Shown: positions 1 to 64,000 of the stretch, in pieces
Layout of the letters: the number at the start of each line of letters is the position of its first letter
Numbering within the stretch: position 1 is the first letter of the stretch
DNA from: a virus
Lineage: Duplodnaviria; Heunggongvirae; Uroviricota; Caudoviricetes
Strand: one strand, 5' to 3'
Virus record (IMG/VR): IMGVR_UViG_3300026549_000001
Span: 186,569-250,568 of that record
Length of the DNA stretch: 64,000 bases
Notes under the pieces: generated by a model
The model's input: the letters and a program-made list of their open reading frames with translations, nothing else
What the model was told of the DNA's origin: nothing
Database searches by the model: none
Translations under genes and position numbers: made by a program

Positions 1-155
1 ATAGATTAACCATTCTTTAGTTGTAAGCATCCCAATATCATAAGGCTTATCACTATTCTCGGACTTCGCCCTTGTTACAAGCACTTTGTATGTTTCATCA
101 TAGGCTACATACGCTTTAATCATATCTGTAAATTTAAGCATTGTGATATTCCCCC

Positions 156-935
156 TTACTTATATTTAGGTATGAGTGTTGATATTCGACCACAAGAATC
201 GCAAACATTCAAATTAGTACCGTCATCATTTAGCAATATATTGGTTGCCCCACATTTAGTACAAATATAACTATCTAATTTATAGTCTTTTATCTTATTT
301 ACAAGGTAAGGCATATCTTCATATACTGCCGCGCTTTTTGCTATTATTTCCACACCAACTATAATAGAGTGGTTATAGCCCTCATCTGTATAGCATAGAA
401 TATACCAATCATCTGGGAAATCTGGGGGCAATTGAAGCACATCAACCCTTTCTCCTGTATCATTTGTATAATATACTTCCAACTTGCCATTTAAGATACG
501 ATAATATGCGGGTTGCGTGGCTAAAATGTTTCGGGTGTGTGCTTCTGGGGTAAATCCTTTCGCAAAAAAACCATATCCCACAATAACATCTTCAACCGTA
601 TATTCTACAACAGAATAGCTTGAATGAAACTCTCTTCCTAAAAAGATGGATTTAAAATCAATTATATTATTATCTACTACAAGAATACTTGTATTCTTCA
701 GTTCTGCAAGTTGCCTTATTGTCGGAGAAGGTAGAATATCATAAAGCCCATTTATAGGAGATAAATCTTCTTGTGAATAGTAAAGATGCTTATATTTTTT
801 TGATAGGGTTACATCTTCTTTATGTTCTTCAATGTATCTATTTATGGCATCTGCGCCTTTACCCACAACATCATCAGGAATGTTGATTACCCCTGTAACG
901 GGTATTTTACAAATTAAAGATGCGTGTAATAACAT
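156..935 (-). CDS. hypothetical protein with C-terminal CxxC...CxxC zinc ribbon
   Basis: 259-aa ORF; C-terminal CTKCG...CDSCG motif; preceded by a consensus promoter. Confidence 0.5.
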   Translation of the reverse strand: MLLHASLICKIPVTGVINIPDDVVGKGADAINRYIEEHKEDVTLSKKYKHLYYSQEDLSPINGLYDILPSPTIRQLAELKNTSILVVDNNIIDFKSIFLGREFHSSYSVVEYTVEDVIVGYGFFAKGFTPEAHTRNILATQPAYYRILNGKLEVYYTNDTGERVDVLQLPPDFPDDWYILCYTDEGYNHSIIVGVEIIAKSAAVYEDMPYLVNKIKDYKLDSYICTKCGATNILLNDDGTNLNVCDSCGRISTLIPKYK

Positions 936-964
936 AAAAAACCTCTTTCTTTTGTACTATTTTA

Positions 965-993
965 ATTATAGCATAAAAGAAAAAGGCTGTCAA
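965..993 (-). promoter_or_regulatory. sigma-A-type promoter (minus strand): -35 TTGACA 988-993, 17-nt spacer, -10 TATAAT 965-970
   Basis: read directly as revcomp of attata...tgtcaa. Confidence 0.5.
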
Positions 994-1020
994 TAATTTT
1001 TTGATATTTATTTTATATAT

Positions 1021-1377
1021 TTAGTAAGTGACTCTTGGATAGTTGGAAGAATATAACGCATTTACAAGTATGTTATCACCTATTTGTATAGTAGCAAACT
1101 GTTTTGCATCTGCTACAAGCACCCAAGCATAGGAGTCATCTGAAAAACGAACGGTTAATATGCCATAAGCTACACCATTATTTACACCAGTATTCCTATG
1201 ATATGTGGCTTCTTTAGTGCAAATAATCCCTGTTGCGTTTATTTCTCTATTATCTATAAGGGATTTTGCTATTGTTTGATTGTTCTTACTATTATCTACT
1301 TCAATATGCTTCGACTTACAGGAACAGATAAAGAACAACATAACAATACACAAAAACCAAACACATATCCTTTTCAT
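1021..1377 (-). CDS. putative lipoprotein/secreted protein
   Basis: N-terminal hydrophobic signal MKRICVWFLCIVMLFFICSC with lipobox-like Cys. Confidence 0.45.
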   Translation of the reverse strand: MKRICVWFLCIVMLFFICSCKSKHIEVDNSKNNQTIAKSLIDNREINATGIICTKEATYHRNTGVNNGVAYGILTVRFSDDSYAWVLVADAKQFATIQIGDNILVNALYSSNYPRVTY

Positions 1378-1401
1378 TAGTTTACTCCTATATTATCAAA
1401 A

Positions 1402-1734
1402 TCAATAACAGAAAGAGCCATTTATGCTCTCGTGGTGTTTTGGCTGTTCGGACGGATTGAGGTGTTCAAACTTCCATTTTAACAAAGCCTTGCATATTTC
1501 TTCATGATGTTCATATTCGTCTTTGGCATTATTAGAAGTAGTAAGAAAGCCCTTAATACCATAACTAACACTACAATTACTACAAATGCCCTTGCAAATA
1601 TCGCTCTCTTTAATGGTTTCATCTCCCCACAATCGTTTATCTATTGTATTCTGCCCCCATAACGCGCACTTATGATTGCACCATTCGAGAAAAGCCTTTC
1701 GCAAGGTTACATATTCTTTGGAAGTCATAAGCAT
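1402..1734 (-). CDS. hypothetical Cys-rich protein
   Basis: 110-aa ORF, multiple Cys/His. Confidence 0.4.
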   Translation of the reverse strand: MLMTSKEYVTLRKAFLEWCNHKCALWGQNTIDKRLWGDETIKESDICKGICSNCSVSYGIKGFLTTSNNAKDEYEHHEEICKALLKWKFEHLNPSEQPKHHESINGSFCY

Positions 1735-1752
1735 TACTCCTTTTGAAACAAG

Positions 1753-2052
1753 TTAGTCTATTGAAACAAAATAGTCTGAATAATATCTACGAGAACAACT
1801 GTTGCACGGAGCTTCGTTAAAATTTGATAATCTGTGCTGACATTTTAGACAACTATATGGACGATGAAGGGTGAAATTAGGTAAAGCTACTACCTTAATA
1901 TTTTCATCTTCCTTGACATTTATCCATATTACATTTGTGCCATCTTGTTTGATTATTCTATTCCCTGTGTGGTCAATAAGATGTTGCTTTGCTTCTTCAA
2001 AGGTATCAAACATCCTCATAATAATACCTTCGGGGGTTTGTATTTTGAACAT
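1753..2052 (-). CDS. hypothetical protein
   Basis: 99-aa ORF in minus-strand gene train. Confidence 0.4.
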   Translation of the reverse strand: MFKIQTPEGIIMRMFDTFEEAKQHLIDHTGNRIIKQDGTNVIWINVKEDENIKVVALPNFTLHRPYSCLKCQHRLSNFNEAPCNSCSRRYYSDYFVSID

Positions 2053-2066
2053 ATTATATTCTCCTG

Positions 2067-2459
2067 TTAGCTATCTAAATATGAGCGTATTTTTTGATAA
2101 TATATTGTAACGGGTAGTATTCTTTGTTCATATAGGTATGAAAACCAAGTGCGTATATAGTTGTTGATTTCACGATTAGGACACCCAGCCTCTATATAAG
2201 CCTCTAATAATTCATCTATTTGTGTTCCTACCCTGCGGATTTTTTCATTATTCTGTTTTACTTTATCACAGACTATACCAACCGAACATTTAACATAAAA
2301 ATTGTGCCAATAAAAACCTAATGTATGTGTTCTCCTTATAATGTTCAAATCTTCTCTTTTCAATAATGATAGTAGCTGATTCATTTGTTGCAGTATAGCC
2401 ACCTCATTAGGTATTTTACAAACCGCACACATTGGGTTCATCATATTCCACCTACTCAT
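2067..2459 (-). CDS. hypothetical protein
   Basis: 130-aa ORF. Confidence 0.4.
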   Translation of the reverse strand: MSRWNMMNPMCAVCKIPNEVAILQQMNQLLSLLKREDLNIIRRTHTLGFYWHNFYVKCSVGIVCDKVKQNNEKIRRVGTQIDELLEAYIEAGCPNREINNYIRTWFSYLYEQRILPVTIYYQKIRSYLDS

Positions 2460-2650
2460 ATTTCTATTACCTCTATGGGATAATCCATCGTTGTTTCTTT
2501 TGTGAACATATATGATGATATAATCTGCTTGTCCACAACATTATATGTTTTTGAAATATGAAATATATCGCCACATGATTGACATACAGCATATATTTCA
2601 TCAGAAGGGATTTCCCCTATGGTATGATTTTTCCCACATTTGCAAATCAT
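2456..2650 (-). CDS. small zinc-ribbon protein
   Basis: CKCG...CQSCG motifs. Confidence 0.35.
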   Translation of the reverse strand: MICKCGKNHTIGEIPSDEIYAVCQSCGDIFHISKTYNVVDKQIISSYMFTKETTMDYPIEVIEI

Positions 2651-2672
2651 ATTGTTACCACCTTTTTGACTG

Positions 2673-2939
2673 TTATATGCTGTCTATGCCTATCACATGA
2701 GCAGATGGAATGTATGTTACAATTGTATTATAATGGAACGATTCAATATTGCCTGTTTCCAAATTAACAGCCAATATATGAGCTACGGAATGTTCAATGT
2801 CCTTCGGTAAAAAATCAACTTTCCAATCAGACGGGGGTCTGATTTTCATATAACAGCGTTCTCCGCAATCTTTAAACACAGCACCGTAGTTTAGATTCAT
2901 AACAGCCTGATTTGTTGAATTTTTTAGGGCAGTAAACAT
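2673..2939 (-). CDS. hypothetical protein
   Basis: 88-aa ORF. Confidence 0.35.
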   Translation of the reverse strand: MFTALKNSTNQAVMNLNYGAVFKDCGERCYMKIRPPSDWKVDFLPKDIEHSVAHILAVNLETGNIESFHYNTIVTYIPSAHVIGIDSI

Positions 2940-2971
2940 TTTAACAACCTCCTTATATTTTAGTATAACAT

Positions 2972-3181
2972 TTATCCCGCAATAATCATAAGAGGATTAA
3001 TTGCTGAATTTAGTCCAGTTTGAATAAGTCCTATCACGCCGAGGACAGCAGATAGAAGCATCAGACCATATACTATTTTTTGAGTAGTGGAGAGTTCTTT
3101 CCACAACACACTGAAAATTATGATTACCGAAATAATGCAACCTATTCCCGCGATTATTCCAATCCAATGAAGCATATCCAT
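2972..3181 (-). CDS. small 2-TM membrane protein (holin-like)
   Basis: 69 aa, two hydrophobic helices; consensus promoter upstream (-35 3237-3242, -10 3213-3218). Confidence 0.4.
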   Translation of the reverse strand: MDMLHWIGIIAGIGCIISVIIIFSVLWKELSTTQKIVYGLMLLSAVLGVIGLIQTGLNSAINPLMIIAG

Positions 3182-3212
3182 TTTATTTAATCCTCCTGTA
3201 TTTTATGTGGTT

Positions 3213-3242
3213 ATTATACCATACATAATATTAGCTTGTCAA
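3213..3242 (-). promoter_or_regulatory. sigma-A-type promoter TTGACA-18-TATAAT (minus)
   Basis: tgtcaa 3237-3242; attata 3213-3218. Confidence 0.45.
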
Positions 3243-3321
3243 TACATTTTATAAATATATAAAAAGAAGGTAAGAAACATCTTACCTTCGAGCAATCAAT
3301 CTCTTACCTTCTTTGTTTCAA

Positions 3322-3654
3322 TTAATAGCCGCCAAGCCCCATAGCAATTCGAGAAGTAATAATCGCATCGGCAACATTGATTTCACCGTTACCGTCACAG
3401 TCTGCATTAAGGAAGCCCTGACTTGCGGGGTCAAGAGTGATAAGCCCCATACACGCCCTGAATACGATAATTACATCAGCAACATTTACCTCTCCATTGT
3501 CATCGGCATCACCACGAACGACATGGATGGGGTCTCCGATAACTTCATTCCTGACTTCAGGAGTCTTGCTTGCCCTACTTTCCGCAAGGGCGGGAACTGC
3601 GAGAGCCGTCATCATAACGGCAACCATAATAAGGCTAAAAATCTTTCTAATCAT
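3322..3654 (-). CDS. secreted dockerin-domain protein (signal peptide + type I dockerin)
   Basis: N-terminal signal MIRKIFSLIMVAVMMTALAVPALA; two Ca-binding dockerin repeats DADDNGEVNVADVI and DCDGNGEINVADAI. Confidence 0.7.
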   Translation of the reverse strand: MIRKIFSLIMVAVMMTALAVPALAESRASKTPEVRNEVIGDPIHVVRGDADDNGEVNVADVIIVFRACMGLITLDPASQGFLNADCDGNGEINVADAIITSRIAMGLGGY

Positions 3655-3717
3655 TGTTTTGTTTCTCCTTTTTTGAAAAGTATATTTTTTTGTTAGTAAT
3701 TCCTTACTACATGGCAG

Positions 3718-3746
3718 ATTATAACATCATATAATATACTTGTCAA
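3718..3746 (-). promoter_or_regulatory. sigma-A-type promoter TTGACA-17-TATAAT (minus) upstream of dockerin gene
   Basis: tgtcaa 3741-3746; attata 3718-3723. Confidence 0.5.
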
Positions 3747-3814
3747 TAGTTATATTGAATAATTTATAAATATATTTTAAAAGGAATACCGCTCTCTTTT
3801 AATATATTATTAGT

Positions 3815-4072
3815 TTACCACATTATAGTTTTTATATTGGAAGTAGGAATTCTACTGTAATCTCCAACATCAAGAGCTAAAACATTTCCTTCCTCATCAA
3901 TAACACAGCCTGTAATCCTATCCTCTACAACATAATTATTGCCAACAAAACAAATATTGATAGTTTGACTTAATTGAGAAGTAATACCATCTTCTCCTGT
4001 AACAAATAAATCCCCATTTGTATTTCTTGTAAAACGAATGGGATTAGTATAGAAAAAATAACTTTTATACAT
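3815..4072 (-). CDS. hypothetical protein
   Basis: 85-aa ORF. Confidence 0.35.
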   Translation of the reverse strand: MYKSYFFYTNPIRFTRNTNGDLFVTGEDGITSQLSQTINICFVGNNYVVEDRITGCVIDEEGNVLALDVGDYSRIPTSNIKTIMW

Positions 4073-4074
4073 AT

Positions 4075-4437
4075 TTATTCTCCTATTATAGATACATAGG
4101 GGGATATTGAAAGAGATGTACCATCGGACAATGTAATTGCTTTTTTCTCAAAAGAAATAGTGCTTTCTTCTCCCAAACAGCTTATTGGTTTAACTACAAA
4201 AGAAAGTATAACAATCTTTTTTATTATTTCCTCTACCTGTTGTTCTGAAAATAAATGGCTTTCTTCTATTTTTACTCTTATACTGTCAACATCATCTATA
4301 TTGTCCATCCAACAATCATAGTTAGTTCCTTCATTGGAAATAATCAATTCTAATGATGCTTTCCGACTAAAAACATTAAGAATTTTGTTTAGTGCCTTTG
4401 TGTAGGTTATTATGTCTATTATATTCATAATGTTCAT
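4075..4437 (-). CDS. hypothetical protein
   Basis: 120-aa ORF. Confidence 0.4.
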   Translation of the reverse strand: MNIMNIIDIITYTKALNKILNVFSRKASLELIISNEGTNYDCWMDNIDDVDSIRVKIEESHLFSEQQVEEIIKKIVILSFVVKPISCLGEESTISFEKKAITLSDGTSLSISPYVSIIGE

Positions 4438-4438
4438 A

Positions 4439-4768
4439 TTATCTTTTTCCTTTAGGAGCTTCTACAAAATAGGTGTCTGATATATACCACCCATTTTGTT
4501 CAAGTAAAGCATCTCTTAAATGACAATCGGTGTCACCAATAGCATCTTCACTATAACATTCTTTATAAGGTAATATATAAGAATCAGCAAAACCACTAAA
4601 TTGATTATCATATCTTTCTCTATCTCTTTCTGCTACACATAGAGAGATTGCTTCTTTTCTACTTATACGAGACCAATCCCCTGATGGTAGGGATTCACCC
4701 TCTTCTACATAACATAAATTATAGGTATTGTGATAGTTGTCAGTATATTTCACATAATAATTTCTCAT
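4439..4768 (-). CDS. hypothetical protein
   Basis: 109-aa ORF. Confidence 0.4.
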   Translation of the reverse strand: MRNYYVKYTDNYHNTYNLCYVEEGESLPSGDWSRISRKEAISLCVAERDRERYDNQFSGFADSYILPYKECYSEDAIGDTDCHLRDALLEQNGWYISDTYFVEAPKGKR

Positions 4769-4853
4769 ATTAGTTCACCTCAATATTATTGGATTCTATC
4801 CAACTTGAATATAGCTGTTTAAAATTTTTTGTAGTTTTCTTCTAAACATCGTT

Positions 4854-5174
4854 TTAAGATGGCTGTACTTTTATAGATATATAATCCTCATCAGGCGTAA
4901 TACTTATAATTTCAAATTGTTTTACATACTCATTATGCAACTCAAATGATATGGCGCGAGGAAAAACACCTGTTATACCATGTTTGTGCATAGTTTCACT
5001 ATTTTTATCTATGGACATAAATGTGCTTAAGTCTTTAAAAGATACTATATCAGCTATCTCATCTTGTTTGTATGGAAATAACTTACGCACATATTCTATA
5101 GCAGATGCAAAATCGTTTGTGTATAAAGATACGAGAGCTTCTTGTAAAAACGGCAATAATTCTTTAACTATCAT
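4854..5174 (-). CDS. hypothetical protein
   Basis: 106-aa ORF. Confidence 0.4.
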   Translation of the reverse strand: MIVKELLPFLQEALVSLYTNDFASAIEYVRKLFPYKQDEIADIVSFKDLSTFMSIDKNSETMHKHGITGVFPRAISFELHNEYVKQFEIISITPDEDYISIKVQPS

Positions 5175-5205
5175 ATTTTCACTCCTTACCCTGTAATAAA
5201 TCGAA

Positions 5206-5409
5206 TTATATCAAGTCAAATTTTAATATACCACAAAGTCTTGTAAGATTACATAATAAATTATAACCACTATAATTCATTTCACCTAAATAGCTTCCAG
5301 AATTATCATTAATAACTATATAACAATCATTATTTGGTTTATCAATTTTTAATTTATAAGTATCTTGAAAATTCTTTAATACTTCTTCAAATAACTCTAT
5401 ATCTGTCAT
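5206..5409 (-). CDS. hypothetical protein
   Basis: 67-aa ORF. Confidence 0.3.
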   Translation of the reverse strand: MTDIELFEEVLKNFQDTYKLKIDKPNNDCYIVINDNSGSYLGEMNYSGYNLLCNLTRLCGILKFDLI

Positions 5410-5421
5410 AAGAATTTCCCC

Positions 5422-5757
5422 TTAATAATCAGTCCAATGAACGACAACCGTATCATTAGTCCAATATGAAGAATCATCCCATGAGTTTTTAAGTGCATCA
5501 AAAAATCTATCGGCATCTATATACTCCAATGGGTTAGGTGCGCCCCGTAATTTACCATCTAAATCATCAAACAAGCTGATATACCAACCTTCGGATAATT
5601 CATAATCTACAAACTCATCCGTATTGTCAAAATAATAAATCGTAGCGGCATTTTCTATATCATGGTTTTGATATGCTATATCTTCAGCATCTTCGGGAAA
5701 ATCCTCTTTGAAATCATCAAAAGAATTGTATACTTTATAAGTAGACCAAATAGCCAT
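5422..5757 (-). CDS. hypothetical acidic protein
   Basis: 111-aa ORF, D/E/W-rich. Confidence 0.4.
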   Translation of the reverse strand: MAIWSTYKVYNSFDDFKEDFPEDAEDIAYQNHDIENAATIYYFDNTDEFVDYELSEGWYISLFDDLDGKLRGAPNPLEYIDADRFFDALKNSWDDSSYWTNDTVVVHWTDY

Positions 5758-5855
5758 AATTCTTCTCCTTTAATTTTTTAGTCATATAACAGTTTCAGTA
5801 AATTTGTTTCATATACGATTGTGTGTGTAATATTACCATATATGTTATCTTTATG

Positions 5856-6233
5856 TTATAAATGATTCAGGCGAAGGCTTAATGTTATTTCAATAGCCAC
5901 CGCTTCATCAGGAATAACATCATGTAATAGGTCAGTTTGAAAATATACAGTTATTCCAGTGTCGGAAGGGTGAGCGTACAAAACCCTAAATGGAGCTTGT
6001 TCTAATTTTCCCCTTCCATTTGGTGTCATTTCTTTATATGTGTTTAAGTTTGTTCTTATCCAGTATAATATCTCATCTGCGCGTAAATTCGCATCGAAAA
6101 CCTCACTAAATAACTGTTGGTTCACTGTGCATATTTTAAGTGTAGTGACATAGGAAGCAAAAAGGTCTATATCATTACAAAGTCTAACAAACTTGTTTTT
6201 CCAACTTGATATTTCCGACAATGTTCTATACAT
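5856..6233 (-). CDS. hypothetical protein
   Basis: 125-aa ORF. Confidence 0.4.
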   Translation of the reverse strand: MYRTLSEISSWKNKFVRLCNDIDLFASYVTTLKICTVNQQLFSEVFDANLRADEILYWIRTNLNTYKEMTPNGRGKLEQAPFRVLYAHPSDTGITVYFQTDLLHDVIPDEAVAIEITLSLRLNHL

Positions 6234-6282
6234 AATTTCTCCACTTTGTAAAATATTTTAAAAAGGCTAAATAGTGTTTAGC

Positions 6283-6780
6283 CTATTCTACTTCTTCCTT
6301 ACAACGGATGCTCACATATTCAAGCGTATCTTTACAATAATCCATTAACACCCAAATTCTATTGTCATCAAAGAAAAACGGCGCATTTTTAGGGAGAGTT
6401 GTAAAAGACAATTCAGAAAGAATAATATTGATTTCTGGTACAAGTCGAGTTACGATACATTCTTCAATATAATCGAATACTTCACTTGGAATATCATCTT
6501 CATCTTCGACACTATTAGATGCTACCTTTAACATAATACTATCATTGGTAATATTATATATATCAAAAGTAAACCACATTCGGATTTGATGATGAAGTCC
6601 ATAATGGAATCGGGACTGCAAATGTTCTAATACACACTTACGCCATGATTCATCAGAATCACCATTAAAATAAAAGTTAGGTAATTCGTGATTGAGCGGA
6701 ATGTGATATACAGTTTCAAACATTGTGGGTTTCCTCCTTGTAAATTTCCACTTTGGGGACACATTGTATAAGCTCGGCAT
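6283..6780 (-). CDS. hypothetical protein
   Basis: 165-aa ORF. Confidence 0.4.
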   Translation of the reverse strand: MPSLYNVSPKWKFTRRKPTMFETVYHIPLNHELPNFYFNGDSDESWRKCVLEHLQSRFHYGLHHQIRMWFTFDIYNITNDSIMLKVASNSVEDEDDIPSEVFDYIEECIVTRLVPEINIILSELSFTTLPKNAPFFFDDNRIWVLMDYCKDTLEYVSIRCKEEVE

Positions 6781-7282
6781 CTACTGTTGGGTATCTATTT
6801 CCTTCTGTTATTTTCCAAGCATCTTCAGCAACTTTAATTTGGTTAAAGGGAACTGTGGTAGTAGTAAACCGTGCTTCTGTTGGGAGAGCTGTAAAAAAAT
6901 TTGCCCTTTTTTCTAACAATTCATTAATTTCAGGAATGTCCATGTTTTCAATTCTACCAATAATAAACGGCATTGTGGTTTCATCTATATCACAAATTTC
7001 ATCTGAATTTACACTTGAAACCATTCCAGTTGCAAGAATATCTTCATCATCTGTACTTAAAGATAAAATAATCCCCGTTGTGAGAACAGCTTTAACATTT
7101 ACTACATATTTGAAAGTCTGTGTGGGGGAGTGTACGAACCCCAAAGTTGAGAAGTTTTCTGAAAGATATTCGCGCACAAAAGAACACCATTGGTTCTTAT
7201 CATCTTCACTACAGTTTAAAGCGTTTATCCTTATATTAAATGGGAGGTGAAATTGCAGTTTACACATATATAATCCTTTCAT
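6716..7282 (-). CDS. hypothetical protein
   Basis: 188-aa ORF; promoter upstream (tgtcaa 7323-7328, attata 7299-7304). Confidence 0.4.
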   Translation of the reverse strand: MKGLYMCKLQFHLPFNIRINALNCSEDDKNQWCSFVREYLSENFSTLGFVHSPTQTFKYVVNVKAVLTTGIILSLSTDDEDILATGMVSSVNSDEICDIDETTMPFIIGRIENMDIPEINELLEKRANFFTALPTEARFTTTTVPFNQIKVAEDAWKITEGNRYPTVDAELIQCVPKVEIYKEETHNV

Positions 7283-7347
7283 TCATTAAGATATTTACAT
7301 TATACTAAAGTTAGTTAGTATTGTCAATAGAAAAGCGTTATATATTT

Positions 7348-7770
7348 TTAATCATAACTTTGGGCAAGTTGTAAAGTTATTAAATTACCAACAGAACGAT
7401 TCTTCAACTGTATAAAGAGGCTACTCCCAATCATAGCACAGAAATTTTCAGTAGGCAGAACTGTAATGGGTATAGCTTCTAAACATTTATTATACACAGG
7501 AACAACTTCGTGAATTATAGAATCATATAGTAAATCTTCTATATCTTCTATGTTATCCTTGTCTGATGTAATTAATAAATTTGCAAAATCATCATATAGG
7601 TCTATATCTCTGCAAATAAATTGAACCCCATTTACCTGAAATATAATTGGGGGTTCTTTTTCTAACTCATCTTGAACTGTATCTAACCAAGATTCCATTT
7701 CACTAATACTTATAAATGGAATTTCCGATAAAGAATGGTTGTAGTTAATTTGTATTTTTCTTTCAAACAT
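7348..7770 (-). CDS. hypothetical protein
   Basis: 140-aa ORF. Confidence 0.4.
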   Translation of the reverse strand: MFERKIQINYNHSLSEIPFISISEMESWLDTVQDELEKEPPIIFQVNGVQFICRDIDLYDDFANLLITSDKDNIEDIEDLLYDSIIHEVVPVYNKCLEAIPITVLPTENFCAMIGSSLFIQLKNRSVGNLITLQLAQSYD

Positions 7771-8158
7771 AAACAGTAATCCCCGCTATTATTTCAATAT
7801 AATAGGTTTTTGGTCGTACACCAAACCTCCCCATATTTTCTTTAACATCAATAGGTTGAGAGCGGAAAATTATGTCAATTCCCTCATCTCCCGAAGAACA
7901 ATGATGCTTCGTAAAAGTTAGTCCCTGTTGAACCCACTCTATCAGGCTATCGGCTGTCTCTTGACTTCGTGCAGAATATTGTATAGCGTTTATAATAGAT
8001 TGAGTGGAAATTGTATCTTCCCACTCATTTCTTATTGCTAAAGTATTATGTTGTTGACACAATTCAATATTATATTCTATACGGGTATCTACTCCAATAT
8101 TTGTGAATTGTTTGCTAATGTTTTCAAGAGTATTGATTATATCATTTGAACTTAACAT
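7763..8158 (-). CDS. hypothetical protein
   Basis: 131-aa ORF. Confidence 0.4.
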   Translation of the reverse strand: MLSSNDIINTLENISKQFTNIGVDTRIEYNIELCQQHNTLAIRNEWEDTISTQSIINAIQYSARSQETADSLIEWVQQGLTFTKHHCSSGDEGIDIIFRSQPIDVKENMGRFGVRPKTYYIEIIAGITVYV

Positions 8159-8180
8159 TTATCCTCCATAGATTATAAAA

Positions 8181-9251
8181 TTAGTCATATAAATCAAATG
8201 CTATTTTTGATTTTAAGGATGTTGCGTTTATATGTTCCTCTGATAATAGCGCATAAAATGTCTTTTTAGATGGCTTATATATAAACGAACCGAAAGTATC
8301 ACCCTGTTTCAAAAAAGATGTAATCATTGCAGATGGAATATATTTACCATCGGGCTGTAGATAAAATCTTGATAGTAATGCTATTTCATAAAATCTACTC
8401 TGAACACCGATATATCCTATTTGGTCTATAATCTCATTGATTTTTGCTTTTACAGATGGATAGTCGGTTATCTCTTTCTTATCAATCTTTTGTTCAAGAG
8501 CAACATTTAGTTTTTCCGTAACACCCTTATTCATACTATCTAATGATGCTTGTGTGGCGTGTTCTGTTATCATTAGAGTAGAATATACTCCTATATATTT
8601 AGGTATAAAATATCTATCGTGTGCGCGTTTATATATTCCAGCACAAGTTTTACAAAACTTCCTATGTGTTCTACTATGTTTACAGGTAAGAAAACTTCTT
8701 ATATGTATGGTAGATAACCCTTCTACATTGGAAAGAAATTCCTCATAGGATTCTGTAAAATCATTTAGTTCCGTAATAAAATGATTCTTGACTTTATAAT
8801 TATAGGTAGTTTCATCAATAGGAAGTTCTAATTCCGAACCCTCCGCACCACAATCATCATAAGATAAATCTATAATCATATTATCACAAGACGAAATAAG
8901 TTTCTTATAGAAAAATCCACTTTCTGTAATATTAGTTACATTTGCCGCTATTACAGATTTCATAAACTTACTACTTTCTTCTTCGGTGTAATTTGCTCCC
9001 CTGCGCTGACAAGATGCAATAATATCTTTTGTATTCCCTGTAAAGGCTGTTATGTGTTCAATTTTTCGCATAGCTTCAAATGATTGTTCATTGGGTGTTC
9101 CAAAAGCATTAGCAAAATCTCCCACATTTGGGATGTAGCATTCGGAAAACATTTTACTACCTAAAGCGTTATATGCTTTTGTATAAGTAGCTCTATCAAC
9201 AGAATTTAATTTATCACAAGCGGTTTCATACTTCATTAATAAACCCTCCAC
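8181..9251 (-). CDS. multisubunit RNA polymerase beta' subunit, C-terminal piece (beta'C)
   Basis: SGFFYKKLISSCDNMII resembles beta' region F (SGYLTRRLVDVAQD); ITEHATQASLDSMNKG resembles trigger-loop motif IGEPGTQLTMRTFHIGG; downstream of beta'N on the same strand. Confidence 0.6.
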   Translation of the reverse strand: MEGLLMKYETACDKLNSVDRATYTKAYNALGSKMFSECYIPNVGDFANAFGTPNEQSFEAMRKIEHITAFTGNTKDIIASCQRRGANYTEEESSKFMKSVIAANVTNITESGFFYKKLISSCDNMIIDLSYDDCGAEGSELELPIDETTYNYKVKNHFITELNDFTESYEEFLSNVEGLSTIHIRSFLTCKHSRTHRKFCKTCAGIYKRAHDRYFIPKYIGVYSTLMITEHATQASLDSMNKGVTEKLNVALEQKIDKKEITDYPSVKAKINEIIDQIGYIGVQSRFYEIALLSRFYLQPDGKYIPSAMITSFLKQGDTFGSFIYKPSKKTFYALLSEEHINATSLKSKIAFDLYD

Positions 9252-9424
9252 GCCTCATTTGTAAAAAACTTATCAATATCAGATGTAGACCATAAAACAA
9301 TATAATTGAGCTTATTTTTAATGGCTATATCTCGCTTTTCAATATCATCAAGAGTCCATCTTTGGATAGCTCTATTATAGAAAGGAGTATTCTTTTTACG
9401 CCACTTTTCGACAATAAGATTATC
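9237..9424 (-). pseudogene. C-terminal fragment of a disrupted homing-endonuclease-like gene (paralog of 39428..40309)
   Basis: open frame with no start codon translating to ...FYNRAIQRWTLDDIEKRDIAIKNKLNYIVLWSTSDIDKFF, which aligns with the C-terminus of the 293-aa paralog (FYDKVIEVWTVADVNKYNIALQNNLNYKQIWDIKELEEY). Confidence 0.6.
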
Positions 9425-9453
9425 TTAAACATCGTTCATAAATTAATACATTA

Positions 9454-10896
9454 TTAAACAAAAACCAACCCTGCATTTTGTTTTAGTAATTTACATTTAC
9501 TATATAATGCTTTTACTCCATCTTCAAATATTAAATATTGTGGGTTTCCTTTATATATGCCTTGTGAGCCTTTTAGTGTTCTCACTTTATTATTTACAAA
9601 CCATTTACTGCCAGGTAATATTCTATCTATTCTCTTTTTTATTGGTAAATGGTCTTTTACCTTTAAATTGTCTGCTCTCCCACCTTGTAGTATATATTCA
9701 TCCAAACTCAAAGAATTTTGTTCAAAAGCCCTATGACGGTTGGTTGCTACTACTTTTCCATCTAAATAATATTTCCTATGACAATTTTCTTGATGCACTA
9801 CTTGTCTGTCGTGCCGCCTATATTGTTTTATCTTATATATCTTTTTTGGTAACACAACTTTATCAATATTTAATTGAGAGAAAGCAATACAATAAGCATC
9901 TATATAGTGGTCTTTTTCTATTCCATATTTTTTGCGAATTGAAGAAGTCATATATCCATCAGTTAAATGTAATCTATAATCCTTTTGAAGATGCTTTACA
10001 AGAAAAGGAATAATTTGATTTAGAACGCTTAATGCTCTAAATTTTTTATATCTACCCTGTACTATATTTTGTACTTTGTCTTTCCAAGATGGAGAAGTAT
10101 GGATTAAAGAATGATGATATTCACAAAGACCAACTATATTAGAAACTGTATCACTTCCCTGTTTATGCTTTGGGATTATATGGTGATGGTGTTCTATTTT
10201 CTCTTTGCAAAATATACACTTTCCTTCTTGTGTTTTGTAGACTCTATCTTCTAAACTGCCATATCCTTTTAACAGATTTTTTGAAGAAATAACATCAAGT
10301 TCATTAAACCAAAAGGAATTAAGTTCTAAAACAATATCTGTTATTGGTAAAAATTTCCTTATCTTATTTATTAAATTTTGATGTGTTAAAAGTAATTGAT
10401 TCACAGTAGGAGTGAGCCATCCATCTTTCCTTTTACGGTTGCTATATCTTGATTCTTTATTTTTTATATACTTCAATGTAATTGGTGTTTCACATTGAGG
10501 TAATTTCCTTTGAAACTGCTCTGATTTTATTGTTCCATTTGTTTTTGCCCTTCTCTGTTTCTTTTTGCGCCTTGTTGTTTGTCTGTGCTTGCTTCTAAAT
10601 ACTTTTCTTTGAAACATCAATTGGGGAATATCTTTATTTCTTGTTTCAACAGAAGCACTAAATACAGGAATTGCCTTTTCAGTAATAACAGAAATACCTA
10701 TATTAGTTCTACCAGAGTCTACTCCAAGATATAGTTTTTGTACTTTATTAAGTTTTTCTTCTAATAATTGAATAGTAAATGGATTAGTATTATATACTTT
10801 TGCTTTATTATTTTGTAGAAGCCATCTCACATGACCACATCTGTTTGTAGGCATTAATGGCTCTCCATCTTTATTTATTACATATACATATATCAT
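9454..10896 (-). CDS. iscB: IscB RNA-guided nuclease (OMEGA system; IS200/605-family cargo, Cas9 ancestor)
   Basis: N-terminal PLMP motif (GEPLMPTNRCGHVRWLL); RuvC-I LGVDSGRTNIGISV; Arg-rich bridge helix RKVFRSKHRQTTRRKKKQRRAK; RuvC-II ITDIVLELNSF; zinc-finger HNH CIFCKEKIEHHHHIIPKH...SNIVGLCEYHHSLIH; RuvC-III EKDHYIDAYCIAF; 480 aa; all catalytic residues present. Confidence 0.85.
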   Translation of the reverse strand: MIYVYVINKDGEPLMPTNRCGHVRWLLQNNKAKVYNTNPFTIQLLEEKLNKVQKLYLGVDSGRTNIGISVITEKAIPVFSASVETRNKDIPQLMFQRKVFRSKHRQTTRRKKKQRRAKTNGTIKSEQFQRKLPQCETPITLKYIKNKESRYSNRKRKDGWLTPTVNQLLLTHQNLINKIRKFLPITDIVLELNSFWFNELDVISSKNLLKGYGSLEDRVYKTQEGKCIFCKEKIEHHHHIIPKHKQGSDTVSNIVGLCEYHHSLIHTSPSWKDKVQNIVQGRYKKFRALSVLNQIIPFLVKHLQKDYRLHLTDGYMTSSIRKKYGIEKDHYIDAYCIAFSQLNIDKVVLPKKIYKIKQYRRHDRQVVHQENCHRKYYLDGKVVATNRHRAFEQNSLSLDEYILQGGRADNLKVKDHLPIKKRIDRILPGSKWFVNNKVRTLKGSQGIYKGNPQYLIFEDGVKALYSKCKLLKQNAGLVFV

Positions 10897-11170
10897 ATTA
10901 TTATAAGTCGCTTCATAGAAAATGAAGGTAAATGTCTCCCCTGACTGCTTATAGGCTTTGCAGAGTTATAAACTGGGAAAATTCATAAGTGCCATCTATT
11001 TTAAGAACGCCTATAAACGATGTCTGTAACCTACCCGCAGTAATATATCAAAAAGTTGTATGTACCGCAAGTAGGATTTTATTAGTAATAGCACGAGCGG
11101 CTTTTTGTTTATCAACAGTATCAGAAGAATGTGCCTTTTCTTGTGTAGAGGGAATAAGTAAAGTATATTC
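10897..11170 (-). ncRNA. putative omegaRNA scaffold upstream of iscB (extent uncertain)
   Basis: non-HEG-like GC-richer sequence immediately 5' of iscB; IscB omegaRNAs are known to lie 5' of the ORF; the 3' boundary (left end) is inferred from where homology of the flanking HEG fragment to its paralog ends. Confidence 0.3.
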
Positions 11171-11563
11171 TACTCCATATCTATCTAATGCAGTTTGTTT
11201 TCGACTTACTTTTTGTTGAGCAATTATTTCGGGGGTATGCGTTTTTTCTACCACATCTGCTCTTTGAAAAACATTAGTTACACCATACTTTTGTAAACAA
11301 GTTTGTTTTCGTTTTTCGGCAGTTCCAATAGACATACAGCTATTAGAACAATATGTATAATATCCTTCTGATAAAGAATTAAAGTTGGTAGGATTGCCAC
11401 ATACTTTACAATAACCCTTACCATAAAACTTCTCATAATACTTTTGTGCCGTTATGCTGTGGATTTGTCGTATATGTGAGGCTAATCCCATCAAATTGCT
11501 AAATGATTTACCACATATCTTACATGAGCAATCTATCAATTTCGTTTCCTTTACCTTCGTCAT
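11048..11563 (-). pseudogene. N-terminal fragment of the disrupted homing-endonuclease-like gene (C2H2-like Zn finger + YGV(x)N repeats); C-terminal ~40 aa probably read-through into inserted element
   Basis: aligns with residues 1-130 of the 293-aa paralog (CxxCGK...H...H; KYGVTNVFQ; RYGVEY); lacks the paralog's C-terminal nuclease-like domain. Confidence 0.55.
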
Positions 11564-12803
11564 AAAGTTTCTGCATAGTGTATTGTAAATCTTCGGGAAT
11601 ACAGTTTCTTATACTACCATTAGAACCCTCTATATAGTTTACACTTGGTAATAGAGATTTTGCTTCCATACAAGCGGCTTTTGTATACAATGCGATTGCC
11701 GCCAAGCAGTCGCCGTCATAATCTCCCCCTAATCCGCAGGTAATGATTGGGTTCAACTGCATAACATACTTATCTTCTTCCTTATCAGAAAAGACAGGTA
11801 TCATTCCTAAAATAGATAAAGCACCAATTGTAGGCTGTCTATTTATAAGAATATAATATTCATTATCTCTCAAATATTTATTAAGTGCAGTAATATCAGT
11901 AATACCGTTAGTATTAGTGAATTTGTCAAATAATTTGGGATAAAGAGTTTTAATGAAATATTTACCCAAAAGAGCAACATCTTCTGAAATATCAAAGTTA
12001 TTCGTAATTACAGCCCTTATACAGCCTGTAACTCCTTGCCCAATAATTTCACGGGCAAGAATAGATTTTTTGCCTTTCACAAGCATATCAAACAAGCCGT
12101 CATATACTTCGTGAATTTTAGCAAGGATAATTCTTTTGGCATCTAATTCATGAAATACATCTACAACAGTTTCTTGTGTATTTAAGATATTCTGAATAGC
12201 TTTCTTTTGTTTCAGAATATCCACAAAGATAGTGTTTAAATTCCCAAGAAAATATGAACCTCTTTGAATAGTAATCTTCCTTAACGATGTATGTGGGATG
12301 GATAATTTATCATGCACCTGTGCATTATACCATTCTTCTGTACCGCCTAAATAAAAGATAGCATCTTTACCAATAAGAACCTTATCTTTATCAAAGTCAG
12401 TTAAGTTAAGAGTAGTTAGATTAAATTCCACATATTCACCATCATAAAGAAATCCCCTATAATTTAGAATATCATCAACTAATTGATAGTCGGCAAAATC
12501 AGGTATATCTATTTGAAGATAGGGAATATCTAACATACCTTTAAAGGATATATAGAAATTCGGAACTCTGCGTTTATTTAATACTCTTGTTCCACAGTAT
12601 TGACAAATTCCTGGTTTAGTTCTCGCACCACAGGAACACTTACCGAACTTACCAAAAATCTTTGTAGAGAATATACCCTTATCATTAAATAAAAGATTAC
12701 CGTCTTTATCTTTAATTTTATGAGGTTGAAAAACAGAATGAGATGTAACTTCATTTATAGGTAGTTCTTTTATTTTCACTCTTTGTATAGTAACTTTGCT
12801 CAT
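11520..12803 (-). CDS. multisubunit RNA polymerase beta' subunit, N-terminal piece (beta'N)
   Basis: Zn-binding [26 protein letters not shown] matches beta' [46 protein letters not shown] matches NRQPTLHRLGIQAF; catalytic [13 protein letters not shown] matches NADFDGDQMAVH. Confidence 0.8.
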   Translation of the reverse strand: [427 protein letters not shown]

Positions 12804-15031
12804 AGAATACCCCCATTACTCTCTATGGAATTAAACCAAGTCATATCTTGTTCATCAAATTCAATATTAGATAGGTCTGATTTAGTTAATGATTTACCAT
12901 TAACTCTTATATCATATCCAATAGATTTCAAGACTGTTGCTAATTTTAATGATAATGAAGGATTATTAGGAAGTTCTCTTGTTTCTTCCATTTCAGCTAC
13001 CATTTTATTAGCCCCAATATGCTTGTGCATACTTCGTATTGATAACTCTTTAAGAATATTTATACTACCAGATGCTACAAGATTGAATTTTTCCATCTCA
13101 CCAAGTTTCAGCACTTTATCAAAAGCACCATCCGCTTTTGATTCAGAAATATGAATGCTTGCGTGATGATATACTCTCATCATTGTAATAATTCCAACAG
13201 GAATAATATTTGTTTCACCATTAAAAGTGATGACTGAATTATTAGCATACTCACGCATTTGGTCGCTATACTTTTCAATCATATTGGCAATAAAATCCTC
13301 ACCATCTTGATATTCAATACCGCTTGCATTAGCCCACGCTTCAAATATCTGTCCTAATGAACCTCTACGCATTGTAGAAAATCCTGAAATAATAACTTCA
13401 AGATGTCCTTCTTCCATATTGCCTACCTTTTTAGTAAGATAAGGCATTTCAGCATCAGGAACAATCTTTCCAACAGTACCTTTTGCTCCATGACGGTTTG
13501 TGATTTTATCTCCAAGTCTGAAAGGAATTTCCCAAGACAGGAATATTCTAACCCCATAATCTTCTACATAATCAAATCTATCTACTTTCACATTTTCATA
13601 ACTGCTCAAAATAGCTTCAGCCGTTGATGGATATATTTTTTGTAAAAGCTCAATAGAAATGTTATCTTTATTCTTCTCTAATTCAGCAACAACTTTATCT
13701 TTGGTTTCAAAATATAGTATATCTTTTGAATAGGTACGAAGTCTATTTGCAAAGGATTCTGAAATGATAATGCTATCACCATAGGTGAATCCTTTAATAT
13801 CTGTAAATCCTACACGAGCATTTATAAGATGAGTTAAAGGGTTAAGTTCTTCTTTAAGGGGAACACTTTGAGAGGTGAGTTTTGCGTTCATCATAATCCT
13901 TTTAGGCTTATCATTATTACCAAAAGGAGCAGATGATAGGCAAGAAAGGCGAACAGGTTGAGGCTCTATCATATACTCAAACATATTCTTTTCAACCCCA
14001 TTTTCCTCAATCCAAAGCATACCATCTTTGACGATTACATTATCAAGAAGTAGTCTTTGTCTACCCGCAGAAGAAGATGTAACGGTTTTGAAAGCATCAA
14101 AAAATCCTATAGTATCTGTATATGTAAAAGCGGGTTTATATTCCCCATTATATATATTAACAACTGTTCTGAAATTTTCCAAAGCATAAATAGGGCTTTC
14201 TGCTCTTATCAAACAGCCATCATTTCTTTCTCCTGTATAGAATACTTTATTTTGACTGGCAAACATTTGATTTATGCCTAATAGAATCTTCTTTGTTGGT
14301 TGAGCATAACGACCGCTCTTAAAGATTATATCTTCAAAATATTCTATACGCGCAAATTTATAATTGAATATAGAGTTGCTTTCAAAGGTGGGTAATAATC
14401 CTAATGCTTGCTTAAAGTTATCAATAGATAGCGGTTCATCTAATACACTTTGTAATAAGGCTCTTGACCTTTTAGAGAGTCTATTATTATATATTTCTTC
14501 TAATGTAGGCTCAAATGGATTTTGTTTTAGAACACAAGTAAACTTATCCTCAAATATATCATAAGTCCACCCCTCACCTTTAATGGTTTGGAAATCTACT
14601 TTACCGAGAAAGGTATAATAATCTCTTACAGCAGTAACCCTCGGAACATACTTTGTTCTGTTGATAATCCAAGTTAAATCTTGACAGGGGGTAGGAATTG
14701 CACAAATCTTAAATTCTTTATCAACATTAGTGCCTTTATATTCTACTGAATATACAGCAGAAACATCTATGCACATATTATAAAAATTAAGAGATAAGCG
14801 ATAGGAGTTCTTGAGTTTCCTATCAAAGTTTTTATCAAGAACTCCACTATTTATACCATTTGCGAGTTGACAAGGCTGTTCAACATTCCAATATTTCAAA
14901 CAGCATTCGTCAAGATGTTTTTGTATATCACTAAAAGGAATAGAATCATCTATTGGTTCTATTCCAAATAGTTTTATATTAGCCTTTTTCCAATAATTCT
15001 GTTCTCTATTGAAAAGTTGAATTTCTTTCAT
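12800..15031 (-). CDS. multisubunit RNA polymerase beta subunit (compact/C-terminal portion)
   Basis: GDKITNRHGAKGTVGKIV matches beta GDKMAGRHGNKGVISKI; PFGNNDKPKRIMMNAKLTSQSVPL matches the HND...NMQRQAVPL region; LGEMEKFNLVASGS matches GEMEVWALEAYGA. Confidence 0.75.
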   Translation of the reverse strand: MKEIQLFNREQNYWKKANIKLFGIEPIDDSIPFSDIQKHLDECCLKYWNVEQPCQLANGINSGVLDKNFDRKLKNSYRLSLNFYNMCIDVSAVYSVEYKGTNVDKEFKICAIPTPCQDLTWIINRTKYVPRVTAVRDYYTFLGKVDFQTIKGEGWTYDIFEDKFTCVLKQNPFEPTLEEIYNNRLSKRSRALLQSVLDEPLSIDNFKQALGLLPTFESNSIFNYKFARIEYFEDIIFKSGRYAQPTKKILLGINQMFASQNKVFYTGERNDGCLIRAESPIYALENFRTVVNIYNGEYKPAFTYTDTIGFFDAFKTVTSSSAGRQRLLLDNVIVKDGMLWIEENGVEKNMFEYMIEPQPVRLSCLSSAPFGNNDKPKRIMMNAKLTSQSVPLKEELNPLTHLINARVGFTDIKGFTYGDSIIISESFANRLRTYSKDILYFETKDKVVAELEKNKDNISIELLQKIYPSTAEAILSSYENVKVDRFDYVEDYGVRIFLSWEIPFRLGDKITNRHGAKGTVGKIVPDAEMPYLTKKVGNMEEGHLEVIISGFSTMRRGSLGQIFEAWANASGIEYQDGEDFIANMIEKYSDQMREYANNSVITFNGETNIIPVGIITMMRVYHHASIHISESKADGAFDKVLKLGEMEKFNLVASGSINILKELSIRSMHKHIGANKMVAEMEETRELPNNPSLSLKLATVLKSIGYDIRVNGKSLTKSDLSNIEFDEQDMTWFNSIESNGGIL

Positions 15032-15040
15032 TCTTGTCTT

Positions 15041-15598
15041 TTATCCTCTATTATTACGGTTATATTCTTCACGCCTTTGTGCGATTTGCTTCATTTGTTT
15101 GCTCACTAAAGTAACCAAATAGGCATTTACAAATGCTTCGGTTGTGATGAAAAACTTACGGCAATCATCCACAGTCATTGCGACTGTCAACTTCAGGTCA
15201 GGCTGTCCGTCAGGCTGAATAAGCCCTGTCTGATTTAGCTTTCCCTTGCCCATAGAAAGAGTAAGAAATACTTTTTCTCCCGACATTCCGAGAGAGATGA
15301 TTCTACTTTCAGGCATACCGTTGTAGTTCTTGCTATTTGCAGTTCCACCCATTGAAAGGGTTTTATTTTGCCCCGCAGATGCAAGTTCTTTAAACATTCT
15401 ACCAGATTTTACATCTTGCGAAATCAGCAGAAAATCATCGAAATCTAAATATGCTTGAACCATTTTACCAGTAGCATATTCCACCGCACGAATACTAACC
15501 TTTTCAATATTAAAGGAATCCATGTGTGTTTCTACTACCACTTTTGAAGTGCTTGCCTTTGCAATTCTGCTCATCTCAAAATCATTGTCTCTTTTCAT
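15041..15598 (-). CDS. hypothetical protein
   Basis: 185-aa ORF upstream of the RNAP genes. Confidence 0.4.
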   Translation of the reverse strand: MKRDNDFEMSRIAKASTSKVVVETHMDSFNIEKVSIRAVEYATGKMVQAYLDFDDFLLISQDVKSGRMFKELASAGQNKTLSMGGTANSKNYNGMPESRIISLGMSGEKVFLTLSMGKGKLNQTGLIQPDGQPDLKLTVAMTVDDCRKFFITTEAFVNAYLVTLVSKQMKQIAQRREEYNRNNRG

Positions 15599-15709
15599 AA
15601 AATGCTCCTATTGAAGTGTTACATACTAACCGTGGTGTTACGGTTATTTCCTATATGTTTCTATGTATATATAAATATTATAGCATATCCTTGAGCGTTT
15701 GTCAAGTAT

Positions 15710-16507
15710 TTATATGCCAAACTTCTTTTTAATTGAATCGAAGTTTATATCAGTAGACTTTTCCTCCTTTATCTGGGCTTTCGCAATTTCGGTAAGCATA
15801 TTCAGATATAAGGTGTCATTCTTTCCTTTTATCCATTCGTGTAATATTTGTCTTAATTCAGAAATATGAATAAGTTTTGTTTGAGAACTATACCATTCAT
15901 CATTTCTTATTATATTAGTTTCATTATCATTTACAATACACACATATCCTTCGACACTTTCAAAAGGAATACCCGCATTGTTTAATACTCTTTTCCATAT
16001 ATGCGTAGATGGGTGTACTTCTAATACTTCTTTTCCCTTATCATCTACAATTATTCCATCTTCTAACATCAATGGTTTTTCAGGTTTTGTTTTTATATTC
16101 TTGGCATCCACAACCATTAAATGCTGTCCATATACCAATAAAATATCGGTGTCTGGAATATAGTCCAAATCATTATTTTCTTGTTCATAAGAAAGACTTG
16201 CAAATACTACAAGCCCTCTTAATTCTGCATCGTGCTTTAACAGTCGAGCAAGATAATCACATATCTTTTTTTCCCCTTCTATACCCGCTTTTGTCTTTGC
16301 TATTTGCTCTTCCAAATTAGCATCTTTCATAGCCCAATCTGCGGGGTTAAAGACTTTGTTATCTCTTTCTTCTTCTAACTTGGCAAGAGTTAGCTTTAAT
16401 CCCAATCCAGGATTTCCAATAACAAATTGTCCGTTAGCAATATGATTTCTAACTCCAATAGCTAATGATTTGTCCTCTTCTCTTATCCCGTCTTTATTTA
16501 ATAACAT
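15710..16507 (-). CDS. putative PD-(D/E)xK (NERD-like) nuclease
   Basis: motif DTDILLVYGQHLMVVDAKN (D...D-x-K pattern). Confidence 0.35.
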   Translation of the reverse strand: MLLNKDGIREEDKSLAIGVRNHIANGQFVIGNPGLGLKLTLAKLEEERDNKVFNPADWAMKDANLEEQIAKTKAGIEGEKKICDYLARLLKHDAELRGLVVFASLSYEQENNDLDYIPDTDILLVYGQHLMVVDAKNIKTKPEKPLMLEDGIIVDDKGKEVLEVHPSTHIWKRVLNNAGIPFESVEGYVCIVNDNETNIIRNDEWYSSQTKLIHISELRQILHEWIKGKNDTLYLNMLTEIAKAQIKEEKSTDINFDSIKKKFGI

Positions 16508-16525
16508 ATTCCCCTCCCATATAAA

Positions 16526-16849
16526 TTAACTATCTCTAAATGTGAGTTTTCCATTACATCTATTACATTTAATGGTTGCAAGAATGCCAAATGGAGAGGG
16601 AGTAAAACTATAAGTATATATAGCATTACAATCCTTATGTGTTTCTAAAAATTTATCTATTTCGTGTTGTTCTGCCGTAGTAATAAGAAAACTTGAACGC
16701 AGTCTATTTTGATAACATTTTAAATCTGCTTCAAGTCTTTTTATTCTATTCCCAAAATATGTTCCTTCTATAAGCTGTTGTTTTTCTTTTTCTAATCTTT
16801 CTACTTTATCTGATAATTCTTTAATCAATCTTTGAGAATCACAACACAT
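16526..16849 (-). CDS. hypothetical protein (coiled-coil N-terminus, Cys-rich C-terminus)
   Basis: 107-aa ORF. Confidence 0.35.
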   Translation of the reverse strand: MCCDSQRLIKELSDKVERLEKEKQQLIEGTYFGNRIKRLEADLKCYQNRLRSSFLITTAEQHEIDKFLETHKDCNAIYTYSFTPSPFGILATIKCNRCNGKLTFRDS

Positions 16850-16861
16850 ATATTTTTCCCC

Positions 16862-17083
16862 TTATTCATCAATTTCACAAACTCTCACTTTTACTATTTC
16901 AAAATCACCACTTATGTCATACCATAAGTTTTTGCTATTACTATTTATAGAATCTTTAGTTCTATTGGCATACAATAATGAATGATATATGAGTGCCTTT
17001 CTTAATTGTATGTCTACTTTATTCATTCCGCAAAAGTAATGTCCTTGCGAGTTTTTCAGTACATATCCAAAATCTTCAGTCAT
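16862..17083 (-). CDS. hypothetical protein
   Basis: 73-aa ORF. Confidence 0.3.
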   Translation of the reverse strand: MTEDFGYVLKNSQGHYFCGMNKVDIQLRKALIYHSLLYANRTKDSINSNSKNLWYDISGDFEIVKVRVCEIDE

Positions 17084-18027
17084 AGTCGCACCTCACACTT
17101 CAAGAATTGTTCTTTGGTCATGTCGTTTATATCTTTGAGACCATTATATGAAGAATAATCAATCTCCATAATAAGTTTATTTTTAACACTCTTTCTTATA
17201 GCATTACGGGCTTTTCTTCCACCTTCATCATTATCGGTTGCAAGAATGAGTGTTCTACATGGTAAGTTGGACAGCATTTCCATTTGTGGGGCAGAACCTA
17301 CACCATTAAGAGCAACAGCATATTTACCCCAACACCATATAACAAGCGCATCCAAAATACTCTCACATATATATACTGCATCAACAGATGTACCGTTTTT
17401 GATTTCTCTTAATAATTCATATTCTCCATATAGCGGTTTCTTTGCTCCATAAGGATAAGAAAAGAATTTAGTATTAACACTTCTTCGGGCAATAAATAAA
17501 ATGCCCCCTTTTTTATCTTTTACAGGGAAAGTAAGACAATCTGTTTGACTATCATATCCTACATCAAATTTTTTAATAATAGGAACAGTTAGCTTTCTTT
17601 CTTTCATATATGGGTGTAAAAATCTGTACTTATCTAACTCCGATTCAGGTACATATTCAACTGATTGTTGTGTTGGTTTATTATTATCAAAAGATATATT
17701 TACTTTGCGTTCTTCTATATTAACAGAAGAAAAGTTTTGTAATAACCATTTCCATCCATCTTCATTTAGACAATGTGTAATAACATCGGGTAAAGTGTGA
17801 CTTTCTCGACAGGTAAAACACATAAACAATCCGTCTTTTTCTCTAATCTGTGCGGAAGGTCTACTCTCTTGTCCGTTTTTATGATATGGACAAGTTATCA
17901 TTATGTGGTCTTTTATGGGACGCACTTTTGATAATAAATTAATGCCCCTCTTGTTTAATTCAACTTGTAATCTTTGAAGTACCTCATCAAGAGAAGCATT
18001 AAATTCTACATTTCTTATTTTCAGCAT
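17080..18027 (-). CDS. DNA primase (DnaG-like; CHC2 zinc finger + TOPRIM)
   Basis: CPYHKNGQESRPSAQIREKDGLFMCFTC zinc finger; TOPRIM motif LILATDNDEGGRKA. Confidence 0.7.
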   Translation of the reverse strand: MLKIRNVEFNASLDEVLQRLQVELNKRGINLLSKVRPIKDHIMITCPYHKNGQESRPSAQIREKDGLFMCFTCRESHTLPDVITHCLNEDGWKWLLQNFSSVNIEERKVNISFDNNKPTQQSVEYVPESELDKYRFLHPYMKERKLTVPIIKKFDVGYDSQTDCLTFPVKDKKGGILFIARRSVNTKFFSYPYGAKKPLYGEYELLREIKNGTSVDAVYICESILDALVIWCWGKYAVALNGVGSAPQMEMLSNLPCRTLILATDNDEGGRKARNAIRKSVKNKLIMEIDYSSYNGLKDINDMTKEQFLKCEVRL

Positions 18028-18031
18028 TGTA

Positions 18032-18364
18032 TTAGCATTCTGTTACCATTGTATATATAGCATCTGCAACCGCTTCACTTGGCGCACTTATAAGAATTTC
18101 ACCTAATTTAAAATCTACGCAGATGTGAACAATAATGTTTCCTATTTCTCCTGAAATAATACATCTGTCCGCAATATAAAGCTCATCAGGTACAGTTATA
18201 TCATAACAATATAACCCATCATATAAGTTTACCTTATATAATTTGCTCATTAGAATAACAGCAGTATCTATATATTTCAATATATGGGTATCTCTCCTAT
18301 ATAGTGGAATATAGCCTTTAATTACTGTTCCATTTGGGTACTGTTTTATTAGTTTCCCTTCCAT
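18032..18364 (-). CDS. hypothetical protein
   Basis: 110-aa ORF. Confidence 0.4.
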   Translation of the reverse strand: MEGKLIKQYPNGTVIKGYIPLYRRDTHILKYIDTAVILMSKLYKVNLYDGLYCYDITVPDELYIADRCIISGEIGNIIVHICVDFKLGEILISAPSEAVADAIYTMVTEC

Positions 18365-18798
18365 ACTACCTCCAAGTCATCTGATAGTCTATGTTCCCAC
18401 TTTTCAAATTCGTCATAAGTGGTATAGTTATCGTTTCCCAATTTAACAAAGCTCTTACCGCCAAACAAAAAGCGCAACAACCTGTTTTCATCACTAAACA
18501 GGTCAGTTAAATCTAACGCATCAGCATGGTCTACATATCCAATATTGTCATCGGAATAACGCTCCCACGAAATATTGTGTTTATCTAAAAAATCAAAAAG
18601 TAATTGTTCCTTGCCTACATCTAAACACGCTTGGTATAGATAATCCATATTACACCAAACTTCCTCATCATTCCAACCAAAGTCGCCACCTCGAAGCACA
18701 ACATGGTAAGGAATAATCAAATGTTTGTCATTTGAGATACAAAGAGCGTGTACGGAACTACTGTTGGTTTCAAACGCGCCACTTCTTATATTAATCAT
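18349..18798 (-). CDS. hypothetical protein
   Basis: 149-aa ORF. Confidence 0.4.
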   Translation of the reverse strand: MINIRSGAFETNSSSVHALCISNDKHLIIPYHVVLRGGDFGWNDEEVWCNMDYLYQACLDVGKEQLLFDFLDKHNISWERYSDDNIGYVDHADALDLTDLFSDENRLLRFLFGGKSFVKLGNDNYTTYDEFEKWEHRLSDDLEVVWKGN

Positions 18799-18811
18799 TA
18801 TTCCCTCCTAT

Positions 18812-19210
18812 TTAATATCCCATACCATCATCATAACCATCATAAGAGGTATCTCTCGGCATATATTGAGCGTGAGATTCATCAGACCATCCTGAATTTC
18901 CTCTACCCACACATACTACTTCCTTTATATATGTTGGCTGTTCTTTTGTCTTTTTGGATATGGGCTTGGGATTTTTCTTTTTGGAAGTGCCTAATATTGT
19001 GCCGAGCATATCAGTTGTTTTAAGCTCAACCACGCCCAATTCACTCGCTATATCGAGAATATGTGCAACCTGTTTAAGTGCAAGCAATTCATATTCGTTT
19101 AGCGGCTTACCTGTTTCCATTCTGTCCCAAAAGTCCACCTCATCATTAATAGACAGCGGAATTATGGAATGAATAAGCTCGTATATTTTAGCGATTGTCC
19201 AATTATCCAT
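18812..19210 (-). CDS. hypothetical protein
   Basis: 132-aa ORF. Confidence 0.4.
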   Translation of the reverse strand: MDNWTIAKIYELIHSIIPLSINDEVDFWDRMETGKPLNEYELLALKQVAHILDIASELGVVELKTTDMLGTILGTSKKKNPKPISKKTKEQPTYIKEVVCVGRGNSGWSDESHAQYMPRDTSYDGYDDGMGY

Positions 19211-19237
19211 ATTGGTTTACCTTCCCTACAATATTAT

Positions 19238-19501
19238 TTATTCGCTAATTGCGTTATCTTTTTCCATCTTTTCAATCTTTCTTTTTAGTACCCATAAAAC
19301 AATGTGGTCTACTAAACCAAATGATACCATTGTAATAAGAAATACATACAAATAAGGAGTTATCTCTATTTTCATATAGGCAAGAACCGCAAAGCCTATA
19401 ATGAACAAACACATCACGATATAAAGAATAAAGTTTAAAGTATCTTTAACCTTAATATATTTTTCATTCATCAAGTAGACACACCTCCTTGTATGGCGCA
19501 C
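19238..19501 (-). CDS. small membrane protein
   Basis: two hydrophobic segments. Confidence 0.35.
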   Translation of the reverse strand: MRHTRRCVYLMNEKYIKVKDTLNFILYIVMCLFIIGFAVLAYMKIEITPYLYVFLITMVSFGLVDHIVLWVLKRKIEKMEKDNAISE

Positions 19502-19850
19502 TATTTATATAAATCTTTAGGGTATGTATTGGTGGGTTTTCAACGCCCCGCATGGCTTTTGTAATAGTGGTTATATTGGATTCCGCTATAGATGAAAGTG
19601 CTTCTGTCAATATAGAAACATCTACATCCGTACAGTTTTCCTTAACATAAGTCCTTTTAGCTACTTCAATCGAACTGCCATCAGCCATTATATATATTTT
19701 AAAAATGAACGCCCCGTTTTCTTTGCTACCACTTATAAACATTTCAAGCTGATGAAAGTTTGGAAAGTCAGGTGTATTTGTAACTTGTTTGATAATATTC
19801 GAGTTTATATCTTCTTCTGTATTTATAACTTTGTCTATATAGTTTTTCAT
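19464..19850 (-). CDS. hypothetical protein
   Basis: 128-aa ORF. Confidence 0.4.
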   Translation of the reverse strand: MKNYIDKVINTEEDINSNIIKQVTNTPDFPNFHQLEMFISGSKENGAFIFKIYIMADGSSIEVAKRTYVKENCTDVDVSILTEALSSIAESNITTITKAMRGVENPPIHTLKIYINSAPYKEVCLLDE

Positions 19851-19858
19851 AATATCCT

Positions 19859-20134
19859 CTATTCTATGGTGCGCTTATCATTTTCAAAAACTTCATCAAA
19901 CTCACAAGCGCACGATATATATTGTTCTCCACATATAGGACAACGCTCCATATCACAACCTTCATGATGATGTGAGCCTATTGGTGCGCCACAGTCAAAG
20001 CATCTGCCGTTTCCGTCTGCTTCTTCAGTATTAACAAGCAATCTCTTGATTTTCTGTTCATTATGCACAACAAACTTTGGAACACAACCGTCCCCTGTTA
20101 GCATTTCATTTTTACAACATAAACAAATCGCCAT
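19859..20134 (-). CDS. Cys/His-rich zinc-binding protein
   Basis: CxxC, CxxC, HHHEGC, CPICG, CAC motifs; promoter upstream (tgtcaa 20187-20192, atttta 20164-20169). Confidence 0.4.
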
Positions 20135-20235
20135 AAATAAAACCCCCTTGTTTTTATAGGTTTATTTTACCATATAAATAAAAGATTGTCAATAAGTGAA
20201 TTACAATATATATAGTAAACAACAATCTTGTTATA

Positions 20236-20502
20236 TTAGTCTTGTTCTTCTTCTATTGGCAACATATATAATAAATTAACTAAATATCCTAAACATTCCC
20301 ACGCCCGTTCAGTCATAGGGTATTTTTCTTTCTCTACATCATAACTAAAAATGGTTAGACTATATTTAATGGTATCATCTTCACTTATGGCAGATAGTTT
20401 CCATCTTTCAGTAGGAGTAATATGGGCGTTCCACAGTTTTTTCCAATAAAACCCAACTGTCATTCCATAAGCAATCTTATATAATAACTGTTCAATAGTC
20501 AT
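20236..20502 (-). CDS. hypothetical protein
   Basis: 88-aa ORF. Confidence 0.35.
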   Translation of the reverse strand: MTIEQLLYKIAYGMTVGFYWKKLWNAHITPTERWKLSAISEDDTIKYSLTIFSYDVEKEKYPMTERAWECLGYLVNLLYMLPIEEEQD

Positions 20503-20507
20503 ATTTT

Positions 20508-20744
20508 TTATTCATCAGATGGGGCTAATTCAACTAAATCATACTCTTTTAATTCATCTGTATTAAGTATGCCGTCTAAACAGATAAACAACCCAAGAGT
20601 TCCTTTTTGATTTTTACCCTCACGAGTTTCTAAAACATGAAGGTCTTTTGGTATACAACCTACGCCTAATCCGTGTAAAGTGAAATACCAATATCTTCGC
20701 TTTTCATAAGGTATTTCATCCGAATATCTTATAATTTTCTCCAT
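20508..20744 (-). CDS. hypothetical protein
   Basis: 78-aa ORF. Confidence 0.35.
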   Translation of the reverse strand: MEKIIRYSDEIPYEKRRYWYFTLHGLGVGCIPKDLHVLETREGKNQKGTLGLFICLDGILNTDELKEYDLVELAPSDE

Positions 20745-20762
20745 TTAAATAATCTCCATTAT

Positions 20763-21248
20763 TCAATTTTTCTCATATAGTAATACAGGACGATAACCAT
20801 GTCTTTCTACACAAGCACATAAAGTATTTGTGGTTCGAGTTTGGTATCTTTCGTCCGTATGAATATGCCCATAACAACTCATAAAGGGTAATTTGTCAGA
20901 TAACAGCAATGGTGCGTGACTCATTACATAAAAACCATCATAAATGATTGGAAAACGAGAGACCGTATGAAAACCACTTTCTTTATAAAAATTCTCTTTC
21001 CAATTATCATGGTTTCCCAATACAAGGATTTTCTTACCATTCAATCTTCCTATGATACTTCTTATATATTCCTTATTACCTAATCCAAAATCTCCTAAAT
21101 GAATAATAGTATCTTTGTTAGATACAGTTTCATTCCAATTTTTAATAATGGTTTCATCCATTTCTTCTACGGAATTAAAAGGTCTATTACAATATTGAAT
21201 AATGTTGGTGTGTCCGAAATGGGTATCAGCTATAACAAACACTTTCAT
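20763..21248 (-). CDS. calcineurin-like metallophosphoesterase
   Basis: MKVFVIADTHFGH...HLGDFG...VLGNHD motifs. Confidence 0.7.
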   Translation of the reverse strand: MKVFVIADTHFGHTNIIQYCNRPFNSVEEMDETIIKNWNETVSNKDTIIHLGDFGLGNKEYIRSIIGRLNGKKILVLGNHDNWKENFYKESGFHTVSRFPIIYDGFYVMSHAPLLLSDKLPFMSCYGHIHTDERYQTRTTNTLCACVERHGYRPVLLYEKN

Positions 21249-21278
21249 ATTATTTTACCTCCGTAACAATATTCACTA

Positions 21279-21953
21279 TCACACTTGTAGTCTTTGTTTT
21301 GCTATACTAAAATAATCCTTATCTATTTCAATTCCGATGAAGTTTCTATTAGTATTTATACACGCTACTCCTGTTGAGCCGCTACCCATTGTAAAATCTA
21401 AAATAGTATCACCTTCATTAGACCATAACTTTACAATTCGCTCCATAAGTTCAACAGGTTTTTGTGTAGGGTGTTTTACTCTCTCTTTCGACCACGGAAC
21501 TAATGGAGATATGTCATACCAAACATTTGTGAGTTTTCTATTTACTTCTCCATTCTTTGCACCCATACCTTTGGTCTTTTTTGGAACATTACTAACTTGT
21601 GGATTATATGTGTAATTATTTCCTTTTGAATACCAAAGTATATCTTCCCTTGTAGACACTAAATTATGTTTAGCACCTCTACCCTTTATTCTATCATAGA
21701 CTATCCAATTTCGGATAGTAAAATATTTATCTAATTCTGTTTTAGTAGAGCATACATTAGACCATCCTTGAAAGAGTATAAGATTTCCACCATCTTTCAA
21801 AACATTGAATAAAGATTGACAGTCTAATATAAAATCTTTATCCCACTCATTTTGCTCAAAGGAAATATTATATGGTATATCAGCTATAATACAGTCTACG
21901 GGAGGTAAGGTGGGTAAAATGTTATTATAATCATCGTTGTAAAGTTCTATCAT
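21279..21953 (-). CDS. DNA methyltransferase (beta-class N6A/N4C)
   Basis: motif IV ADIPYN precedes motif I LDFTMGSGSTGVAC. Confidence 0.65.
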   Translation of the reverse strand: MIELYNDDYNNILPTLPPVDCIIADIPYNISFEQNEWDKDFILDCQSLFNVLKDGGNLILFQGWSNVCSTKTELDKYFTIRNWIVYDRIKGRGAKHNLVSTREDILWYSKGNNYTYNPQVSNVPKKTKGMGAKNGEVNRKLTNVWYDISPLVPWSKERVKHPTQKPVELMERIVKLWSNEGDTILDFTMGSGSTGVACINTNRNFIGIEIDKDYFSIAKQRLQV

Positions 21954-22042
21954 TTTCTCTCTTTCTAATGGTCGAAGTTACCCCGTTTTTATAGGACAAA
22001 GAACGCCCTTGATAAAAGCATTATTGCGGTAATATTTCAAAT

Positions 22043-22076
22043 AAGAGAACGGTTATAATATCGCATCCGTTCTCTT
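22043..22076 (-). terminator. hairpin (10-bp stem AAGAGAACGG/CCGTTCTCTT) downstream of 22121..22429; weak T-run
   Basis: inverted repeat read directly. Confidence 0.3.
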
Positions 22077-22120
22077 AATTAAATCATTGTTGTTCAGTTG
22101 ATTTGCCCTCACATCAGCCA

Positions 22121-22429
22121 TCACACATACTTCCAAAAACCACCCACATTATATTCGGGTTTTGCCCAAAAACTATGGCAATCGTCATTATTCCGAAGCG
22201 TATGACTGTCTACAGTATATGGAGCAAAATCAAGTACAATCTTGAAATTTCTATCACCATTTTCTATCAAATCTGCGGCTCTTTGATATTGTTTAAGTTT
22301 TGCTTTATTAAAGTTGCAGACTAATCTATATCCTTCGTCATCAAAAATATTATAGTTCTCTACATTATATAAACACATACCGTTGCGCTTTATGTGGAAG
22401 TCGTGTCCATTATATGTCACTTTGCTCAT
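22121..22429 (-). CDS. hypothetical protein
   Basis: 102-aa ORF. Confidence 0.4.
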   Translation of the reverse strand: MSKVTYNGHDFHIKRNGMCLYNVENYNIFDDEGYRLVCNFNKAKLKQYQRAADLIENGDRNFKIVLDFAPYTVDSHTLRNNDDCHSFWAKPEYNVGGFWKYV

Positions 22430-22430
22430 T

Positions 22431-22844
22431 TTAGTCCTCCTCCAACCGCATTACAATTCGACCGTCACTCACAAATAACCCTTCAAGACTAAATTGAGCA
22501 ATTACATCTGCCCAAATCTGCTTAAACTTCTCATCAGAATATTCATAGTTAAGAGGAAATGCGTATGAATCTTCTGGCAAAGCAAGACGAGTTGTCCCTT
22601 TTATTATACCGCCCCAATCGTTCGTAGAGTAACTAATCTGACACCATGCCGTATTTTTGTAGAAGTCACCGCCCCTACCTATACGGTCATAGGCATCATC
22701 AGATTCAAGGAGGTTTAATATGGTTTCACAAAGCTCATCGACAGCTTTTTTATGCGCTGTCTGCTTTGCCCTCTCTTCCGCTTCGATGGCGGTTTGAGTT
22801 GCCCGATGCTTTTGGCGAATCCTCTCAATTCTTTCAGGGTTCAT
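22431..22844 (-). CDS. hypothetical protein
   Basis: 137-aa ORF. Confidence 0.4.
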   Translation of the reverse strand: MNPERIERIRQKHRATQTAIEAEERAKQTAHKKAVDELCETILNLLESDDAYDRIGRGGDFYKNTAWCQISYSTNDWGGIIKGTTRLALPEDSYAFPLNYEYSDEKFKQIWADVIAQFSLEGLFVSDGRIVMRLEED

Positions 22845-22996
22845 TTTTCTGCGCTCCTTTCGGCTTGTGCATAGTTTTTTGATATATGTATTATAACATA
22901 ATATTACGGGAAAGTAAATAGATGGTTGCTATGTTTTGTAAATATATTTTTAAAACAATAGCACAAGCACGGCAGTAATACAATCAAAGCGTGTAT

Positions 22997-23335
22997 TCAC
23001 ACAACAGTAATATTACTGCGAACTTTCAAAAACGCAATGTCATCAAAATCTAATACGATTTCTGCTATTCTTACATCAACCTCATTTTCCATATAGTAAT
23101 AAACACGCGACCTTTGTTTATTAACATATAAAAAATCTTTTATATTACTATCGCTTTCGATATAGCGTTTCACAGAAGGAGAGCTTTTTTCTAAAAGGAT
23201 ATTTTCATAAGTAGGAATATCCCTGTAAAACTCATAAAACACATCGGGGGTAGCCACAGCTTCTATAATTTCATCATCAGTTGCATTGTTATTCGCATCT
23301 ACAACTAATGTCATTGTGATAACTGCAGTAATCAT
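22997..23335 (-). CDS. hypothetical protein
   Basis: 112-aa ORF. Confidence 0.4.
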   Translation of the reverse strand: MITAVITMTLVVDANNNATDDEIIEAVATPDVFYEFYRDIPTYENILLEKSSPSVKRYIESDSNIKDFLYVNKQRSRVYYYMENEVDVRIAEIVLDFDDIAFLKVRSNITVV

Positions 23336-23350
23336 TTATCTACTACCTTA

Positions 23351-23758
23351 TCAATATAAAAAGACTTCTTTAACATAACTATTATCTCCTGTATAGTGTA
23401 TATTACGAATACCCAAAGCTCTTATAAATCCTTCACACGCGGGACAGGGCTTTGCTAATTTCAACATTCCATCCGCTTCTCTATACACATACAGGTCAAG
23501 TTTAGAAAAATCCACATCCAAATATTGAATTTTTGTTAGTGCCATTACCTCTGCATGAAGTTTATTAGGCAAAACTTCATTATCAAAATTTCTGCGGAAG
23601 TTTTTATTATATATGTATTGCGAGGTGTGTGTTTTATTACAGTTCCAACCTAATGCTAAAAGTTTAGAGCCATACATTATTGCACAACCTGTGTGGCACT
23701 TATAGTAGTCCGACATTTGGGATGCTTGTTTCGCATACAGAAAACCTTTTTTTCTCAT
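23351..23758 (-). CDS. dCMP/cytidine deaminase-family zinc enzyme
   Basis: HAEVMAL (H-A-E) and PCPACEGFI (PCxxC) zinc motifs. Confidence 0.7.
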   Translation of the reverse strand: MRKKGFLYAKQASQMSDYYKCHTGCAIMYGSKLLALGWNCNKTHTSQYIYNKNFRRNFDNEVLPNKLHAEVMALTKIQYLDVDFSKLDLYVYREADGMLKLAKPCPACEGFIRALGIRNIHYTGDNSYVKEVFLY

Positions 23759-24324
23759 TTAATCCGCTCCCAACAATTCTTCCCACCGCATCTTTTACAA
23801 CCATACTTTTCAGGGGTTTGAATAGAGGCACTCATACGAGAAGAATAATGCATCGCACCGCAGTTCTTACATCTGATTGCATACTTTTGGCTAATTAAGA
23901 CTTGCTCTTGCGACAATCCAAACTCATTCGCACTTTTAGTTCTTTGAATATTCAGATAAGGATATTTTCTATTTACTTTGTTGGCATAAATCTTCCACAT
24001 TCCCGTATGAGAGTGTCCATTCTTACAAGAGTGCAATATTTCATGCACCATTGTACTTAATACAGCATTATCGGGAACATCATCTCCCAAGATACGAGAA
24101 CTAATTTCAATAGTGGAATAACCGTTACGGGTAATACATCTACCCCATCTTTTCATGGCGCGAGTATTTATGACAATGGGCAAAACAATCTGTCCGAGAT
24201 TTTCTGCTCCTATGGAATCTATTACAATATCAAGAGCTTCATTGTATATTGCGTTAATATTCTTCATTAGAATAACCTCCGTTTTTACTATAATAATTAT
24301 ATCATAATAAAGAACGAAGGTCAA
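23755..24324 (-). CDS. SprT-like zinc metalloprotease with C-terminal zinc ribbon
   Basis: HEILH HExxH motif; CKNCG...CKRCGG. Confidence 0.6.
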   Translation of the reverse strand: MTFVLYYDIIIIVKTEVILMKNINAIYNEALDIVIDSIGAENLGQIVLPIVINTRAMKRWGRCITRNGYSTIEISSRILGDDVPDNAVLSTMVHEILHSCKNGHSHTGMWKIYANKVNRKYPYLNIQRTKSANEFGLSQEQVLISQKYAIRCKNCGAMHYSSRMSASIQTPEKYGCKRCGGKNCWERIK

Positions 24325-24344
24325 TAGTTTACTGCAATATATTT

Positions 24345-25628
24345 TTAGAAAACGCTATCTCTATCGGCGTATTGATTTTTAATATCTTCTTCTACGGCTT
24401 TATCACTCTCTAATCCAGATTTAGGATTAGGCAAATAAGTAAATTCACCTTTATTTACATTAGTAGAGTATAATAATTTATTTCCAACTGTACCATTTCT
24501 ATTCTTCTGTATACTCATTTCAAGCACACCATCTTTGAATCTAATAGATATGACTTTACTTGCATTGTGAGAGATACCATCTGAATTACGAATAGTCTCT
24601 AATGTAGGGGCTTCTGTCTTATCTTCTCCCGCCGCTTCTCGATTCGCCTGTACGATAGCCAATATGGGGATTTTCAACTCTACGGATAAAGTCATTAAAT
24701 CTTCAGCTATATTAGTAAGCGATGTTGTTGTGTTATCTCCACGCTTACCCCTTTCATCGTGCATATAGGATAATCCATCAATAACTACCATTTGTAGATT
24801 GTTGGCTTTTATCCAATTACCAATACGACTTACAGTAGGGGTTCTATCAAAATCTGACGGAGTAGTTACTAAAAACTTATTATTATATTTGGATAAAGAT
24901 TCTATATAGGATTTATAACCTCTTTCTATGCCATCTTTACCACGCATAAGCCCCATATTATTGAAATTTTTGAATAGGGTATCAAATCTATAACCAACCG
25001 AAGATGGTGTCATTTCGGGACTGAAAAAACCAACATTGTTTCCTTGTTCCCATACAGATATGGCTATTTTTTCAGCCACATAGCTTTTCAAGTTTGAAGT
25101 TCTTGCGAACAGAACAACTAAATCTTCTCCCCTTTGTAATCCCCCAATAATAAAATCTAATTCTTTGAAACCTGTGGAAAAGAAATATCTATTAGGATTA
25201 TTAACCCTGTCCTCTAATTCATCATATCTTATTTGTGCTTGCGATATTATATCTATACCACTACCACCTAAATTCATCATTAGTGGTTGTAACTGTGATA
25301 TGATATGTGATACTGCTTGGCGAGAATCTACATTAAAGCGATTTGCTCCTTCTTGAATAATTGGAACAGCTAATGTATAGATTCTATTTTCACGCAACTT
25401 ATCAATTAGATAGTCCCAACCCTCATTAACGGAAATGAATTCAAAATCCATAAATTCCTTAATAAAGGTTTCTCTATCGGGAACATTTTTATATTTATCA
25501 AAATGGCGTTTAATGAAATTAAAATGCTTTTCATACCCACCAAAATAAGACTTATCAATATTAGCACTAATAACAGGTGATATATCTTTAGTTTGCAGAA
25601 TTTTATTTATTACTTGAAGCTCTATCAT
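24345..25628 (-). CDS. DnaB-like replicative helicase (atypical Walker A)
   Basis: DnaB C-terminal RecA-like domain: FSPEM, MVVIDGLSYM, ILAIVQANRE; P-loop position reads ARTSNLKS rather than GxxxxGKT. Confidence 0.6.
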   Translation of the reverse strand: MIELQVINKILQTKDISPVISANIDKSYFGGYEKHFNFIKRHFDKYKNVPDRETFIKEFMDFEFISVNEGWDYLIDKLRENRIYTLAVPIIQEGANRFNVDSRQAVSHIISQLQPLMMNLGGSGIDIISQAQIRYDELEDRVNNPNRYFFSTGFKELDFIIGGLQRGEDLVVLFARTSNLKSYVAEKIAISVWEQGNNVGFFSPEMTPSSVGYRFDTLFKNFNNMGLMRGKDGIERGYKSYIESLSKYNNKFLVTTPSDFDRTPTVSRIGNWIKANNLQMVVIDGLSYMHDERGKRGDNTTTSLTNIAEDLMTLSVELKIPILAIVQANREAAGEDKTEAPTLETIRNSDGISHNASKVISIRFKDGVLEMSIQKNRNGTVGNKLLYSTNVNKGEFTYLPNPKSGLESDKAVEEDIKNQYADRDSVF

Positions 25629-26275
25629 GATTTCCCTCTACAATCCTTACTGTTGAATTTTAACACAATAGAACTATTATATATTCTACTTGCTAAAACA
25701 TTTCCAACATACTGTGATAATATATCTTTTGATTCTCTATTACTTGTATAAATATTGGCTCTACCATTAGATAGACGATTATCTATCAACATAAGAAGTT
25801 TAGAATACTCATATTCTGTTAATTTAGTTAAGGCTATATCATCCCATATAACTAAATCACAATTTATGATTTCATCTAAATCTACCTTATGGTCAAAATC
25901 TTTTAATTCGTGTAATAGTGTTGGAACATGAATAAAAATACCGCGAGTGCGTAAACCATTACCGCACCATATCGAATCAAAATACTTCAACAGTAATTTG
26001 ACTGCCCAACTGGTTTTTGATGTCCCAGTCTGTTCACTTGCAAGATATAATGATTTTCCTTTTTCTACAAATTCAACTATTCTCTCTTTTATTTTAGACA
26101 GTCTATCAAACACTTTTTTATCTTCCTCTGTGGCGGGGAATAACTCTCTTGGTGTTTGCAATAATTTTGGCAATTTTGAATGAGCAATAAGATAGCTCAT
26201 TTCTCTAAACCTTACACAATCAGGAGTACAAGAATTAGTACATACTTTTTTATACCAACACTCATTGTTTTTCAT
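25625..26275 (-). CDS. DnaC/IstB-like AAA+ helicase loader
   Basis: Walker A EQTGTSKTS; Walker B LVIWDDIA. Confidence 0.6.
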   Translation of the reverse strand: MKNNECWYKKVCTNSCTPDCVRFREMSYLIAHSKLPKLLQTPRELFPATEEDKKVFDRLSKIKERIVEFVEKGKSLYLASEQTGTSKTSWAVKLLLKYFDSIWCGNGLRTRGIFIHVPTLLHELKDFDHKVDLDEIINCDLVIWDDIALTKLTEYEYSKLLMLIDNRLSNGRANIYTSNRESKDILSQYVGNVLASRIYNSSIVLKFNSKDCRGKS

Positions 26276-26982
26276 CAGTATACATCTCCCTGTTGTCGTC
26301 TCAACCGTTCAATCTCGGCAATTTCTTCCTCTGTATATGAATTGCTCTTTACTCCATTAAAGGGTGTTGTTGCGGTATCAACAAATTTTAGCCATTGATT
26401 AGCAATAGCATTTCTAACTATTTCTACCTTATTACCCTTCATTGTATCTAACTGATATAGCATTTGCTTCATTTGATTTTTGTGAATAGAGTTTTGCTCA
26501 AAATCACAATAACGGCTTTCTTTGGGAGGGTGTAGTCGTATTGTGAAATAATCAATTAGAGCCTGTTGTAAATCTATATCTGTTGTATAGAGCTTTACCA
26601 TATCAATCATTTGAGTAAACAGGTTCTTTTTCTCTGGTTTTCTATTAGATACATTTTCGGAAATATCATCTTTTGGTTTAGCCGATTCTCTCTGCTTGGG
26701 AACAACTAATGTTTTGAAATCATCTTTATTTTTAACAATATAGCCATGCTTCCATAACTCATTAAGAGATTGGCGAACGGTTTGTTCATTATCGGAAGTT
26801 AAAGCTATTATATCATCTATATCGAATTTCTTTCTACCAAAAGAATGTAAAAGAATGTATAATCCTTTTGCAGATAAACTCAACGATATATCATCATTAG
26901 CGTATCTTGGAGAGGTAATATATGTTATTTTATTCTCATTAGAAAACATATCAATTATTCCACTCCTGTAAATTTTGAACAA
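26275..26982 (-). CDS. putative replisome organizer / replication initiation protein (N-terminal winged-helix)
   Basis: position immediately upstream of DnaC/DnaB-like genes; N-terminal wH-like segment. Confidence 0.35.
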   Translation of the reverse strand: MFKIYRSGIIDMFSNENKITYITSPRYANDDISLSLSAKGLYILLHSFGRKKFDIDDIIALTSDNEQTVRQSLNELWKHGYIVKNKDDFKTLVVPKQRESAKPKDDISENVSNRKPEKKNLFTQMIDMVKLYTTDIDLQQALIDYFTIRLHPPKESRYCDFEQNSIHKNQMKQMLYQLDTMKGNKVEIVRNAIANQWLKFVDTATTPFNGVKSNSYTEEEIAEIERLRRQQGDVY

Positions 26983-27289
26983 ATTTAGTAGTTTTAGAAG
27001 GAGATATGCTTTGCTCCTTCAGTTTCTTTATTACATTTCGACTGGTAGAAACTCGGAATGTTTCATCTTGGTCGATTCTATATCCTTTAAGGTAATTCTT
27101 ATAAAACAAAATGAAATTATTGTTTCGGTCTGGGTTAAATTTTAATGCGGCTTTGTAAAAAATTAAAAACCGCTCATGAATGTCGGCAACATCTTTATAT
27201 CCTACACTTTTTATCTTTTCCCAAACAGCCGTATAATTCTTTTGTTTTAACAATTCAATAATTTCAACTTGGTCGTTTGGTTGTTTCAT
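26951..27289 (-). CDS. hypothetical protein
   Basis: 112-aa ORF. Confidence 0.4.
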   Translation of the reverse strand: MKQPNDQVEIIELLKQKNYTAVWEKIKSVGYKDVADIHERFLIFYKAALKFNPDRNNNFILFYKNYLKGYRIDQDETFRVSTSRNVIKKLKEQSISPSKTTKFVQNLQEWNN

Positions 27290-27344
27290 TAAATATAATA
27301 CCCCATTTGATAAGCAAAAATGTTTTATTAAAGGTAATACAATT

Positions 27345-27420
27345 TGGCAGGGGAGAAGGGACTCGAACCCTTATCTGTCCGATTTGGAGTCGGAAATCTT
27401 ACCAATTACACCACTCCCCT
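27345..27420 (-). tRNA. tRNA-Trp (anticodon CCA), CCA encoded
   Basis: manual fold: acceptor AGGGGAG/CTCCCCT, anticodon arm TCCGA-CTCCAAA-TCGGA, T-arm AAGGG-TTCGAGT-CCCTT. Confidence 0.8.
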
Positions 27421-27483
27421 ATAAGGGATATATTTGATTATATCCCTATTATATCATATTATTACTCATTTGTAAAGAGATAT

Positions 27484-28434
27484 TTAAGAATATATTGCTA
27501 CCATATTGTCATTTGCAGAAAATACTAAATACCAAGCATTTCCATTACCATATCTATATAAAGAACGATTTGGAAGTTGATACCACATTTCCATATCATT
27601 TCTTTTTACTGATATAACATCCTGTAATGGCTCATCTGTTTCAACAAATAATGTTTCATCTTTAGTATAATATTCAACATCTGCACCATTAAAATTAATA
27701 ATGTCGTATATTTCTAATCCAATTATCCTAAAAAGTTGCATCCAAAATTGAGGGCTTGTTGGTACTTCTATAAGTTTGAAAAAAAGAAAAGCATCCTCAA
27801 TTACAATCTTGGAAGATGAAAAAAATGGAAGATAAGCGTTTCTTGGAACTCTAAATCTTTGTCCTCCTATATTAATGAAAGCGTGAGGGCATCTAATTGC
27901 GCCTATTGCTGTATAGTAGGTCTTTTGAGTTTTCCCATCTTTCATCCAAGTATATGGAATCTCTAATGTAAAACAATTAAAGTTTTGTATAAACGAACTT
28001 CTAACGGGGATTGATGTGTAGAAAATATCTGATGCAACTTCATTCTCTTTCATATAACTATCAGCATTTCCACCGCATACTGAATATACCAATCCAAGTT
28101 GTCCGTATGTTCGTATTCTTTCACCTGTTGTTTCTTTTAACGCTATTTTTCGATTAACCATTAAAGCAAAATACAACTCTCTTGCTGTTTTCCAATCAAT
28201 ATCGAAAACGACAGCTTTTGTTCTATTTGCCTGTTCAGAAAGTTCGTCACATAATGTTAAAACAAACACACAGTTCTTATATGTATTGTCATCTATTTCA
28301 TCGAAGAATATAATTTGCTCTAAACAATCGGAAGATACTGTAGCATATCTTTGTAAAAGTTCTGCTTTATATTCCTCGGCTTTTTCATAAAAATTTAGAT
28401 TATTATAAGCTCCGCATCTTAACTTACACGCCAT
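27484..28434 (-). CDS. hypothetical protein
   Basis: 316-aa ORF. Confidence 0.45.
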   Translation of the reverse strand: MACKLRCGAYNNLNFYEKAEEYKAELLQRYATVSSDCLEQIIFFDEIDDNTYKNCVFVLTLCDELSEQANRTKAVVFDIDWKTARELYFALMVNRKIALKETTGERIRTYGQLGLVYSVCGGNADSYMKENEVASDIFYTSIPVRSSFIQNFNCFTLEIPYTWMKDGKTQKTYYTAIGAIRCPHAFINIGGQRFRVPRNAYLPFFSSSKIVIEDAFLFFKLIEVPTSPQFWMQLFRIIGLEIYDIINFNGADVEYYTKDETLFVETDEPLQDVISVKRNDMEMWYQLPNRSLYRYGNGNAWYLVFSANDNMVAIYS

Positions 28435-28606
28435 AGCAGTCTACGCTACCTTTTAGTAATTTTCTTGTTTCATTTAGCGCATCCATCTCATCTTGTGTTA
28501 ATTCACCCTCAACCATTCGTTGAGTGAAATCCGAAGCCTTTTTATCTCTATCTGCAAGATAATTTTCTTCTATAAGTTTATTCATTTCCATCACAATCAC
28601 CACCAT
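28424..28606 (-). CDS. hypothetical protein
   Basis: 60-aa ORF. Confidence 0.3.
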   Translation of the reverse strand: MVVIVMEMNKLIEENYLADRDKKASDFTQRMVEGELTQDEMDALNETRKLLKGSVDCYGV

Positions 28607-29193
28607 TAAAATTCTGCTATTATATTATCTAATATATCAATTTTTAATCCCGAATCATCTTTATCTTTGGTAATAGTATATTCAGGAGCATTAGCAGAAT
28701 AAATATCTACTCCCAAACTCACCTTTATATTCTTATCAAAGATAGTACCTCTTGATGAGGTTTTATTAAAAATAGTAATACAACTATCAGGGAGGGTGTT
28801 ATTAGTATAGTCAGGATTTATCCAAACTATTCTTTGATTAAAATTTTCAGGCAAATATAGAGCTTTTGTTTCTTTACTATCAGATAATATTCGTTGTTTT
28901 AATGCCCCTTTTGGAATAGTCAGGTGTTCGGCATTAAAACCATCAATACAAATAATATTATAAGTGACACCTTTACTTTTATCTCCTATAATATATAAAT
29001 GTACTAATTTATCTACTACCATAAGAAAGCGAGGTCTTTTAAAGTAGTCCATATAGAATAATTCTAAATGGGGAATACTTTGCCAATTACGGTCTGTCTT
29101 ATTGATTATATGACATAATTCAAAACATTCCCGTACTATAGGATTACCGCCAGAAGCATAAAGTATTCCCTCTACAATAGATTTAGTCAGCAA
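28606..29193 (-). CDS. hypothetical protein
   Basis: 195-aa ORF. Confidence 0.45.
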   Translation of the reverse strand: MLTKSIVEGILYASGGNPIVRECFELCHIINKTDRNWQSIPHLELFYMDYFKRPRFLMVVDKLVHLYIIGDKSKGVTYNIICIDGFNAEHLTIPKGALKQRILSDSKETKALYLPENFNQRIVWINPDYTNNTLPDSCITIFNKTSSRGTIFDKNIKVSLGVDIYSANAPEYTITKDKDDSGLKIDILDNIIAEF

Positions 29194-29911
29194 GAACTAT
29201 CTCCTTGAAATAAGGTAGAGTTTCTATGAACTTACAAAAATCTCGCCATTCTTTCAGTTTGTGATTCTTCCTTGATTTATAAATGTTTGCCAATACTTCA
29301 TAGTTCAAGGTAATCGTTCTTTTTTGATTATAACTGGAGGGTAGTAATTGAATTAAATTATACCAATATTTTTTATCATTGGTCTTGAGATATGCCTCTC
29401 TAAATTCATTAAGATTTTCTATAAGGGTTAGAAGAATATCTATTCCCGCAACCCCACAGAACATATCATCGTCCTTTGTTAAATGGTCGTAACTAAAATC
29501 TTCAACGCACAATTCTTTATCCATTATTTTATGCATCGTGGAGGTTGAATTTGCTACGGTTGCTACTTTATATGTGTCCCATTCTTTTAAGAAATAAAGC
29601 GGAGCAGTTAAATCAAAACTTACCATAATTTGTCGTAAAAACTTTCTATGGTCTGTTCCCGCTTTAACTAATCTATTACAAAGGGCAATATCGTTCTCTC
29701 CCAATACAAACTTTTCCACCATAGGAGTCTTTGAAATATTACATTGGGGGGTATTATTTTCACATATAAAGAAAGGACAAGTTTTACATTTATTATCTGC
29801 TAACTTGACACATTCTTTACTGTCAGAATTTCCCCAAGAATTTTTAGGATTTCTCATTCCCCTTATGGCGTGTTTAAATCCCCATACTTGGGGAGATTCT
29901 ATTTTAATCAT
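29183..29911 (-). CDS. hypothetical Cys-rich protein (very weak ThyX-like resemblance, not claimed)
   Basis: 242-aa ORF. Confidence 0.4.
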   Translation of the reverse strand: MIKIESPQVWGFKHAIRGMRNPKNSWGNSDSKECVKLADNKCKTCPFFICENNTPQCNISKTPMVEKFVLGENDIALCNRLVKAGTDHRKFLRQIMVSFDLTAPLYFLKEWDTYKVATVANSTSTMHKIMDKELCVEDFSYDHLTKDDDMFCGVAGIDILLTLIENLNEFREAYLKTNDKKYWYNLIQLLPSSYNQKRTITLNYEVLANIYKSRKNHKLKEWRDFCKFIETLPYFKEIVLAD

Positions 29912-30212
29912 GTCCTATCATATCCTTCATACTAAAAGATACCATAAGGCTCATACCATCATTGGTAATATCGGGAGTGGTTTCCATATCAACAATAACT
30001 CCGTGCTTATCTGCATTCTCAAAATATACCCAAGTTTTATTCTTCATCAACCACTTATAGAGTTCACAAAGTTCCGCATCACCATTAACGGTAGCTATAG
30101 TATCAAGGGTTTCTTCGTCAAGGAAATTATAATTAAAAGTCATCTTCTTCATCCTCACCATTAGTGATACAATTCTCACAATCGCAATCACAGCACTCAC
30201 CATTACAGTCAC
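29904..30212 (-). CDS. hypothetical protein
   Basis: 102-aa ORF. Confidence 0.35.
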   Translation of the reverse strand: MTVMVSAVIAIVRIVSLMVRMKKMTFNYNFLDEETLDTIATVNGDAELCELYKWLMKNKTWVYFENADKHGVIVDMETTPDITNDGMSLMVSFSMKDMIGHD

Positions 30213-30423
30213 AATTTTTCAGCACCCAAACACGGAGAGTGTGGAATCCATCTTCTTCGGGAACAACATCCATACAAAGAATATCATAAGATTCTTCGTC
30301 AAAAACTACAGGAATATCGTCCTTCATAAACTCATAATAAGCCCTATAATTGTTCATATCTCCTGCAAAAGTAGCAAGAGTTTCGCCATCTTCGTAATTG
30401 TAAAACGATACTAACATTTCCAT
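30133..30423 (-). CDS. hypothetical acidic Cys-rich protein
   Basis: 96-aa ORF, CDCNGECCDCDCENC. Confidence 0.35.
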   Translation of the reverse strand: MEMLVSFYNYEDGETLATFAGDMNNYRAYYEFMKDDIPVVFDEESYDILCMDVVPEEDGFHTLRVWVLKNCDCNGECCDCDCENCITNGEDEEDDF

Positions 30424-30425
30424 AA

Positions 30426-30710
30426 TTAAAAGGTCTCCTTTTTTATTGTATATGTTGCCCCACCAAACTCGGCAAGAGAATCCGCATCAAAGGGCATATC
30501 TTCAAATCCACCATCATCAGATAATTTAGCAATAAAACAATCAACTGCATTGTAAGGGTTATATGATATTTCTCCCACCTTTTCATCACCTAAAAAGATA
30601 GCATCATATATATCTTTACCACGGCTCTTGATTGCATCTAAATATTCAGAACACTTATTTAAAAGTTCTTCTGTATCTGTTGCAAATAGATTCAATGTCC
30701 TTTTAGCCAT
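30426..30710 (-). CDS. hypothetical protein
   Basis: 94-aa ORF. Confidence 0.35.
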   Translation of the reverse strand: MAKRTLNLFATDTEELLNKCSEYLDAIKSRGKDIYDAIFLGDEKVGEISYNPYNAVDCFIAKLSDDGGFEDMPFDADSLAEFGGATYTIKKETF

Positions 30711-31068
30711 CTTGTGCCTCCTTCAGTAGCTCTAAAAATATATTAAATGTTTGTAAGGGAAGAATTGCATAATTTTCGCCATTAGGTTCAAAATTAAATA
30801 TTAATGTTGAAAATTCTTTGCCCATAAAACGAGCCTCTTCTTTTAACTTATCCAACCACTCTTTTTTGATTGATATAGAGGATGATGGGCTTGTTTTTGT
30901 CTTACATTCTATAAGAAATTGCTCGTGAACAATATCTCCCTTTTGGAATGGAGTAGCCCCAGAGTTGGCAGTTGTTTTACCGCCAATCTCTTTTGCTACA
31001 TACTTTTCTTGTTTAGAGGAATAAAACCTTGTAGGTTTATTCTCGGTATTTTTATGCAACCTTGTCAT
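30703..31068 (-). CDS. putative PD-(D/E)xK nuclease (resolvase-like)
   Basis: GDIVHEQFLIECKTK (D...E-x-K); adjacent to recombinase gene. Confidence 0.35.
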   Translation of the reverse strand: MTRLHKNTENKPTRFYSSKQEKYVAKEIGGKTTANSGATPFQKGDIVHEQFLIECKTKTSPSSSISIKKEWLDKLKEEARFMGKEFSTLIFNFEPNGENYAILPLQTFNIFLELLKEAQDG

Positions 31069-32204
31069 GCAATCGAATTTTCTTCATTAAGAATTCTTGC
31101 TAATTCTGCTTCATCAAGTAGATTAGCGGTTCTTCCGCTTTTGTTAATAAAGTCAGACAGCATATTTACATAGTCCTGTGTGAACTGTGGATTATCATTT
31201 AAAAAGCTAAACAGCGAATTTTTTCCCCTAAACTCGCAAAGTTTACCATTTCCACCATCTAAAACCTCACCTGTTTCGGGGTTTATCAATCTATAAGTTT
31301 GAAGATTAGGTCTATCAATAAAACCAAATGCGATAGCGGCTTCTACAGTATCGAATACCTTATCAATACCGTCTTTATAGCGGAATGTCATATATCCACC
31401 GCCCCTATCAGTTTTCCCTTGCCTTGATTTAGTGATGGTAAATACCAACCTAAATCCGTCTATATCTGCACTTGCTTTACTTGCGGAAATGTCTGTTTTA
31501 TCTCCACAAGTATATGTACGCTTTCCGAAGCGAACCTTAACTGCGGGGAAATATCTAATTCCTCTGCCACCAGGCTCAACATATTGAATTGCACCTGTGG
31601 GAAGGGGCTTTTCACTAACTTGATTGATAATGATTAAGCTGTTCTGCTTTTTAGGCAACTCATTCACCATTTGCCTAAAAAACTTAATGGTTGTGTTCGC
31701 AATGTTGCCACGCATACCGTTATCTTTGGTGAAGTCGTTATCCAAGTCTGCACGGGGAATAAGGGATGCTACACTATCCAATACGATTAGCCCGATATTG
31801 TCCGATTGTTGTAGAGCCAATATATCCTCATATACTTCATCGGCACTTTTTCCTATAGTATCATATACATATAGTTGCTTCAAATTCAATCCTGTCATTT
31901 TGACAAAGAAATCTCTTTGAGATACAAGGGTATGTTCGGCATCAACATACAAACACATCTTGTGCGGGAATTTCTTTTGATAGCACGAGATGGCAAGCGC
32001 AGATGCTAATGATTTTCCAGAGTGTTCTACTCCCGAAAATGAAATAATCATACCTAATGGGAGACCACCATACAGGGGGTAATCCGCTCCCAAAGAGCCT
32101 GTTGAAAACATTTCGCAATCTGCAATGTTATCTCCTGTATAGAGAGTTGTATATTCCTCGCCCCATTTCTTATTGATTTTCTTTACTACATCTTCAAATC
32201 TCAT
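31065..32204 (-). CDS. RecA/UvsX-family recombinase
   Basis: Walker A GVEHSGKSLAS; Walker B LIVLDSVASL; RecA-like N-terminal LGADYPLYGGLPLGMII. Confidence 0.7.
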   Translation of the reverse strand: MRFEDVVKKINKKWGEEYTTLYTGDNIADCEMFSTGSLGADYPLYGGLPLGMIISFSGVEHSGKSLASALAISCYQKKFPHKMCLYVDAEHTLVSQRDFFVKMTGLNLKQLYVYDTIGKSADEVYEDILALQQSDNIGLIVLDSVASLIPRADLDNDFTKDNGMRGNIANTTIKFFRQMVNELPKKQNSLIIINQVSEKPLPTGAIQYVEPGGRGIRYFPAVKVRFGKRTYTCGDKTDISASKASADIDGFRLVFTITKSRQGKTDRGGGYMTFRYKDGIDKVFDTVEAAIAFGFIDRPNLQTYRLINPETGEVLDGGNGKLCEFRGKNSLFSFLNDNPQFTQDYVNMLSDFINKSGRTANLLDEAELARILNEENSIA

Positions 32205-32695
32205 TCTGTGTCATTTCCTTTACAATCTGTTGTATTTTTAGCTTCTGTAGCCCTTGTAATGATAATATCCTTTAAGATAGCATCAATACGATGGCACTCG
32301 TCCAACCGTGATTTCATTTGACCGACTACACACGCCTGAACAAACTTGGCGTATTTATGTTCGTTTGTATGTGAATTAGAAACGGCTTCTCGGTCTTTAA
32401 GAGTCCCCTGTGTTATAGCAAACATTTCATAAAAGGCATCGTCCATTCTTGCTTTCGCTACATTTTCTGAAAGAGCGGCATGGTCTTTCCTTATAGCAAA
32501 ATAAAATGCTTCTACTCCTAATTGCATTCTAATATCCAACAGTTCACTTGTTGGTATTGTTTCTATTGGACGAGAATGCAATTTATTTATTATCGCATCA
32601 ATGTTCGCACATACTTGTTTTATTTGTATGTCTGCGTGTTGTCGAAGCATTTTTGACAACGCACTATTATCTTTAATAATATCATCAAGTGCCAA
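32201..32695 (-). CDS. hypothetical protein
   Basis: 164-aa ORF. Confidence 0.4.
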   Translation of the reverse strand: MALDDIIKDNSALSKMLRQHADIQIKQVCANIDAIINKLHSRPIETIPTSELLDIRMQLGVEAFYFAIRKDHAALSENVAKARMDDAFYEMFAITQGTLKDREAVSNSHTNEHKYAKFVQACVVGQMKSRLDECHRIDAILKDIIITRATEAKNTTDCKGNDTE

Positions 32696-32742
32696 TATTC
32701 CATCCCTTCTTTCCTTATTATTAAATAGACTAATTTTTTCTA

Positions 32743-33546
32743 TTAGTTATGTGTTTCTTCATATATGCTTTTATAAAGAATGTCATATATGAGATTATCT
32801 AACCACTTTTCAAGTTCTATATTTGGTTCTTTTTTATTGTTTTCTATTTCAGAAGCCGCAAGAGCATTAATATTGGTTATAGTGAATTCTGCTATCTGTT
32901 TTGCATAGCGTTCCTTATATCGTCCTTCTTTAACTGAAACAAGCAGGCTCGGATTTTCAACCCACAAACAAGATTGGTAGCTATTTCCCGATATATAATC
33001 TCTTAAAAAATCATACAGTCTCATAAGATGATGTAATTGCTTCGGGTCATAACCAAACTTCTCTAATATTTCCAGTTTTGAGGGAAAAGGTTTACACAGG
33101 GCGTGATATTTCTCTAAAGCTACACCCTTAATTGCTTTAATATGTTTTGCTCTATCTAAACGAGCGATAGTTTCTCTTTGAGAAGTTAAATGCGACCACT
33201 CATTAGTGTACTTGGAGTTCTGATAAAAACAAACACTCCAAAGCAATTCCAAAAATTGAATATTCTGTTTCTTCAACAACTCAAACCAATGACGAATGTC
33301 CATAAAATTGATGTGTTCATCATTCTCCATTATATGAGTAAATGAAACAGGTTTAGAATTGCGAATTATATCAGACAAAGAAGGTATGATAATACAAACA
33401 CTATCAAAATCGCTCCCCTTATAATCAAGCCCATAATTACCACTTCCTTGATAATACAGACCGAATATATTATAATTGAATTTTTTAGCTTCTTCTAAAT
33501 GGCGTTGTAGTTGAGCATCAAACCATTCTTCTGTATGATAATTCAT
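32743..33546 (-). CDS. Pol-beta-superfamily nucleotidyltransferase
   Basis: GS-x10-DxD motif GSGNYGLDYKGSDFDSV. Confidence 0.5.
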   Translation of the reverse strand: MNYHTEEWFDAQLQRHLEEAKKFNYNIFGLYYQGSGNYGLDYKGSDFDSVCIIIPSLSDIIRNSKPVSFTHIMENDEHINFMDIRHWFELLKKQNIQFLELLWSVCFYQNSKYTNEWSHLTSQRETIARLDRAKHIKAIKGVALEKYHALCKPFPSKLEILEKFGYDPKQLHHLMRLYDFLRDYISGNSYQSCLWVENPSLLVSVKEGRYKERYAKQIAEFTITNINALAASEIENNKKEPNIELEKWLDNLIYDILYKSIYEETHN

Positions 33547-33739
33547 TTAGTATCTCCTGTGAAAAGATGTATATTTGTTATGTTACTATCATTATAACAC
33601 ACTTAACCAAATAAATCAAGAGGATTATAGGGTTGTCTAATAATATATTCTAAAGATATATAGGAGTGAAAGATTAATTCTCTCACTCCTTTTTTAATAA
33701 GTTTGTTTTGTCGCAAAGATTATATAAAATTTGCGACAA

Positions 33740-34087
33740 TTATATATCCTCATCGAATACCCAAGAATTGTTTTTATAATAAGCAATTAGCACGGGGGTA
33801 ATGTCTAAATCTTTAATATCACAGCGTAATGAGCATTTGTATTCTCCTGTATTCAAATCCCCCATAATTTCAATGAAGGGATTGCCGAGCCATTTTATCC
33901 AAAAAGGCTTTTCTATTTTTGAAGAGCGAATACACACATATCCTTCGGTAGCCCATGCAGATAACATAAATCCAAGAGAAGGCAATTCAAACATTTCTCT
34001 TAACTTATCGTACACGGGGGTTAAATCTATATTATTAGTATTGTTCATATATAAATCTTCTCCATTTATTTCTCCATTTATATTCAA
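33740..34087 (-). CDS. hypothetical protein
   Basis: 115-aa ORF. Confidence 0.4.
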   Translation of the reverse strand: MNINGEINGEDLYMNNTNNIDLTPVYDKLREMFELPSLGFMLSAWATEGYVCIRSSKIEKPFWIKWLGNPFIEIMGDLNTGEYKCSLRCDIKDLDITPVLIAYYKNNSWVFDEDI

Positions 34088-34383
34088 TATACACCATCAT
34101 CAAATAGTTTATCTATATGGGGCATTATAGGATTACCGTCCGCATCAAATACAATAAGGTGAAAGCGTGTTTTTCGTGATATGCGGACAGAATACTCACC
34201 ATTTAACAGTTTTTCATATATGTTTTTACGCATATACCCCCAAATAGAGCATTCTGTCCAATCATCAGATTCATATCCGAATTCTATACACACAGCATCA
34301 AACCCACCAAGTTCGGGAGAAAGGGTTTCATATCTCAAAACTGTCCAATCTTTAACATCATAGTATATTGAAAGACAACTCAT
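34084..34383 (-). CDS. hypothetical protein
   Basis: 99-aa ORF. Confidence 0.4.
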   Translation of the reverse strand: MSCLSIYYDVKDWTVLRYETLSPELGGFDAVCIEFGYESDDWTECSIWGYMRKNIYEKLLNGEYSVRISRKTRFHLIVFDADGNPIMPHIDKLFDDGVY

Positions 34384-34399
34384 ACAAATATACCTCCTG

Positions 34400-36421
34400 T
34401 TATTTAGATTTTAGCTTTATGCCTTGTGCGGTTCTACTACTACTTTCTTTATATTGAGCAGTATCAATAGGCTCTTGATATTTCTCCAACTCAATTACCT
34501 TATCTTGCGGTATTGCTCTCATATATTCTACAGGGGAGTTAGTATTAAATCCCTTTGTAAAACACAACTTATTTGATTCTGTTATATAAGCAGATAACTT
34601 AAACTTAACTAATTTATGATTATCAAACAGAATGACTAATAGATGGTCGGGGATAAGAGGGCAACTATACAGTATTGTTTCACCAACCTCTAACTTCTTT
34701 GCAATCTGCTTTATATCACTAATCTTTTGATTAGCTCCTTCGGGGATTTTCGCAATTGGGTATTTGAAAGTTTTTCCAAGAGAAGTGAATATCAATAACT
34801 CTCCCTTATTCTCAACTTCCCACTTAACAAAACCATTAGGCGTTTTGGCAGAAGATGTTGTAGATACTCTTTTAACAGTCTCATTATTGCAAAAGATAAT
34901 ACTATTTCCATCAGTATTTACTTCGGGCTTTGCGTTCTTTCTAAATGTAGGAAGCTCCTCATAATCTGTAATAATTTTACTCTTTCTCGGAATCCCATAT
35001 TTGGATTTAATACGCTGTAAGTCATCAATTATCTTATTATCTATCCCGCAAGCAATAGTTTCTTGTAATGTGGTTATATCAGATTTTAGCCCATTTATTT
35101 CTTTGGTCTTATTTAGAATATAATCTTCGTTAAAGTTCCTTAACTTGATTTCTGCAACAAATTCTGCTTGCACATCATCAAGACCAAATGCCTTTTTAAG
35201 TCCTTGAATTACCTCGGCATCATCTTTTGACTGTCGTACAATACTTACAGCTTTTTCTATATCAAGAAGAACTTTTTCAAGTCCTTCCAATAAATGTAGT
35301 TGATTTTGCTTCTCGTTAAGGTCGTAAGATAATTCGGTTTCAATCCACTCTCTTCTATGAGCAACCCAATTTTTTAATATATCAATAACACCCATAGATT
35401 GAGGGGTATTTTGATATACAAGATTCATATTGACATTAAAATTGTCCTGAAGGGGTGTAAGAGCAAGAAGTTTCTTTTTAAGTGCTTCTACATCTGTACC
35501 TCTTTTATAATCTATTGCTATTTTAAGACCGTTTTTATCCGTTTCATCCCTTACTCCTGTAATTTCGGGAATACGGTTTTCCTTATATGCTTTTATAATA
35601 GCATCTATAATATTTTCAAGAGAAGTAGAATAAGGAATTTCATCAACTTCTAAAATTCGTTCTTTTTCATTATTTGTAAAGACAGAACGGATTGTAATAG
35701 CACCTTGTCCACTCTCATATATGGATTTCATTTGCTCTTTATTAATAAGAATTTCGCCACCCGTTGTAAAATCAGCAGTAGGCATACTTTTCATTATAAG
35801 AGAAAGCAATTTACTGTTATCCATATTATAATTCTTTACTATTTCGATGGCGGCATCACACAATTCAATTAAATTAAATGAAGGAAAATTACAAGCAAAA
35901 CCAACCGCTATGCCCATATTTGGATTAGCTAATATATTAGGAAATGGTGCAGATACATACCTCGGCTCTTTCATTGTACCATCAAAATTATCAATCATAT
36001 TTGACGGATTCTTTTTTAAGCTGTCAAATAGCTCGTGACAAATTGGAGCTAATTGCATCTCGGTATACCTTGCCGCTGAAGGTTGGGTATCTGTGGAATA
36101 ATGTTTCCCAAACGAACCTTTCCCATGTATCATCGGACAAAGTATTGACTCTGCCTCTTTCGTTAGTCTGACCCCTGTAAGATATGAATCTGCGTGAGGG
36201 TTTATTTTCATAACCTGTCCACTTATATTAGCGGACTTTGCTCTTTGGTTATGTAATTTCATTGTGTGCATTGTATATAAGAACTTCCTTTGTGATGGCT
36301 TAAATCCATCTACTAATTCAGGCAATGCACGGGAAATGAGTACCGAAAGAGAATACGGCATCATCTTTTCTTTTATGACTTGCGATACTTCCTGTTGTTT
36401 AATATTTTCTGACATTTTCAA
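34400..36421 (-). CDS. type II DNA topoisomerase, GyrA-like subunit (T4 gp52-like)
   Basis: KPSQRKFLYTM and active-site region SAARYTEMQL. Confidence 0.7.
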   Translation of the reverse strand: MKMSENIKQQEVSQVIKEKMMPYSLSVLISRALPELVDGFKPSQRKFLYTMHTMKLHNQRAKSANISGQVMKINPHADSYLTGVRLTKEAESILCPMIHGKGSFGKHYSTDTQPSAARYTEMQLAPICHELFDSLKKNPSNMIDNFDGTMKEPRYVSAPFPNILANPNMGIAVGFACNFPSFNLIELCDAAIEIVKNYNMDNSKLLSLIMKSMPTADFTTGGEILINKEQMKSIYESGQGAITIRSVFTNNEKERILEVDEIPYSTSLENIIDAIIKAYKENRIPEITGVRDETDKNGLKIAIDYKRGTDVEALKKKLLALTPLQDNFNVNMNLVYQNTPQSMGVIDILKNWVAHRREWIETELSYDLNEKQNQLHLLEGLEKVLLDIEKAVSIVRQSKDDAEVIQGLKKAFGLDDVQAEFVAEIKLRNFNEDYILNKTKEINGLKSDITTLQETIACGIDNKIIDDLQRIKSKYGIPRKSKIITDYEELPTFRKNAKPEVNTDGNSIIFCNNETVKRVSTTSSAKTPNGFVKWEVENKGELLIFTSLGKTFKYPIAKIPEGANQKISDIKQIAKKLEVGETILYSCPLIPDHLLVILFDNHKLVKFKLSAYITESNKLCFTKGFNTNSPVEYMRAIPQDKVIELEKYQEPIDTAQYKESSSRTAQGIKLKSK

Positions 36422-36546
36422 TTTCCCTTCTTGTTTTGATTATCTCCATCCCAAACTATTTTCCAAATACTTTCTCATTTCTTTATATTCTGCGTATGGA
36501 TGTTCATCACATACGGATATTAAATATTCTACACTCATTTAGACTA

Positions 36547-36990
36547 TCACTTCTTATTCCTATTAAATCTTTTCAAAATATGTAAACTTGTTGATAGTAA
36601 GTTGTCTGGATATAATGATTCAAACTCATAGTCCAAATGCTCATCTGCTGTAAGCCCCAATTTAACTAATTCATCAAATTTACTCTTTCTTATATTGTAT
36701 ATAGTTTCATAATGTGCATCTAAACTGTTGAACATATCCTTCACGATTTCATCATTTGTTAATTCTAAATATGAAGTCGGAAAGATTAATTTATGGGGAG
36801 TCATTGGATAATGCTTTGCAACCATAACATCATACTCATCCTCTGATTTGAATACATAGCATATTACGCATTCTCTATCATCAAACTCTTGTACTTTTTC
36901 TATTGAATATTTTGATACATAAGGCATTTGATAATCTACGAGAAATCTTACTACCCTATATATTTTACCCGTTGTTTTATCTATTATCAT
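36547..36990 (-). CDS. hypothetical protein
   Basis: 147-aa ORF between topoisomerase subunit genes. Confidence 0.4.
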   Translation of the reverse strand: MIIDKTTGKIYRVVRFLVDYQMPYVSKYSIEKVQEFDDRECVICYVFKSEDEYDVMVAKHYPMTPHKLIFPTSYLELTNDEIVKDMFNSLDAHYETIYNIRKSKFDELVKLGLTADEHLDYEFESLYPDNLLSTSLHILKRFNRNKK

Positions 36991-37013
36991 TTTTTACCAT
37001 TTTTATTTCTTGT

Positions 37014-39428
37014 TTACTCTAAATCCAAGTCAGTATATTCTTTCCCGTGTAATGTAATATATTCTTTTCTATCAGCAGAGTCGTTACCCATAAACAGTTC
37101 AAGATATTTCTCTGCTTCTTTAGCATCTTCCATTGTGACTCTTGTGAGATGTCTCGTTTCAGGAGACATGAAGATTGCCATAGTTTGATAATCCACCTCA
37201 CCCAGACCCTTGTTTCTCGATAATTTACATTTAATCCCATCTGTCATATCTTTCATTTCTTGGTCGGTAAAGGCATAGAGCATTTTTCCCTTATCTTTTC
37301 CCTCTAATATTTGAATTTCATATAAGGGCGTGTCCAAGAAATAAACATATCCTTGTTTTATAAGTTCAGGGGTTAGTCGATAGAATAGGGTAAGACAAAG
37401 TGCAATTATGTGGCAATTATGTACTATAATTCCTTCCAAATTGTCATCATCTACACAAACCATAAAGTTTTCATATCCTGGAACAGTCAAGTCATATACC
37501 TTAATAGGCACATCACAAACAATATGTTGCATAGACTTTATTCTATGATTATATATTTTTGAATGTCTGAAATAAATAGAGCTTATAGAATCATTTGGTG
37601 TTAGGCTTTGCGCTTCTTTATATGTACCATCATTTAGTAATATTCTATGGTCTGGGGTACATCTTACCACAAATCCATTTTCAAAGGTTAGCTCTACTAA
37701 TTCAGTTGTTTCCTTTGTTACACGCGGATTAACTGCTCTTGCGGGAACAACTTCTCCATTTTCATCTTTTGAGTATACCCACAACTCGGTAATGTTATTA
37801 TTGACTAACTCTTCAAAAGTATATGTATTCCCATCTAACGACTTAATTTTAGTGTCTCCAGTAAAGCACCCATCGGTGTCCTGGTCTGTAGCAAGAATTA
37901 TTTTATCGAATCTTCTGTTATTGATGTCAAAATTGCCAAGATTGTTTTTACCTTTGCCCCCATGCATTTCAACACCTGTACCAACTAATTTCATAATATC
38001 CATAATCAATTCATTTTTAAAGATACTACTATAATCAGCTTTTAGAGTATTTAATATTTTACCTCTTATAGCAAGAAGGGCTTGTGTTTCTCCATTTCTT
38101 GCTTGTTTCAAAGAACCCATTGCGGATAAACCTTCCGCAATAAAAAGTTCTCTATCTTCGGGGTTTTTATTTCGACAATCAACAAAATTCTTGATTCTAT
38201 CATCTAACTTCATTTTGTTAGATAGTTTTTGTTTAGTTGCTAATTTCTGTGCGGTTGCGCTCTTTCGAGATTGCACATTAATTGATACCTGATTGGTTAC
38301 TTTTTCAAGCTCTAATGGGTTTTCTTTTGCCCAATCCCTCAAAAACTTTGTTATCTGTTGAGCTAAAAATTCCTCAATGAATTTATTATTTATAGCCCTC
38401 TTGGTTTGGTTTTCGTATGAAGTTTCTGTACTAAAGGTATTTGACAGGAAAATCATTGAGTCCTGTATGTCCTCAAATTCAAGTTCCTTTGCTCTGTTGC
38501 TATCTGTCTTTTTTAATTCTGTTTTAAAGAACTCTAAAAGTGCTTTTTCTTTTGCTCGTCTGGGAGAGCCACCATATAGTAAAGGGGAGGAGTTGTGGAA
38601 ATATAGAGAATTTGGACTTTTATTACCAAATAAAATAACTACTTCTCCTTTTACCTTATAATTAGGCTTATCGGCTCTATCTTTCCCCGCACCTTCAAAT
38701 GTAAAATTAATGGCATCAGTTAGTGTTTCATTTCCCGCAAGTTCTTTTGCAAATCCTAAAATACCATTAGGATAAACTATTGTTTCTTTAGTTCCATCTC
38801 TTTTATCTATAAAATTAAAGGTTAATCCAGCATTTACAATTGCTTGTTCTTTTAACATTTGTAAATACCATTCTTTGTCAATATTGATGTCGGTAAATAC
38901 TTCTATGTCAGGCTTAAATATTTGCTTCGTTCCTGTTTTCTGTGGTTTGGCAGTATCTTTCTCTTTAATTAAGTTTCCGACAGGTTCGCCCTTTTCAAAT
39001 GACATTTTAAAGATTTTTCCATCTCTTCTTGATTCCACCTTAAACCACTCGGACGATGCTTGAGCCGCAAATGTTCCCAACCCATTAATTCCTAAACTAA
39101 AATCATAAGAATCATTGGAATATTTTGAACCAGAGTACATCTCGCAGAAAATAAGCTCCCAATTATATCTGTCTTCTGCCTTATTATAGTCCATAGGAAC
39201 TCCCCTACCAAAGTCTTCTACTTCAATAGAGTTATCATTGCCTATAGTTATATTTATGGTGTCGCCATAACCGCTTCGAGCCTCATCAATAGAGTTAGAA
39301 ATAATTTCAAAAACGGCGTGTTGTGTTCCCTGAATATCATTAGAGCCAAGCATTACCCCTACTCTTTTTCGTATTCTATCTGCCCCTTTAAGTGAACTTA
39401 TACTGCTATCATCATATTTTTTTGCCAT
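37014..39428 (-). CDS. type II DNA topoisomerase, GyrB-like ATPase/TOPRIM subunit (T4 gp39-like), containing a mini-intein
   Basis: ATPase EIISNSIDEA; TOPRIM EGLSAMGS and IILATDQDTDG; extein resumes CHIIALCLTLFYRL...PLYEI, matching GyrB SHIRTLLLTFFYR...PLYKV. Confidence 0.8.
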   Translation of the reverse strand: MAKKYDDSSISSLKGADRIRKRVGVMLGSNDIQGTQHAVFEIISNSIDEARSGYGDTINITIGNDNSIEVEDFGRGVPMDYNKAEDRYNWELIFCEMYSGSKYSNDSYDFSLGINGLGTFAAQASSEWFKVESRRDGKIFKMSFEKGEPVGNLIKEKDTAKPQKTGTKQIFKPDIEVFTDINIDKEWYLQMLKEQAIVNAGLTFNFIDKRDGTKETIVYPNGILGFAKELAGNETLTDAINFTFEGAGKDRADKPNYKVKGEVVILFGNKSPNSLYFHNSSPLLYGGSPRRAKEKALLEFFKTELKKTDSNRAKELEFEDIQDSMIFLSNTFSTETSYENQTKRAINNKFIEEFLAQQITKFLRDWAKENPLELEKVTNQVSINVQSRKSATAQKLATKQKLSNKMKLDDRIKNFVDCRNKNPEDRELFIAEGLSAMGSLKQARNGETQALLAIRGKILNTLKADYSSIFKNELIMDIMKLVGTGVEMHGGKGKNNLGNFDINNRRFDKIILATDQDTDGCFTGDTKIKSLDGNTYTFEELVNNNITELWVYSKDENGEVVPARAVNPRVTKETTELVELTFENGFVVRCTPDHRILLNDGTYKEAQSLTPNDSISSIYFRHSKIYNHRIKSMQHIVCDVPIKVYDLTVPGYENFMVCVDDDNLEGIIVHNCHIIALCLTLFYRLTPELIKQGYVYFLDTPLYEIQILEGKDKGKMLYAFTDQEMKDMTDGIKCKLSRNKGLGEVDYQTMAIFMSPETRHLTRVTMEDAKEAEKYLELFMGNDSADRKEYITLHGKEYTDLDLE
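37416..37868 (-). other. mini-intein (151 aa) inserted in the TOPRIM domain of the GyrB-like gene
   Basis: begins CFTGDTKI (block A), TPDHRIL (block B), ends VYDLTV...ENFMV...GIIVHN followed by +1 Cys; host protein motifs are contiguous when the segment is removed. Confidence 0.75.
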
Positions 39429-40309
39429 TACTTCCCATACCTCTCTATTAATTCTTGCATATACTCTTCTAATTCTTTAATATCCCATATTTGTTTGTAA
39501 TTGAGATTATTTTGAAGTGCTATATTATATTTGTTTACATCTGCCACCGTCCACACTTCTATAACCTTATCATAAAATTTACTCTGTTTTGATTTAAATT
39601 CATTTAATTGTCTGATGTCATTAGGGTTACTTTTATTAAAGTTATGATGATTGTGTGTGGGATGTAAATTTAACTCAATAAATAAATCTAATGGTTTTAT
39701 ATAAAAATCACAATGAAACGGATACCTTTCATCCGCATTATACTCTCTTTTTATATCTTCTCTCTTAAAAATTGTTAAAAGAAACCTATTAAAGTCTTCT
39801 TCGGCTTTAGAAGTGTTAAATGTTCCATTATTTCTTTTAGTAGCCAATCTCTTTCTATTTGCTTCTTTTGTATGTCCATTTATTTTAGTTTTTTCCAAGT
39901 GTGTTGGGTTTTCGACCCCGTACCTTTTTAAATTGGTTTGTTTTATTTTTTCTTTAATTTCTTCGCTTTGAAAAACATTATCTACGCCGTATAATTTCCT
40001 TATACTTTCACGGTATCTTTTACTTCCAAATCTAAATGGATTTACTTCCCCATAATTCTTAATCCAAGTAGCGTCCTTTAACCGTTTTACACTTTCACTA
40101 TTATTAGAACACTTAAGACTGCAAAATTTTGTATATCCTACAAATACTCCTATAAATCTTTTCTTTTTACCACAAACAGAACAACGGCTGTCGTTTTCAG
40201 CACCTATATAAGTTTGATAATACTCTTCAGCAGATATATTATGCGCCTTTAGGTGTACCCCAAATTGTTTTTTATTTAACAGTTTTCCACATAATTCACA
40301 TTTTTCCAT
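39428..40309 (-). CDS. free-standing homing-endonuclease-like protein (N-terminal C2H2-type Zn finger, tandem YGV(x)N repeats, C-terminal nuclease-like domain)
   Basis: CELCGK...H...H; LYGVDNVFQ / RYGVENPT repeats; paralog of the split gene at 9237..11563; sits immediately upstream of the topoisomerase gene. Confidence 0.5.
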   Translation of the reverse strand: MEKCELCGKLLNKKQFGVHLKAHNISAEEYYQTYIGAENDSRCSVCGKKKRFIGVFVGYTKFCSLKCSNNSESVKRLKDATWIKNYGEVNPFRFGSKRYRESIRKLYGVDNVFQSEEIKEKIKQTNLKRYGVENPTHLEKTKINGHTKEANRKRLATKRNNGTFNTSKAEEDFNRFLLTIFKREDIKREYNADERYPFHCDFYIKPLDLFIELNLHPTHNHHNFNKSNPNDIRQLNEFKSKQSKFYDKVIEVWTVADVNKYNIALQNNLNYKQIWDIKELEEYMQELIERYGK

Positions 40310-40468
40310 ATAATTTATCCTTTCCGTAATAAGAATAATTTAATTGTGGCTTAATTGTTACGGCAATTATTCTCTCATTGACTCGCGACTTTCAATGCTA
40401 CCCACAACTAAATATAATTTAGCCACCAATTTACCTCCACAACTATATATAATTATTTGTTATCTCTA

Positions 40469-40951
40469 CTATTTGCTATACCTGTTGGCAATACCACTTG
40501 CTGTCGAACTATATGGTTTAATATTGCAAGTATATCCCATACTTTGCACCCACCCAACTATTTCAGGAATAAGTTGGTTAGTATTGCCATTATGTCCTAT
40601 GTCACAATGTATTGCAAAAGTAATATTGTAGTTTTCTAATTTATCAATCTTTTCTATCTCTGTTAAGAGCTTATCGGACAGTTCTAAACTGCGATTAGTT
40701 TCTTCGTGTATCTTTGTACGCAAATCCGAAATGCGAGATACAAATTCAGAACAGTAAAAATATATACCACCACTACCAATACGATGGACAGAAATTACTT
40801 CTACTATTTTTGTCCTGTCGTGGTTTTGGCTGTCTGTTCCAACCGTTATTGAGTAATCTTTATAAGGTTGAGCCTGTATAAAACTAATAATTTTTTCTGC
40901 AACTTGGGAAAGAGTTACTATATCGCCATTCGGTCTTTTAAAATGTTTCAT
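40469..40951 (-). CDS. RNase H-like fold protein (DUF458/YkuK-like)
   Basis: ITVGTDSQ...VISVHRIGSGG motif. Confidence 0.35.
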   Translation of the reverse strand: MKHFKRPNGDIVTLSQVAEKIISFIQAQPYKDYSITVGTDSQNHDRTKIVEVISVHRIGSGGIYFYCSEFVSRISDLRTKIHEETNRSLELSDKLLTEIEKIDKLENYNITFAIHCDIGHNGNTNQLIPEIVGWVQSMGYTCNIKPYSSTASGIANRYSK

Positions 40952-41084
40952 ATTATTTCCCCTTTAAGTTGTATGTGCAACGCATAACCTTAAATGCTTC
41001 GCAATCGCATTATAGCACACGAAGCAAAGATTGTCAATAGATAGAAAACAATCTTCTTTCTCTCATTATTAAATAATCTCTTTT

Positions 41085-42407
41085 TTAGTACACGATTACA
41101 GGTAGCCCTTTGTAAATATTATTAAAGATTTTTTCTGCATTAGCAAAAGGAGTATTTATACACCCATGAGAACCATTAGTTTTATAGATATTACCGCCAA
41201 AATAATATCTCCAAGTAGCATCGTGGATAGCAATTCCTGTCCAAGTAAGGCGCATAAAATATGAACAATCTGATGTACCATAAGAACCTTTCATTGTGTA
41301 ATCTTTTGACATCTGAAGGATTTGAAATAGTCCTTTTGGGGTGTTCATATTTGCCGAAACATTTCCTGTAACAATTGGAGTGTCTACTATACACTTGCCG
41401 TTTTTATATAACCACATCCTTTGGTTATCTATACTAATTTCAATATAAGAATTTCCTATGTCGGATTTACCAAAAGAGAATCCTTTGGATATAAACGGAA
41501 CTTCAATTACACCGCTTTCCGCATTATGAATATGCTTATAAATCTTTTCAGACAATGCATCTATGTCTATTTCCCATCCGAAAATAGTATTATCAAATGG
41601 TTTGACTTTTATCTCTGTATTATAAGAAGTCTTAAAAGTTCTTGTAGTTCCTTTAGTGTTATATTGTTTAAGAGTTTCTATATATTCTTGTATAGAAGTA
41701 AAATCAATTCCATCTAATGTATATGTTCTCAATATAATCTCTTGTGGTATAGTTATAATATATTCTTCGGAAAACTGTAAATTAATGGTCGTATCTAACT
41801 GATGATTTATCTTTTCAACTTTATCAATTAAGTTGCCTGTTGTAATTTGCGGCAGAATATAACAGTCTGTAATGTCCATATTATAACAGGATTGTTGTAA
41901 ATTATCTAATACAGATAATTTGAATTTATGTTTATCTATCTGTGTACCATACTTTTCTGCTATTACAACATATTTTCCATCTACGAAATCAATATAAGCA
42001 TCTTCTGAAACAACATTCGTATTCAGTTGATTATACACATTTTCAATAAACGAATTAAAAGAATTGTGGTCTAATTCAAGGTGAGGTATTCTAACAATAT
42101 GTTGAGGAATGAGAAAGTAGTTAAACCAATAGTAAGGATTATATTCTTCTATTTGGTTATCCATAGAATCATATAGTCCACACTCTTTAAAAGATTTAGT
42201 TATTCCATTAATGGTTATAGCTCTATGTGCTGTTTCATTTTCAAAATCGGCAATAACTTCTTGTGGGGTTAGATTAGTTACTTTCCTATCATTAATATAA
42301 AAATTAGGGGGATATACTTTTGTATATTTTTGTACCATAATAAAATATAAAGCTATACAAAGAGTTACAATACTTATTAAGATTATTACTACTTTTTTCA
42401 TTCTCAT
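41085..42407 (-). CDS. membrane-anchored L,D-transpeptidase (YkuD) domain protein
   Basis: N-terminal TM; C-terminal H...GSHGCINTP catalytic motif. Confidence 0.6.
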   Translation of the reverse strand: MRMKKVVIILISIVTLCIALYFIMVQKYTKVYPPNFYINDRKVTNLTPQEVIADFENETAHRAITINGITKSFKECGLYDSMDNQIEEYNPYYWFNYFLIPQHIVRIPHLELDHNSFNSFIENVYNQLNTNVVSEDAYIDFVDGKYVVIAEKYGTQIDKHKFKLSVLDNLQQSCYNMDITDCYILPQITTGNLIDKVEKINHQLDTTINLQFSEEYIITIPQEIILRTYTLDGIDFTSIQEYIETLKQYNTKGTTRTFKTSYNTEIKVKPFDNTIFGWEIDIDALSEKIYKHIHNAESGVIEVPFISKGFSFGKSDIGNSYIEISIDNQRMWLYKNGKCIVDTPIVTGNVSANMNTPKGLFQILQMSKDYTMKGSYGTSDCSYFMRLTWTGIAIHDATWRYYFGGNIYKTNGSHGCINTPFANAEKIFNNIYKGLPVIVY

Positions 42408-42428
42408 TCCCTCTAATATAATTTATTG

Positions 42429-43382
42429 TTATCTATATACAATCATTTCACTAATTTGAATATATCTTTCTGATACGGTATGTCCTACATTTAAGTAATG
42501 TTCTACTCGTTCTCCATTCCTTGTCATATATAAGGAATCAAATATGAATATATCATTATTAGAGATGCTTCTATTTTTATCAACAGCAACCCAATGATGT
42601 GGATTAGGTCTATATGGTGTTCTCACATGGAGTAATAAAGAATATCCATCATTTAGATATTGTATAATCTCATTTCGTATATTACTGTGAGTATAATTAT
42701 CAGCTAAATTATCATTATTTATAGTTGCCGTTTCCCCAATTATATTGAACTGTGGTCTACCAATATATTCCAAATTATCAAATACATTAGCGGCTCTTGA
42801 AAAATAAATACTACCATTAGAAGATAACCCAGATGGAGAGAGGTTGCGTAGTCGCTCAACCATTACAGGAGGAGTAAAGTTTTGAGCATCTATTAAATGT
42901 TTTTGTATACATATTTTACCCCAAGAGATAATAGCACAACCATAATTGGCAAAAGTATTACCCCCTCCTAATTCTATTTCTCCCCAATTATAATTAGTAG
43001 TGCTTGACTGCGCCCAACTTTGCCAAGATGTATCTTCATAAGTTTCGGGTACTACTATAGTGATATATTGAGCAGATACATACCCAATAGTATTATTATA
43101 CTTAATTTGATACCACCCATTTTGTGTACCAACTAAAACATCTACCAATGTGCCGTAAGTTAAAACATCTATAATGGGATAATCTGTTGAAGCTCCAGTT
43201 CTAAAATTTAGTCGAGCAACATTTACTGTTCCTTGTAGTGGTGTTACAATTCTCTTTACAGGAGAATCTTTTGGAGCGGCTAATGCTGTTCCTGTTATAC
43301 ACATACAAATCAATATAGTCGTTATAATAAGTAATAATTTCTTTTTCATTCTGTAATTCCTTCTTGTATGGAAATAGACCAC
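42429..43382 (-). CDS. secreted SH3b-domain protein with C-terminal Cys/His peptidase-like domain
   Basis: signal peptide; SH3b LNFRTGASTDYPIIDVLTYGTLVDVL...NGWYQIKYNNTIGYVSAQYI; NYGCAIISWG...HHWVAV. Confidence 0.5.
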   Translation of the reverse strand: MVYFHTRRNYRMKKKLLLIITTILICMCITGTALAAPKDSPVKRIVTPLQGTVNVARLNFRTGASTDYPIIDVLTYGTLVDVLVGTQNGWYQIKYNNTIGYVSAQYITIVVPETYEDTSWQSWAQSSTTNYNWGEIELGGGNTFANYGCAIISWGKICIQKHLIDAQNFTPPVMVERLRNLSPSGLSSNGSIYFSRAANVFDNLEYIGRPQFNIIGETATINNDNLADNYTHSNIRNEIIQYLNDGYSLLLHVRTPYRPNPHHWVAVDKNRSISNNDIFIFDSLYMTRNGERVEHYLNVGHTVSERYIQISEMIVYR

Positions 43383-43405
43383 AAGATGCAGTCTATTCCT
43401 AAAAA

Positions 43406-44785
43406 TTATTTATTTTTTATAATATTATCGGCAACATATAACCCACTTGCGGATGCGTGAGCAAGCGAATGAGTTACCCCACTTCCGTCACCAATAAAGT
43501 ATAATCCCTTAATACAGCTTTCCAAATTGTTGTCTAATTGAACCGTTGTATCATACAGCTTTTCTTCTACTCCATATAAAAGCGTATCATCATTAGCTGT
43601 GCCTGGGGCAACATTATTTAACGCATAAATCATTTCAATAATATCATCAAGTATTCTTTTTGGTAATACTAATGATAAATCTCCCGCAGTTGCTTGTAGT
43701 GTGGGAATAACTGTATTTTGATTCAGACGATGTTCATTTGTTCTTCGCCCACGGATTAAATCACCAAATCTTTGAACGATTACGCCGTTACCTAACATAT
43801 TAGACAGCTTAATTATAGACTGTCCATATTCAATAGAATTATTAAACGGTTCAGTCAGCTTCATTGATACCAATAAAGCAAAATTAGTATTATTTGTTTT
43901 CCTCTTGTCATCATGATAAGAATGCCCATTAACCGTAATAAGCCCATTAGTATTTTCTGTAACAACTTCTCCACGCGGATTCATACAGAATGTACGGACT
44001 AAATCTTCATAGGTTTTAGTTCTATATACAATTTTACCCTCATATAGTTCATCTGTAATGTGGGCAAAAACTTCATACGGCAGTTCAACCCTTACCCCAA
44101 TATTTATCTTGTTGGAAGTTGTAGGAATATTTCTTCTTTTACACAGTTCCTTTACCCAATGACTTCCACTTCTCCCTGCGGCTACTATTACAAAATCACT
44201 ATGATAGGTTTGTTTATCAGTAGTTACAGCAAAATTGCCTTTTTCACCAACAACATCAATAACGGTTTCATTACAGAAAATATCCACACCGTTATTTATA
44301 AGAGTGGTTCTCATTTCTTGCAAAAGCACAGCATTAAGGTCTGTACCGAAATGCCTTATGTTTGCCGAAAGTAGGCGCATATTATTTTGCTTACATACTG
44401 TAGAAAAGGTGTTCCCTGATGTCGTATATTCCTTTACATCTCTATTCACTAATCCCATATTGATTTTATCAACAACATCCATTAAATCAAGAGCGGTTGA
44501 ATTTCCAACATATTCATAGAGAGTTCCACCATAATCATTTGTTTTAATAAACTTCCCATCAGAGAAAGCCCCTGCACCGCCAAACCCACTCATAATAGAG
44601 CAATTTGGACGGCACTTTACACAATGCTTTTTTTCATCACTACCAATAGGGCAATATCTACTATCTAAATCCTTGCCCTTTTCCACAATTGCAATTTTGA
44701 AATTTTTACAAAGGGTAGAAAGTCGATAAGCGGCATAAAGCCCACCAGGACCCCCACCAACAATAAGCACATCGTATTTATTCAT
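43406..44785 (-). CDS. FAD-dependent oxidoreductase (COG2509-like)
   Basis: Rossmann YDVLIVGGGPGGLYAA; SGFGGAGAFSDGKF. Confidence 0.6.
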   Translation of the reverse strand: MNKYDVLIVGGGPGGLYAAYRLSTLCKNFKIAIVEKGKDLDSRYCPIGSDEKKHCVKCRPNCSIMSGFGGAGAFSDGKFIKTNDYGGTLYEYVGNSTALDLMDVVDKINMGLVNRDVKEYTTSGNTFSTVCKQNNMRLLSANIRHFGTDLNAVLLQEMRTTLINNGVDIFCNETVIDVVGEKGNFAVTTDKQTYHSDFVIVAAGRSGSHWVKELCKRRNIPTTSNKINIGVRVELPYEVFAHITDELYEGKIVYRTKTYEDLVRTFCMNPRGEVVTENTNGLITVNGHSYHDDKRKTNNTNFALLVSMKLTEPFNNSIEYGQSIIKLSNMLGNGVIVQRFGDLIRGRRTNEHRLNQNTVIPTLQATAGDLSLVLPKRILDDIIEMIYALNNVAPGTANDDTLLYGVEEKLYDTTVQLDNNLESCIKGLYFIGDGSGVTHSLAHASASGLYVADNIIKNK

Positions 44786-44826
44786 AATTTCCTCACATTA
44801 GCTTTCTATATATATTTAGGGGTAGT

Positions 44827-45201
44827 TTAGAACTCCCATCTATATCGTTTTTGATGTTTCCTATGATATACACCCTGTTTAATTTCTACTTCTTGACATT
44901 TATACTCATGAATAACTGTTCCCCACCATGTCCACATATCATCATCGGTCATAGTCTGCAAATCCTTATCAGTAATAGATACTTGTGTTCTATAAATATA
45001 ATAGTGGTCTTTTCCATCAAACTCCAATCTATTCATTCCTATATCAGACATAAGTTTTCTTAAAGAACTCTTATCCATATTACGAATAGTGTCAAAGGAA
45101 TACTCTTGTCTATGAAATCCAACATATATACTCTCGAAATCTCTACAAATTTCTGCTAACATATTATTATCTTCCCGTATATTTGTTTTGTGGAACATCA
45201 T
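44827..45201 (-). CDS. hypothetical protein
   Basis: 124-aa ORF. Confidence 0.4.
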   Translation of the reverse strand: MMFHKTNIREDNNMLAEICRDFESIYVGFHRQEYSFDTIRNMDKSSLRKLMSDIGMNRLEFDGKDHYYIYRTQVSITDKDLQTMTDDDMWTWWGTVIHEYKCQEVEIKQGVYHRKHQKRYRWEF

Positions 45202-45523
45202 ATAGAATATATCCTATATAAATTTTATTATTTTCCCAATCTATAATTCTATATTCGTGTGGCGAAACAATTATTTCCATTTCAAGTCTATCAAAGAATA
45301 GACAATGCTCATTAAAACAATCAACCATCTGTTGTGGGGATATATTATCGAAATTATTCTCCTCCCAATCTTCTGCGGGAGTATATCTTTTCAACAACTC
45401 ATATACATTGTGCGCTAACTGTTTTTGAGCATCTTCTATTGCCTTGTATTCAAAGGAATTATGAAGTGCTTTATTATTCCAATAATCAATAGAGTATACT
45501 ACAAGTTTCATTTCACACCTCAA
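45167..45523 (-). CDS. hypothetical protein
   Basis: 118-aa ORF. Confidence 0.4.
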   Translation of the reverse strand: MRCEMKLVVYSIDYWNNKALHNSFEYKAIEDAQKQLAHNVYELLKRYTPAEDWEENNFDNISPQQMVDCFNEHCLFFDRLEMEIIVSPHEYRIIDWENNKIYIGYILYDVPQNKYTGR

Positions 45524-45648
45524 AAGCTAATAACAAAAGTTGTAACCAAACTATATATTTTATAACCCCACCAACAAAGAAGGGCTGTGGCTACTATGCC
45601 CATAAGAATTGCAATGATGGTTACTGTTTTAATAAAAAACATTCTCAT
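45520..45648 (-). CDS. small hydrophobic peptide (~42 aa; not in ORF track)
   Basis: MRMFFIKTVTIIAILMGIVATALLCWWGYKIY...; GAGGGG RBS; consensus promoter at 45668-45696. Confidence 0.3.
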   Translation of the reverse strand: MRMFFIKTVTIIAILMGIVATALLCWWGYKIYSLVTTFVISF

Positions 45649-45667
45649 TTTATTTTCCCCTCTATCA

Positions 45668-45696
45668 ATTATATCATAAAATGATTTATCTGTCAA
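45668..45696 (-). promoter_or_regulatory. sigma-A-type promoter TTGACA-17-TATAAT (minus)
   Basis: tgtcaa 45691-45696; attata 45668-45673. Confidence 0.5.
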
Positions 45697-45742
45697 TATA
45701 AAAGGAGTGGAGAATAACCACTCCTTGATAATATATTATGTT

Positions 45743-46612
45743 TTATTCCCCGTAAAGGATTTTTGCAATTACGCTATCCTTGTTTAATAGAATAGTTGTG
45801 TCATCATTCATTGCTGAAACAAACATATCAAGGGAACGCAAGAATTCATAGAAATCTGCTTCTTCTTCGGTATTGTATGCCTCTGCGAGAATCTTCATGT
45901 ATTCTGCTTCGGCAGTTGCCAGTTTAATTGCGCTTTCCTTTTCAGCATCAGCGATAAGAATTTTTACTTCCTTATTAGTTTCATTCTTAATCTTTTGAGC
46001 TTCCGCATTTCCCTCTGCGGTATATGCGGCGGCAATATTGTTTCTCTCTGAAATCATACGCGCATACATAGCATCTTTATTATCTTCGGGTAGGTCAAGA
46101 GATTTTATTTCAGCAGTAAGAACAACAATTCCGTATTCACCAATGTCACTATTTGCGGCTTCGGTAAGCATTGATGTAAGTCGTTCACCACGAGCTTCAA
46201 TAACTTCTTCTTGTGTCATTGAAGATATAACGGTCTTTAGTCCATTATATACTGCGGCTTCAATGCGTTCTTCCGCACGAGGCACAGCGGCATCCAATGT
46301 TCTAATGAACTTGGTAGGGTCTGTAACCTTCCAAAGCACATAGTTATCGGCAATCATACTCTTCTTATCGGAAGTTATAACATCCGAAAGGGGAACATCG
46401 TATAGGTGTGTCTTCATCGAGATTTTTTGAACATTCTGAATAAAGGGCTTTCTGAAGTGTAGTCCTGTTTCAGCTTCAACACTTACAATCTTTCCGAATT
46501 CCCTTACAACCGCATACTCATTAAGATTAACGGTATATATAGAGGTAAGCGCGGTAATAAGTCCTATAACAAAAAGTACGCTTATTGAAACAATTATGAT
46601 TATCTTTTTCAT
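45743..46612 (-). CDS. SPFH/band-7 protein (HflC-like)
   Basis: N-terminal TM + SPFH domain YAVVREFGKIVSVEAETGLHFRKPFIQ. Confidence 0.65.
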   Translation of the reverse strand: MKKIIIIVSISVLFVIGLITALTSIYTVNLNEYAVVREFGKIVSVEAETGLHFRKPFIQNVQKISMKTHLYDVPLSDVITSDKKSMIADNYVLWKVTDPTKFIRTLDAAVPRAEERIEAAVYNGLKTVISSMTQEEVIEARGERLTSMLTEAANSDIGEYGIVVLTAEIKSLDLPEDNKDAMYARMISERNNIAAAYTAEGNAEAQKIKNETNKEVKILIADAEKESAIKLATAEAEYMKILAEAYNTEEEADFYEFLRSLDMFVSAMNDDTTILLNKDSVIAKILYGE

Positions 46613-47643
46613 TATTCAATACCTCCGTTACCGTTAATATTTACAAACTGTTCAATAGGATATACACTTTGAGTGTTTCCATCTGTTATAATGATTTTTA
46701 CCCCTTTTGCCATAGCCTTTTCAATGGCTTCATACAGTAGCCTGTTTTTTGTGGTGAGGGGGTTATTCTTATACTCTGCAAACATTTCAAGAAATCTTGC
46801 TACCTGTCCTTCTGCTTCAGCAATTCGCGCCTGTGCATTTGCTTCTGCTTCTTGTAGAATTGCATCGGCACGAGCCTGTGCATTGGGTAGCTGTTCGTTT
46901 TGGTATCTCTTGGCTTCATTGATGGCGGTTTCCTTACCTTGCTTTGCAGATTCAACCGCCTTGAACGCTACCTTAATAGCATCAGTAGGGGGTTCAGCAT
47001 CCTGCACCATAATATTTACAAGATGTAAACCTACATCCTTATTAGCTAATTCGGTTTGAATTTTTTCCTTTACTTCGGCTTGTATGCTTGACTTTGCTGT
47101 AGTCATAGCTTCATCAACAGTATAATCAATAACTGTGGAGCGAATAGCCGCAAGTGCTATATTTTTAAGGGTTATTTCAGGACTATCATACGCAATAAAC
47201 GCCAAAGGATTAGACACTCGATATTCCATATAGAAATCAATGTCGATTAAGTTGTAGTCCTTTGTTATCATAATGCCCTCGGTATCAACAGTAAAGGTTT
47301 GTCCATCATTAGTAACAACATACCCTATGCCTGTACCGTGAACAGTTGTATCAATTTTCTTGACTTTCTGAATAAACGGAATTTTGAAATACATACCCGC
47401 AGTATCGGTACGCACATATTTACCCATTTGAGTAACAATTGCGGTTTGCTGTTCTCCTACTCGGTAGAACGAACCAAAAACAACTGTGAGTACAATAAAG
47501 GCTATCATTCCATAAAAACAGATACGCCTTGCAATTGGGTATTCTTCTCCCCAATAACTTTCGGTAATCTTGGTGGCTATCAATCCGATAAGTCCACCGA
47601 TGGCAATTACAAGACAAATAATACTTAATGCGTTCATTTTCAA
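46612..47643 (-). CDS. SPFH/band-7 protein (HflK-like)
   Basis: TM + SPFH AIVTQMGKYVRTDTAGMYFKIPFIQKV; coiled-coil tail. Confidence 0.65.
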   Translation of the reverse strand: MKMNALSIICLVIAIGGLIGLIATKITESYWGEEYPIARRICFYGMIAFIVLTVVFGSFYRVGEQQTAIVTQMGKYVRTDTAGMYFKIPFIQKVKKIDTTVHGTGIGYVVTNDGQTFTVDTEGIMITKDYNLIDIDFYMEYRVSNPLAFIAYDSPEITLKNIALAAIRSTVIDYTVDEAMTTAKSSIQAEVKEKIQTELANKDVGLHLVNIMVQDAEPPTDAIKVAFKAVESAKQGKETAINEAKRYQNEQLPNAQARADAILQEAEANAQARIAEAEGQVARFLEMFAEYKNNPLTTKNRLLYEAIEKAMAKGVKIIITDGNTQSVYPIEQFVNINGNGGIE

Positions 47644-47649
47644 ACTCCT

Positions 47650-47925
47650 TTATTCTTCTATTGTGAGTTCCCACCAATTTGTTTTTGGTGTTTCTTTTTC
47701 TTCTATATTAATATGTGACATATTATCAAGCACCCATTGATAGTAGGAAATCATTACTCCCGCGCAAATTCCTACAGGAATAAGAATTGCAAGGGAAATA
47801 ATTGTAGCGGTCAAAGTTATTGCTTCGGCTTCGGAGAGCTTTACGGTCAAATAGCCGCCAATCATGCTTATTGCGGCAAGCCACCAAGCAATAGACTTTT
47901 TCGTAGAAATAATCTTGCGATTCAT
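47650..47925 (-). CDS. small membrane protein
   Basis: 91 aa, 2-3 TM; promoter TTGACA-16-TATAAT at 47959-47986. Confidence 0.4.
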   Translation of the reverse strand: MNRKIISTKKSIAWWLAAISMIGGYLTVKLSEAEAITLTATIISLAILIPVGICAGVMISYYQWVLDNMSHINIEEKETPKTNWWELTIEE

Positions 47926-48013
47926 AGTTTGAATTCCTTTCTATTATTTAATATGCTTATTATATCAAATAAACTGAACTTGTCAATAGTTTTAAACTAT
48001 ATATTTTTACTAA

Positions 48014-49273
48014 CTATTCATCAATTACCGCTCCAAGCGGAGAGTGACTAAATCTAAAAGTTTTGTAATTTATCTTTTCTTTATTCCACTCAATCCATCT
48101 TGAATACTCAATAGGAACATATTGAGTAGTTTCAGTTTCATCCACAATAACAATGTAATACTTTTCTTTTCTTATTCCTTGTTTATAATCTCCCAATTTA
48201 GGATTTGAATTTGTAACAGGAATGGTTGTTTCTTTCCAATATGGGTTTCTATCTGCCCCCTCTGTATCAAGAGAGCTTACAACTTTCCATCTGTCTATAT
48301 AGTAATAATACTTTGTTTTATAAACAGGCTCTTGTCTATAAACAGGCTCTTGGTAGGTCTCTGTTCTCGTTTCAGTTCTATATCTCGGCACTTGTACCAT
48401 TTGAGCAGTGCCATTACCGTTATCTTTATATTGAGTATCATATCCATCAAATACTCGTTCTGTATAAGTTCGAGTTTTAGTTTCATAATGGTCTAATACC
48501 GATTCGTAATGATGTATTTCCTTTGCTGAATGATGTAATCTTGCATCTGATGGCAAATACCAACCATCCTCATAGAATTCAGTATATTGTTCTACATCAA
48601 TACTTCTGTTCCAACTATATCCTGTAACAGTTGCGGTTCTTGTAATAGGAGTAAATAACCACACTAATCCCAAGATAACAACAATAGCCGCAAGTCCTAA
48701 ACCAATCGCCTTTATATTATTAGAAAAGAAATTCCTAACAGTTTTCTTAAAGGTCGATTCTTTTTTAGGAACATTGACAGGAGTTGATGGATTTATTTCA
48801 TTTGTGCCTGATATTGTGGGGGGGGGTGTATAAGATGTTATTTCCTCACAAAACCTTGATGTGCCACAATTCGGACAAACATCATCAGAATAATCTACAA
48901 CAGTATTACAGAAAGAACATTCCCAACCCTCTGTCTTTTTGGAAAAGTAATCCTTTTTTCCTCTCCCTGCGCCGCAACCAACACAGTTTATATCTTCATA
49001 TCTATTTTGATAGCCACAATAAGCGCATTCCCAATTAGGGTTGCCCTTACTTTGTACTTTAGCTATATCCGATATAATACCTTTCTCGTCAATGTGTCCA
49101 TTCTCCACATTGATTGTTCCGTTGGCAATAGCTTTTTGCACAATAGGATTATCGGGCATAAGATATTTAACTCCATTGGGAATACGACTTCCACAAGAGC
49201 AGATTCTTACATCTCCCCGATTTATCTTATTACAAGATGAACATTTCCAATAAGAATAAACTGTTGTACTCAT
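48014..49273 (-). CDS. membrane protein with N-terminal multiple zinc ribbons and extracytoplasmic C-terminal domain
   Basis: four CxxC...CxxC pairs, TM segment AIGLGLAAIVVILGLVWLF. Confidence 0.45.
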   Translation of the reverse strand: MSTTVYSYWKCSSCNKINRGDVRICSCGSRIPNGVKYLMPDNPIVQKAIANGTINVENGHIDEKGIISDIAKVQSKGNPNWECAYCGYQNRYEDINCVGCGAGRGKKDYFSKKTEGWECSFCNTVVDYSDDVCPNCGTSRFCEEITSYTPPPTISGTNEINPSTPVNVPKKESTFKKTVRNFFSNNIKAIGLGLAAIVVILGLVWLFTPITRTATVTGYSWNRSIDVEQYTEFYEDGWYLPSDARLHHSAKEIHHYESVLDHYETKTRTYTERVFDGYDTQYKDNGNGTAQMVQVPRYRTETRTETYQEPVYRQEPVYKTKYYYYIDRWKVVSSLDTEGADRNPYWKETTIPVTNSNPKLGDYKQGIRKEKYYIVIVDETETTQYVPIEYSRWIEWNKEKINYKTFRFSHSPLGAVIDE

Positions 49274-49395
49274 AGCTTGTCCTTTTCAAGATTACTTCTA
49301 TACAGAACAGATGTTACATCCTGTATATGTAAAATAATATAACACACAAAACAGATAATGTCAAGTATTTGGTACTATATATTTATTTTATAGAA

Positions 49396-49456
49396 AATAA
49401 AAAAAGAGGGCGTACAGAACTAAAATAATCAAATGTGGGTAGGGTTCTGCGCCCTC
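49396..49456 (-). terminator. rho-independent terminator (minus strand)
   Basis: 13-bp GC-rich stem GAGGGCGtaCAGAAC/GTTCTGCGCCCTC followed on minus strand by TTTTTTTATTTT. Confidence 0.6.
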
Positions 49457-49573
49457 TATATGTAAAGAGAATGAATCTCTATTATACCTACCCCCACAAG
49501 GAAGAGAATAACGCGAAGGATTTGCTACTCTCCAACCGCTATCCGTAGCAACACTTCCCGTGGGGTCAAAATT

Positions 49574-49662
49574 TGCCGTTTGATGGGACTCGAACCCACA
49601 TCGCATCAGGAGGTATTTCACCATAAAACTACTGGTGCATTTTGCCATTAAACTACAAACGA
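49574..49662 (-). ncRNA. tRNA-like element (canonical T-arm and acceptor, aberrant 9-nt anticodon loop and long variable region)
   Basis: GTGGG-TTCGAGT-CCCAT T-arm; acceptor TCGTTTG/CAAACGG; anticodon region CACCA-GTAGTTTTA-TGGTG; lies in its own promoter-to-terminator unit. Confidence 0.35.
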
Positions 49663-49767
49663 CACATTATGAGGACGGTTTTTAAGGTTTACGATTGTTG
49701 TCAACAGTTCCACGGCGAAAGTGCGGTAAGAAGAACCGTCCGAGAAAACTTCTCACCTGATGTTTAT

Positions 49768-49796
49768 ATTATAACAAAGCTGAACTTATTTGTCAA
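49768..49796 (-). promoter_or_regulatory. sigma-A-type promoter TTGACA-17-TATAAT (minus) driving the tRNA-like ncRNA
   Basis: tgtcaa 49791-49796; attata 49768-49773. Confidence 0.5.
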
Positions 49797-49816
49797 TACT
49801 TTTAGAAAATATATTA

Positions 49817-51913
49817 TTATGAGAACCTTAACCATTGTATAAAGGTAAAGTTATTAAGGTCTGAACTATTAACATATCCAACATTAGAAGTATTGTTTCC
49901 AATTTGAACATAATAATATTTGCCTATCTTTCCATATATAATAAGGAAAGAATTTTTTGGAATGGTTCTTATTATATTTCCATAATGAGTAGGTTTATTA
50001 TACATTTTTGCATTAACTTTTGTATATGCCATACCTGTCCAACCTATACCAATTGCTGAACCAACAGATAATAAATCTCCTCTAATATAACCAACATATT
50101 GATTATACTTACAATGTAACCATCCATCTTTTTCCCCAATGACTTCTACTCTTTCTCCATATCTTACAGATGTGATATGAATAGAATTTGTAGTTGCATC
50201 TGCTCTCATTCTTGCAGAACTAACCGTAATTGTTCCCTCTGCCGTAGAATTTGGAGGATTAAATGTTGGAGATGGGGTATTTGTTATAATAGGAGTTGGA
50301 GTAGGCGTGTTTGTTGGTTTTGGTGTAGGTGTTGGAGTATTTGTCGGTCTTGGCGTGACAGTCGGAGTAGCAGTCGGAATTGGTGTAGGACTGTTTGTAG
50401 GTCTTGGCGTGGCGGTTGGTCTTGGGGTATTTGTAGGTTTGGGAGTTGCCGTAGGATTAGGCGTATTGGTAGGGGTAGGAGTTGGAATAGGTGCTGTTGT
50501 GAAATTAGGTTTACTCTCTGTAATATTAGTAATATCTAACTTATCATAATAGAAAGCCAAAATATCTGTATAAGAAGCTCCACCTTTAGCCCTCTGTTCT
50601 GCTCCATATTGGCTCATACCTAAACCATGTCCCCATCTACAATAAAGAACCTCATAACCATTATCTATTTCTCTACCCCAATAGATTTTAAATGGTTTTG
50701 TAAATATACCAACATCTTTTAATTTACTTGCTTTTATATCAACTACATATTCCGTATCGGTATCAGTTAATACAGTAAGTCGAAGCAAGGATAAATCTCT
50801 AACACTACCATTATGGTTTGGTGTGTGCATTTCTGCATTTATTATTGTAGCAATATTTATTTCTGATAGATTATAAATATTCTTTATATCATCTTCAATA
50901 AGGGTTTTAAATTGTTTATTTTCTATTGGAACATTATATTCAATAGGTAATGTTTCTATATAGCGTTCAGGGTAATACATTAAATCAATATCATCTAATT
51001 TAGTAGAAAAAAGATGGTCTTGATATGTAGAACCCCATACCCAAGAAGGAATGGCGGTTTCTCCACCATTAGTAGCGGCGTAATAAGATAATACAGTATT
51101 ACCATTATAAGTCAGAACTTTACCACAAACATTCAAACAAGCATTTAAGCATTTGGAATAGTTAGGTAAATATCCCCTATACCCTTGATAATTCATTGAA
51201 TCCGTAATTTGATATTCTGTAGTATTAGAGGGGAAGGAGAAAGCATAAGTTTTTGCCGCAATAGCCTGTGCCATTAATGCTTGGATATTACAACTCTCAC
51301 TCATTTCATAAGGAACTACACCATATAAATAAAAAGCTGTTGGAAGGTGATTTATTAATCTAACCTTATTATCCTTGTTATCTATTTTAATATCGCCCAA
51401 ATAGTATCTACCATCATTAAATTCAAAATCAGTAGTATTTAATTTAACTATTTGACTTGTTGCTTGATATGCAATATTTTTAAGGGTACAAGATTTATTA
51501 GCAAATACAGTAGCGTTATTATGAACTATTTTTATGCCATTGTTCATTATGCTGATATTCAATAGCTGTGGATTTGATAATGAACCCTGTATTACATAAT
51601 TATTCTCTTCTATGTAATAAGTACCTAAACAAGTTAAGGTTAGAGAAGAAACATCTCCAACAGTTAATAGTACATCTATATTGCTATAGTCTGATATTAG
51701 TTTTGTTGTTCCCTTTGTTAATGGTCTTTCTGAATTTTGTGATTTTGCAAAATTATCTTTGGCTGTGACTGTTTCATTAGTTGGAAGTTGGATAAATTCA
51801 TATTTGGGAATTTTATATTCGTCCACTTGCGTTCTATTTACAGTCGCAATAGTTGAAGTAGAAGTAAGCCCTAATATGCCTACCATAAAAAGTGAAATTA
51901 ATTTGTTAATCAT
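49817..51913 (-). CDS. secreted SpoIID/LytB-domain protein with Pro/Thr-rich linker and two C-terminal SH3b domains
   Basis: signal peptide; SpoIID motif [13 protein letters not shown]; PT repeats ([17 protein letters not shown]...); SH3b-like [19 protein letters not shown]. Confidence 0.7.
50270..50480. repeat. low-complexity coding repeat (Pro/Thr linker) within the SpoIID-like gene
   Basis: imperfect ggtgt/ggagt repeats on the plus strand. Confidence 0.6.
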
Positions 51914-52165
51914 TTATCTACCTTTCGTTTATTTATTAAGCAAGGGTGAAGCACTCTCGCTTTTTAATGGTTAGAAAAAACTCTTGTAAAAATGATATAT
52001 GTTTTCCATTATTATATCAAATGTTTCCACTAAAGTCAATATGGAAAATACAGCTTTGGATATATTTATATGTTTCATCAAAAAATATCAGTTCACCAAA
52101 ACGGTGAAACTATGTAAAACCATGAAACCACACACATATTTGTAAATATATTCTTATAAATATAG

Positions 52166-52194
52166 TTGACAAAGAAACAATATTACTGTATAAT
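52166..52194 (+). promoter_or_regulatory. perfect sigma-A consensus promoter TTGACA-17-TATAAT (plus)
   Basis: TTGACA 52166-52171; TATAAT 52189-52194. Confidence 0.6.
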
Positions 52195-52237
52195 AAAGCT
52201 TATCAAAATAACTATATTATGAACAGGAGTATTATAA

Positions 52238-52537
52238 ATGAAAATAATAGGAAAAATAAATCTGCAAAAAGTGAATATAGTTGACTATGACACCGTTTTT
52301 GCATATTCAGAAGTTGGGCAGTCCCCTCAACTATATATGAGAGTAGACTTGCAAGACGAGTTTTTTAAAGCCCTCAAGCCGCTTATCGCTCCAGAAGGAG
52401 AGATGATACCTTCTTCTGTCGTTGTTTTTAATCTTCAAAATGGTAGACTTAAGATAATCCCTAAAACCACGATGGTTATGACTTATCCAACGGCTACTAT
52501 AAATTTAACAGAAGATAATTGTCCTGATAACAGCTAA
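52238..52537 (+). CDS. hypothetical protein (only convincing plus-strand gene)
   Basis: 99-aa ORF with RBS CAGGAG; own promoter and terminator. Confidence 0.55.
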   Translation: MKIIGKINLQKVNIVDYDTVFAYSEVGQSPQLYMRVDLQDEFFKALKPLIAPEGEMIPSSVVVFNLQNGRLKIIPKTTMVMTYPTATINLTEDNCPDNS

Positions 52538-52545
52538 AATATTAC

Positions 52546-52610
52546 GAATTATATACATCTTAACAAAACCCACAAACCTTATGCTTTTGGTTTGTGGGTT
52601 GTAGTTTTAG
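52546..52610. terminator. bidirectional rho-independent terminator between convergent genes
   Basis: 12-bp stem AACCCACAAACC/GGTTTGTGGGTT, T-rich flanks on both strands. Confidence 0.55.
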
Positions 52611-52614
52611 GCTA

Positions 52615-52929
52615 TTATATAAATATACAGATTATTCCGTTATTACCAGAATCAATCCTTTTAACTTCAAACTCCAAGTATTTGGATATATGTATAGGAT
52701 TAATTATCAATGTTGGGTTTGGAATGCACCTAAATTTACCAACAGAAGTTTCGACCATTTCCATATATGGTTTAACTTCAGTAAGCAGCTCTTTCCAAGA
52801 TTTACAACTGTTAATGGCTGTGCTATGTTGCGGTAATTCATTTATTAATAGTTGTTTTACTATCGTTAAGTCTTCTATGAAAATAGTATATTCGTGAGAT
52901 ATTATCTTTATAAGTTCTCTTGCAGTCAT
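52615..52929 (-). CDS. hypothetical protein, tandem paralog A
   Basis: 104 aa; ~45% identical to 52988..53302 (MT.(R/G)ELIKII...CNSWEEL...GDNGI.CI.I). Confidence 0.5.
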   Translation of the reverse strand: MTARELIKIISHEYTIFIEDLTIVKQLLINELPQHSTAINSCKSWKELLTEVKPYMEMVETSVGKFRCIPNPTLIINPIHISKYLEFEVKRIDSGNNGIICIFI

Positions 52930-52987
52930 ATTTTATCCTTTAAGTCTGACAATTTAATGTTTCTTATGAGCTATATTTTTTAGAGTA

Positions 52988-53302
52988 TTATATAACTATG
53001 CAGAGTATTCCGTTATCACCAGCGTAAATCTTTTTAACCTCAACATCCCAGTATTTAGCAAAATGTATAGGATGAATCCCCCATTTTGGGTGACTCTGCT
53101 CATAATATCTCCCAACATAAATTTCCACATCTTCCCTATATGACTCAATTTCGTTAGATAGCTCCTCCCAAGAATTGCATCTATGAAGGGCTATTTTATG
53201 TTCAGGAAAGGTATCTATTAGTAAATGTTTGACAATATTGAAGTCTTCTACAATAATGCAAAATTTGTACTCTATTATTTTTATAAGTTCTCCGACCGTC
53301 AT
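52988..53302 (-). CDS. hypothetical protein, tandem paralog B
   Basis: 104 aa; paralog of 52615..52929. Confidence 0.5.
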   Translation of the reverse strand: MTVGELIKIIEYKFCIIVEDFNIVKHLLIDTFPEHKIALHRCNSWEELSNEIESYREDVEIYVGRYYEQSHPKWGIHPIHFAKYWDVEVKKIYAGDNGILCIVI

Positions 53303-53490
53303 ACTTTCTCCTTTAAGTGATTATTGTCACAATCAATATATGCTTTTCCTATACCACAAATATAACAATCTGCTGATTCAGGATAATAAGTTTTTTGCCA
53401 AAATTTTAAATTCTTTATATATTTTCTTCTAAAGAAAAAGATAACAACCGTTAAAAGAATTAAACAAACCGCAATAAAATCAATCCTCAT
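53299..53490 (-). CDS. small membrane protein
   Basis: 63 aa with N-terminal TM. Confidence 0.35.
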   Translation of the reverse strand: MRIDFIAVCLILLTVVIFFFRRKYIKNLKFWQKTYYPESADCYICGIGKAYIDCDNNHLKEKV

Positions 53491-53996
53491 TTATAAAAAA
53501 TCCTTTGTGATAATTCTGTTTGTGTGTTATATTTTTGTATGACATCCAGTCCAATTGAATTTAACTCATTTTTATCCAAATATGGTTTGTGTTCTACAAG
53601 CCATCGTAATACATTCTCTGTTTTTGCAGTTTGATACCATCGGTTTATTATATATCCGAGAGAGCCTAATAATTCCATCCACTCCACATCAGAATATCCA
53701 TTATGAGAAGTAATAATACATTCTTTCAAACAATTCAAAACATATTGTCCAACCTTTGAAAAACATATATGTTCCACTTGTGGCTGTGGTGTGGTTATCA
53801 ATACTTGTTGAAGATTTTGCGAATATGCCCCGTGCTTATACCAACCAAAGGAAAAGCCATCGTTACAAAATATACCACCTTCTTGCATAAGAAATACAGC
53901 ATTATGTATCATTATTCGGTGGCTATGATTTCTAAAATCTGCCGAATATCCAAACAACTCACGGAATATAGAGTGTATTATATCTGAAATTGACAT
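53487..53996 (-). CDS. hypothetical protein
   Basis: 169-aa ORF. Confidence 0.4.
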   Translation of the reverse strand: MSISDIIHSIFRELFGYSADFRNHSHRIMIHNAVFLMQEGGIFCNDGFSFGWYKHGAYSQNLQQVLITTPQPQVEHICFSKVGQYVLNCLKECIITSHNGYSDVEWMELLGSLGYIINRWYQTAKTENVLRWLVEHKPYLDKNELNSIGLDVIQKYNTQTELSQRIFYK

Positions 53997-53997
53997 T

Positions 53998-54786
53998 TTA
54001 CATTTCCTCTTTCATAGGCACACTTACTTCTTCAACAACATAGTTTTCCAAAAATATCATTTGTAAATATTTAAGCAATAGAGTTTTCTTAAATTGATTA
54101 TTTACATACATATTTACAGATGTATGGTCGTATTTATATCGCCACCCATCTTCAGTAATAATCGGCAATTCTGCGTGTATTATATCTCCAACTTTTGCCT
54201 TTATTTTTTGTGTGGGCTTTTTAACAGCAACCACTTTGTATTTAGGAGATGCAAGCGAAAATGACGGGGAAATTTCATGCAATAATGCACGGGCATCTTT
54301 ACCCTTTTGATAATTTTTATCTCTATTGGTGGTATTCTTTTCTTCTGCTCTCCGAAACTCTTCATAAGTAGTGAAACACTTTATTTTCCTGTTGGGAAAG
54401 TAGGATGTTTCCGCTCTCTCGTCACAGAACAAATGACCAACAGGATATAACACTATCATATTTTTATCACGATGAGGATAAGCAAATGTAAGAATATCGT
54501 CGGCACAATAATTTCTGATAATAAGTGCTACAGAATAAGTATTTTCTACATCTATAAATGCGCTTCTATCTGCACGAGGTAGATAGACTTGAGAATTCGA
54601 TGGAATTAATGGGTATAAACAATGTTCCTTGAGTCTATTAAATTCATTCTTGCTAATATAGTAGATATATTCATAATAACCATTGATAATTCGTTCGCGT
54701 GAAACATCTATATCATTACTATTGATAATATACTCTTCGGGTATGTCGTGCGTTATAATGCCTAATTTATCAATATGATAATACAT
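53998..54786 (-). CDS. hypothetical protein
   Basis: 262-aa ORF. Confidence 0.45.
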   Translation of the reverse strand: MYYHIDKLGIITHDIPEEYIINSNDIDVSRERIINGYYEYIYYISKNEFNRLKEHCLYPLIPSNSQVYLPRADRSAFIDVENTYSVALIIRNYCADDILTFAYPHRDKNMIVLYPVGHLFCDERAETSYFPNRKIKCFTTYEEFRRAEEKNTTNRDKNYQKGKDARALLHEISPSFSLASPKYKVVAVKKPTQKIKAKVGDIIHAELPIITEDGWRYKYDHTSVNMYVNNQFKKTLLLKYLQMIFLENYVVEEVSVPMKEEM

Positions 54787-54855
54787 TTTATCCTCCTTAA
54801 TCGGCAGATGGTGGAACTCGAAACCACAAAATATATTGATTATAAATCAAGCGCA

Positions 54856-55047
54856 TTATGCGTTAAGAATGGCTGTAAATGTTGGTGTGGCTATCTTATC
54901 ATATAGCCAAGTTAGTAGCTCGGACACTAAATCCAATGCTTCATCTTCCGAAAAAGACTTAATATAAGTTACATCAGATTCCCGAATGGTTAAATCATAT
55001 ATATTTTTACCATCTTCTTCTCGCCGTGTAAAAGATACCTTACGCAT
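54856..55047 (-). CDS. hypothetical protein
   Basis: 63-aa ORF. Confidence 0.3.
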   Translation of the reverse strand: MRKVSFTRREEDGKNIYDLTIRESDVTYIKSFSEDEALDLVSELLTWLYDKIATPTFTAILNA

Positions 55048-55075
55048 ATTCTACCTTCCTATTAGTTTTTCAAAA

Positions 55076-55163
55076 TGGTGGGGAGTGATGGAGTCGAACC
55101 ATCCGAGTCATAATGACAACAGATTTACAGTCTGCCCCGCTTCCATCTACGGTATAACTCCCC
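55076..55163 (-). tRNA. tRNA-Tyr (GTA), class II long variable arm
   Basis: manual fold: GGGGAGT acceptor, anticodon arm GCAGA-CTGTAAA-TCTGT, variable stem GTCAT/ATGAC, T-arm GGTTCGACTCC, CCA. Confidence 0.75.
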
Positions 55164-55209
55164 ATAAAATTACTTGTATTTTCACGAAGGACTATTACCA
55201 ATAGGTAAT

Positions 55210-55509
55210 TTAATTATTCATAAAATCCACCCAACACTCTTTTCCCTTCATATCAGCAAGCATTTCCATATACCTTTTCGTGTCGGCTAATTCTTCTTTT
55301 GAAAGACGAACAAGGTCGTGGTGTTCTTCCCAACTTCCTCTTCCATCATTATAGGTTTCACGAGTGTATACGGAACGCTTTCCAAGTTTTGCCCGTGGAT
55401 TGTTTATCAATGTGTTAATTGCTTTAACAACTTTGTCAGTAGAAAAACATTTGGCAAGATAAATAATAATGTCGGAATTAGGAACTTGTATTTTGACATT
55501 CATCTTCAT
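55210..55509 (-). CDS. hypothetical protein
   Basis: 99-aa ORF. Confidence 0.35.
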   Translation of the reverse strand: MKMNVKIQVPNSDIIIYLAKCFSTDKVVKAINTLINNPRAKLGKRSVYTRETYNDGRGSWEEHHDLVRLSKEELADTKRYMEMLADMKGKECWVDFMNN

Positions 55510-55646
55510 ACTATTCTCTCCTGTTTTTTAATTCCTTTACATTATACATCTTTTAATTCTATTTGTCAATCTCTTTTTAACAAAATATTAAAAAATTGTG
55601 CTAATGGGTGGACTCTAACCATCTGAAATACATTAGCACAAAATTA

Positions 55647-55721
55647 TGGTTGCAGGGGAGGGATTTGAACCCTCATATTACAGGTTATGAGCCTGTTGAG
55701 TTACCATTACTCTACCCTGCC
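55647..55721 (-). tRNA. tRNA with CAT anticodon (Met or Ile2; G1-A72 mismatch)
   Basis: anticodon arm ACAGG-CTCATAA-CCTGT; T-arm GAGGG-TTCAAAT-CCCTC; CCA. Confidence 0.7.
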
Positions 55722-55933
55722 ATTTTCAAATGTGTGGGGATATTGCGAACTTGCCTCCCCACAAGGCGGCTCATTTAATTTCTCCTACTTATAAAAGTGG
55801 ATTCGGCTCGATGACATAACCGAGCAGTTAATTGATAATATAGACAGTGTTATTGTTTACGGACTGATTGAAGTTAAAAATGCAAACGCTTACGGAGGTG
55901 ATGCCTATACTATCTACTATTTAATTAGCAATA

Positions 55934-56203
55934 TTATCTTTTTCCTTGATTTTTTCTCAAGCTGAAACATTCATCACATAAAACAATATATTTTGGATGT
56001 GCCAATGAACCTTTCGTGTGTCGAGGATTAACTACTTTATGAAAGTTGGCTGTCTTAAACGCATCTCTTAATGTCCTAATAGATAAGTCATTAGTATAGG
56101 CATAATTACCACTTTCACATGAGCCAGTATGAAATACTTCTTCTTTTTCACACTCATCACACTCAAGTACATATTCGGTTAATGTATTAATACTATAAGG
56201 CAT
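55934..56203 (-). CDS. small zinc-ribbon protein
   Basis: CDECEKEE...CESGNYAY...CDEC. Confidence 0.35.
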   Translation of the reverse strand: MPYSINTLTEYVLECDECEKEEVFHTGSCESGNYAYTNDLSIRTLRDAFKTANFHKVVNPRHTKGSLAHPKYIVLCDECFSLRKNQGKR

Positions 56204-56254
56204 AATTCTTAACTTCCCATATCATCACAAAAATCATTTTCCTTTTTAATAATA

Positions 56255-56653
56255 CTATTCGCTTGTTTCTTCAAGGAAATCTAAACTTGACATATAGTTA
56301 TTATATTCTTTAATAACCCAATTAAGAATATTAAAATTTGCGGATAGCTTTCCTTTACATTGTTCACATCTAACATTATGAAAAGGAGTGTATGGTTGTA
56401 AAAAAGCATCATCTATAACCATAATAAAATCGCAGTCATTCCACTCATTTAGATTAAATGGAATGCCAATTTCAATGTTGAATCTATTACTATTTTTACT
56501 GATATTATAGGATAAATAATATTCAGCGTTTGAATTCAACCAACTGCCACCCTCTTTGAAGCCATATTGTATTATTTCTTCTATTGTAATGGTTGGCTTC
56601 ATTCTAAATCTTTTTATATATGGAGCTATTTCTTCAATTTTAGATGACACCAT
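56255..56653 (-). CDS. hypothetical protein
   Basis: 132-aa ORF. Confidence 0.4.
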   Translation of the reverse strand: MVSSKIEEIAPYIKRFRMKPTITIEEIIQYGFKEGGSWLNSNAEYYLSYNISKNSNRFNIEIGIPFNLNEWNDCDFIMVIDDAFLQPYTPFHNVRCEQCKGKLSANFNILNWVIKEYNNYMSSLDFLEETSE

Positions 56654-56728
56654 TTCTATCCATTCTCCTTTTGAAGAATTATGTAAACATTGGGGGGAAA
56701 TATAGTTTTATATATCTCCCCCATACTA

Positions 56729-56804
56729 TTGGTGCTAATGATTGGACTTGAACCAATGACGATTCGCTTATCAGACGAAACTTCTACCAACTGAATTACA
56801 TTAG
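56729..56804 (-). tRNA. tRNA-Ile (GAT)
   Basis: acceptor GCTAATG/CATTAGC; anticodon arm TTCGT-CTGATAA-GCGAA; T-arm ATTGG-TTCAAGT-CCAAT; CCA. Confidence 0.75.
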
Positions 56805-56805
56805 C

Positions 56806-56882
56806 ATGGTGCTGATGATAGGACTTGAACCCACAACCCACGGATTACAAAACCGTTGCTCTACCAATTGAGCTACATCAGC
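56806..56882 (-). tRNA. tRNA-Thr (TGT)
   Basis: acceptor GCTGATG/CATCAGC; anticodon loop TTTGTAA; CCA. Confidence 0.7.
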
Positions 56883-56894
56883 ATTGATTTACAA

Positions 56895-57461
56895 CTACGC
56901 ATACATAACCATATTATCTTTACCAAAGCATTTAGCTTGAATAAAAGCACTTAAGTAGAAAGCAAAGAAAAAAGTAAGAGCAATAGTAACCACACATACT
57001 ACAAAATATGTAGCCCAATCCATTGTATATCTTTTTTCAGCGTTAATATTTACTATTCCTGTATTATTGTGATACACAAATTCATCTGTTTCTATTTCTC
57101 TATATATAGGCGTTTCATCATAGGGATTTTCAGTTATAACAAGCCTATATTTTACATTTCCATTGATATAAGGAACAGTAAACTTATCAACAACTCTTGC
57201 TGTATTTTCCACATCAGAACTCATTACTGCATAATTAACAATATATTCTGATGAATTGTGAATAGCGGGATAGAGAAATATACTTGTCAAAATCCCACCT
57301 ATTGCAATAACGATTGCTATGATAATAGGAAAAAAGTATGTGATTTTTTCAGTTATCTTCTTCATAATATTACTCTCCTTATCTATATGGTTTATACCAA
57401 AACGAGACTTTTTATAATGGAGTCCTCGCTCCGATTTGAACGGAGAATCCACGGGTTGCAA
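56895..57461 (-). CDS. membrane protein
   Basis: 188 aa with 2 TM segments. Confidence 0.4.
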   Translation of the reverse strand: MQPVDSPFKSERGLHYKKSRFGINHIDKESNIMKKITEKITYFFPIIIAIVIAIGGILTSIFLYPAIHNSSEYIVNYAVMSSDVENTARVVDKFTVPYINGNVKYRLVITENPYDETPIYREIETDEFVYHNNTGIVNINAEKRYTMDWATYFVVCVVTIALTFFFAFYLSAFIQAKCFGKDNMVMYA

Positions 57462-57493
57462 CCGTGCGCCTTACCTGATTTGGCTACGAGGAC
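57418..57493 (-). tRNA. tRNA-Cys (GCA)
   Basis: acceptor GTCCTCG/CGAGGAC; anticodon arm CACGG-TTGCAAC-CCGTG; CCA. Confidence 0.75.
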
Positions 57494-57693
57494 ATAATAG
57501 CGGGGTGGGCTAAAATTATAAAAAATATAATCGGAGCGGAGGCTTAATTATGAACAAACAAGCATATATTAATAAAATCAATGGTAGGCTTAAATATCTC
57601 AAAAAACCTTTGGAAGTATTGGGGTTTTTCACGATGCAAGGAGATATACTAATGAAAGTGCATCCTTTTACTTTATCACTCCCACCCCGCTAA

Positions 57694-57769
57694 TGGTGGG
57701 GCAGACTCGCATCGAACGAGTATCTTCGGATTTTCAGTCCGACACATTTACCAATTATGTTACCGCCCC
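57694..57769 (-). tRNA. tRNA-Phe (GAA)
   Basis: acceptor GGGGCGG; D-arm ACAT-AATTGGTAA-ATGT; anticodon arm TCGGA-CTGAAAA-TCCGA; CCA. Confidence 0.8.
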
Positions 57770-58008
57770 AAAAGGTGTTAGAGTTTTTCAAAAATCTTAA
57801 AGTATAAATATAATATTTGCGCTATATTACATAAATTAAAAAGTATACAGGTATACTTGCCTTATAAGTTCTTTTTGAAAATACAATGTTTTATTTGATT
57901 GGAAAAGAGTTTTAATTATGCAAGAAATTATAATACTGTTAAATAAAACATCGTCATTCTTTGTACTGCCTCTAACAACAGCACATCAGTTAGGAGCTAC
58001 CTAACAAT

Positions 58009-58048
58009 TGGTGAGTCTGGTGGGATTTGAACCCACGATGCCTTGATT
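58009..58048 (-). other. 3' half of a split tRNA gene (anticodon-stem 3' strand TCAAG, T-arm GTGGG-TTCAAAT-CCCAC, acceptor CAGACTC, A, CCA)
   Basis: matches the 5' half at 58533..58569 (acceptor GAGTCTG); the two halves are separated by ~490 bp. Confidence 0.55.
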
Positions 58049-58071
58049 TTTTCGTCCTTCAGAAATGACAA

Positions 58072-58497
58072 TTACAAAGTTTGAATTACATCCATCAACT
58101 TAAAATCTTTTGCAAATAGTCCGTTTTTAGGTTGTCCATCTAACGGCTCAATCAGTCTTAATCTTTGCGCTCTTTTTCCACATACCCCTAATGGGATTAA
58201 ATAACATTGATTATTATGTATGGTTGCAAAAAAGTCAACATCATTTTGTGAATAAGAAAGATTTAAAGTTCCTTTGGTGTTTGTATGGCTTGTGCTTGTG
58301 GGAAAATCAAAATACTTACCGTTTTCTCTTTCTCTACAAGTCTTTACTTGAATCTTATACAGATGATTATTTATATCTGCAATAAAATCGTATCGTGAAC
58401 TTTGTACTAATGGCTTTGAAAGTAAAACTCCTAATTTTAAAAACTCCAAAGCTACTTCTTGTTCTGTTATTTCTCCAATAAAATGACTACTTAACAT
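58072..58497 (-). CDS. small PD-(D/E)xK-like protein encoded inside the split tRNA gene (candidate intron/homing endonuclease)
   Basis: 141 aa; YDFIADINNHLYKIQVKT (D...D/E-x-K-like); ORF flanked by 10-bp inverted repeat TGACAATTAC/GTAATTGTCA. Confidence 0.45.
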   Translation of the reverse strand: MLSSHFIGEITEQEVALEFLKLGVLLSKPLVQSSRYDFIADINNHLYKIQVKTCRERENGKYFDFPTSTSHTNTKGTLNLSYSQNDVDFFATIHNNQCYLIPLGVCGKRAQRLRLIEPLDGQPKNGLFAKDFKLMDVIQTL

Positions 58498-58532
58498 TTA
58501 ACCTTTCAAGTAATTGTCAATCTACTTGAGTC

Positions 58533-58569
58533 GAAAAAGTCAAGTGCCTTACCGCTTGGCTACAGACTC
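58533..58569 (-). other. 5' half of the split tRNA gene (acceptor GAGTCTG, D-arm GCC-AAGCGGTAA-GGC, anticodon-stem CTTGA + CTTTT...)
   Basis: Gln/Lys-type D-arm; candidate anticodon loop CUUUUAA (Lys UUU) if halves are joined; identity uncertain. Confidence 0.5.
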
Positions 58570-58597
58570 ACACACTATATTTTGAACACCTTTGAAA

Positions 58598-59200
58598 TTA
58601 TACATCATATTCAGATAAGGCAATATATTTTTTGCCCGAATTATCTTCGAGAATAATAACCTCCAAAGGTGCATCATTAGAAACATTTAGCTCTTTCATC
58701 AAATACGGAGATATTGATATTGAAACACCACCGTTATCGGAAACTCTGCGAACTATCCCTGTTCGTTTGATATTTGTGATATTTATGGGTTTCCAATACT
58801 TTCCCTCTTTATCCGTATGAGCAATCGCACAATTATTAACAGGGTTAATCCGCTCATCAACCAACCCACAAAACCCATTATTTTTGTGATAGTATTCACA
58901 TGAGGTAGTGGGCTTCGGACAACGATAGCGCATACCATTAGGTTCTATTTGTTTCTTTGTTGTATTCCGTTCCTTTTCAATGAGTGCAATTTGTTTCCAA
59001 AAGTCAGCATAAACATCATCTATTTCATATTCGGAATCAAGAAACAAATTTATGCAAGAACCACAGTCATGACACATAGGAGGACGGTTATAATGCGTTG
59101 GACAAGTATATCCGAAACAATATACGAAATCCTCTACTTGATGTCTTGTCAATCCCGCAAACTTCTTATAATTTTTGCAAAGATATTCAAGATTAGTCAT
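58598..59200 (-). CDS. Cys-rich protein with C-terminal AbrB/MazE-like (SpoVT_AbrB) DNA-binding domain
   Basis: C-terminal GIVRRVSDNGGVSISISPYLMKELNVSNDAPLEVIILEDN resembles the AbrB N-domain. Confidence 0.45.
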   Translation of the reverse strand: MTNLEYLCKNYKKFAGLTRHQVEDFVYCFGYTCPTHYNRPPMCHDCGSCINLFLDSEYEIDDVYADFWKQIALIEKERNTTKKQIEPNGMRYRCPKPTTSCEYYHKNNGFCGLVDERINPVNNCAIAHTDKEGKYWKPINITNIKRTGIVRRVSDNGGVSISISPYLMKELNVSNDAPLEVIILEDNSGKKYIALSEYDV

Positions 59201-59231
59201 TGTTAGCTCCTCCTGTCTATTTTATGAAAGA

Positions 59232-59307
59232 TGGCGGCACGGACGGGACTTGAACCCGTATCTCACAGATTGACAATCTGTTGCTCTACCAATTAAGCTA
59301 CCGTGTC
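59232..59307 (-). tRNA. tRNA-Asp (GTC), A2-C71 mismatch
   Basis: anticodon arm ACAGA-TTGTCAA-TCTGT; T-arm ACGGG-TTCAAGT-CCCGT; CCA. Confidence 0.7.
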
Positions 59308-59313
59308 ATTTGT

Positions 59314-59388
59314 TGGTGGACAAATAGGGACTTGAACCCTAAACTCTTGCTTGCAAGGCAAGTATTTTACCTGTTAAATTATTCGCCC
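59314..59388 (-). tRNA. tRNA-Ala (TGC)
   Basis: anticodon arm CTTGC-CTTGCAA-GCAAG; T-arm TAGGG-TTCAAGT-CCCTA; CCA. Confidence 0.75.
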
Positions 59389-59390
59389 AT

Positions 59391-59502
59391 TGGCGGAGGC
59401 GGGAGGATTTGAACCTCCGTTGAACTATGACGAGTAGTCCCTTTGCCGTTCGCATACTCACAATGTTGTCATCATTGCCCCTTTGCGTACAATTACGCCC
59501 CC
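59391..59502 (-). ncRNA. aberrant 112-nt tRNA-like element (canonical T-arm/acceptor/CCA; possible anticodon arm CAATG-ATGACAA-CATTG = GAC; ~40-nt extra segment with internal duplication)
   Basis: GGAGG-TTCAAAT-CCTCC, acceptor GGGGGCG/CGCCTCC; does not fit a standard cloverleaf. Confidence 0.3.
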
Positions 59503-59626
59503 ATAGTGAATGATAGTGTCAGCTTTTTCTCGCCCTTAACGACTCACTATCGCGCCGACTACCATACTCGTAGCTTTACTACTTCTAAACCTTGTTCCCA
59601 CCAACGAGTAGCGATTGATGGGGGTA

Positions 59627-59702
59627 TGGTGCGCCCACGAGGACTCGAACCTCGAACTGGTCGGTTATGAGCCGACTGCTCTAACCATTGAACTATGGGC
59701 GC
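59627..59702 (-). tRNA. tRNA with CAT anticodon, second copy (Met/Ile2)
   Basis: acceptor GCGCCCA/TGGGCGC; anticodon arm GTCGG-CTCATAA-CCGAC; CCA. Confidence 0.75.
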
Positions 59703-59928
59703 ATTTGTATTTTAATCAAGGCACTTTTTTCTTTTTGGACTTTAACACTAAAAAATTCAAAACCTTGTATATTTGCTGTATGTGCCTTATTAAATTAAAT
59801 ATATTGCTGAATTCCATCTTCAGCCGTTTCAGCAGACGGTCACGGTATATCGCAAACCGTGATTGACGGGCGAATATCACGCCTGTATCGGATTTTTCCG
59901 AGTTTAGTACCCCTCAATGGGAATACTT

Positions 59929-60004
59929 TGGCGGGGAAGGTAGGACTCGAACCTACACGATACGGATTAACAGTCCGCTGTTCTACCGATTGGACTACAT
60001 CCCC
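59929..60004 (-). tRNA. tRNA-Asn (GTT)
   Basis: anticodon arm GCGGA-CTGTTAA-TCCGT; T-arm GTAGG-TTCGAGT-CCTAC; CCA. Confidence 0.75.
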
Positions 60005-60359
60005 ATTGTTCAATTCCCTTTGGCTCGTCCTTCCAACAAGGAATTGAAACGCTTTTCTCTTATTAATCGGAATCAGTTCTAAAAACTGATTTCCCTTTTC
60101 ACCTGTTTTGCCATTCCCATAGGGAATTGAAACCCCATAGGAATACCCAAGTTTAACCACATAAAAAGGTTGTCACCCTTTGATTATGCCAACAATCACA
60201 ATTGACGAGATTGATTCATGTTGTCCAACTCCGACAGTCTACTAAAAGGTTCAAGCCTTTTACTACTCCGTTCGGCTATCTTGAAGGGTTATCCTTTTCA
60301 ATGCTGAACATTCGGCTTCTGTCGCCAAAAGTCCACAATCGGGCAGGGATAAAACCCAC

Positions 60360-60436
60360 TGGTCAGCGTGACAGGACTCGAACCTGCGACCTGATGAACC
60401 CAAATCACCCGCGCTACCAAACTGCGCCACACGCTG
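60360..60436 (-). tRNA. tRNA-Pro (TGG)
   Basis: anticodon arm GGTGA-TTTGGGT-TCATC; T-arm GCAGG-TTCGAGT-CCTGT; CCA. Confidence 0.7.
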
Positions 60437-60546
60437 AAGATGATTTAGGGGGATATTTGTCAAAGGTTCTACCATAACATATATCCCCGTTCATCATTGA
60501 ACAATGAACATCTGCAACTCATTCTATGAGCGCAGAAAGGAAAAAA

Positions 60547-60625
60547 TGGAGCGGGTAAAGGGATTTGAACCCTCACCTTCGGTTTGGAAGACCGATATGC
60601 TAAACCAATTGAACACTATACCCGC
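60547..60625 (-). tRNA. tRNA-Gly (TCC)
   Basis: acceptor GCGGGTA/TACCCGC; anticodon arm TCGGT-CTTCCAA-ACCGA; CCA; large D-loop. Confidence 0.7.
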
Positions 60626-60628
60626 ATT

Positions 60629-60712
60629 TGGTACAGATGGTGGGACTTGAACCCACAAGGATTTCTCCAAAGGTTTTTGAGACCTCCGCGTTTGCCATTT
60701 CGCCACATCTGC
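60629..60712 (-). tRNA. tRNA-Leu (CAA), class II
   Basis: anticodon arm GAGGT-CTCAAAA-ACCTT; long variable arm; T-arm GTGGG-TTCAAGT-CCCAC; CCA. Confidence 0.75.
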
Positions 60713-60823
60713 ATATATAGCAACCATAGCTAAAGAATGATTGCTATAGGTTAAATTGTTTAAGCACATTGCTTGGCGTAAGAACTGATTATACCTCGTT
60801 AATAACTCAAACAATTTGTTGGG

Positions 60824-60901
60824 CGGCTCGGATGGGAATCGAACCCATATTACAAGCGTGATATGCTTGTGTATTTTCCAACCATTTTATACTACCGAGT
60901 C
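60824..60901 (-). tRNA. atypical tRNA-like gene (anticodon loop AUAUCAC, i.e. AUC; 14-nt D-loop; no encoded CCA; A2-C71) - possible pseudogene
   Basis: T-arm ATGGG-TTCGATT-CCCAT; acceptor GACTCGG/CCGAGCC. Confidence 0.35.
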
Positions 60902-60971
60902 GTAAAATATTATCAAGACACTTTATTACAAAAACCCAATTGTATTTTAAAATTGCTGTATGTGTCTTATA

Positions 60972-61352
60972 TGGTAGGGGCGGTGGGACTCGAACCCACA
61001 CGGTTAATAACCAACGGATTTTCTTACCACTATAGTTTTCACTACCACTTGAAGTGTTTGTGGTCTGGACTTAATCTTTACCCACTTATTTCAGTTGGGG
61101 TAGGGTATGTAAAGTCTCTACACACTTATTTTTCAATAATTGGCACGGTATTCCCATTGGGAAAGGGTTCACCGTTTAGTACCCATTCAGCATAAGTATT
61201 CCTACTTATCTGCTCCTGTCTACCAAACAAAATTATTTGGCTCTAATGGTATGCCCAATTTCACTTCCATTAGAATTCAAGGATATGTTGCATAACATTC
61301 CTCTCTTTAGATAATCTTGAAGTCCGCTGCGTCTGCCATTACGCCACGCCCC
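60972..61352 (-). tRNA. tRNA-Leu (UAA) interrupted by a 296-nt group-I-type intron (exons 61319..61352 and 60972..61022; intron 61023..61318)
   Basis: 5' exon GGGGGCG-TG-GCG-TAATGGCAGA-CGC-A-GCGGA-CUU ends in U; 3' exon AAAA-TCCGT-(long variable arm)-GTGGG-TTCGAGT-CCCAC-CGCCCCT-A-CCA; intron ends in G; insertion between nt 34/35 of the anticodon, as in known tRNA-Leu(UAA) group I introns. Confidence 0.7.
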
Positions 61353-61403
61353 CATATTTTTTACCTTCAATATTTATTTGTCAAAGAGCGTTATCGTGGT
61401 ATT

Positions 61404-61432
61404 ATTATACCAAATGATTTTTTGTTTGTCAA
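61404..61432 (-). promoter_or_regulatory. perfect sigma-A consensus promoter TTGACA-17-TATAAT (minus) ~50 nt upstream of tRNA-Leu(UAA)
   Basis: tgtcaa 61427-61432; attata 61404-61409. Confidence 0.6.
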
Positions 61433-61487
61433 CACTTTTTATGGATTATTTTTAATATATTTTTAAGGAAGCTCAATTAGATGTTAT

Positions 61488-61586
61488 TTACCATCTAATA
61501 CCATCTATTACTAATGCAATAAGCACAGCTATTGTGGCTACACTTATGGCGATACATACGCCATCAAACCATGTTATTTCCATCAT
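61488..61586 (-). CDS. small hydrophobic peptide (32 aa; not in ORF track)
   Basis: MMEITWFDGVCIAISVATIAVLIALVIDGIRW with strong RBS AAGGAG. Confidence 0.3.
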   Translation of the reverse strand: MMEITWFDGVCIAISVATIAVLIALVIDGIRW

Positions 61587-61600
61587 AGTAGCTCCTTAAT

Positions 61601-62056
61601 TTAGGTAAGAGTTGATTTACAATTATTCTTTTTCAAAAGCGGCATTGCTTTTCCACACGAAAGAACAAGCTCTATATCTTTTAGAATAGACTCTTTCGTG
61701 GAGTTAAAAAACAAGTCACACCCACAATAAGTCATCAAAGAAGTATCTTCGTTATTGATTTGGAACACCCAAATAGCTTTCTTATTTGCAAAAGCGTAAC
61801 CCTGTTCCCAGTTTGTTCCCGCAGTTGATTTTCTACCATTAGAAATAGAAATCATCAGGTCACAAGCATCAATAGCTTCTACATCTTTATCAAATACTTT
61901 CTTTGCCCATTCTTCTTGTGACATATCCCAAGCATTAGGAATTTTTAATTCAAAGGGGCAATAACAATCAATATTAAAGCTCCTAATGATTTGAGCAATA
62001 GAGGTCATAAGTGTTCTATTATCGGAACTACAAGAACCCGCAAGATATACTTTCAT
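61601..62056 (-). CDS. nucleoside 2-deoxyribosyltransferase-like protein
   Basis: KVYLAGSCSS...EAIDACDLMISISNGRKSTAGTNWEQGYAFANKKAIWVF matches the NDT-family pattern (YLAG...D.D...G...G...E.G.A). Confidence 0.5.
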   Translation of the reverse strand: MKVYLAGSCSSDNRTLMTSIAQIIRSFNIDCYCPFELKIPNAWDMSQEEWAKKVFDKDVEAIDACDLMISISNGRKSTAGTNWEQGYAFANKKAIWVFQINNEDTSLMTYCGCDLFFNSTKESILKDIELVLSCGKAMPLLKKNNCKSTLT

Positions 62057-62092
62057 TTCTATTACTCCTTCATTATTAAATAGGTTAATTTT

Positions 62093-62169
62093 TGGAGTGA
62101 GTAGCGGGATTTGAACCCGTACTTTAGGTTTGGGAAACCTATGTGCTAACCGTTAAACACTATACCCAC
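62093..62169 (-). tRNA. tRNA-Gly (CCC)
   Basis: acceptor GTGGGTA/TACTCAC; anticodon arm TAGGT-TTCCCAA-ACCTA; CCA. Confidence 0.65.
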
Positions 62170-62185
62170 ATATTATAAAAAAGAA

Positions 62186-62259
62186 TGGTCGAGCGGTTAG
62201 GATTTACACCTAAATTACTCCCACCACAGGGAGCGTGTTGTTTTTTACACCACCGCTCG
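62186..62259 (-). ncRNA. degenerate tRNA-like element (TGG anticodon with G33, no GG in D-loop, T-loop TGTAAAT)
   Basis: acceptor CGAGCGG/CCGCTCG with CCA; noncanonical conserved positions. Confidence 0.3.
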
Positions 62260-62353
62260 ATGAATAGAAAGACTATATCATAGTAACTCCTACTGTACTT
62301 CTATATTGAAGTAAGTTTTACAGGCGGTTTATTTAGCCTACTTTCTATTCTAT

Positions 62354-62430
62354 TGGCACACCCGTTGGGACTTGAACCCAAAACCCTCGGATTAGAAGTC
62401 CGATGCGCTATCCGATTGCGCTACGAGTGC
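62354..62430 (-). tRNA. tRNA-Arg (TCT)
   Basis: anticodon arm TCGGA-CTTCTAA-TCCGA; D-arm GCGC-AATCGGATA-GCGC; CCA. Confidence 0.75.
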
Positions 62431-62546
62431 ATAAAGAAAAGGGAGTGTTTTTTTTATAATTAGGAAAGTCTTTATCTATATTAGGAAGTCGATAGTCGAA
62501 TGTATATATAAATGTAGGCACACTCCCTTTTAAAGCCTACATATAA

Positions 62547-62690
62547 CCCGTGTGATATAAATGTGATTGTCGATGAATGAAGTAATGTGAATGATGCCTA
62601 TATATTCTTATGTGTCGTATGCCCCCCACACATAAGCGATTGTCAAAAATCACACGGGATATTTAATTTTCAAGATATTTAATTTTCAAG
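62547..62690. repeat. noncoding region with 10-bp inverted repeats (CCCGTGTGAT 62547-62556 / ATCACACGGG 62649-62658) and a tandem 16-bp direct repeat ATATTTAATTTTCAAG x2 (62659-62690)
   Basis: read directly. Confidence 0.5.
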
Positions 62691-62783
62691 GTTAGATTGA
62701 ATCTTTCCACCGTTTTACACACAGGAAGAAGATGATTCTATGTTTTGTGCAACTTATCTATTTATCAGATAAGATTTTCTCTA

Positions 62784-62866
62784 TGGTGGGAGTAGAGAGA
62801 TTTGAACTCTCACGCCGAAGCACAAGAACCTAAATCTTGCGTGTCTGCCAATTCCACCATACTCCC
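62784..62866 (-). tRNA. tRNA-Leu (TAG), class II
   Basis: acceptor GGGAGTA/TACTCCC; anticodon arm CAAGA-TTTAGGT-TCTTG; long variable arm; CCA. Confidence 0.75.
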
Positions 62867-62981
62867 AAGTCAAGACTCGTTTATTAATACATTCCTGGCG
62901 TATCTTGTTAAAGTTGCTGTACGAGTCTTATTATATTGGTTGGGGATAATCGAAATTCTTCCCCACCATTTTATTTTTATT

Positions 62982-63056
62982 TGGCAGAGGTAGTAGGATT
63001 TGAACCTACGACTGCGAGAGTCAAATTCTCGTGCCTTACCGCTTGGCTATACCTCT
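62982..63056 (-). tRNA. tRNA-Gln (TTG)
   Basis: D-arm GCC-AAGCGGTAA-GGC; anticodon arm CGAGA-ATTTGAC-TCTCG; CCA. Confidence 0.75.
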
Positions 63057-63082
63057 ACAATAATGTCTGACTATCTGTGGAG

Positions 63083-63412
63083 TTAATAAATATCTTCGGA
63101 ATAATATTTAATCCTATTATTATTTTCATCCACAATTACAAAACCGAAAACATTGTCCGCTTCAATAATGTGATAAAGTTTCATAAATATATTATTATAC
63201 AGCTTTGAGCGAATTTTTACAACTTTATCGGTTGAGTGTATTTTCACAAAAACGAAGGAGGGCGCATTATTGTCGAACCCAACACCAATGTATTCATATT
63301 CAATAGTATTCATCCTGCAACGCTCCTTTATCTGTTTTGTGGATTTTATAGGGTAGATTGTTTGACAATAGTTTCCGTTGGGTGGCTTTTTATCACAGAA
63401 AGGAGGTGTCAA
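63083..63412 (-). CDS. hypothetical protein
   Basis: 109-aa ORF. Confidence 0.4.
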   Translation of the reverse strand: MTPPFCDKKPPNGNYCQTIYPIKSTKQIKERCRMNTIEYEYIGVGFDNNAPSFVFVKIHSTDKVVKIRSKLYNNIFMKLYHIIEADNVFGFVIVDENNNRIKYYSEDIY

Positions 63413-63568
63413 ACAATACTATACGGAGGAGTCAGCGAGAGAGCCACCCTCAACTCTCTTCGGGGGTTGTCCTTCCCCCTACCGACAAATAGATTATAAC
63501 ATATCCTTTTTGGATTGTCAACACTTTTCTGAATTAAAAAATAATATATTGTTCTCTTTTTAGATTGA

Positions 63569-63967
63569 TTAAATCGTTCCCCAAGAATTGATGAACTTTT
63601 TAGCTTTTAGAAACAGAATGTAGTCATACCAATATGTTGCATTTTTAAGCAAGAACAGATACATCTTAAAATCAAAGTTCATCTTCTTTGCATGATAAAG
63701 ATACAACATAGAAGCAATCAACGAAAACCATCTATACCTTATACCATACGGGCAACTATTGTTGATAGTATTCATTACTTTATCAGCTACTTCTACTTCG
63801 GTATTATAATCACATATAGCCCTTATTTCTCCGTTCCATTGAACATACATATCTATATCTTCAGGAAGGAGCTTCAACAGATAGAGAATACTTATCTTTG
63901 TATCTCTATGAATCTTATCGCCAAAAGGTAGTTTTCCCAATGTCCGCTTCATAGCTCTTTTCCTCAC
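63569..63967 (-). CDS. hypothetical protein
   Basis: 132-aa ORF. Confidence 0.4.
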   Translation of the reverse strand: MRKRAMKRTLGKLPFGDKIHRDTKISILYLLKLLPEDIDMYVQWNGEIRAICDYNTEVEVADKVMNTINNSCPYGIRYRWFSLIASMLYLYHAKKMNFDFKMYLFLLKNATYWYDYILFLKAKKFINSWGTI

Positions 63968-64000
63968 TTTCTCTTATTATTAAATAGACTAATTTTTTTT

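Follow-up and report, generated by a model that had tools for sequence, protein, structure and literature searches.

The tRNA-Leu(UAA) gene of this large phage is split in its anticodon, and the sequence that interrupts it, between positions 34 and 35, is very probably an IC3-like group I intron, of the kind found in bacterial tRNA genes. The assignment comes from analysis of the whole 64,000-nt stretch of DNA available to us, hereafter the window. The intron ribozyme has homologues in both viral and bacterial collections, its P1 loop holds the remains of a homing-endonuclease gene, and related phages carry the same tRNA gene uninterrupted.

Run over the whole window with its intron option, ARAGORN reports c[60972,61353] tRNA-Leu(taa) i(35,297). 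Exon 1, in full GGGGGCGUGGCGUAAUGGCAGACGCAGCGGACUU, begins GGGGGCG and ends GCGGACUU, and exon 2 begins AAAAUCCGU and ends CGCCCCUACCA. Joined, they form by ARAGORN an 85-nt class II tRNA-Leu(UAA) with a long variable arm, with A73 and CCA encoded in exon 2 behind the 3' strand of the acceptor, and with perfect acceptor, anticodon and T stems. That the two halves when joined give a class II tRNA-Leu had been claimed in an earlier, sequence-only reading of this DNA, and the calls on the joined exons and on the window itself both bear it out. Its coordinates hold for exon 2 (60972..61022), whereas exon 1, which it placed at 61319..61352, was off by one base and truly runs from 61353 to 61320; the intron, given there as 296 nt, is 297 nt long (61319..61023). 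The junction lies between U34 and A35, such that a U precedes the 5' splice site and a G is the last base of the intron, and here direct reading and the i(35,297) call agree with what had been proposed. When zero to four bases of the 7-nt loop are assigned to the 5' side (k=0 to 4), CUU|AAAA is by reading the sole register that has both U-1 and an intron-final G. Other splice registers, which give the anticodons GAA or UCA, were rejected; they lose the omega-G or U-1 and misfit a class II tRNA. Neither default ARAGORN nor the Rfam tRNA model finds a continuous tRNA overlapping the split-gene region, the rival that the sequence-only reading had itself raised.

To place the insert among known ribozymes we used a covariance model, R1, made from a MAFFT alignment of 16 short phage tRNA-Leu introns, with the window left out. 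In the 64 kb R1 has one match only, at 61228..61023, which covers 203 of 203 model positions with 120 bits (E 8.9e-28) and stops exactly at the proposed omega-G. The score is partly circular, because the training set was gathered with a motif that the window shares; the match still spans all 203 positions. The group I-type intron postulated from the sequence has in this way its P1 to P9 core recognised by a family model trained without it. Within the 16-intron alignment, 96.8% of the cells are paired over P2-P9 and the P3/P7 pseudoknot, versus 30-42% in controls in which the 3' partners are slid by 1-3 columns. Both sides have changed in 29 of the 52 pairs, and the covariation score is 0.458 as against 0.05-0.11 in the same controls. 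The covarying helices are P2, P3, P5, P6, P8 and P9 along with one pair of P7. Given that P3 and one P7 pair covary, the P3/P7 pseudoknot is supported.

A search with the Rfam group I model (RF00028), which had been put forward as the way to check the core, is negative, whereas the family-specific R1 nonetheless finds that core. On the window RF00028 has no match at the gathering score, a 701-base slice yields none at E<=10 either, and the model likewise gives nothing on the phage loci L001-L004 (for L001 and L002 the search was limited to E<=1). As a positive control, the same model detects L125, L163 and L188 at 53.6-60.9 bits and L145 at 49.8 bits, calling a 'Group I catalytic intron' in Bartonella (60.9 bits), Scytonema (57.6), Nostoc (53.6) and a Bacteroidetes tRNA-Leu(UAA) gene (49.8). 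R1 scores these bacterial tRNA introns at 127-155 bits over the same stretches that RF00028 calls. Because the two models share matches, the window intron is tied to group I introns certified by Rfam. At E<=10 RF00028 misses L149 (45% G+C), though this locus is the best match of R1, which gives 155-194 bits for L145 and L149 and 166-194 bits for L149 and L002 (L002, 166). It also misses the window (40% G+C) at E<=10, while of the more G+C-rich bacterial members tested most are detected. Since RF00028 matches relatives of this intron and misses other A+T-rich ones, we take its negative result for a failure of sensitivity on A+T-rich phage members. The seed sequences of RF00028 are non-bacterial, and a dedicated bacterial tRNA-intron model finds 20% more (10.1101/2020.01.27.920355).

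The helices of the intron are listed in Table 1. P1 is short, four base pairs with the wobble pair included: in the fold CUUC pairs with GGAG, and U-1 (U34, 61320) sits in a G.U wobble. The guide occupies the position homologous to that of the family, 39-40 nt before P4. P7 has a bulged nucleotide beside a G-C pair and, as read from the sequence, agrees with the invariant columns of the family; a P7 motif of the type G(A)GACUU / AAGUCC is the guanosine-binding site of group I introns. In P4 the second pair is A-U in the window versus U-A in 16 of 16 family members, both sides having changed. The inventory of helices is compatible with subgroup IC3, in which P2 is simple and P2.1 and P5abc are lacking: there is one P2, P5 is short, and both P2 and P9 end in GNRA loops. 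Receptor motifs are absent from P8 and the P5 loop. Most relatives have a CCUAAG...UAUGG receptor motif in P8 and a U[G/U]UAAA motif in the P5 loop, probably the docking sites for the P2 and P9 loops, and the window has neither. Its P2 loop is GGAA where the family has GAAA, its J3/4 departs from the AAA of the family, and about 5 of the 46 modelled pairs are non-standard.

Table 1. Positions in the window of the split tRNA-Leu(UAA) gene, its proposed intron and the other features discussed.
Feature	Position	Strand	Description
Exon 1	61353..61320 (34 nt)	minus	acceptor 5' strand, D arm, GCGGA, C32 U33 U34
Proposed intron	61319..61023 (297 nt)	minus	starts CAAG, ends GUAAG; very probably group I, IC3-like architecture
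Exon 2	61022..60972 (51 nt)	minus	A35 A36 A37 A38, UCCGU, long variable arm, T arm
P1 5' strand	61322..61319	minus	exon C-3 U-2 U-1 and intron C+1; 5' splice site 61320|61319
Expanded P1 loop	61318..61217	minus	about 100 nt, three hairpins (fold); decayed homing-endonuclease gene
N-terminal HNH remnant	61285..61235 (intron 35-85)	minus	88% DNA identity to L276 over 51 nt
C-terminal HNH remnant, 34-aa ORF	61230..61126	minus	overlaps the ribozyme from guide sequence to P6
Internal guide sequence GGAG (P1 3' strand)	61216..61213	minus	R1 match, fold
P2 hairpin	61212..61188	minus	10 bp, one bulge, GGAA tetraloop
P3	61184..61180 and 61107..61103	minus	GGGUA / UACCC
P3 5' strand, J3/4 and P4-P5-P4'	61184..61145	minus	R1 match
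P4	61175..61170 and 61150..61145	minus	ACGGUG / UACCGU
P5	within 61167..61153	minus	CCC / GGG
P6 hairpin, GAAA loop	61142..61123	minus	R1 match
P7	61118..61112 and 61072..61067	minus	G(A)GACUU / AAGUCC, bulged A
P7 5' strand and P3 3' strand	61118..61103	minus	with P7 3' strand make the P3/P7 pseudoknot
P8 hairpin	61101..61080	minus	R1 match
J8/7 and P7 3' strand (AAGUCC)	61079..61067	minus	R1 match
P9 domain	61063..61023; helices 61063..61027	minus	CCAC/GUGG closes two hairpins, one with GAAA loop
Proposed omega-G	61023	minus	R1 alignment ends there
Second split tRNA, Lys(UUU)-like	58567..58009	minus	484-nt insert in anticodon loop
PD-(D/E)XK endonuclease ORF, 141 aa	58072-58497	minus	Pfam PDDEXK_5 79 bits; PDB 2OST E 1.8e-8
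Sigma-70-type promoter	61432..61404	minus	TTGACA, 17-nt spacer, TG-extended TATAAT; 12/12 matches
Perfect promoter sites 1-6	965-993, 3718-3746, 7299-7327, 15677-15705, 41009-41037, 45668-45696		
Perfect promoter sites 7-11	49768-49796, 52166-52194, 55541-55569, 61404-61432, 63493-63521		
Cell-wall enzyme ORFs	41085-42407, 42429-43382, 49817-51913		YkuD L,D-transpeptidase with peptidoglycan-binding domain; SH3_3; SpoIID with SH3_3

The P1 loop of the window has some 95-100 nt extra compared with most relatives, in which it measures 8-12 nt, such that the guide begins at intron position 104 rather than 8-12 nt into the intron. The source of this extra sequence is seen in L276, a single contig found by a metagenome scan with the P4-P5 sequence of the window. 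Its tRNA-Leu(UAA) gene contains a 636-nt intron encoding an intact 166-aa protein that matches Pfam HNH_3 (34.8 bits; cutoff 24.8), in a reading frame that runs from the P1 loop via the guide, P2, P3, P4 and P5 into P6. Two pieces of this frame are found in the window. The N-terminal one translates as TYP*ILMEVKLGIPLEP, with an in-frame stop, versus SYPKILMEKKLGRPLEP in L276, and the C-terminal one, which lies in a different frame, reads LFGRQEQISRNTYAEWVLNGEPFPNGNTVP versus LYGKREQDRRNSIAECELNGEPFPNGNTVP. Because both pieces match the L276 frame, the P1-loop insert is a decayed homing-endonuclease gene. An intact homing endonuclease is absent from the window intron, which holds two out-of-frame fragments and an internal stop and has lost L276 residues 47-130, comprising the HNH motif and the zinc ribbon. 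By reading, P2, P3 and P7 differ between the window and L276 on both sides (P3 GGGUA/UACCC in the window versus GUGAG/CUCAC in L276; P7 GACU/AGUC versus GAAU/AUUC), which argues that the ribozyme was kept under selection while the endonuclease decayed. The window and L276 thereby form a matched pair, decayed versus intact endonuclease, alongside related phages that have no intron. Two other interpretations of this region were discarded. The sequence AAAUUGGGC at 61258..61250, together with a hairpin and UAGAC, had been considered as a second or ancestral guide-plus-P2 module, and the GGAA hairpin as an extra P2.1. Both were dropped because the stretch is what remains of the HNH gene where it encoded K-L-G, with 88% identity to L276; in addition, R1 and the fold agree on GGAG, at the standard spacing of the family, as the guide.

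Relatives of the intron are numerous. [quoted passage not shown] Among the matches listed, the commonest host is tRNA-Leu(UAA) split after nucleotide 34, with at least 47 viral and at least 32 bacterial loci; viral Leu(UAA) introns at this same site are mostly 196-212 nt long, and other hosts include Arg(UCU), Met, Asn and further tRNAs. By blastn against known phages, the 3' half of the insert matches LR756501, Atu_ph07, a Microcoleus phage (within a 286-nt 'tRNA-Arg') and Kolpuevirus. The first of these, a 735-kb uncultured megaphage (LR756501.1, L001), has an unannotated tRNA-Leu(UAA) split after U34 by a 205-nt intron, by reading and by the ARAGORN intron option. Agrobacterium phage Atu_ph07 (MF403008.1 ~112890-113251, L002) has an equally unannotated one, split after U34 by 278 nt; a 'hypothetical protein' CDS, AUZ94936.1, is annotated in that genome across the 3' end of the intron and exon 2. 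In the crAss-like Kolpuevirus 'frurule' (OQ198718.1, L004) the intron, which contains a GIY-YIG gene and scores 71 bits with R1, lies inside the DnaB helicase gene. Given that it shares the 3' domain of the window almost base for base, tRNA genes and protein-coding phage genes host the same ribozyme lineage.

When viral contigs are scanned for exact matches to the P1-loop insert and to either exon, no near-identical relative appears, and in none of 13 related viral contigs, chosen as encoding homologues of the neighbouring deoxyribosyltransferase gene, does an R1 intron lie beside that homologue. Three related jumbo phages (L247, L248 and L254) have an uninterrupted tRNA-Leu(UAA) that is colinear with the joined exons of the window across the junction, and the anticodon arm GGACUUAAAAUCCGU is identical in the uninterrupted Leu(UAA) genes of related jumbo phages. 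Since these three genes are uninterrupted, the intron is only sporadically present in related phages, which fits an element that was once mobile. In the same three contigs the tRNA cluster around the deoxyribosyltransferase homologue also contains tRNAs with the anticodon CUA, of the amber-suppressor type (3569-3645 in L247/L248, 3014-3107 in L254), which hints at stop-codon recoding in that lineage; no tRNA with this anticodon was seen in the window.

The phage is large and A+T-rich, and megablast of 24 kb against known phages returns tRNA-sized matches only, so that this collection lacks the phage itself. The window encodes topoisomerase II subunits, fragments of a multisubunit RNA polymerase, DnaB and RecA; among ten of its mid-sized ORFs there is no RNA ligase or RtcB. 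Its SpoIID, YkuD and SH3_3 cell-wall enzymes suggest a host among the Bacillota, Gram-positive and possibly sporulating. From 49.5 to 63 kb the minus strand contains about 20 tRNA genes, the other Leu tRNAs of the phage having the anticodons CAA and UAG. In this region the Rfam tRNA model also matches two places on the minus strand that ARAGORN omits: 60824-60901 (46 bits), where the D loop is too large and the anticodon loop, AUAUCAC, is unusual, and 60553-60623 (44 bits), with the loop CUUCCAA (anticodon UCC). For a 90-nt tRNA-like sequence at 49574-49663 (minus), which scores only 37.5 bits with Rfam, default ARAGORN gives Asn(GUU), and ARAGORN with the intron option gives Lys(UUU) containing a 2-nt 'intron'. 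The perfect consensus promoter that had been noticed upstream of the split gene does match at 12 of 12 consensus positions and has the TG extension as well; tRNA position 1 follows about 50 nt downstream. The window has 11 perfect TTGACA-N17-TATAAT sites where 0.04 would be expected; 10 lie on the minus (coding) strand, and in several a TG stands one base before TATAAT, a pattern which suggests that the region relies heavily on a host polymerase of the sigma-70 type.

From these features we infer self-splicing, use of the promoter and a functional mature tRNA, along the following lines. Host RNA polymerase would initiate at the consensus promoter (61432..61404), and in the precursor C-U-U and the first intron base would pair with GGAG (61216..61213) to form P1, placing U34 in the G.U wobble. 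Free guanosine bound in P7 would attack after U34 (61320|61319). The terminal G (61023) would then occupy the guanosine site, allowing the 3'-OH of U34 to attack after G61023 and to ligate U34 to A35, and RNase P and 3' trimming would yield the 85-nt tRNA. By analogy with the Anabaena intron, the anticodon stem formed by the exons probably helps to align the splice sites, and a relic as large and structured as that in the P1 loop might make folding slower. As to its past, the intron had an HNH homing-endonuclease gene in the P1 loop, which made it mobile at the DNA level; of this gene deletions and a stop codon have left the relic of about 100 nt, the ribozyme core being kept.

The window contains a second split tRNA, Lys(UUU)-like, which is a stranger object than the tRNA-Leu split by a group I intron. 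Its insert is almost wholly coding, with about 57 nt non-coding, and the encoded endonuclease matches PDB 2OST, named by the tool only 'Putative endonuclease', which we take to be I-Ssp6803I. Neither R1 nor Rfam finds a ribozyme or group I core in the insert at 58009..58567, and no G precedes a sensible 3' junction there. Of 18 related viral loci, at least 12 share this layout, the tRNAs being Lys-, Thr- and Pro-like. The anticodon stem of every such locus continues as a covarying helix of 17-30 bp with G.U pairs, where the anticodon is base-paired to the final bases of the insert; the junctions that this implies lie on either side of the anticodon, with a 3-nt 3' stagger. Split tRNAs of this endonuclease type would be either spliced in a protein-dependent manner or dead genes, and they may be the 'enigmatic' tRNA introns of Lak phages.

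Given that this second insert has no ribozyme, a protein-dependent route may exist in the phage or its host, and one may ask whether the tRNA-Leu intron, too, is removed by an RNA endonuclease and a ligase rather than by its own catalysis. We hold this to be highly improbable, as a full covarying group I core is conserved, which is unexpected if that core is dispensable. Still less can be said for the absence of any intron, the two tRNA halves and the 297 nt having come together by chance or by recombination, for example as fragments around an unrelated spacer. Standard tRNA finders and Rfam, which call nothing here, would fit such an accident; however, the two halves pair with each other to form the acceptor and anticodon stems, the junction recurs in dozens of homologous tRNA-Leu(UAA) genes that are likewise split, and the intron model ends exactly at that junction. 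Because this independent model matches here at E 9e-28 and nowhere else in the window, the split is not due to chance, and we give that explanation next to no credence.

Is the intron, then, still active? It may be a true group I relic that splices poorly or not at all, this copy of tRNA-Leu(UAA) being effectively a pseudogene heading for loss. In favour of this are the decayed endonuclease gene, a weak P1, the missing receptor-like motifs of P8 and the P5 loop, a J3/4 that is not AAA, and the presence of two further Leu tRNAs (CAA, UAG) in the phage. We nevertheless find loss of function unlikely. The core is complete at 120 bits, the intact exons form acceptor, anticodon and T stems without a mismatch, and P2, P3, P4 and P7 differ from those of relatives by changes on both sides, not by disruptions. 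Moreover, the gene has a perfect promoter of its own, and UUA is likely to be a heavily used codon in such an A+T-rich genome. An intact tRNA gene with a group I intron that would excise itself remains the reading we favour.

The case in the window is cleanly classifiable, and dozens of its relatives are unannotated, including those in the cultured Agrobacterium phage Atu_ph07 and in the 735-kb megaphage. Because default ARAGORN and Rfam silently miss such split genes, the tRNA repertoires of phages are under-counted, and annotation pipelines are likely to under-call the A+T-rich members of the intron family. We consider it possible, if rather doubtful, that phage tRNA clusters are a large overlooked reservoir of tRNA group I introns and of the homing endonucleases that go with them, and a vehicle for both. 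Consistent with this idea, the core motif is found in at least 120 contigs of the viral and at least 120 of the bacterial collection, relatives vary in the presence of the intron and the state of the endonuclease, and A+T-rich phage members escape the generic Rfam model. Such a reservoir, if it exists, would account for the scattered occurrence of near-identical intron cores in distant bacterial phyla, and a retained intron might in that case aid the phage, for instance by destroying the target site of endonucleases encoded in the introns of co-infecting phages.

The closest known counterpart is the tRNA-Leu(UAA) intron of Nostoc/Anabaena PCC 7120 ('Leu.3Ug', 10.1101/2020.01.27.920355), with which the window intron shares the host gene, the CUU/intron/AAAA site, U-1 and the terminal G, as well as an intact exon anticodon stem and a P1-P9 layout without large peripheral domains. 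The match to the classical tRNA-Leu(UAA) intron asserted in the sequence-only reading is upheld in these respects, the site 34/35, U-1 and omega-G agreeing with CUU/a...g/AAAA (10.1101/2020.01.27.920355); the likeness to the cyanobacterial and plastid trnL intron is one of site, terminal bases and layout. Unlike its counterpart, the window intron lies in a phage tRNA cluster and not in a bacterial or plastid genome, is A+T-rich, is missed by Rfam and contains an HNH relic. The cyanobacterial loci that we retrieved, called Met(cat) (L133, L161 and L163), Leu(caa) (L188) and Ser(cga) (L194), have the same exon/intron geometry and appear to be tRNA-fMet introns. Together with the introns of tRNA-Arg(CCU) in Bartonella/Agrobacterium and of tRNA-Ile in Azoarcus (IC3), cyanobacterial tRNA-fMet introns share the same core and the 3' domain motif; bacterial introns of such other isotypes score 127-137 bits with R1 and are called group I by RF00028, whereas their host tRNA and position of insertion in the loop differ from those of the window. 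Bacteroidota tRNA-Leu(UAA) introns (PMC13011429) occupy the same gene and site, with R1 scores of 155-194 bits for L145 and L149, and some have HNH homing endonucleases, as in L276; they are chromosomal, however, and in the window the endonuclease is only a relic.

Among phages, the introns of T4 td and nrdB, of the SPO1 DNA polymerase gene and of Kolpuevirus DnaB are self-splicing group I introns, often with homing endonucleases, but unlike that of the window they reside in protein-coding genes, as did all phage introns known at the time of a 2014 review (PMC3984707). A full-text literature search found no paper joining phage tRNA, tRNA intron and group I. The tRNA introns of Lak megaphages, to their authors' knowledge the first in phage tRNAs, were left unclassified and termed 'enigmatic' (PMC6784885, 2019). 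Like the window intron they lie in phage tRNA genes, and they are set apart from it by their description, whereas the window intron is clearly of group I. The type of intron is a classical, textbook one, and its setting in a phage tRNA gene is rarely described.
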